IMG/VR virus record: IMGVR_UViG_3300048631_000128
Span: 1 to 25,942 of that record
Length of the DNA: 25,942 nucleotides
Source of the DNA: a virus
Lineage: Duplodnaviria; Caudoviricetes
Reading direction: 5' to 3' (one strand)
The position numbers were made by a program, and so were the translations under genes. The number at the start of each line of letters is the position of its first letter. Positions within the stretch are counted from its first letter, which is position 1. Below, piece by piece: positions 1 to 25,942 of the stretch. The notes below the pieces were generated by a model. That model saw only the letters and a list, made by a program, of their open reading frames with translations. It was not told where the DNA came from and did not search any database.

Positions 1-450
1 AATAAAAACACTTCTACTGTCGAAAACTTTAAAGCTTTATTAAAGGCGTGTCAAACAGCAACCAACCTTGAGTCACTAGCACAACAAGAAGTTGCAAAGA
101 CTTATATTAGCGACCATAACGCTTTTGCTAATTACATAAACAGCCTTGAGCGTATCGGTGATTTTAAAGCTAAAGTTAAAGCATTTCAAGATATTTTAGG
201 TAAGCAAGCAACTCAACGCCTTGCATTTGAAATTAAAGACGAAAAGCAAAAGCCAACGCACAAACTGAAGTTTAAAACAGCTAATAAAACGCTACTTGCT
301 CAAGGGTTATGTTCAATACAGCAACTAGAAGCAAAAGCATATATTTGGATTTTACAAGAATTGAAGCCAACAATTGAAAAGTCATTTGAAGAAGAATTAG
401 AAGCATTAATGAAGAAGCACGAAGTACAAGGTGAATTTATTAAAGCATAA
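1..450 (+). CDS. Hypothetical early protein, 5'-truncated (>=149 aa, NKNTSTVENF...EFIKA)
   Basis: Frame 1 is open from base 1 to TAA at 448-450 (hand-translated); start lies outside the window. Confidence 0.75.
   Translation, partial: NKNTSTVENFKALLKACQTATNLESLAQQEVAKTYISDHNAFANYINSLERIGDFKAKVKAFQDILGKQATQRLAFEIKDEKQKPTHKLKFKTANKTLLAQGLCSIQQLEAKAYIWILQELKPTIEKSFEEELEALMKKHEVQGEFIKA
10..26. repeat. Early palindrome copy 1 (ACTTCTACTGTCGAAAA; inverted relative to copy 5)
   Basis: Reverse complement TTTTCGACAGTAGAAGT matches copy 5 at 15/17; followed by CTTTA like copies 2, 4 and 5. Confidence 0.75.
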
Positions 451-453
451 TAC

Positions 454-470
454 TTTTAGATAGTCGAAAA
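454..470. repeat. Early palindrome copy 2 (TTTTAGATAGTCGAAAA)
   Basis: 3 nt after the stop at 450; followed by CTTTATAAGT. Confidence 0.9.
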
Positions 471-525
471 CTTTATAAGTTAGTAGGCTAACCAACAACA
501 AGTAAAAACAACAAGGACAAACAAT

Positions 526-1047
526 ATGAATTATTCTACTCTTAAGGACAATACCAACCTCGACCATAATAGTTGTACGGTGATTGCATCCTCTCTAGTC
601 TTTAACCAACCATATGACGAAATGCTGAAGCATTATGACCGCCAAGGACGAAGACGGGGGCGCGGTGTTGAACCTACAGAAGTTAGGCGTATTAATATGG
701 ATTTAGCCTTGAAGTTTAACTATGAAGCCAGTGTTACCACCCGTGAGAATGTCAGGACGTGGACTATTAGAAAACACGGTGCAAGGGGTGCAACAATGAC
801 TGTTGGTAACTGTAATAAATACCTTAGAGCTGACCGAAATTATATATTAGGTGTTAGAGGTCATTCAGTGGCTATGGTTAACGGTGTTATTGAAGACCAT
901 ACAGCAGGGCGTAAAAATAGAATTATATCTATTATTGAATTAAAACCACCTGTTGGTCAAGAAGTAGAAGTTTTAGACAGTCGAAAACTATTGATTCAAG
1001 AAGTAGTAGAAGCAGAAGCAATGATTAAATTATTAGGGGAAATGTAA
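526..1047 (+). CDS. Hypothetical protein, putative papain/C39-like Cys-His-Asp fold
   Basis: RBS AAGGA; NSCTVIA...GHSVAMVNGVIED pattern; function is inferred. Confidence 0.6.
   Translation: MNYSTLKDNTNLDHNSCTVIASSLVFNQPYDEMLKHYDRQGRRRGRGVEPTEVRRINMDLALKFNYEASVTTRENVRTWTIRKHGARGATMTVGNCNKYLRADRNYILGVRGHSVAMVNGVIEDHTAGRKNRIISIIELKPPVGQEVEVLDSRKLLIQEVVEAEAMIKLLGEM
971..987. repeat. Early palindrome copy 3 (TTTTAGACAGTCGAAAA), intragenic
   Basis: Extends to AGTTTTAGACAGTCGAAAACT; encodes VLDSRK in-frame. Confidence 0.9.
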
Positions 1048-1283
1048 TGAGTACGTACAAATTAACTGAAACTGAAAACTATACCGTGGGTTTAAATAAC
1101 AATGGCTTAAGGGGTTATTTTGAACATCACCGATTAGGTGAGGATAAAGCAGGGGAAATATTAATCAATGAGCAGGGTGAACTATACGACTATGACGGGT
1201 GCTGGATGCTACCTAAAGAAGTTGCACTAGAGATAGAATCTAGAGGGGTTAATATCGCCTATGTTAAAGGTGAGTACAAATAG
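1047..1283 (+). CDS. Small acidic phage hypothetical protein (GYFEH...DYDG..LP motif)
   Basis: TAATG coupling to the upstream gene; RBS AGGGG. Confidence 0.75.
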   Translation: MSTYKLTETENYTVGLNNNGLRGYFEHHRLGEDKAGEILINEQGELYDYDGCWMLPKEVALEIESRGVNIAYVKGEYK

Positions 1284-1300
1284 TTTTAGACAGTAGAAAA
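1284..1300. repeat. Early palindrome copy 4 (TTTTAGACAGTAGAAAA)
   Basis: Directly abuts the TAG stop at 1283; followed by CTTTATAAGT and an RBS. Confidence 0.9.
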
Positions 1301-1331
1301 CTTTATAAGTAAAAACAATAAGGAGAAACAA

Positions 1332-2018
1332 ATGTTAGTAATAAATAATTTAGATGAATATATATTTCACCATAACTTTAAATTTACATTAAAGAGTGCT
1401 GAGGAAGAAGTAGGGGGATTATCAAGTGGAAGTAAGATGGTTGTGCCTTCTACTGGATTTAATACTGATGACTGTATAACAGGTAGTAAATTAAAGAAGT
1501 GTGCGGGTAGTGTATGTGAGGATTGTTATTCTGACAAGGGCTTTGCTAAAGTATTTGAGAAGAATGTACGACCTGCGCGAGATAGACGACTAAAAGCACT
1601 TAAGAATAGAGGGTGGGTAAATGCGTGGGTACATATCCTCAATAATAAGAAAATATATCAAACTCATAAGATTATGAGGTGGCAGGATAGTGGTGATTTA
1701 CAAGGTGAGTGGCATTTAGATAATATTATCGAGGTGGCAATAAGAACTCCCGATATCCTACATTGGCTACCTACTAAGGAATCATTTGTTAAGTGGCAGA
1801 AGAACTATCCACCTAATTTACTTATAAGATTAAGTGCTAGTTTTACTGATGGAAACCCACCTAATTTTACTAATACTTCTACTGTTACAACTGATGTAGA
1901 AGCGGTGACTTGTAAAGCAAGTCTACCAAAGGGACACCCTGAGAAATTGGATGGGTGTGAAGACTGTCGCCAGTGTTGGGACAAAAGTGTAAGCAATGTT
2001 GCTTATTACAAACATTAG
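1332..2018 (+). CDS. GP88-family (Cys-rich, probably Fe-S / radical-SAM-like) protein
   Basis: SKM, C..GSKL....GSVCxxCY..KG, RWQDSGD, HWLPTKE, PNLLIRLS and C-terminal CxxCxxCW motifs; RBS AAGGAG. Confidence 0.8.
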   Translation: MLVINNLDEYIFHHNFKFTLKSAEEEVGGLSSGSKMVVPSTGFNTDDCITGSKLKKCAGSVCEDCYSDKGFAKVFEKNVRPARDRRLKALKNRGWVNAWVHILNNKKIYQTHKIMRWQDSGDLQGEWHLDNIIEVAIRTPDILHWLPTKESFVKWQKNYPPNLLIRLSASFTDGNPPNFTNTSTVTTDVEAVTCKASLPKGHPEKLDGCEDCRQCWDKSVSNVAYYKH

Positions 2019-2035
2019 TTTTCGACAGTAGAAAA
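2019..2035. repeat. Early palindrome copy 5 (TTTTCGACAGTAGAAAA)
   Basis: Directly abuts the TAG stop at 2018; RBS GGAG follows. Confidence 0.9.
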
Positions 2036-2054
2036 CTTTAAACGGAGAGTAAAA

Positions 2055-2213
2055 ATGGAAACAGTAATAATAGGGTTAGGTATGGCAACGGTAGTGGGTT
2101 TGTTGATGTTCGCACTAGTAATGGCATTTGACTTAAACAAGTTAATTAATAAAGAAGCACAGCAGTTGCACGGTGGTGAGCTGACTAAATTTAAAACAAA
2201 AGGAGAAAAGTAA
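2055..2213 (+). CDS. Small single-pass membrane protein, 52 aa (METVIIGLGMATVVGLLMFALVMAF...)
   Basis: Hand-found; RBS GGAG; TAATG coupling to the next gene; hydrophobic N-terminus. Confidence 0.75.
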   Translation: METVIIGLGMATVVGLLMFALVMAFDLNKLINKEAQQLHGGELTKFKTKGEK

Positions 2214-2461
2214 TGGAAATTAAGATTAAGACAAAGGAAACATTTAGAGGTACAAGACGTGCATATCAATTAGCAAGGGGTGTGTTTAGTTACCTAGACC
2301 ACGAAGGACTTGATATTGATTATCGCTATGATAACTACACACTTACAATAGAACTACCTAATGCACAGTATAGAGATACGTCTAAGCTAGTGATATTACA
2401 AGAACTATTAGAGGAGTTTGATTGTCTAGCTGACGTAGAACAGGAGAGTTATGATGAGTAG
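2213..2461 (+). CDS. Hypothetical protein
   Basis: RBS AAGGAG; coupled start. Confidence 0.75.
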   Translation: MEIKIKTKETFRGTRRAYQLARGVFSYLDHEGLDIDYRYDNYTLTIELPNAQYRDTSKLVILQELLEEFDCLADVEQESYDE

Positions 2462-2654
2462 TACTATTAGAGATGATGTTAGGTATTTTGATTGTTGTTT
2501 ATGTGGGGAAATCTTCGAGGGGTATGGTAATAATCCAGAACCAGTAGCAAGTACTTGGGACGATTTCAAAGAAGTAGAAATAGATGTTGAATGTTGTATT
2601 GCTTGTAATAACACAAAGGTTATACCTGCAAGAATGAAGGAGATGGGATTATGA
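2451..2654 (+). CDS. Small zinc-finger phage protein (CCLC..GYGNNPEP...CCIAC..VIPAR)
   Basis: Two CxxC pairs; RBS AGGAG. Confidence 0.75.
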   Translation: MMSSTIRDDVRYFDCCLCGEIFEGYGNNPEPVASTWDDFKEVEIDVECCIACNNTKVIPARMKEMGL

Positions 2655-2959
2655 ATGAGAAAACACTAATAGGAAGACCTTACCGATTAAGCACTGCGTT
2701 GTCTGGCTTAAGATATGCCAAGATTGTGCAACTAGAGGTAGGACTGAGTGATAATGGATTTAAGGTGTTAGCTTATGTATCAGTACACGAGGGGGAAGCT
2801 ACTATTACTAGTATTACCAAAGACTCTTACTTTAGAGATGTTAGTTTCTCTACTATTAAGAGAGGGGTGCTAGAGGTGTTAGCTAGTGGGCTAGTAGAAT
2901 CACGTGTTAATGCATTAGATAAGAGAGTTAATAACTTATGGCTTAAGGAGGAAGTATGA
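2651..2959 (+). CDS. Hypothetical protein
   Basis: ATGA overlap; RBS AAGGAG. Confidence 0.7.
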   Translation: MNEKTLIGRPYRLSTALSGLRYAKIVQLEVGLSDNGFKVLAYVSVHEGEATITSITKDSYFRDVSFSTIKRGVLEVLASGLVESRVNALDKRVNNLWLKEEV

Positions 2960-3117
2960 GAATGTTAAACATACCAATAAGTGAGATGGATGTCGAATTA
3001 TTCAAAGATATTGTTTATCACAACAATACTGTTGAATGGATATTTGTAGATTCAGGAGGCAATGATGTTTGTATTACATTTATGTCGGTAGACGAACTAG
3101 AACAGAGGGAGAAATAG
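2956..3117 (+). CDS. Small acidic hypothetical protein, 53 aa (MRMLNIPISEMDVELF...)
   Basis: Hand-found; RBS AAGGAGG; ATGA overlap. Confidence 0.75.
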   Translation: MRMLNIPISEMDVELFKDIVYHNNTVEWIFVDSGGNDVCITFMSVDELEQREK

Positions 3118-3118
3118 T

Positions 3119-3277
3119 ATGACTGAACAGCAAGAGAATACATTATCTGATTTACACTATCTAGTAGCGAATAAAAACTATTGGGTAGATAGATGGCATA
3201 AAGATGAAACATCCTTTGAGATGTGGAGAGCTATTGATGAAGCTATTGAATTAATTGATGAACTAAAGGAGAAATAA
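3119..3277 (+). CDS. Small hypothetical protein, 52 aa (MTEQQENTLSDLHYLV...)
   Basis: Hand-found; RBS GGGAG; fills the gap exactly. Confidence 0.75.
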   Translation: MTEQQENTLSDLHYLVANKNYWVDRWHKDETSFEMWRAIDEAIELIDELKEK

Positions 3278-3278
3278 T

Positions 3279-3527
3279 ATGACTGAAGTAGAAGAACTAA
3301 AACTATTTATGCTTAATGCTAGTGGTGATTTCTTAACAGAGCCACTACCTACTAACTTTGATGAGTTAGACGAGGGCGTACTTCATCGTTTTATTCAAGT
3401 GAACCTATGGCAACCACTTGCTGATTACTATGATGAACCACATCAAATATATGACTTCATTGAGAGTTCTGCTTATAGCACGATGAGATTTGTTAGGGAA
3501 AATTATTTATTAAAGGAGATAGTATGA
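3279..3527 (+). CDS. Acidic hypothetical protein
   Basis: RBS AAGGAG. Confidence 0.75.
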   Translation: MTEVEELKLFMLNASGDFLTEPLPTNFDELDEGVLHRFIQVNLWQPLADYYDEPHQIYDFIESSAYSTMRFVRENYLLKEIV

Positions 3528-3817
3528 CTACTAAAGTTAAATGGAAGGAAGGTATGCATTTAGATGAATACAACAGACTCGTTAAAGAGGAAGAGTACGA
3601 GAAGTGGCTAAGCATAATGGATAGGTTGTTATATAACAAAGCTAAATCAGATGTAGACGATAAAGGAATTTATCTTGATGATGAGATAGGTGGAGGCGAT
3701 TACATAGACAGCATAGAACGTGTAATAGGAAGTATGGCACGTACTCTATATGATTGCTATGAAGATAACATTGATGATATTATTCTAGAGGAGATTGGAA
3801 GTGATAGCTACAACTAA
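3524..3817 (+). CDS. Very acidic hypothetical protein (possible DNA mimic)
   Basis: RBS AAGGAG; about a quarter of residues are D/E. Confidence 0.7.
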   Translation: MTTKVKWKEGMHLDEYNRLVKEEEYEKWLSIMDRLLYNKAKSDVDDKGIYLDDEIGGGDYIDSIERVIGSMARTLYDCYEDNIDDIILEEIGSDSYN

Positions 3818-4127
3818 AGTTTTAGACAGTCGAAAAGTATTTGACCGTGAGAGATATAAGATGGAGTATCAAGCTAGATTCAAATATGAAGGTGTTAAAT
3901 TAGAACGTAGGATGGAAGCTCTAAAGGAACTCAGAGTAGTAGACGGTAAGAATATTAGTTATGGTAAGTACCTCCACGATTATATTAGGAGTATGTCATT
4001 TACTTATCACGCTAGTGGAGATAACGCTAAGAAATATAAGAAGATATCGATGATGGTGGAGCAGATGGCTAAGGCACAATGGGCTAACTTTAAGATTGCA
4101 CCACTACCATTAGAACTTAAGGAGTAA
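3795..4127 (+). CDS. Basic hypothetical protein (start uncertain: TTG 3795, GTG 3801 or ATG 3860)
   Basis: GAGGAG upstream of GTG 3801; open frame to 4127. Confidence 0.65.
   Translation: MEVIATTKVLDSRKVFDRERYKMEYQARFKYEGVKLERRMEALKELRVVDGKNISYGKYLHDYIRSMSFTYHASGDNAKKYKKISMMVEQMAKAQWANFKIAPLPLELKE
3820..3836. repeat. Early palindrome copy 6 (TTTTAGACAGTCGAAAA)
   Basis: 2 nt after the stop at 3817; core identical to copies 3 and 7. Confidence 0.9.
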
Positions 4128-4129
4128 TT

Positions 4130-4198
4130 ATGGAAATAGCATTTGAATTATTTATAACAATATTAACAGTTGGATTAATGGTAGCAGGTAGCTACTAA
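4130..4198 (+). CDS. 22-aa hydrophobic mini-protein MEIAFELFITILTVGLMVAGSY
   Basis: Hand-found; AAGGAG RBS 5 nt before the ATG; fills the gap between genes. Confidence 0.6.
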   Translation: MEIAFELFITILTVGLMVAGSY

Positions 4199-4209
4199 GG
4201 AGAAAGCAA

Positions 4210-4614
4210 GTGGGGAATAAATTGAGGGAATACACACTAGATAACGGAGAAGTATATACAACAGTGTCATTAGCAGAGAAGTTTGATTTAACACCTAGTT
4301 CCTCATACCATAGGTTAAGTAAAACAGATAAAGCTAGTTATGTACTAAGACCTAAAGAGATATTTAATACTGTAGACGGTAGGAGATTGTATGTACTAGA
4401 TGATGGAAGCGAGTGGACATCTTTAATGGTAGCTGAGTTTACTGGGTGTAAACCTTCAACTGCATCCACACGATTAACGTGTTACACTGACCCTGAGAAG
4501 GTATTAAAGGTTCAACAGAAGAAAGCAGTAGATAGCCGAGTAAAGAACAGGATAGAGAACCGTATGTATTACGACCCTTTAGGTCATTGGGCGTTACTTA
4601 ATGCAAGTACATAG
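4210..4614 (+). CDS. Protein with two tandem HTH-like repeats, putative DNA-binding
   Basis: YTLDNGEVYTTVSLAEKFDLTPSSSYHRL and YVLDDGSEWTSLMVAEFTGCKPSTASTRL; GTG start with AAGGAG. Confidence 0.65.
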   Translation: MGNKLREYTLDNGEVYTTVSLAEKFDLTPSSSYHRLSKTDKASYVLRPKEIFNTVDGRRLYVLDDGSEWTSLMVAEFTGCKPSTASTRLTCYTDPEKVLKVQQKKAVDSRVKNRIENRMYYDPLGHWALLNAST

Positions 4615-4643
4615 TAACTATTAGGTAAATAATAACTAAATAG

Positions 4644-4660
4644 TTTTAGACAGTCGAAAA
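4644..4660. repeat. Early palindrome copy 7 (TTTTAGACAGTCGAAAA)
   Basis: Intergenic, just upstream of the GGGAG RBS of the gene coupled to RNAP. Confidence 0.9.
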
Positions 4661-4678
4661 CAAATAGGGAGAACAACA

Positions 4679-4852
4679 ATGAGTAGAATTACAGATTACA
4701 TATTAGAACAAGAAGAGTTAGGAAACATAGTTTATACCGAGGGCAGGGGTTATGTAGACCTCAGAATACAACCAGACGAGGAGGAGTTTGTTAAAGAGCG
4801 TGAGTCTTGGATTGTTGAGCAGTTTGAACTTAGTTTAGAGGAGATTAAGTAA
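4679..4852 (+). CDS. Small acidic protein, 57 aa (MSRITDYILEQEELG...), coupled to the RNAP gene
   Basis: Hand-found; RBS GGGAG; TAATG overlap with the RNAP start. Confidence 0.75.
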   Translation: MSRITDYILEQEELGNIVYTEGRGYVDLRIQPDEEEFVKERESWIVEQFELSLEEIK

Positions 4853-7389
4853 TGGATTTAGTTAAGGAACAGGAACGACTTGAGGGGTTACAATTAACAG
4901 AGGCACGAGCCAAAGTAATTAAGAACTACCTTAACTTAGTAGGAACGGACAAAGGTAATGTCACAGCAGAGGGAATAGCACTTCAGAAGCTAGGTATCGA
5001 GAGATTAGCAGGAGTTATTAAAGAGTATTTCGATAAACCTTTAAGAGGAACTGTTAATCGGCAGCGTAAACCTCTACTTTCTTATAAAGGAAGGGAGACT
5101 GATTTAGCATTCCTTATTATATCTAGTGTTATATCTAGTGTTATGAAGCGACCTGCATCTGCACAGCAACTAGTAGGTATCTTACTTAGAAACTTAAAGA
5201 ACGATATTATGCTTGAGACATTCCAAGAGCAAGAACCTAAGTTATTCGCCTACATTGAGTATGAATACAAGAAGCGTGGTCAGGATTACATTAATTCTAG
5301 GAAGAAACGTCTAGCTCAGCTACTAGTAGAACAACAAGTAGAAGAGATTGATACAACTACTGGTGTTGCTATGATGGAATTACTAGTAGGAAGTAACCTA
5401 GGACTAATTGAGAAGTTTAGAAGACATACAACCAATACTAAGAGAGCAGGTAAGTCTCCACTTTACTTCTTTAAACTAACTGAGGATGCAGAAGAGGTAG
5501 TAGGGAACATACAACAGTTTTTAACAGAGTTATCAATAACTTACAAACCTCTAGTTATTCCTCCTAGGGAGTGGGGTGAGGGTATTTGTGGTGGTTATCA
5601 TCATTCTGATTGTAAAGGATTCATTAAACTAAAGAACAACAAGCAAAGAGGTATCTATGGTGGTTTAATTAAGGAAGGACTAGACTTAAGTCGGTTATAT
5701 TCTGTAGTTAATAAAATACAAGCCACTAGTTGGAGGGTTAATGAGTGGATGTTTGACGTAGTGGATAACATACTAGAGAATAATGTTACCGACTACTCTA
5801 AACCTAAAGACAATCCTAAATGTATCGCTGGACTACCTTACCAAGAGTACGTTAAAGTAGATGACTTAGTAAAACCTGAGAAATTTGGTAAGGTATTCAC
5901 AGATGCCAGAGGGTTTCCTAGACACGAGAATAGAGCAGACTACACCGCCTACTACAAACGAAGAGAGGACGTATTGGCGAAGTTAGAAGCAAATAACAGC
6001 AGAAGGATTATATATGCCGTTGCTTTTGACATTGCTAAACAATTTAAGAAGTACGATAAATTCTACTTCTCATACAAGTCTGATTTTAGAGGTAGACTAT
6101 ACCCAGTACAACAAGTATTTAATCCACAAGCAACATCTAATGTTAAAGCATTGATGGAGTTTGGTGAAGGGGTAGAACCAACAGTCGAAGGTATCTATTG
6201 GTTGAAAGTAGCACTTGCTAATGCACGTGGTTATGACAAACTACCATATGAGGAACGAGTTGCTTATGTTGATGCTAATATTAAAGAAATACTCCGAAGC
6301 GCTGAGAGTCCATTAGAGAGTGTTTCCTTCTGGACTGAAGCAGATGAACCACTAATGTTTTTAAGTGGATGTAAAGCACTCTCAGATGCCTTAGATGGTA
6401 AATTAGTACATTATCCTGTGCCTCTAGATGCTACTTGCTCAGGTATTCAGATTTACAGTGGTTTATTAATGGATGAAGAAGGAGCAAGGGCAGTTAATGT
6501 CATCAATAACGAAACAGGTAGACCTGCTGACATCTATAAAGAAGTAGCTGATGTGGTAGAACGCAGACTAATGAGTGGTGATTATCCTAAAGAGTTTACG
6601 TTCACTGATTCCGAGGGTAACTTCACCGAGGTTAAAACAACCAGAGAAGCACAAGGATTACGAGGTAAGGTAGACCGCAAGAAGACCAAGCGTAATGTTA
6701 TGACACAACCATACTCAGTAACACAGAGAGGTATGTATGAGCAACTCAGGGAGCTATTCGATGAAGCACAAGATGATGGTAAAGAGTTTTGGAAAGGTGA
6801 GAAGTGGGTGAGTATTAAACTATTAACCCACCTAAACACTCAAGCTATATTTGAGGTTGTTAAGGGTGCTATCATAGGTCAAGAATATATTAAAGAGATT
6901 ACCAAACACTTTAATCTAAGTAACAAACCTCTAGTATGGAAGACACCAATATTCGGATTCCCTGTTATACAAGCAAGTCAGAAGCGTAGGAAGAAGAGGT
7001 TAGCAACACAACTAGGTAAGCTACAGTTTACTTACTTAACAGGTGATATTGACAGTAGGAAGCAGACTAGTTCTATTGCTCCTAACTTCATTCACTCACT
7101 TGATGCTACTCTTATGTTGTTGACAGTAGAACGACTAGCAGAAGAATATAATGTTACTGACTTTGCTTTGATACACGATAGTTTTGCTGTTCCTTGTACT
7201 GAGGTTGCTCATCTAAACAATGCAGTACGTGATAGTTATGTAGAATTGTTTATGAGTGAGCCTTTAGCTGAGTGGTATGAGCAGTTACAAGCCAAACTAC
7301 CTAATGTAAAACTACAACATCCTGATGAGGTAATGTTATATACATTAAACATACAAGATGTATGGGACAGTGATTATATATTTAGTTAA
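4852..7389 (+). CDS. T7-like single-subunit DNA-directed RNA polymerase (gp1)
   Basis: DFRGRLY, motif A PVPLDATCSGIQ, motif B RKKTKRNVMTQPY, APNFIHSLDA, motif C IHDSF, C-terminal YIFS. Confidence 0.97.
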   Translation: MDLVKEQERLEGLQLTEARAKVIKNYLNLVGTDKGNVTAEGIALQKLGIERLAGVIKEYFDKPLRGTVNRQRKPLLSYKGRETDLAFLIISSVISSVMKRPASAQQLVGILLRNLKNDIMLETFQEQEPKLFAYIEYEYKKRGQDYINSRKKRLAQLLVEQQVEEIDTTTGVAMMELLVGSNLGLIEKFRRHTTNTKRAGKSPLYFFKLTEDAEEVVGNIQQFLTELSITYKPLVIPPREWGEGICGGYHHSDCKGFIKLKNNKQRGIYGGLIKEGLDLSRLYSVVNKIQATSWRVNEWMFDVVDNILENNVTDYSKPKDNPKCIAGLPYQEYVKVDDLVKPEKFGKVFTDARGFPRHENRADYTAYYKRREDVLAKLEANNSRRIIYAVAFDIAKQFKKYDKFYFSYKSDFRGRLYPVQQVFNPQATSNVKALMEFGEGVEPTVEGIYWLKVALANARGYDKLPYEERVAYVDANIKEILRSAESPLESVSFWTEADEPLMFLSGCKALSDALDGKLVHYPVPLDATCSGIQIYSGLLMDEEGARAVNVINNETGRPADIYKEVADVVERRLMSGDYPKEFTFTDSEGNFTEVKTTREAQGLRGKVDRKKTKRNVMTQPYSVTQRGMYEQLRELFDEAQDDGKEFWKGEKWVSIKLLTHLNTQAIFEVVKGAIIGQEYIKEITKHFNLSNKPLVWKTPIFGFPVIQASQKRRKKRLATQLGKLQFTYLTGDIDSRKQTSSIAPNFIHSLDATLMLLTVERLAEEYNVTDFALIHDSFAVPCTEVAHLNNAVRDSYVELFMSEPLAEWYEQLQAKLPNVKLQHPDEVMLYTLNIQDVWDSDYIFS

Positions 7390-7425
7390 TTAGGGTTGAC
7401 TTACTATTGAAGTTGTGAATGAGGG

Positions 7426-7446
7426 CTAAAGAAGGACACTTATATA
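7426..7446 (+). promoter_or_regulatory. Putative phage RNAP promoter CTAAAGAAGGACACTTATATA
   Basis: Perfect 21-bp match to 17884-17904; GACAC/TATA resembles SP6/T7-type promoter cores; located just after gp1. Confidence 0.7.
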
Positions 7447-7630
7447 CAGAAGTAAAAACCCTTATATAATATATTAAAGATATGAGCATAAACTGAACCT
7501 TACTACTACTACTAGAAACAATTATAAGAAGCAGTAGTAAGAAACAGAAGTAAAAATATATTAAAGATATAGTATATAAGTAAGTAACAACAACAAGCAC
7601 AAACCATTAGTAAGTCCACTTTGTTATATA
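7446..7630. other. AT-rich region with direct repeats; candidate primary replication origin
   Basis: ACAGAAGTAAAAA..TATATTAAAGATAT at 7446-7483 and 7544-7570; position analogous to the T7 primary origin. Confidence 0.45.
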
Positions 7631-7633
7631 TGT

Positions 7634-7708
7634 TATATAAGAGAGTAGTCGGGTCGAGGTTCTTTTCATACCTCTCTCCCCTAAATTCCTGACTACTCTA
7701 CTTATATA
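7634..7708 (+). promoter_or_regulatory. Long RNA stem-loop in the ssb leader
   Basis: TATATAAG-AGAGTAGTCGGG pairs with CCTGACTACTCT(A)CTTATATA; internal GAGGT/ACCTC hairpin. Confidence 0.7.
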
Positions 7709-7767
7709 TCTTATGTAAAGATGTATAGGGGCAATAAAGCCAAAAGTAAATAAATAAGGAGACTGAT

Positions 7768-8418
7768 ATGTCAACTACAAGTAAAGCGAAAGCAACAGTA
7801 ACACCAACAGGTAATGCTCTATGGGCAAAGGTAACTGAACCACAGAGTAACAAGTTCAATCCTACACCTATGTACTCAATGAGTTTAATCTTCACACCTG
7901 AAGAGGCTGAAGGTTTTAAAGCAAAGATGCAGGATTTATTAGATGGTTTCTACGATGAGACCTTTGCTGAAATTAAACCTGCTAAGCAGAAGACATTAGC
8001 TAAGGCTGATTTATTCAGAGAAGCAGAGGATAAGGAAGGCAACCTAACAGGTGAACTAGAGTTAAGAACCAAGCAGTTTGCTAAGGACTTCAAAGGTAAT
8101 GAACAACGTATGCCTATTGTAGATTCTAGCGGTAAGGATATCACTGAAGGTTGTCCTCTAGTAGGAAACGGTAGCCGAGTAAGAGCTAAAGTATTCCCTA
8201 AGGTGTACTATATGGCTTCTACTAACACCTGTGGCATTAGCTTCAGATTGAATGCAGTACAGATTCTAGAACTAGTAGAGTACGGTAATTCAGGTGGTGG
8301 TTTCGAGGCAGTAGATGGTGGTTATGTAGCCCCTACTACATTAGGAGTTGATTCTTCAGAAGTATACTCAGGTAATAAAGTATCTGAAGTTACTACAGAA
8401 GAAGACTTAGACTTTTAA
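7768..8418 (+). CDS. Single-stranded DNA-binding protein (T7 gp2.5-like)
   Basis: TPTG.ALWA, VGNGS, GISFRLNAVQILELVEY; acidic tail ending in F (EEDLDF). Confidence 0.93.
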   Translation: MSTTSKAKATVTPTGNALWAKVTEPQSNKFNPTPMYSMSLIFTPEEAEGFKAKMQDLLDGFYDETFAEIKPAKQKTLAKADLFREAEDKEGNLTGELELRTKQFAKDFKGNEQRMPIVDSSGKDITEGCPLVGNGSRVRAKVFPKVYYMASTNTCGISFRLNAVQILELVEYGNSGGGFEAVDGGYVAPTTLGVDSSEVYSGNKVSEVTTEEDLDF

Positions 8419-10055
8419 TGTACAAACAGGAACAGGAAGGTGAGTTAATAAGGGCTCATCTACCTTGTCCAGATTGCGGTTCAACCGATGCTTTAAGTGA
8501 GTATACAAACAACACCTATTGCTTCAGTTGTGCCCAATCAACTTATACTGGAAATAATACAAGTACTAACAAAATAAACAACAACAAGAGGGAATATAAA
8601 ATGAGAGACGAACTACTACACGGTGAATTTGTAGATGTTAAAGGACGTGGACTAAGTGCCAAGACCTGCCGTAAATATGGATACCACTTAGCAGAGATTG
8701 ATGGAAGTCCTGCTTACTTAGCTAACTACTATGACGACCAAAACAATCTAGTCGGACAGAAGATTAGATTCAAAGACAAATCATTCAGAGCAATAGGAAC
8801 AGTGAATCCTAGTGTTATGTTTGGTAAGCAGTTATTCAGGGACAAAGGTCGACAGGTTATTATCACTGAAGGTGAGGTAGATTGTTTATCTGTAGCTGAA
8901 GCGTTTGATTGTAAGTATCCTGTAGTCAGTCTACCTAATGGTGCTCAATCCGCAGCCACTGTTATTAAGAAGAACCTAGAATGGTTAGAAGGTTTTAATA
9001 CCATTGTCCTTTGGTTTGATAATGACCGAGCAGGTAAGGATGCAGTAGAAGCAGTGATGCCTTTACTTAGTCCAGGCAAGGTCAAGGTAGTCTCTAACCA
9101 ATACAAGGATGCTAATGAGATGTTAGTAGCTGAAGGCTCAGCCTCAGTTGTTAATGCTACTTATGATGCAAAGGAATGGAGACCTGATGGTATTCTCAAT
9201 GGCTCAGAGCTGTGGGATAAGTATCAAGAGGTACAGGTATTTGATACTGCTGAATATCCCTATCCTAAGATGAATGATATGTTCAAAGGACTACGTAAAG
9301 GTGAGTTAGTTACTTTCACTGCTGGCTCAGGTATGGGTAAGTCAACTGTAGTACGTGAGATTGCTTATGACTTGATGCTTAGACAAGAGAAGAAGATTGG
9401 TTACATCGCACTAGAAGAGAACTGGCGTGCTACTTTAACCAAGTTCTTAGGTATGTATAGTAACAAGCCTTTGTTCTTTGATGATGAGTTAAAGGATGAT
9501 GAGAAGAAGGAAGCTTGGGATGAAACAATTGGTAAAGACAGATTGTATCTCTATGACCACTTCGGCTCTATTGAGACTGATAACCTACTAGCTAAGATAC
9601 GAGTAATGATTCATAACTGTGGTGTGGATTACATTGTCCTAGACCATATCTCTATTGTTATCTCAGGTATGGAAGGTGGTGATGAGCGTAGGTCTATTGA
9701 TAACCTAATGACTATGTTACGTTCAGTGGTAGAAGAGACTAACGTAGGTATGCTACTTATCTCTCACTTGCGTAGAGCATCAGGTGATAAAGGACACGAG
9801 GACGGAGCACAGATTTCACTTAGTCAGCTACGTGGCTCAGGTGCTATTGCTCAGTTATCTGATGCAGTCATCGGCTTAGAGAGAGATGCACAGTCAGAGG
9901 ATGAGGGAGACAATATTTGTATCCGCGTACTGAAGAATAGATTTGGTGGTGTGTTAGGTAAAGCAGACACCCTAAACTATAACCACGAGACAGGTAGGAT
10001 TGAATGTGTCAGTGACGAGTTCGAGGAGGTTGAAGATGAAGACAGCGATTTTTGA
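8418..10055 (+). CDS. DNA primase-helicase (T7 gp4-like)
   Basis: Zn ribbon CPDC...CFSC, TOPRIM ITEGEVD and FDND, Walker A AGSGMGKST, LDHISI, LRGSG. Confidence 0.97.
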   Translation: MYKQEQEGELIRAHLPCPDCGSTDALSEYTNNTYCFSCAQSTYTGNNTSTNKINNNKREYKMRDELLHGEFVDVKGRGLSAKTCRKYGYHLAEIDGSPAYLANYYDDQNNLVGQKIRFKDKSFRAIGTVNPSVMFGKQLFRDKGRQVIITEGEVDCLSVAEAFDCKYPVVSLPNGAQSAATVIKKNLEWLEGFNTIVLWFDNDRAGKDAVEAVMPLLSPGKVKVVSNQYKDANEMLVAEGSASVVNATYDAKEWRPDGILNGSELWDKYQEVQVFDTAEYPYPKMNDMFKGLRKGELVTFTAGSGMGKSTVVREIAYDLMLRQEKKIGYIALEENWRATLTKFLGMYSNKPLFFDDELKDDEKKEAWDETIGKDRLYLYDHFGSIETDNLLAKIRVMIHNCGVDYIVLDHISIVISGMEGGDERRSIDNLMTMLRSVVEETNVGMLLISHLRRASGDKGHEDGAQISLSQLRGSGAIAQLSDAVIGLERDAQSEDEGDNICIRVLKNRFGGVLGKADTLNYNHETGRIECVSDEFEEVEDEDSDF

Positions 10056-11790
10056 CCTAGAAACTAACGGCTTACTTGATGAGGTTCATACTATACACTG
10101 CCTTGTACTCTACGACTTAGAGCAGAAGGAACTACACTCGTTTCCTCCTCATAAAATAGATGAGGGACTAGAGCTACTGAGTCAATACGATACTATAGTG
10201 GGTCATAATATTATTAACTTTGACATCCCTGTGATACGTAAGTTGTATCCAAACGTAACAGTAAGTGATACAGTTGTTGATACTCTTATCCTTAGTAAAC
10301 TAGCCTACTACAATATGCACTCCATTGATGAGCAGTCAGAAATACCACCCAAACTTAAAGGGAGATACTCACTTGAGTCTTGGGGGTACAGACTGAACGA
10401 TAACAAAGGAGACTTTGGTAAGCAAGAGGATGCTTGGGATAAATACACACCTGAGATGTTAAGTTACTGTGAGCAGGATGTTAAGTTAAGTGTTAAGTTG
10501 TACAAGAAACTCTTAACCAAGAAGTGGTTACCTGCTGAGGCTTTACGAATTGAACAAGAGTTCGCTAAGATAATAACTGAGCAGACCATTGCAGGTTGGG
10601 AGTTTGATGTAGCTAAAGCACAGAAGCTTCACGTGGAACTAATGAGAGATAAGGAAGCTATTGAGAAGGAGTTGTATGAGACCTTCAAGCCTAAGTATAT
10701 GTTTAAAGGTGAGAAGGAATATGCTAGAGCTCCCTTCAATAGATTAGGGGTTGCTCACTGGTATAACTCTAGTGTTGAATATACTCCTTTTAATCCTGCT
10801 TCTAGACATCACATTGCCTTATGGTTAGGTGACTTATATGGATGGAAGCCTAAGAAGTCTGAGAAGGGAAACCCAATCGTAGACTCTAAGGTACTCAGTA
10901 AACTCAAGTGGAGTGAAGCACAACTACTGGTTAAGTTCTTTGATATTAACAAGCTGATTGGAATGGTAGCAGAAGGTAACAATGCTTGGCTTAAGTTAGT
11001 AGGTGATGATGACCGTATCCACGGACAGCTTGATACACTTGGCGCTGTTACTGGTAGATGTACTCATCGTAAGCCTAACGTAGCCCAGACTCCTAGTAGT
11101 CGTGCCTTCAGAGGTAAAGAATGTAGAGAGTTATTCAAAGCTAAGAAGGGTTATCGTATTGTAGGTGTGGATGCTAGTGGATTAGAACTGAGGATGCTTG
11201 CTCACTATATGGCTAAGTGGGATAAAGGTAGCTATGGTAAGCAGGTACTGGATGGAGATATCCATACTGTAAACCAAGAAGCTGCAGGGTTGTCTACACG
11301 AGACCAAGCTAAGACCTTTATCTATGCATTCTTATATGGTGCTGGTGATGCTAAGATTGGTTCTATTGTTGGAGGTAAGGCTAAGGAAGGTAAAGCATTA
11401 AAGGCTAAGTTCTTTAAAACACTACCTGCTCTAGAGAAACTGATTACTGCTGTAACTAAATCAGCAACCAAGGGTTATGTGACAGGACTTACTGGTCGTA
11501 GGTTATATATCAGAAGTCCTCACTCAGCTTTGAACAGCCTACTGCAGTCAGCAGGAGCGTACGTAATGAAGTACTACACGGTTGCGTTGTATAACAACCT
11601 TAAAGGTTACGATGCTCAGATGGTAGGGAACATCCACGATGAAGTACAAATGGAAGTGTTAGAATCTCAAGTTGATGAAGTCAAGAAAATAGCGGAGGCT
11701 TCATTTGCTGAAGTTACCGACCTTCTTGATTTTAGAATTAAACTTGAAGGAGAAGCACAGGATGGAACAACTTGGTACGACACGCATTAA
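10036..11790 (+). CDS. Family A DNA polymerase (T7 gp5-like); start reassigned to ATG 10036
   Basis: ExoI FDLET, GHNIINFD, DASGLELR, RDQAKTFIYAFLYG, IHDE; GAGGAGG RBS before 10036. Confidence 0.97.
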   Translation: MKTAIFDLETNGLLDEVHTIHCLVLYDLEQKELHSFPPHKIDEGLELLSQYDTIVGHNIINFDIPVIRKLYPNVTVSDTVVDTLILSKLAYYNMHSIDEQSEIPPKLKGRYSLESWGYRLNDNKGDFGKQEDAWDKYTPEMLSYCEQDVKLSVKLYKKLLTKKWLPAEALRIEQEFAKIITEQTIAGWEFDVAKAQKLHVELMRDKEAIEKELYETFKPKYMFKGEKEYARAPFNRLGVAHWYNSSVEYTPFNPASRHHIALWLGDLYGWKPKKSEKGNPIVDSKVLSKLKWSEAQLLVKFFDINKLIGMVAEGNNAWLKLVGDDDRIHGQLDTLGAVTGRCTHRKPNVAQTPSSRAFRGKECRELFKAKKGYRIVGVDASGLELRMLAHYMAKWDKGSYGKQVLDGDIHTVNQEAAGLSTRDQAKTFIYAFLYGAGDAKIGSIVGGKAKEGKALKAKFFKTLPALEKLITAVTKSATKGYVTGLTGRRLYIRSPHSALNSLLQSAGAYVMKYYTVALYNNLKGYDAQMVGNIHDEVQMEVLESQVDEVKKIAEASFAEVTDLLDFRIKLEGEAQDGTTWYDTH

Positions 11791-12187
11791 AGCGATACTA
11801 CCTTTACCACTCTATTGGAAAGGAAGAGGAAGTAAGAGACGATTACTACTACTAAGCACTAATATGTGGATGCAGATGCATAGGATTCAAGCTAATAATG
11901 TAAAGAAGAATTATTACGACATAGTAGAAGAGTGGTGTAAGCAGTTACCTAAGTTCAGAACCCTAAGGATTGAGTACAAACTCCACTTTGATAATAAGAG
12001 GCTTAAGGATATTGATAACTTCTCAATTCCTATTCATAAGTTTCTACTTGATGCATTGGTTAAACACGGTGTCATCGAGGATGATAATTATAAGTATGTT
12101 ACTGGCTACTCAGCCGACTTTGGAGGAATAGGGAAAGAGAATTATGCTGTTGTGGAGTTAGTCGGTGAATACGAAGATAGACATTGA
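11762..12187 (+). CDS. rusA: RusA-like Holliday junction resolvase
   Basis: KDIDN..I..KFLLDAL..HGVIEDDN catalytic pattern; ATG 11762 preferred over TTG 11705. Confidence 0.8.
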   Translation: MEQLGTTRIKAILPLPLYWKGRGSKRRLLLLSTNMWMQMHRIQANNVKKNYYDIVEEWCKQLPKFRTLRIEYKLHFDNKRLKDIDNFSIPIHKFLLDALVKHGVIEDDNYKYVTGYSADFGGIGKENYAVVELVGEYEDRH

Positions 12188-12326
12188 CGAGGCAATAGGT
12201 AAGGTAGCTACTACAAGACTACCAGTAGACGATAAAGTAATAGCAAGTATGCTTAGTACCTTGTATTTATTAAAGGAACTAGGATTCAAACAAATAAGTA
12301 AAGGAGATAAGTATGAGCGAGACTAA
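12165..12326 (+). CDS. Small hypothetical protein, 53 aa (MNTKIDIDEAIGKV...)
   Basis: Hand-found GTG start with GGAG; fills the gap. Confidence 0.55.
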   Translation: MNTKIDIDEAIGKVATTRLPVDDKVIASMLSTLYLLKELGFKQISKGDKYERD

Positions 12327-12522
12327 GGATAGTATAAATCCTACTCACTACAAACAAGGGAACATAGAAGTAATAGATTTTATCTTAGACCAGAATTTGA
12401 ATTACCTTGAAGGTAACGTAATTAAGTATGTAAGCCGTTATAAGTACAAGAATGGCTTGGAAGACTTAAAGAAGGCTCAGTGGTATTTGAATAAGATTAT
12501 GCTTGAACTAACCAAAACTTGA
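12313..12522 (+). CDS. DUF3310 protein (SaV-like / T7 gp1.7 nucleotide kinase-related)
   Basis: INPTHY..G.IEVIDFI...GNVIKYV.R...KNG.EDLKKA.WYL. Confidence 0.88.
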   Translation: MSETKDSINPTHYKQGNIEVIDFILDQNLNYLEGNVIKYVSRYKYKNGLEDLKKAQWYLNKIMLELTKT

Positions 12523-12530
12523 GGAACAAT

Positions 12531-12767
12531 ATGACGTATGACGAATACATAGCCAAAGAAGGAGTTGCACTTCCTATAGCAGGATTTGAAGACCTAGTAT
12601 TTGACTACCTAGAAGCTCTTAATGAACAAGGAGCACAGTTACCTTTAGAAGACATAATGGATTCTATATTTACAGCACAAGAACTAGTACCACACGTAGC
12701 AGAGATGAATGCTGAAGCTATGCTTACCGACCCTATCCAAGTAGAAGGGGGTCATAGTGTCCATTAA
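12531..12767 (+). CDS. Acidic hypothetical protein
   Basis: GAGG RBS before ATG 12531. Confidence 0.7.
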   Translation: MTYDEYIAKEGVALPIAGFEDLVFDYLEALNEQGAQLPLEDIMDSIFTAQELVPHVAEMNAEAMLTDPIQVEGGHSVH

Positions 12768-13017
12768 AGTAATGAGATTTACAGCTCAGTGGTGTGAGCC
12801 TTGTAAGCAATATCTACCAATATTTACTAAAGTATTAGCTGATTACCCTGATGTTGAAGTACAGTCGTTTGATATCGAGACTGACGATGGGGTTGAGATG
12901 GCTAGTGATTATGGTATCAGGGGTGTACCTACTACTATTATCTTCGCAGGTGACGAGTATAAAGTGAAGGTAGGTGTAGTCCCTGAAGAAGAGCTCAGAG
13001 GTGCTTTGAGTGAATGA
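12757..13017 (+). CDS. trx: Thioredoxin
   Basis: FTAQWCEPCK active site and IRGVPT cis-Pro motif. Confidence 0.92.
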   Translation: MSIKVMRFTAQWCEPCKQYLPIFTKVLADYPDVEVQSFDIETDDGVEMASDYGIRGVPTTIIFAGDEYKVKVGVVPEEELRGALSE

Positions 13018-13408
13018 GCAACTACTATTAGACAGGGTTGACGAAATATTTAAGTGGGGAATAACTAAAACCGAGGACGATTTCTGCAGATGGGATGCGG
13101 AGAACGATAAATACATAGTTGAGTTGAAATGTAGACGAACCCACTACAACACTCAGATAATAGAGTATGGTAAGTTTGATGCTCTAGTTGACGAGGCTAA
13201 CTCTATAGGAAAGGAAGTGATGTATATAGCAGCCACTCCTAAAGTAATCCTAGTATTCGAGATAACTCAACTATGTTTAGAACAATACAACTTTAATTGG
13301 GAAAACAAGAGGTTACCTAACCAGACCGACTTCGGAAGAAGACAATGGGTCGATAAGAAGGTTGGGTACATTGATAACAATAAAGCAAACTGGAGATTAC
13401 CTTTATGA
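13010..13408 (+). CDS. Putative PD-(D/E)xK nuclease-fold protein
   Basis: RWDA....IVELKCR...IEYGK. Confidence 0.6.
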   Translation: MNEQLLLDRVDEIFKWGITKTEDDFCRWDAENDKYIVELKCRRTHYNTQIIEYGKFDALVDEANSIGKEVMYIAATPKVILVFEITQLCLEQYNFNWENKRLPNQTDFGRRQWVDKKVGYIDNNKANWRLPL

Positions 13409-14154
13409 AGGCTCTGATTGATAGCGACAGCTTAATATATAAGCACGCAAGTATAAACCAAGAGGTAACAGAGTGGGACGAAGACACTGTTACTATTGAT
13501 ATTAACTTAACTAAAGCCAAGAGAGGCTTGAAGCAAAACATCGAAGATATTATGGAGGCTACAGATACCGATGATTATCTGTGTGTGCTTTCTCCTAAGC
13601 AGACCTTCAGGTTTGATGTTCTCCCTAGCTATAAAAGCAACAGGAAACCTGCTAAGTATCCTTTAGAATTACTAAAGCCTCTTAGGAAGTTTATGGCTGA
13701 GACAATGAAGGAACACACTCCTACCTATGTAGAAGCAGATGACTACTGTGTGTGGAAGATGTATGAAGAACCTGGTGAGTGGGTGTTATGTCATATTGAC
13801 AAGGATTTAAACCAAGCTACTGGTGCTCATTATAACTATAGGAACTTTAAGAGCTATAGGGTTAATCAAGAAGAGGCAGATTATGTCTTCTACTTACAAA
13901 CCCTAACAGGTGACACAAGTGATGGTTATAAAGGTTGTCCTGGCATTGGCCCAAAGAAGGCAGAGAAGATACTTCAAACCCTTGATTTGACTAACGAGAA
14001 GGAAGTGTGGGAAGCTATTGTAGATACCTACGAAGATAAAGAACTAACAGAAGATGATGCCCTAGTACAGGCTAGAGTAGCGAGAATGCTACGACCTAGT
14101 GAGTACAATGGTGATGATGTAATTAAATTATGGGGAATTGAGGATGAAGAGTGA
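13405..14154 (+). CDS. 5'-3' exonuclease / RNase H (T7 gp6-like)
   Basis: LIDSD, YKSNR, EADD, DKDL, GDTSDGYKGCPGIG, QARVARML. Confidence 0.95.
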   Translation: MKALIDSDSLIYKHASINQEVTEWDEDTVTIDINLTKAKRGLKQNIEDIMEATDTDDYLCVLSPKQTFRFDVLPSYKSNRKPAKYPLELLKPLRKFMAETMKEHTPTYVEADDYCVWKMYEEPGEWVLCHIDKDLNQATGAHYNYRNFKSYRVNQEEADYVFYLQTLTGDTSDGYKGCPGIGPKKAEKILQTLDLTNEKEVWEAIVDTYEDKELTEDDALVQARVARMLRPSEYNGDDVIKLWGIEDEE

Positions 14155-15928
14155 GTATCTAGGCATAACAATAGATAGAGCACGTGATAAACAACTAACA
14201 ACACAAGCATTAGAACTTGTTAGAGGTTACTACTTACGAGGTAAAGAGAAATCACCTCAAGAGGCATACGCTAGGGCATCAGTTGCCTATAGTAATGGAG
14301 ATGTTGAATTAGCACAGAGGTTATATGATGCTGTTAGTAATGGTTGGTTTATGTTCAGTAGTCCTGTATTGTCTAACGCTCCTATGCCAGGAGAGCAAGC
14401 TAAAGGATTACCTATTTCTTGCTTTCTTACTTACATTCCTGATACTCTTGATGGGCTTATCGAACACCAGTCCGAACTGGCTTGGCTCAGTGTTAAGGGC
14501 GGTGGAGTCGGGGGTCACTGGTCAGATGTTCGTGCAGTAAGTAACAAAGCACCTTCACCTATACCATTCATTAAAGTAGCAGACTCAGCAATGACTGCAT
14601 ACAAACAAGGTCAAACAAGGAAAGGAAGTTATGCAGCGTATATGGACATCAGTCACCCAGACATTATCGAATTTCTCAATATCAGAATACCGACAGGAGG
14701 TGATAGTAACCGTAAGTGTTTCAATCTTAACAACGCTATTAATATTACCGATAGCTTTGTTAATGCTGTCATTAGCAATAGCAAGTGGGATTTGGTTGAC
14801 CCTCACGACAACAGTGTCAGGGATACAGTGGATGCGAGAGAGATGTGGGAACGCATACTCGAGACACGTTTCAGGACAGGTGAACCCTACCTCAACTTCA
14901 TTGATGAAGCTAATAGACACCTACCGAAGGAACTGAAGGAAAGTGGACTCGAAATTAAAGGAAGCAATCTGTGTAATGAAATTCATTTACCCACAGATGA
15001 AAATCGCACGGCAGTATGTTGCTTATCCTCCGTCAATCTTGAAAGATTTGAAGAGTGGAAAACATCATCGTTAGTCTGTGACTTAATAACAATGTTAGAT
15101 AATGTGCTTACTTGTTTCATTGAAGATGCACACCCAATACATATGGCTAAATCTATTAGGTCTGCTATAGGTGAGCGTAGTCTAGGTTTAGGTGCTATGG
15201 GTTTCCATAGTTACTTACAATCTAAGAACATCCCTTGGGAGTCAGCATTAGCAGTTGGAAGAAACAGACAGATGTTCAATCTAATTAAAGAGCAAGCAGT
15301 TGAAGCTACTAAAGCATTAGCAGATGTACGTGGTCCTTATCAATTAGGTATTGGCTCAGGTAGACGTAACTCACACCTACTTGCTGTAGCTCCTAATGCT
15401 AACAGTGGAATGATTCTAGGAACTTCACCTTCTATTGAACCTATAAAGTCTAATAGTTTTGTACATAAGACTAGGATTGGTAGCCACTTAATCAAAAATA
15501 AATACCTAGAGGCTACTATGGAAGAACATAGACTAAGACTAGGTAAGGATGAAGAGTGGTTAGAGAAGGAGTGGAGAGGTATCGGACACCACAACGGAAG
15601 TGTACAACACATAGATTATCTAAGTGAATGGGAGAAGGATGTGTTTAAAACAGCCTTTGAACTAGACCAATCGTGGGTAGTGCAACACGCTGCTGATAGG
15701 CAAGAGTTTATATGTCAAGGTCAGAGTGTTAATCTATTCTTCCCTGCAGGTAGCGATAAGAACTATGTGTCTCAAGTACACCTACAGGCTTGGAAGCAGA
15801 AGCTTAAAGGCTTGTACTATCTACGTACTTCAGCTACTTCTAGTGCTGAGAACATAGGTAAACAGGTTACGAGAGTAGCTCTTAAGGATTTTATGGAGGA
15901 TACAGAATGTCTAGCTTGCCAGGGTTAA
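14144..15928 (+). CDS. nrdA: Ribonucleotide reductase class I alpha subunit, no ATP-cone
   Basis: PISCF, SNLCNEI, AVCCLSS, APNANS, GLYY, C-terminal CLAC. Confidence 0.95.
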   Translation: MKSEYLGITIDRARDKQLTTQALELVRGYYLRGKEKSPQEAYARASVAYSNGDVELAQRLYDAVSNGWFMFSSPVLSNAPMPGEQAKGLPISCFLTYIPDTLDGLIEHQSELAWLSVKGGGVGGHWSDVRAVSNKAPSPIPFIKVADSAMTAYKQGQTRKGSYAAYMDISHPDIIEFLNIRIPTGGDSNRKCFNLNNAINITDSFVNAVISNSKWDLVDPHDNSVRDTVDAREMWERILETRFRTGEPYLNFIDEANRHLPKELKESGLEIKGSNLCNEIHLPTDENRTAVCCLSSVNLERFEEWKTSSLVCDLITMLDNVLTCFIEDAHPIHMAKSIRSAIGERSLGLGAMGFHSYLQSKNIPWESALAVGRNRQMFNLIKEQAVEATKALADVRGPYQLGIGSGRRNSHLLAVAPNANSGMILGTSPSIEPIKSNSFVHKTRIGSHLIKNKYLEATMEEHRLRLGKDEEWLEKEWRGIGHHNGSVQHIDYLSEWEKDVFKTAFELDQSWVVQHAADRQEFICQGQSVNLFFPAGSDKNYVSQVHLQAWKQKLKGLYYLRTSATSSAENIGKQVTRVALKDFMEDTECLACQG

Positions 15929-16872
15929 TGGAAGAGAGTAAGGTGTATAAACCATTTGCTCATCCTTGGGCGGTGGAGTATGCAGAACAACACGAAGATT
16001 TACATTGGACTGAGAAGGAATTAAATCTCAATGACGATGTAACACAGTGGAAGGACGGTACACTTACTGATGTAGAGAAGAACCACATAACACAGATTCT
16101 ACGTTTGTTTACTCAGAGCGATGTAGTAGTAGCAGGTAACTACTGTAACTATTACATACCTAAGTTCTTGAATAACGAAGTTCGTATGATGTTGATGTCG
16201 TTCGCAGCAAGAGAAGGTATACACGCTAGAGCCTACGCACTACTTAACGACACCCTAGGATTACACGAATCAGAATACAGTGCATTCCTTGAGTATGAAG
16301 AGCTAGCTGAGAAGGTAGACTTTATGCAGGAGGCTGATGTACATTCACTACACGGTATTGCTAAATCACTAGCACTTACAGTGTTTAATGAAGGTGTTAG
16401 TTTGTTTAGTGCCTTCGTGATGCTTCTCAACTACCAACGCTTTGGTAAGATGAAAGGTATGAATACCGTAGTCGAGTGGTCGATACGTGATGAGACCCTG
16501 CATACTGAAGGTATGTCTAGGTTATTTAGAGAGTTTTGTAATGAACACAGGAGAATTGTTAATGACGAATTTAAGAAAGAAATCTACGAGATGGCAAGAA
16601 CTATTGTTAGGTTGGAAGATAAAGTTATTGACCTTGCCTATCAGAGTGGGGATATTGAAGGACTTGATAAAGGTGAAGTTAAAACGTATATACGCTATCT
16701 TGCGGACAGGCGTTTAATCCAGATGGGTTTTAAGGGAAACTTTAAGGTTAAAGAGAACCCATTGCCGTGGGTAGAAGAACTAACAAGTGGTGACAGTATG
16801 AGTAACTTCTTCGAGAAGACTGTGACTGATTATTCAGCAGTAGGTATGACAGGAGAAATAATATGGGAGTAG
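15907..16872 (+). CDS. nrdB: Ribonucleotide reductase class Ia beta subunit
   Basis: FTQSD, EGIHARAY (radical Tyr present), NEG, DETLH, NFFE..VTDY. Confidence 0.95.
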   Translation: MSSLPGLMEESKVYKPFAHPWAVEYAEQHEDLHWTEKELNLNDDVTQWKDGTLTDVEKNHITQILRLFTQSDVVVAGNYCNYYIPKFLNNEVRMMLMSFAAREGIHARAYALLNDTLGLHESEYSAFLEYEELAEKVDFMQEADVHSLHGIAKSLALTVFNEGVSLFSAFVMLLNYQRFGKMKGMNTVVEWSIRDETLHTEGMSRLFREFCNEHRRIVNDEFKKEIYEMARTIVRLEDKVIDLAYQSGDIEGLDKGEVKTYIRYLADRRLIQMGFKGNFKVKENPLPWVEELTSGDSMSNFFEKTVTDYSAVGMTGEIIWE

Positions 16873-17243
16873 GTTATAAGGGGTGGAGAGGTCGTCAAAG
16901 GCTCTACTCCAAGGATAGTAGTCTTACTACCTTTGATTGGTTAGATGACCTTAAGAAATATAGGAAGTGGGTAGTACTACTTGCTTTCATAGTATTAGGT
17001 AGTCTGTATGAAGCTCACGCTAGAATCTCATATGATTTCCCTTATGATGATATTACTATGGATATAGTTAAGGTTGACCATACAGGTGGAGGTACATATC
17101 AATGCCCTACTCTACAACTATGCTACATAAAGGTACTAGAGGCAGAAGCTAGAGGTGCTACTCAATACTGTGAATCTATTACTATTAAGAAGGATGGTGT
17201 TATTATATGGCAAAGGTTTTATCAATTAAGGGGCAGTCAGTGA
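16863..17243 (+). CDS. Hypothetical membrane-anchored or secreted protein
   Basis: Hydrophobic stretch WVVLLAFIVLGSL; RBS AGGAG. Confidence 0.65.
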   Translation: MGVGYKGWRGRQRLYSKDSSLTTFDWLDDLKKYRKWVVLLAFIVLGSLYEAHARISYDFPYDDITMDIVKVDHTGGGTYQCPTLQLCYIKVLEAEARGATQYCESITIKKDGVIIWQRFYQLRGSQ

Positions 17244-17449
17244 CCAGGAAGAAATTGTATGAACAAGCTATTGAGGATTCCGCAGTTTCGTGGTGTAACT
17301 TATATCAAGAAGAGAAATCAAAGAGACAGGAACTTGAGAAACGCTATAACCTCCTCGTACATCAACTTAAAAAGGAAGGTACGAAGAGAGCACTAAAGGA
17401 AGCTGATGCCTTCCTTGCTAGCTACGCCAAAGAATGGGATAGATTATGA
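17240..17449 (+). CDS. Coiled-coil hypothetical protein
   Basis: GTGA overlap start at 17240 with AAGGGG RBS. Confidence 0.65.
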   Translation: MTRKKLYEQAIEDSAVSWCNLYQEEKSKRQELEKRYNLLVHQLKKEGTKRALKEADAFLASYAKEWDRL

Positions 17450-17688
17450 GTAACAATACAGAAATAGAACTGACAGAAGCTATAGTCAAAGACCTATGCT
17501 CTATTGGACTTGAGGTGGTACTTAAGAACTACTTCTCTAGGCTGAAGGAATTAGCTAAAGAGGATGGAGAGCCTTGGGATGATGAACGTATGGACATAGT
17601 CGGTCAGAACGGTAACGATGGATTACATTATGTTACTAATGATGATGGCAGTAAATGTGCAGTCGCACATAAACTAAAGGAGTCGTAA
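17446..17688 (+). CDS. Hypothetical protein with GQNGNDGLHY motif
   Basis: ATGA overlap; motif visible in the translation. Confidence 0.7.
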   Translation: MSNNTEIELTEAIVKDLCSIGLEVVLKNYFSRLKELAKEDGEPWDDERMDIVGQNGNDGLHYVTNDDGSKCAVAHKLKES

Positions 17689-17882
17689 TGGTTTATGGTT
17701 TTAGATGCAACAACTGTACTCACGAGTATGAAGTAAGGAGACCAATGGCAGAGAGCAACGCCCCTTCAATATGTCCTAAATGTAGAGACGAAGCCCCGAC
17801 CAGAATAATAGGAACACCATCATTTAAAACGTGTGGTGGTGGGCATCGCAGCTCAAATGGAGGGCAGAAGGTTATTATTTAA
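17688..17882 (+). CDS. FmdB-family zinc-ribbon protein
   Basis: YGFRCNNCTHEYEV..PM......CPKC...TRII..PSF. Confidence 0.82.
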   Translation: MVYGFRCNNCTHEYEVRRPMAESNAPSICPKCRDEAPTRIIGTPSFKTCGGGHRSSNGGQKVII

Positions 17883-17883
17883 T

Positions 17884-17904
17884 CTAAAGAAGGACACTTA
17901 TATA
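17884..17904 (+). promoter_or_regulatory. Putative phage RNAP late promoter (T7 phi6.5 position)
   Basis: Identical to 7426-7446; at the start of the morphogenesis module. Confidence 0.7.
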
Positions 17905-18069
17905 ATGGATAGATTACCAAGTACTACTATTGACTTACTTAAGAAATTAGAAGAAATGTTCCCTGACCAAATGGTCACAGAGGAAATGTCAGATTTCGAG
18001 AGAGGAAAGAAAGCAGGAGTGATTGAATTACTTCGCTTATTATTACAACTGAAACACACAGGAGAATAA
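17905..18069 (+). CDS. T7 gp6.5-like small protein (MDRLPSTTIDLL...)
   Basis: L..LEEMFP.......ERGKKAG pattern and synteny; start reassigned from 17833. Confidence 0.6.
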   Translation: MDRLPSTTIDLLKKLEEMFPDQMVTEEMSDFERGKKAGVIELLRLLLQLKHTGE

Positions 18070-18071
18070 CT

Positions 18072-18278
18072 ATGGGCGGATTATTTAGCTCACCTAAAGC
18101 ACCAACACCACCACCACCAGTAACACCATCAATCACACAGGATGAGGCTTCTTTCAAACCTGGTGATGATGGAGAGAAGAAGGCTAAGAAGCTTACTGCT
18201 ATTAAGAAGGGTAAAGGTAGATTAGCAATTGCTGCTAAATCAGGCGTTAAGTCTGGAGTAGCTAAAGGATACAGCTAA
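18072..18278 (+). CDS. Small basic virion protein (gp7.3/gp6.7-like)
   Basis: MGG..SPK.P-rich N-terminus, K-rich KGKGRL; immediately before the portal. Confidence 0.65.
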   Translation: MGGLFSSPKAPTPPPPVTPSITQDEASFKPGDDGEKKAKKLTAIKKGKGRLAIAAKSGVKSGVAKGYS

Positions 18279-18288
18279 GGAGTAAGGA

Positions 18289-19788
18289 ATGGCAGAAGAA
18301 CGCACAGAAACACTAAAATCTCGGTGGTCTAAACTAGAAGGCGAGAAGTCAACAGTACTAGACAGAGCTAGGGATTGTGCTTCGCTTACTATTCCTTCTA
18401 TGTTAACTAAGCAAGGGCATAAGGAACAAGATGTACTATCTACTCCTTACCAATCTATTGGTGCTCGAGCAGTCAATCACTTAGCTAGTAAACTACTACT
18501 AACTCTATTACCTCCTAACGCCCCTTTCTTTAGGTTAATGCCTAATCAAGAGGACTTAGGACAACTAGAGCCTGAGCAGGAAGCAGAACTAGAGAAAACA
18601 CTAGCCGCGTTTGAGCGTGACCTTTACACATATATAGAGAAGAAAGCATATCGAGTACCTTTGTTTGAAGCGTTGAAGCTTCTAATTGGTACAGGTAATG
18701 CTCTACTCCGTTTAGAGGACGAAGAACTACGTGTCTATAATCTGAATGAGTATGTTGTTAAGCGTAATGCTCTTGGTAAAGTAGTAGAAATCATTGTTAA
18801 AGAAACAGTGCATCCTACTGACGTACCTGAGTTAGACCTAACAGACGATGAGACTGATTTATATACTTGTGCTAAGATTACTGAAACAGGGTCATACTCT
18901 GTATATCAGGAAGTCCTAGGAGAAGTAGTCCCTGGTTCTGAAGGTGAGATGAAGGCTGAAGACAGTCCTTTCCTTGCACTACGTTGGACAGCTATCAATG
19001 GTGAAGACTATGGTAGAGGTTTAGTAGAGCAGTACTTAGGTGACTTACGTTCTCTAGAGGCATTAAACCAAGGTATGGTAGAAGGAGCAGCAGCTTCATC
19101 TAAGATTGTATTCTTGGTAGACCCTACAGGAACTACTAGAGCACGTGATTTAGCTAAGGCTAGGTCAGGTGATTTCGTACAAGGTAAAGCAGCTGACGTT
19201 ACTACTTTGCAGGTCGCTAAGGGTAATGATATGCAAATACCATATCAACTTGCTCAAGAGATTCAACAGAGACTTGCTAGTGCATTCTTGTTAACACAAG
19301 GTGCTACTCGTAACGCTGAGCGTGTTACTGCTGAGGAAATCAGATTAGTAGCAGGTGAGCTTGAAGATGCATTAGGTGGTATTTACTCTATTCTTTCACA
19401 AGAATTACAACTACCTTTAGTTAAGATTATCTTCAAGAACTCGAAGACACAACTTCCTGAAGGATTAGTAGAGCCAGTTATTGTTACTGGTTTAGAAGCA
19501 TTAGGAAGAGGACACGACTATAACAAACTAGTTATGTTTGCACAAACACTACAACAACTACTAGGTCCTGAGATATTTGCTCAGCACGCTAATGTTGATG
19601 CAGTGATTAATAGAGTAGCTACTTCTCTTGGTTTAGATGCAGAAGGGATTATTAAGTCTCAAGAGCAGATACAACAAGAACAAGAACAAGCTATGGCTAT
19701 GCAAGCAGGACAAATGGGTTTAGATAGCGCAGCACAAGCTGGAGGCGCAGAGGCAGGTGCAGCATTAGGGCAACAAGCAATGGGTTAA
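18289..19788 (+). CDS. Head-tail connector / portal (gp8)
   Basis: LTIPS, PYQSIGARAVNHLASKL, GEDYGRG, RNAERVTAEEIR, GLEALGRG. Confidence 0.97.
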   Translation: MAEERTETLKSRWSKLEGEKSTVLDRARDCASLTIPSMLTKQGHKEQDVLSTPYQSIGARAVNHLASKLLLTLLPPNAPFFRLMPNQEDLGQLEPEQEAELEKTLAAFERDLYTYIEKKAYRVPLFEALKLLIGTGNALLRLEDEELRVYNLNEYVVKRNALGKVVEIIVKETVHPTDVPELDLTDDETDLYTCAKITETGSYSVYQEVLGEVVPGSEGEMKAEDSPFLALRWTAINGEDYGRGLVEQYLGDLRSLEALNQGMVEGAAASSKIVFLVDPTGTTRARDLAKARSGDFVQGKAADVTTLQVAKGNDMQIPYQLAQEIQQRLASAFLLTQGATRNAERVTAEEIRLVAGELEDALGGIYSILSQELQLPLVKIIFKNSKTQLPEGLVEPVIVTGLEALGRGHDYNKLVMFAQTLQQLLGPEIFAQHANVDAVINRVATSLGLDAEGIIKSQEQIQQEQEQAMAMQAGQMGLDSAAQAGGAEAGAALGQQAMG

Positions 19789-19791
19789 TCT

Positions 19792-19962
19792 ATGAGTGAG
19801 ATTAAATTTACAATTTACACAAATGAAACGGTAACGGAGACTGATAATGAGCGAAGAACAAAACCAAGTGGAGGAAAGTCCACAGCTAAGCGAGCACGAC
19901 CAGGAGATGCTGGAAGTAGCAAGCCAAAGCGAAGAACAAACAAACCAAGAGCTAAGAAGTGA
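19792..19962 (+). CDS. Putative overprinted 56-aa basic protein overlapping the scaffold start
   Basis: ATG 3 nt after the portal stop; open for 56 codons, 116 nt of them inside the scaffold gene in another frame. Confidence 0.45.
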   Translation: MSEIKFTIYTNETVTETDNERRTKPSGGKSTAKRARPGDAGSSKPKRRTNKPRAKK

Positions 19963-20629
19963 TAATGAAAACCTACTTCTAGCTGGTAAATATAAAGATG
20001 TCGCAGAACTAGAGAAGGCTTATACAGAGCTTCAATCTAAGATGGGACAGGAGTCTACTGAAGCACAAGAGGATACACCAACGGAGGAAACTCCTGAGGT
20101 TACTGATAGTGTGGACGAGGCACAGGAAACTGTAGAGTCTAAAGGAATTGATTTCGATGGACTAAACAGCGAGTATAGTGAGAATGGAGAATTATCTTCA
20201 GAGACGTATACCAGCCTCGAACAGGCAGGTTTATCAAAGGAGGTGGTCGATTCTTATATACAGGGGCAAGAGGCAATTCAGCAACAACAAATCAACGCAT
20301 TGCAAAGTGAGGTTGGTGGAGAAGCTGAATATCAGTCTATGATTGAGTGGGCTGCCTCGAACCTCTCGGAAAGTGAAACGGAGGCTTTTAACGCTACTCT
20401 AGATAGTGAAGAAGGCGCACGGTTTGCAATCCAAGGGCTTAACGCTCGTTACAAGGCTGCCAATCCTAACTTGATTGGTGGTAATCGTACTTCAGGTGCT
20501 AGTAGTAGTAGCCGTGGTTTCACTACTAAAAGTGATATGATGGAAGCTATGTCTAGCCCTAAGTACAAGACAGACCATACTTACAGAGCAGAAGTGCAAC
20601 GTAAGCTGGCGCTGTCGACATTCTTATAG
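19847..20629 (+). CDS. Capsid scaffolding protein (gp9)
   Basis: LAGKYK...LEKAY.EL, VGGEAEY..M.EWA, M..PKY..D..YR. Confidence 0.95.
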   Translation: MSEEQNQVEESPQLSEHDQEMLEVASQSEEQTNQELRSDNENLLLAGKYKDVAELEKAYTELQSKMGQESTEAQEDTPTEETPEVTDSVDEAQETVESKGIDFDGLNSEYSENGELSSETYTSLEQAGLSKEVVDSYIQGQEAIQQQQINALQSEVGGEAEYQSMIEWAASNLSESETEAFNATLDSEEGARFAIQGLNARYKAANPNLIGGNRTSGASSSSRGFTTKSDMMEAMSSPKYKTDHTYRAEVQRKLALSTFL

Positions 20630-20651
20630 TAACACAAGTAAGTATAATTGC

Positions 20652-20681
20652 CTTGATTCTTCCCTCGAGGGGGAGGATGAG
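20652..20681 (+). promoter_or_regulatory. Stem-loop in the capsid gene leader
   Basis: CTT(G)ATTCTTCCCT-CGA-GGGGGAGGATGAG with several G-U pairs. Confidence 0.55.
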
Positions 20682-20762
20682 AGATACCCTTTAGACCCAA
20701 CGTATTGCTGTATAAACTGAACGTACACTTATGTACACTTTAACTTTATATAGGATAATATA

Positions 20763-21650
20763 ATGGCATATACAACTTCAAATCCGAACTTCGACTTCGG
20801 TGGCACAGCAGGTAACAAGGACTTAGCACTTAAGATTTTCTCAGGTGAAGTCCTTACTGCATTCTCTACAAAGAATGTATTCTTACCTCTTGTAAATACA
20901 CGTACTATCAACTCAGGTAAATCAGCACAGTTTCCAGTAATTGGTGCTTTAACTGATTCTGATGTTAAGACTCACACTCCAGGTGATGACGTAACTCCTT
21001 CTAGCATCGGTTCTAATGAGCAAATCATTACTATCGCTGCTCGCAAGTACTCTTCAGTATTTGTTGACGACTATGAAGAAGCTATGTCTCACTACGAGAC
21101 TCGTGGTCAGTACTCTACTGAGATGGGTAACGTGTTAGCTAAGAAAGTAGATAAGGCAGTAATCACACAGTTAGATGCGTGTGCTACAGCTACTCCTAAA
21201 GTAGGTCAACCAGCAGTTAATGCTGACCTTGCATTAGGTACTACTTTAACAACTAACGAGCTAGTAGAGGCAATCTTTGATGCTGCTTCTACAATGGACA
21301 CTAAGGACATTGCAGGCGACAAGGTATGTGTAATCACACCTGAAGCTTACTACAACTTAGTACAGTCTGATAAAGCTGTTAATCGTGATTGGACAAATGG
21401 TAACGGTGGTGTTGATACAGGTAATGTATTCAAGATTGCTGGTATTCCAATTATGACTTCTAATAACATTCCGACAGGCTCTTGGGGTTATATCTTTACT
21501 CCACACGCAGTTGGTGTTGTTAAGTTATTAGATATCAAGTCTGAAGCAAACTACATCCCTGAGAAATTAGGTACTTTGATGGTTGCTTCTTACGCAATGG
21601 GCGAAGGCGTACTTAACGCTGGTTGTTCAATCCGTTTAACTAAGGCGTAA
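20763..21650 (+). CDS. Major capsid protein (gp10)
   Basis: LKIFSGEVLTAF, RTI.SGKSAQFP, HYETR..YS.EMG..LA...D, IAGIPI..SNN. Confidence 0.96.
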   Translation: MAYTTSNPNFDFGGTAGNKDLALKIFSGEVLTAFSTKNVFLPLVNTRTINSGKSAQFPVIGALTDSDVKTHTPGDDVTPSSIGSNEQIITIAARKYSSVFVDDYEEAMSHYETRGQYSTEMGNVLAKKVDKAVITQLDACATATPKVGQPAVNADLALGTTLTTNELVEAIFDAASTMDTKDIAGDKVCVITPEAYYNLVQSDKAVNRDWTNGNGGVDTGNVFKIAGIPIMTSNNIPTGSWGYIFTPHAVGVVKLLDIKSEANYIPEKLGTLMVASYAMGEGVLNAGCSIRLTKA

Positions 21651-21666
21651 GCTAAGTTAGACTAAT

Positions 21667-21694
21667 TGAGGCACTCTCTTCGGAGGGTGTTTCA
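21667..21694 (+). terminator. T-phi-like hairpin after the capsid gene
   Basis: TGAGGCACTCTC-TTCG-GAGGGTGTTTCA, cUUCGg tetraloop; U-tract is weak. Confidence 0.7.
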
Positions 21695-21717
21695 TCCACA
21701 TTAAATAAAGAGGTTTT

Positions 21718-22299
21718 ATGAAACTATATAACGATGCAATAAACATCTGCCTAACAACGATAGGTGAAAGTCCAGTACCTTCAACTACCTCTATAGTCGG
21801 TCACTATGAAGCAGAACTAGCTGAAACCATAATAGGTGAAGCTAAGACCGAGGTACTGGCAGAAGGTTTTCAGTTTAATACTGATGATGATTGGACTCTT
21901 GTTCCAGATACAGCAGGATATATTACTATCCCAGCTGATGTTATCTCAATAGATGGTACATCACGAGGTGATGACCTAATTGAAAGAGCAGGTAAGCTTT
22001 ATGACAAAGCTAGAAACTCATATATATTTACCACACCACAGGCATTATCTATTGTGTGGGATATGACGTTTGATACTTTACCTATCCCTATGCAATCAGT
22101 AGTAGTAGCATCGGCTAAGCTAAAGTTATACACTAGAGTAGTAGGTGTAGATGCTATGGTCACTCAATTAGAGAGAGAACTACAGACTACTAGAAGCCTT
22201 ATGATTACCGAAGACTTACGTTCAGGTGATTATAGTATATTCGATGAGACTTCTACTACAAGAGTAATGTCTAGAGGTCAGAATCCCTCAGCACTTTAA
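21718..22299 (+). CDS. Tail tubular protein A (gp11)
   Basis: AIN..L..IGESPV, EGFQFN, RAGKLYD. Confidence 0.93.
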   Translation: MKLYNDAINICLTTIGESPVPSTTSIVGHYEAELAETIIGEAKTEVLAEGFQFNTDDDWTLVPDTAGYITIPADVISIDGTSRGDDLIERAGKLYDKARNSYIFTTPQALSIVWDMTFDTLPIPMQSVVVASAKLKLYTRVVGVDAMVTQLERELQTTRSLMITEDLRSGDYSIFDETSTTRVMSRGQNPSAL

Positions 22300-22308
22300 G
22301 GAGTAACT

Positions 22309-24417
22309 ATGGAAGTTAATCAAAGCATACCATCATTAGTTAATGGTGTTAGCCAGCAAGCTCCAGAACTTCGTCATAATACTACTGTAGATGAGATGAT
22401 TAACTGTAGTCTATCGTTCACAGAGGGTACTAGAAGAAGGAATCCTCTTGAATATATTAAAACAGATAATGCTTTACTAGGACACACTCCCTTCATTCAT
22501 ACTTATGAAAGAGGAGATGGTACAGAAGCATATATCATTGTAATCATCCACGGTAGTTGGAGAGTTTATGACTTAGAAGGAAATCTACAGGAAACAGGAA
22601 CTAGTGATTATCTTAAAACATATGACGTAGACGGTGTTGTAGATACTACTTTAAAAGCAAGTAAATGCTTTGCTACTGTTACTGTAGGTGATACTACTTT
22701 CATTGTTAATAAAACAGTAACGGTAGAAGAGAATACAAGTAAGACTCACGGGACATCAGATACAGATTACCATAAACTAACTGGATATTACTGGGTTAAG
22801 AAGACTTACATCTCATATGGTGGAACTAATTTAACTGATATTGTTACCTACCGTTATAAGATGGGTTCTTACCAGAACACTAATCATAATGATGCAGATG
22901 GTGCTGATTCCACATTAGTAGCTACTAACTTAGCTAGTAAAGCTAGTAACTTCACCAGTGATGGTTCTATTGTTAAAGCAACATTTGCTGCTGGTTACGA
23001 TTTTACTAGTTCCGATTCTTGGGGTAACCAAGCATCACACGGCTGGCAAGGTGTAACTAAGAAACTACAAGACTTACCTAATAAAATGGGAAACTTCTAT
23101 GGTTTATCTACTCTTGTTAATGTAACAGGAGACGAGAAGAATAAGTTTGAAGGTTTCTGGACATATGTTAAGAACAAAGGTGAATCTTGGGTTGAGACTG
23201 TAGCTCCTGGTATTAGTACTGGTTTTAATGACTCAACTATGCCTCACGTGTTAGTTCGTAAAGATATTGGTGACTTTGACTTTGAAACATTCCCTTACTA
23301 TGAAAGAGATAGAGGAGATGATAACAGTAACCAGCAACCTAGTTTCGTAGGTAAGACTATTGAGGATGTATTCTTCTATCGTAATAGATTAGGATTCATC
23401 ACAGGTGATAACATTGTTATGTCTGAGACAGGTATCTATGAGAACTTCTTTAGAACAACAGTAACAGACTTACTTCCTACTGACCCTATTGACGTATCTG
23501 TAGATACTAATACTGTGGCTAATCTAAAGTATGCTATCCCATTCAATCAGAATCTACTTATATTCGGCACACACGCTCAATACATACTAGGCTCAGATAA
23601 ACCATTAACACCAGACACAGCTAGTCTAGCGCAGACTACTACCTACCCTATTAACATAAACATTACCCCTAAACCTATTGGACCTAATGTGTACTTCCCT
23701 CTTAATAGAGGAGACTTTACACAGATACGAGAGTACTTCAATGTACCAGGCTCAACAGGTAACGAGGCTGCAGATATTACTAGTCATTGTCCTACCTACA
23801 TAGATAACAATTTAGTTGCTCTAGAGGTTAGTACTAAGTACGACCAGTTATTCTGCTTACCTGCTGAAGGTGATACAGTGTTTGTTTATGACCAAGCTTG
23901 GGAAGGAGAAGATAAATCTCAATCTGCTTGGCATAAGTGGGTGTTTGAAGGAGCTACTATCTTTAATATTAAAGTAGTAGACGACTACTTAATGGTTATG
24001 TACGATTATGGTACTGATAGAATGCTAGGTAGACTTAGTATTAAATCAGAACCCTTCGACAATGCAGACTTCACTGATGAATTTACAGCAACTACTACTG
24101 CTGAGTACTCGAGTGATATCCTATTGAATGAGTGGGGCTTCCAAGTAGGAGGAGCACAAGTAGATGACAAACAAGGTAGATTACAGATACGTAAAATAAA
24201 GATACAAGATAGAGACCCTAGTGACCAAGACATAGAAGTAACAGTAGGACAACATACCAAAGTATTTCATAAGCATATACAAGGTGGACCAACTGCTACT
24301 ATTATGGGTGAGGCGCAGAAGACTAGCGTAGCTATTAAATCTGTAGGAAGCAAAGGCTTCTGTCTAGATAGTATTAATTTAACAGGTAGATTTATAAGTA
24401 AATCTAGAACAGTATAG
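22309..24417 (+). CDS. Tail tubular protein B (gp12)
   Basis: GVSQQ, TMPHVL, GDD.SN..PSFVG, FFYRNRLGF, DPID, QSAWHKW. Confidence 0.95.
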   Translation: MEVNQSIPSLVNGVSQQAPELRHNTTVDEMINCSLSFTEGTRRRNPLEYIKTDNALLGHTPFIHTYERGDGTEAYIIVIIHGSWRVYDLEGNLQETGTSDYLKTYDVDGVVDTTLKASKCFATVTVGDTTFIVNKTVTVEENTSKTHGTSDTDYHKLTGYYWVKKTYISYGGTNLTDIVTYRYKMGSYQNTNHNDADGADSTLVATNLASKASNFTSDGSIVKATFAAGYDFTSSDSWGNQASHGWQGVTKKLQDLPNKMGNFYGLSTLVNVTGDEKNKFEGFWTYVKNKGESWVETVAPGISTGFNDSTMPHVLVRKDIGDFDFETFPYYERDRGDDNSNQQPSFVGKTIEDVFFYRNRLGFITGDNIVMSETGIYENFFRTTVTDLLPTDPIDVSVDTNTVANLKYAIPFNQNLLIFGTHAQYILGSDKPLTPDTASLAQTTTYPININITPKPIGPNVYFPLNRGDFTQIREYFNVPGSTGNEAADITSHCPTYIDNNLVALEVSTKYDQLFCLPAEGDTVFVYDQAWEGEDKSQSAWHKWVFEGATIFNIKVVDDYLMVMYDYGTDRMLGRLSIKSEPFDNADFTDEFTATTTAEYSSDILLNEWGFQVGGAQVDDKQGRLQIRKIKIQDRDPSDQDIEVTVGQHTKVFHKHIQGGPTATIMGEAQKTSVAIKSVGSKGFCLDSINLTGRFISKSRTV

Positions 24418-24426
24418 GAACTAATT

Positions 24427-25942
24427 ATGATTTCAGAGAAGAGTCTAGTAACAGTAGAAGGAACGACTATTTATAGTGTTGGCTTCGAGATTATATCGGA
24501 GGACCATTGTAATGTACTACTGAACACAGTACTACAATCGTCAGACACATATGACATTATTAACAACGCAGTAGTATTCCACACAGCCCCTACATCTGGT
24601 CAGAACTTGATGATTAGGGTTGGTACTACAGAGAGTGATTTAGCAGCATCACCAACTGATATTGGTATTGTTGCCACTTCAATTACTAATGTAAACCAAG
24701 TAGCAAACAACATTGCTAATGTACTTGCAGTAGATGCTAACAGCGCTAACGTGACTATCGTATCTACTAATATTGCTGATGTAAACACAGTGGCTACAGA
24801 CATTGCTAATGTGAATGCAGCAGTAGCTAATAAAGCTAATATTGATGCAGCGGTTGCTAATGCTACCAACATTAATAGTGCTGTAGCTAATGCTAGTAAC
24901 ATTAATAGTGCTGTGTCTAACGCAAGTAACATTAATGCCGCTGTAGCCAATGAGACTGATATTGATGCAGCAGTAGCTAACGAAGCTAACATTACAGCAG
25001 CGGTTGCTAATACAACTAATATTAACTCTGCGGTTTCTAACGCAACTAATATTAATGCTGCAGTTGCTAATGCGACTAATATCAATACAGTTGTAGCCAA
25101 TGAGACTGATATTACAACTGTTGCCACTAACGTAAGTTCTGTTAATACGGTAGCAGGTATCGGTTCTGCTGGTCTTGCAGGTATTGTTGCAAATGAAACT
25201 AATATTAACTTGGTTGGTACAGACATTGCTAATGTAAATACTACGGCAGGGTCAATTACTAATGTAAATACAGTGGCAGGTAATATTGCTGCAGTAAATA
25301 CTGTATCTAGTAATATAACTAAGGTTGTTAAGGTTGCTGATGATTTACTAGAGACTATCTCTGAGATTGAGACAGTAGCTCTAGACTTACAAGAGACTAC
25401 TAGTGAGATTGAAACAGTAGCAGCTTCAGTAGGTAATGTAGACACAGTAGGTGCAGCTATTACTAATGTAAATACTGTTGCTAGTGACATCGCTAATGTA
25501 AATACTACAGCTACTAATGTAGCTAATGTAAATACTACGGCAGGTTCAATTGCTAATGTAAATACTACTGCTACTAATATTGCTGATGTAAATACAGTAG
25601 CTACTAATATCACTGATGTAAATGCAGTAGCAAGTAATGCAACTAACATTAATGCCGTTGAAGGTAATGAAACTAACATTAACTCAGCAGTATCTAATGC
25701 TAGTAATATCAATGCAGCAGTAGCTAACGCAAGTAACATTAACTCAGCAGTGTCTAACGCAACTAATATCAACACAGCAGTATCTGAGTTAGCAGCGATT
25801 AATAACTATGCTGACACATATTCGTCTAATGCTACAGCTCCTAGTTCTCCTAGTACAGGTGACCTATGGTTTGATACCGCATCCCAGACAATGAAAGTAT
25901 ATGGTACATTAGGTTGGCAGAATGCTGGTTCATCTGTGAATG
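24427..25942 (+). CDS. Tail fibre protein, 3'-truncated (>=505 aa), with a 10-residue repeat shaft
   Basis: Hand-translated: MISEKSL...VFHTAPTSG..., (NINSAVANAS / NVNTVATNIA)n, then APSSPSTGDLWFDT...MKVY...W; no stop before the window end. Confidence 0.88.
   Translation, partial: MISEKSLVTVEGTTIYSVGFEIISEDHCNVLLNTVLQSSDTYDIINNAVVFHTAPTSGQNLMIRVGTTESDLAASPTDIGIVATSITNVNQVANNIANVLAVDANSANVTIVSTNIADVNTVATDIANVNAAVANKANIDAAVANATNINSAVANASNINSAVSNASNINAAVANETDIDAAVANEANITAAVANTTNINSAVSNATNINAAVANATNINTVVANETDITTVATNVSSVNTVAGIGSAGLAGIVANETNINLVGTDIANVNTTAGSITNVNTVAGNIAAVNTVSSNITKVVKVADDLLETISEIETVALDLQETTSEIETVAASVGNVDTVGAAITNVNTVASDIANVNTTATNVANVNTTAGSIANVNTTATNIADVNTVATNITDVNAVASNATNINAVEGNETNINSAVSNASNINAAVANASNINSAVSNATNINTAVSELAAINNYADTYSSNATAPSSPSTGDLWFDTASQTMKVYGTLGWQNAGSSVN
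24670..25800 (+). repeat. Degenerate 30-bp tandem coding repeats
   Basis: e.g. AACATTAATAGTGCTGTAGCTAATGCTAGT and AATGTAAATACTACGGCAGG units. Confidence 0.85.

What the first reader, a model, noticed from the sequence alone, without database searches (positions are those of the whole stretch)
10..4660. Seven copies of a 17-21 bp near-palindrome punctuate the early region and stop before the RNAP gene
Seen: cores at 10, 454, 971, 1284, 2019, 3820 and 4644, consensus (AG)TTTTmGAC-A-GTmGAAAA(CT), ideal dyad TTTTCGAC-N-GTCGAAAA. Four copies start 0-3 nt after a stop codon (450, 1283, 2018, 3817). Copy 7 precedes the RBS of the gene coupled to RNAP. Copies 1 and 3 are intragenic, and copy 1 is inverted. 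No copy is a perfect palindrome, and I saw none in the remaining 21 kb. Known: in T7-like phages this region enters the cell first and is transcribed by host RNAP. Inference: dyad symmetry, both orientations and tolerance of coding positions fit a DNA site for a dimeric protein. Options are an operator array that shuts off or gates early genes and RNAP, a decoy or loading array for a host protein during DNA entry, or crossover points that shuffle early-gene cassettes. I do not recognise it as a described element.
Basis: partly seen in the sequence, partly recalled or inferred. Interest (0 to 1): 0.85.

Follow-up and report, generated by a model that had tools for sequence, protein, structure and literature searches.

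The report
New phage regulator with palindrome array
A deep-sea T7-like phage carries seven copies of one 17-21 bp palindrome only among its early genes; these are likely docking sites for the phage's own first gene product, an unstudied protein predicted to work as a pair, whose sequence and sites change together in three unrelated phage types and which likely shuts early genes off.

Summary
Observation confirmed: seven copies at the stated positions, none in the other 21 kb. 'Copy 1 inverted' is only a free centre base. Relatives carry different palindromes at the same junctions, including inside the same gene. The array goes with the first early gene (ORF1, window 1-450): 13 of 23 ORF1-bearing locus clusters have four or more dispersed dyads, against 2 of 99 without ORF1. 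These include non-T7 phages and one locus fetched by ORF1 alone. Motif similarity tracks ORF1 (rho 0.54 and 0.48) but not the neighbouring ORF2 (-0.06 and 0.19). ORF1 is basic, has no clear Pfam, PHROG or PDB match, and is predicted to be a homodimer (0.82 against best control 0.16). RNA hairpin, promoter, host-regulon and MarR readings were not supported; crossover at the sites looks secondary. Best reading: a phage-coded dimer binds the array and likely represses or roadblocks host RNA polymerase, like mycobacteriophage stoperators but symmetric. Binding and direction of effect are untested. The scan has noted similar early-arm palindrome arrays on other DNA; none was found by this sequence.

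The parts
10..26 (.). Dyad site 1 (degenerate left arm), inside the first codons of ORF1, downstream of the early promoter seen in relative L144
454..470 (.). Dyad site 2, 3 nt after the ORF1 stop; identity to L144 jumps from about 70% to about 94% here (read from the alignment)
971..987 (.). Dyad site 3, inside ORF2 just after the peptidase domain; the position is kept in relatives with each phage's own motif
1284..1300 (.). Dyad site 4, directly after the ORF3 stop
2019..2035 (.). Dyad site 5, directly after the GP88-family gene stop
3820..3836 (.). Dyad site 6, 2 nt after the stop at 3817
4644..4660 (.). Dyad site 7, before the RBS of the 57-aa gene coupled to the RNA polymerase gene
1..450 (+). 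ORF1 (5' end cut off; 153 aa full length as P0002): first early gene, new basic protein family with invariant Q67 and Q76, predicted homodimer, inferred binder of the array
526..1047 (+). ORF2: phrog_3754, predicted papain-like (C39-type) fold with invariant C17, H113, D124; usual neighbour of ORF1 but not the specificity partner
2651..2959 (+). Winged-helix/MarR-like ORF (label recalled, no Pfam hit); rejected as binder
4210..4614 (+). Tandem HTH-like ORF (phrog_16568); rejected as binder
4852..7389 (+). T7-type RNA polymerase gene, marks the end of the array-bearing early arm

Best explanation
The seven palindromes are likely binding sites for a predicted homodimer of the phage's first early protein (ORF1), which likely dampens or shuts off host-polymerase transcription of the early arm as it accumulates. 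Steps: (1) shown: the sites are confined to the early arm and sit at gene junctions and in tolerant coding stretches; (2) shown in relative L144: a sigma70-type promoter lies just upstream of ORF1, so ORF1 would be made first; (3) predicted: ORF1 pairs through its N-terminal helices and leaves two basic heads (residues 59-125) free, matching a two-fold site; (4) inferred from co-occurrence and covariation: ORF1 reads the site, and protein and all copies of the site change together; (5) inferred, least certain: bound dimers block initiation at promoter-proximal copies and act as elongation roadblocks at downstream copies, giving negative feedback on early genes and on the RNA polymerase gene. 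The shared repeats can also serve now and then as recombination boundaries.
For: Blind uniform test on dereplicated loci: four or more dispersed dyad copies in 13 of 23 ORF1-bearing clusters against 2 of 99 without; three or more in 17 of 23 against 12 of 99. Out-of-sample locus L198, fetched by an ORF1 profile alone, has a different gene set, no ORF2 homolog seen in its ORF list, and seven copies of a new dyad (AGTATC-N3-GATACT) before ORF1, at its stop, at junctions and in a gene. Motif similarity follows ORF1 identity in 7 T7-like loci (rho 0.54, p 0.003) and 8 non-T7 loci (0.48, p 0.001), but not the adjacent ORF2 (-0.06, p 0.48; 0.19, p 0.15). Changes keep the dyad, for example C-N-G against G-N-C at the centre, and touch intragenic copies at the cost of amino acids. 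Homodimer score 0.82 against best control 0.16; the mark was reached by 20 of 30 solved homodimers and 1 of 23 single chains; runs agree in at least 98% of contacts, pLDDT at least 86. Family median pI 9.1, 66 of 90 above 8, median net charge +5 in residues 59-125. Three of 90 members are fused to a sigma70 region 4 HTH. In 12 selected loci one copy is centred 16-37 bp (my reading of the listed candidates) upstream of a -35-like hexamer. At the ORF1/ORF2 junction, where the T7-like group has a site, non-T7 relatives have a terminator-like hairpin or a hammerhead-like core, which hints at a 'stop or cut here' role.
Against: No binding or transcript data. ORF1 has no match to any known DNA-binding fold, so DNA binding itself is inferred. 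L161 and L162 share 46% ORF1 identity but have different motifs, while L161 shares 17 of 20 motif positions with L080 at 21% identity; no residue-to-base code emerged. Window and L144 have the same motif with ORF1 only 65% identical (77% in residues 59-103). Loci fall into only three phage types, so the Fisher counts overstate independence; the ORF1-negative set is not all early regions; ORF1 and site 2 are physically linked. Six of 23 ORF1-bearing clusters failed the blind three-copy test (short or cut-off loci). Copies upstream of the -35 would equally suit an activator. Most T7-like members examined have no promoter-overlapping copy.
Confidence: 0.55

Rival explanations
1. ORF1 binds the array but helps or paces rather than represses: an activator or processivity factor for host polymerase, or a brake that meters transcription-driven DNA entry and holds back superinfecting kin with the same motif.
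For: Promoter-proximal copies cluster at about 20-21 and 26-28 bp upstream of the -35 hexamer, in the zone used by class I activators and UP elements (positions of such sites recalled). Sigma70 region 4 fusions. The array is confined to the first-entering arm. T7 entry by transcription is recalled, not from a call.
Against: Spacing to the -35 is not fixed (16-37 bp). Most copies are far from promoters and two lie in genes, which suits roadblocks. The module also occurs in phages with a different organisation, whose entry mode is unknown.
Confidence: 0.22
2. The sites are crossover points that shuffle early-gene cassettes, kept alike by recombination, with no bound regulator.
For: Window and L144 are near-identical up to just past site 1 and again from site 2, and divergent between; a co-occurring variant shows the same bounds, joints at 36 and 449. 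Distant ORF2 cores share one C-terminal tail that starts at the site. L080 and L179 have unlike genes in one site-flanked slot. L161 has a tandem copy.
Against: No site-to-site joint in 4 runs laid; the one clear deletion (2654 to 3532, in 3 of 4 runs) and the 24 listed loose ends (28 more not shown) lie at 2369-3556, where there is no site (contigs drop rare variants). No recombinase among 39 window ORFs scanned against PHROGs. Does not explain kept symmetry, promoter-proximal copies or covariation with ORF1.
Confidence: 0.08
3. The sites recruit or titrate a host transcription factor or nucleoid protein.
For: Phages of this habitat do carry host-type sites: DnaA-box clusters upstream of the early promoter and Fur-like boxes in L120. 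The host is unknown, so its regulons were not examined directly.
Against: Only 13 single, scattered exact hits of the 19-mer pattern in 185,579 genomes. Five motif versions among T7-like relatives, four of them beside polymerases 79-100% identical to the window's.
Confidence: 0.05
4. The repeats act in RNA, as RNase III-type processing hairpins or terminators between early genes.
For: Position right after stop codons and before A-rich leaders; hammerhead-like and terminator-like elements occupy one equivalent junction in non-T7 relatives.
Against: The six window copies folded give z from -1.40 to +0.68 and mostly do not form the dyad hairpin; the symmetric centre would need a 1-nt loop; copies upstream of promoters would not be transcribed.
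Confidence: 0.05

Closest known systems
Stoperators and immunity repressor of Cluster A mycobacteriophages (L5, TipsytheTRex; PMC9283540, abstract and 12 passages read)
   Same: Many copies of one short site in promoter regions and short intergenic spaces, bound by one phage protein; proposed to stop initiation and elongation; specificity diversifies among relatives.
   Different: Stoperators are asymmetric 13-mers whose orientation matters, bound by a monomer with HTH and Stoperator domains in temperate phages. Here the sites are 16-21 bp dyads confined to the early arm, the inferred binder is a predicted homodimer with no clear known fold, and no integrase was seen in the partial genome.
PeSL cassettes of T4-type phages RB49 and phi1 (PMC2839356, abstract and section list read)
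   Same: Repeated elements between variable early genes; recombination between copies can swap genes.
   Different: PeSLs are sigma70 promoter plus terminator hairpin; these sites are neither, and most shuffling seen here is away from them.
Dyad operators of lambdoid repressors, LacI, TetR, KorB of RK2 (recalled)
   Same: Pseudo-palindromes with a free central base, read by a dimer; KorB sites are also dispersed and partly intragenic.
   Different: ORF1 has no HTH, ParB or other Pfam domain in its core; sites mark a whole early arm instead of a switch region.
RNase III sites of the T7 early transcript (recalled)
   Same: Punctuate early genes at junctions.
   Different: Long stable RNA hairpins; not found here.

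Membership tests
Cluster A stoperator system | Asymmetric 13-bp site with orientation tied to transcription | tested here: not met
   Sites are dyads, 5-7 of 8 pairs; centre base varies between relatives
Cluster A stoperator system | Many sites in short intergenic gaps and near promoters | tested here: met
Cluster A stoperator system | Monomeric repressor with HTH and Stoperator domains | tested here: inconclusive
   No Pfam or PDB match for the ORF1 core; a homodimer is predicted
Cluster A stoperator system | Bound protein halts elongation | not testable with these tools
   needs in vitro transcription
Cluster A stoperator system | Temperate life style, repressor maintains lysogeny | tested here: inconclusive
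   No integrase among 39 ORFs, no related prophage in GTDB by polymerase patterns; genome incomplete
PeSL cassettes | Sigma70 promoter plus terminator hairpin in each copy | tested here: not met
   No + strand promoter or terminator call at the sites; no stable hairpin
PeSL cassettes | Gene gain and loss bounded by the repeats | tested here: inconclusive
   ORF1 allele swap bounded by sites 1 and 2; other shuffling away from sites
T7-type phage RNA polymerase promoters | Asymmetric sites serving middle and late genes, tied to a phage polymerase | tested here: not met
   None after 4660; window and L081 share the motif but differ in the putative specificity loop (loop position recalled); arrays also occur in non-T7 loci where no polymerase gene was seen
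RNase III processing sites | Stable long RNA stem | tested here: not met
Host transcription-factor regulon | Motif enriched in a host genome | tested here: inconclusive
   13 scattered single exact hits in 185,579 genomes; exact matches only, host unknown
MarR-type operator (ORF 2651-2959 as binder) | Gene present wherever the array is | tested here: not met
   No homolog in the complete early arm of L080; homologs occur in loci without arrays such as L096, L113, L115, L129
Papain-like C39 peptidases (ORF2) | Fold and Cys-His-Asp triad | tested here: met
   Z 8.7, rmsd 3.1, 110 aligned to 6mpz_A; invariant C17, H113, D124 in 26 sequences; activity untested

The most novel reading that the evidence does not exclude
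A new-fold, first-made phage protein and its self-renewing palindrome array form a portable early-arm governor that lytic phages of several families use as a ladder of roadblocks: it meters transcription-driven DNA entry and early-gene shut-off, and, because protein and all sites switch specificity together, it sorts lytic T7-like phages into immunity-like groups that block only kin with the same palindrome.
Probability: 0.2. Interest if true: 0.85.

Novelty: new variant of a known kind. Interest (0 to 1): 0.66.

Why it matters
T7-type phages are taught as regulated by polymerase hand-over without operators (established knowledge, recalled). A dispersed operator array with its own regulator in a T7-like lineage would change that picture. 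The module gives a named, small, testable protein-DNA pair: at least ten natural site versions with their cognate proteins, a ready series for studying how a regulator and many sites switch specificity together, and possibly a source of orthogonal repressors. ORF1 has no clear structural relative, so it may be a new DNA-binding fold. It may also be a model for the many unexplained early-arm palindrome arrays that this scan has noted in other uncultured phages.

Tried and rejected
Fold and profile searches for ORF1 gave nothing clear: Foldseek PDB no hit at E 0.001, BFVD one unnamed viral protein at E 0.0096, VIA best Z 5.2 to helical repeats, PDB sequence profile best E 0.064, PHROGs and Pfam no shared family for the core, ESM Atlas best 0.87 to unnamed clusters. 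This does not prove a new fold. The tandem-HTH ORF (4210-4614) first seemed to track the motif, but most of its 59 loci in other phages have no dyad array. The MarR-like ORF is absent from L080. ORF2 was a candidate because arrays appeared in loci fetched with it; it is a protease fold, does not covary and was not seen in L198. The idea that the repeat codes a peptide tag was dropped: most copies are non-coding and the frame differs in site 1. Reading the TAGACA half as a -35 box failed for lack of a spaced -10. A likeness to CRISPR repeat ends, parS, matS, PurR and LexA boxes (all recalled) was considered and not pursued, since the motif changes among relatives. A residue-to-base code in the beta-strand 91-97 did not hold up. 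No prophage or host was found; two ORF1 homologs have no match among 50,697 annotated phages; the closest named polymerase is Lauvirus lau218 at 40%, and the 17 kb of it examined shows no clear array. The metagenome scan gave only 2 loci. The one RNA run laid is held as contigs and cannot show ends or levels. Rfam found nothing in the window. Six paper searches for such arrays returned no paper; they needed all terms and cover open-licence papers only.
Full report
Observation. A symmetric PWM separates them cleanly from the rest of the window (22.7-30.4 against at most 4.7). Four lie 0-3 nt after a stop, one lies 18 nt before the ATG of the gene coupled to the polymerase, two are intragenic. 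Copy 1 is not meaningfully inverted: its centre is T where L144 has A at a synonymous position. The window is the whole record, a partial T7-like genome with polymerase, ssb, primase, DNA polymerase, ribonucleotide reductase and head and tail genes. The closest named polymerase is Lauvirus lau218 at 40%. All 24 runs listed for the early region are labelled hydrothermal vent metagenome; 14 hold half of the words or more, one may be the source. The host is unknown.

Upstream context. One of 73 virus loci with an exact motif match had several copies (L041, the same contig as L144). It shows what the window lacks: terminase gene, non-coding end, a cluster of DnaA-box-like 9-mers, a sigma70-type promoter with an extended -10, then ORF1. 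ORF1 is therefore the first early gene, and site 1 lies in its first codons.

Relatives use other palindromes at the same places. Among T7-like relatives five versions were found: TTTTMGAC-N-GTCGAAAA (window, L144, L081), AGTTTTACAG-N-CTCGAAAACT (L082, L083, L178), TTTTACAG-S-CTGTAA (L080, L079, L179, L106), AAGTACAG-S-CTGTAAAA (L161) and TTGTTCAC-W-GTGAACAA (L162, L163, L077). L144, L161, L162, L163 and L179 are placed in this group by shared early genes or terminase, not by a polymerase on the contig. Copies recur after ORF1, inside the 3' end of ORF2, after the next genes and near the polymerase gene. In L080 (22.5 kb read) all six matches lie in or just before the early arm; in L082 (17.3 kb) all five do. 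The in-gene copy changes with the others and alters the peptide (VLDSRK, VLQPRK, VLQPVI, VQAVE, IVHSEQ). Symmetry is kept while letters change, as expected when a dimer changes specificity (inference).

The array goes with ORF1. Loci fetched with ORF2 included phages with a different organisation and no polymerase gene in the stretches read; they too have arrays (AGTTAAG-N2/3-CTTAACT, TTTTTAAG-N2-CTTAAAAA, AGTTAAA-N2-TTTAACT) and a distant ORF1 homolog before ORF2. A profile search found 76 clusters at 50% identity; in 90 aligned sequences only Q67 and Q76 are invariant. A locus fetched by an ORF1 sub-profile alone, L198, belongs to a third phage type, shows no ORF2 homolog in its ORF list, and has seven copies of AGTATC-N3-GATACT in the same kinds of places. 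With one blind rule over all loci then held, dereplicated, four or more dispersed copies occur in 13 of 23 ORF1-bearing clusters and 2 of 99 others; three or more in 17 of 23 and 12 of 99. Limits: only three phage types, negatives are not all early regions and include cut-off members of the clade, and the six misses are short or cut-off loci, in several of which sites are visible by eye. Motif similarity follows ORF1 identity (rho 0.68 over 15 loci; 0.54 in 7 T7-like; 0.48 in 8 non-T7) and, within groups, not ORF2 identity (-0.06; 0.19); these 15 were the loci with both genes and a clear motif, one representative copy each. The pair L161 and L162 runs against the trend (46% ORF1 identity, 11 of 20 motif positions). 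In the tree, window-type ORF1 groups with L082-type (support 91, quick method), which shares its right half-site.

What ORF1 looks like. The model was made for P0002, the full-length collection protein 99% identical to the window's frame: pLDDT 83, long N-terminal helices, two short helices carrying the invariant glutamines, a beta-hairpin and a C-terminal helix. Two copies (residues 5-150) gave a score of 0.82 against a best control of 0.16; that mark was reached by 20 of 30 solved homodimers and 1 of 23 single chains; runs agree in at least 98% of contacts, pLDDT at least 86; the interface is mainly residues 10-69 and 132-144. This supports but does not show dimerisation. The segment 59-125 is basic across the family (median +5). 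Three members carry a C-terminal sigma70 region 4 HTH. ORF2 has a predicted C39-like papain fold (Z 8.7, rmsd 3.1, 110 aligned) with an invariant Cys-His-Asp set; its substrate is unknown.

Other candidates and mechanisms. The MarR-like ORF has no homolog in L080's complete early arm and occurs in phages without arrays; the tandem-HTH ORF likewise occurs widely without arrays. L116 shares several early genes with the clade but shows neither an ORF1 hit nor an array in the stretch held. RNA folding gives no support for hairpins at six window copies (z -1.40 to +0.68); three of six copies from relatives gave z between -1.8 and -2.4, through pairings other than the dyad. The promoter scan found fewer sites than chance and none on the + strand at the repeats. 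No prokaryote genome is enriched for the exact motif (13 single hits). For recombination the evidence is mixed: the ORF1 body is divergent between window and L144 exactly between sites 1 and 2, a co-occurring variant has the same bounds, and ORF2 cores are swapped against a shared tail; but no site-to-site joint was seen in 4 runs, and the deletion 2654-3532 and the listed loose ends fall in the site-free stretch.

Mechanism. I commit to negative feedback by an ORF1 dimer: about 0.75 that ORF1 is the binder, about 0.55 overall that it represses or roadblocks. Shown: sites, positions, concerted change, co-occurrence, covariation. Predicted: fold and dimer. Inferred: DNA binding and direction of effect. 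For the direction, downstream and in-gene copies suit roadblocks, and at the ORF1/ORF2 junction non-T7 relatives have a terminator-like hairpin or a hammerhead-like core instead of a site (the hammerhead reading is by pattern, Rfam did not call it). Copies centred 16-37 bp upstream of a -35-like hexamer in 12 selected loci fit either repression or activation.

Known systems and novelty. It works like the stoperator arrays of Cluster A mycobacteriophages (PMC9283540, abstract and passages read) but is not a member: those sites are asymmetric and bound by a monomer. It is not a PeSL (PMC2839356, abstract read). Six searches of the open-licence library found no paper on such arrays; subscription papers and supplements were not seen. 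The scan's own notes list several early-arm palindrome arrays in other phages, two of them also pointing to a first early protein; none came up by ORF1 sequence or by place, so they may be other families. My reading was recorded before I saw them. I class this as a new variant of a known kind: an operator array with a regulator of no known family, here in a T7-like phage and shared across phage types. Interest 0.66.

Noticed in passing
L165:7891, L167:7074, L190:10597, L191:1184, L193:9989, L195:9115, L196:3441: Hammerhead-ribozyme-like core (CTGANGA, GC stem, GAAAC, stem, TC) right after the ORF1 stop in non-T7 relatives, with varying stems; Rfam gathering threshold did not call it.
   Followed up: partly
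L144:2816-2859, L080:4985-5016, L162:3657-3688, L178:7527-7581: Clusters of 2-3 DnaA-box-like 9-mers in the non-coding end upstream of the early promoter of these T7-like phages (box consensus recalled).
   Followed up: partly
window 526-1047: Second early gene is a predicted papain-like Cys-His-Asp protease (C39-like; weaker likeness to deubiquitinase folds); may be an anti-defence enzyme.
   Followed up: partly
window 2595-3556: Site-free hot spot of gene swapping in co-occurring populations; 3119-3271 is shared at much higher depth with other phages and is 97% identical to L116.
   Followed up: partly
L120:4678-4858: Three Fur-box-like 19-mers in another marine phage locus (label recalled).
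   Followed up: no
L102, L104, L114 (for example L102:6628, 6736, 9377): Repeated GGTGAGCCAAC element around a distant polymerase-like gene, probably phage promoters.
   Followed up: no
window 6990-7030 (polymerase residues about 712-726): The putative specificity loop of the RNA polymerase is hypervariable among relatives that are 79-85% identical overall.
   Followed up: no
proteins P0062, P0067, P0072: ORF1-family domain fused to a sigma70 region 4 HTH; genomic context not available.
   Followed up: partly
window 24427-25941: Tail-fibre-like gene with 30-bp tandem coding repeats.
   Followed up: no
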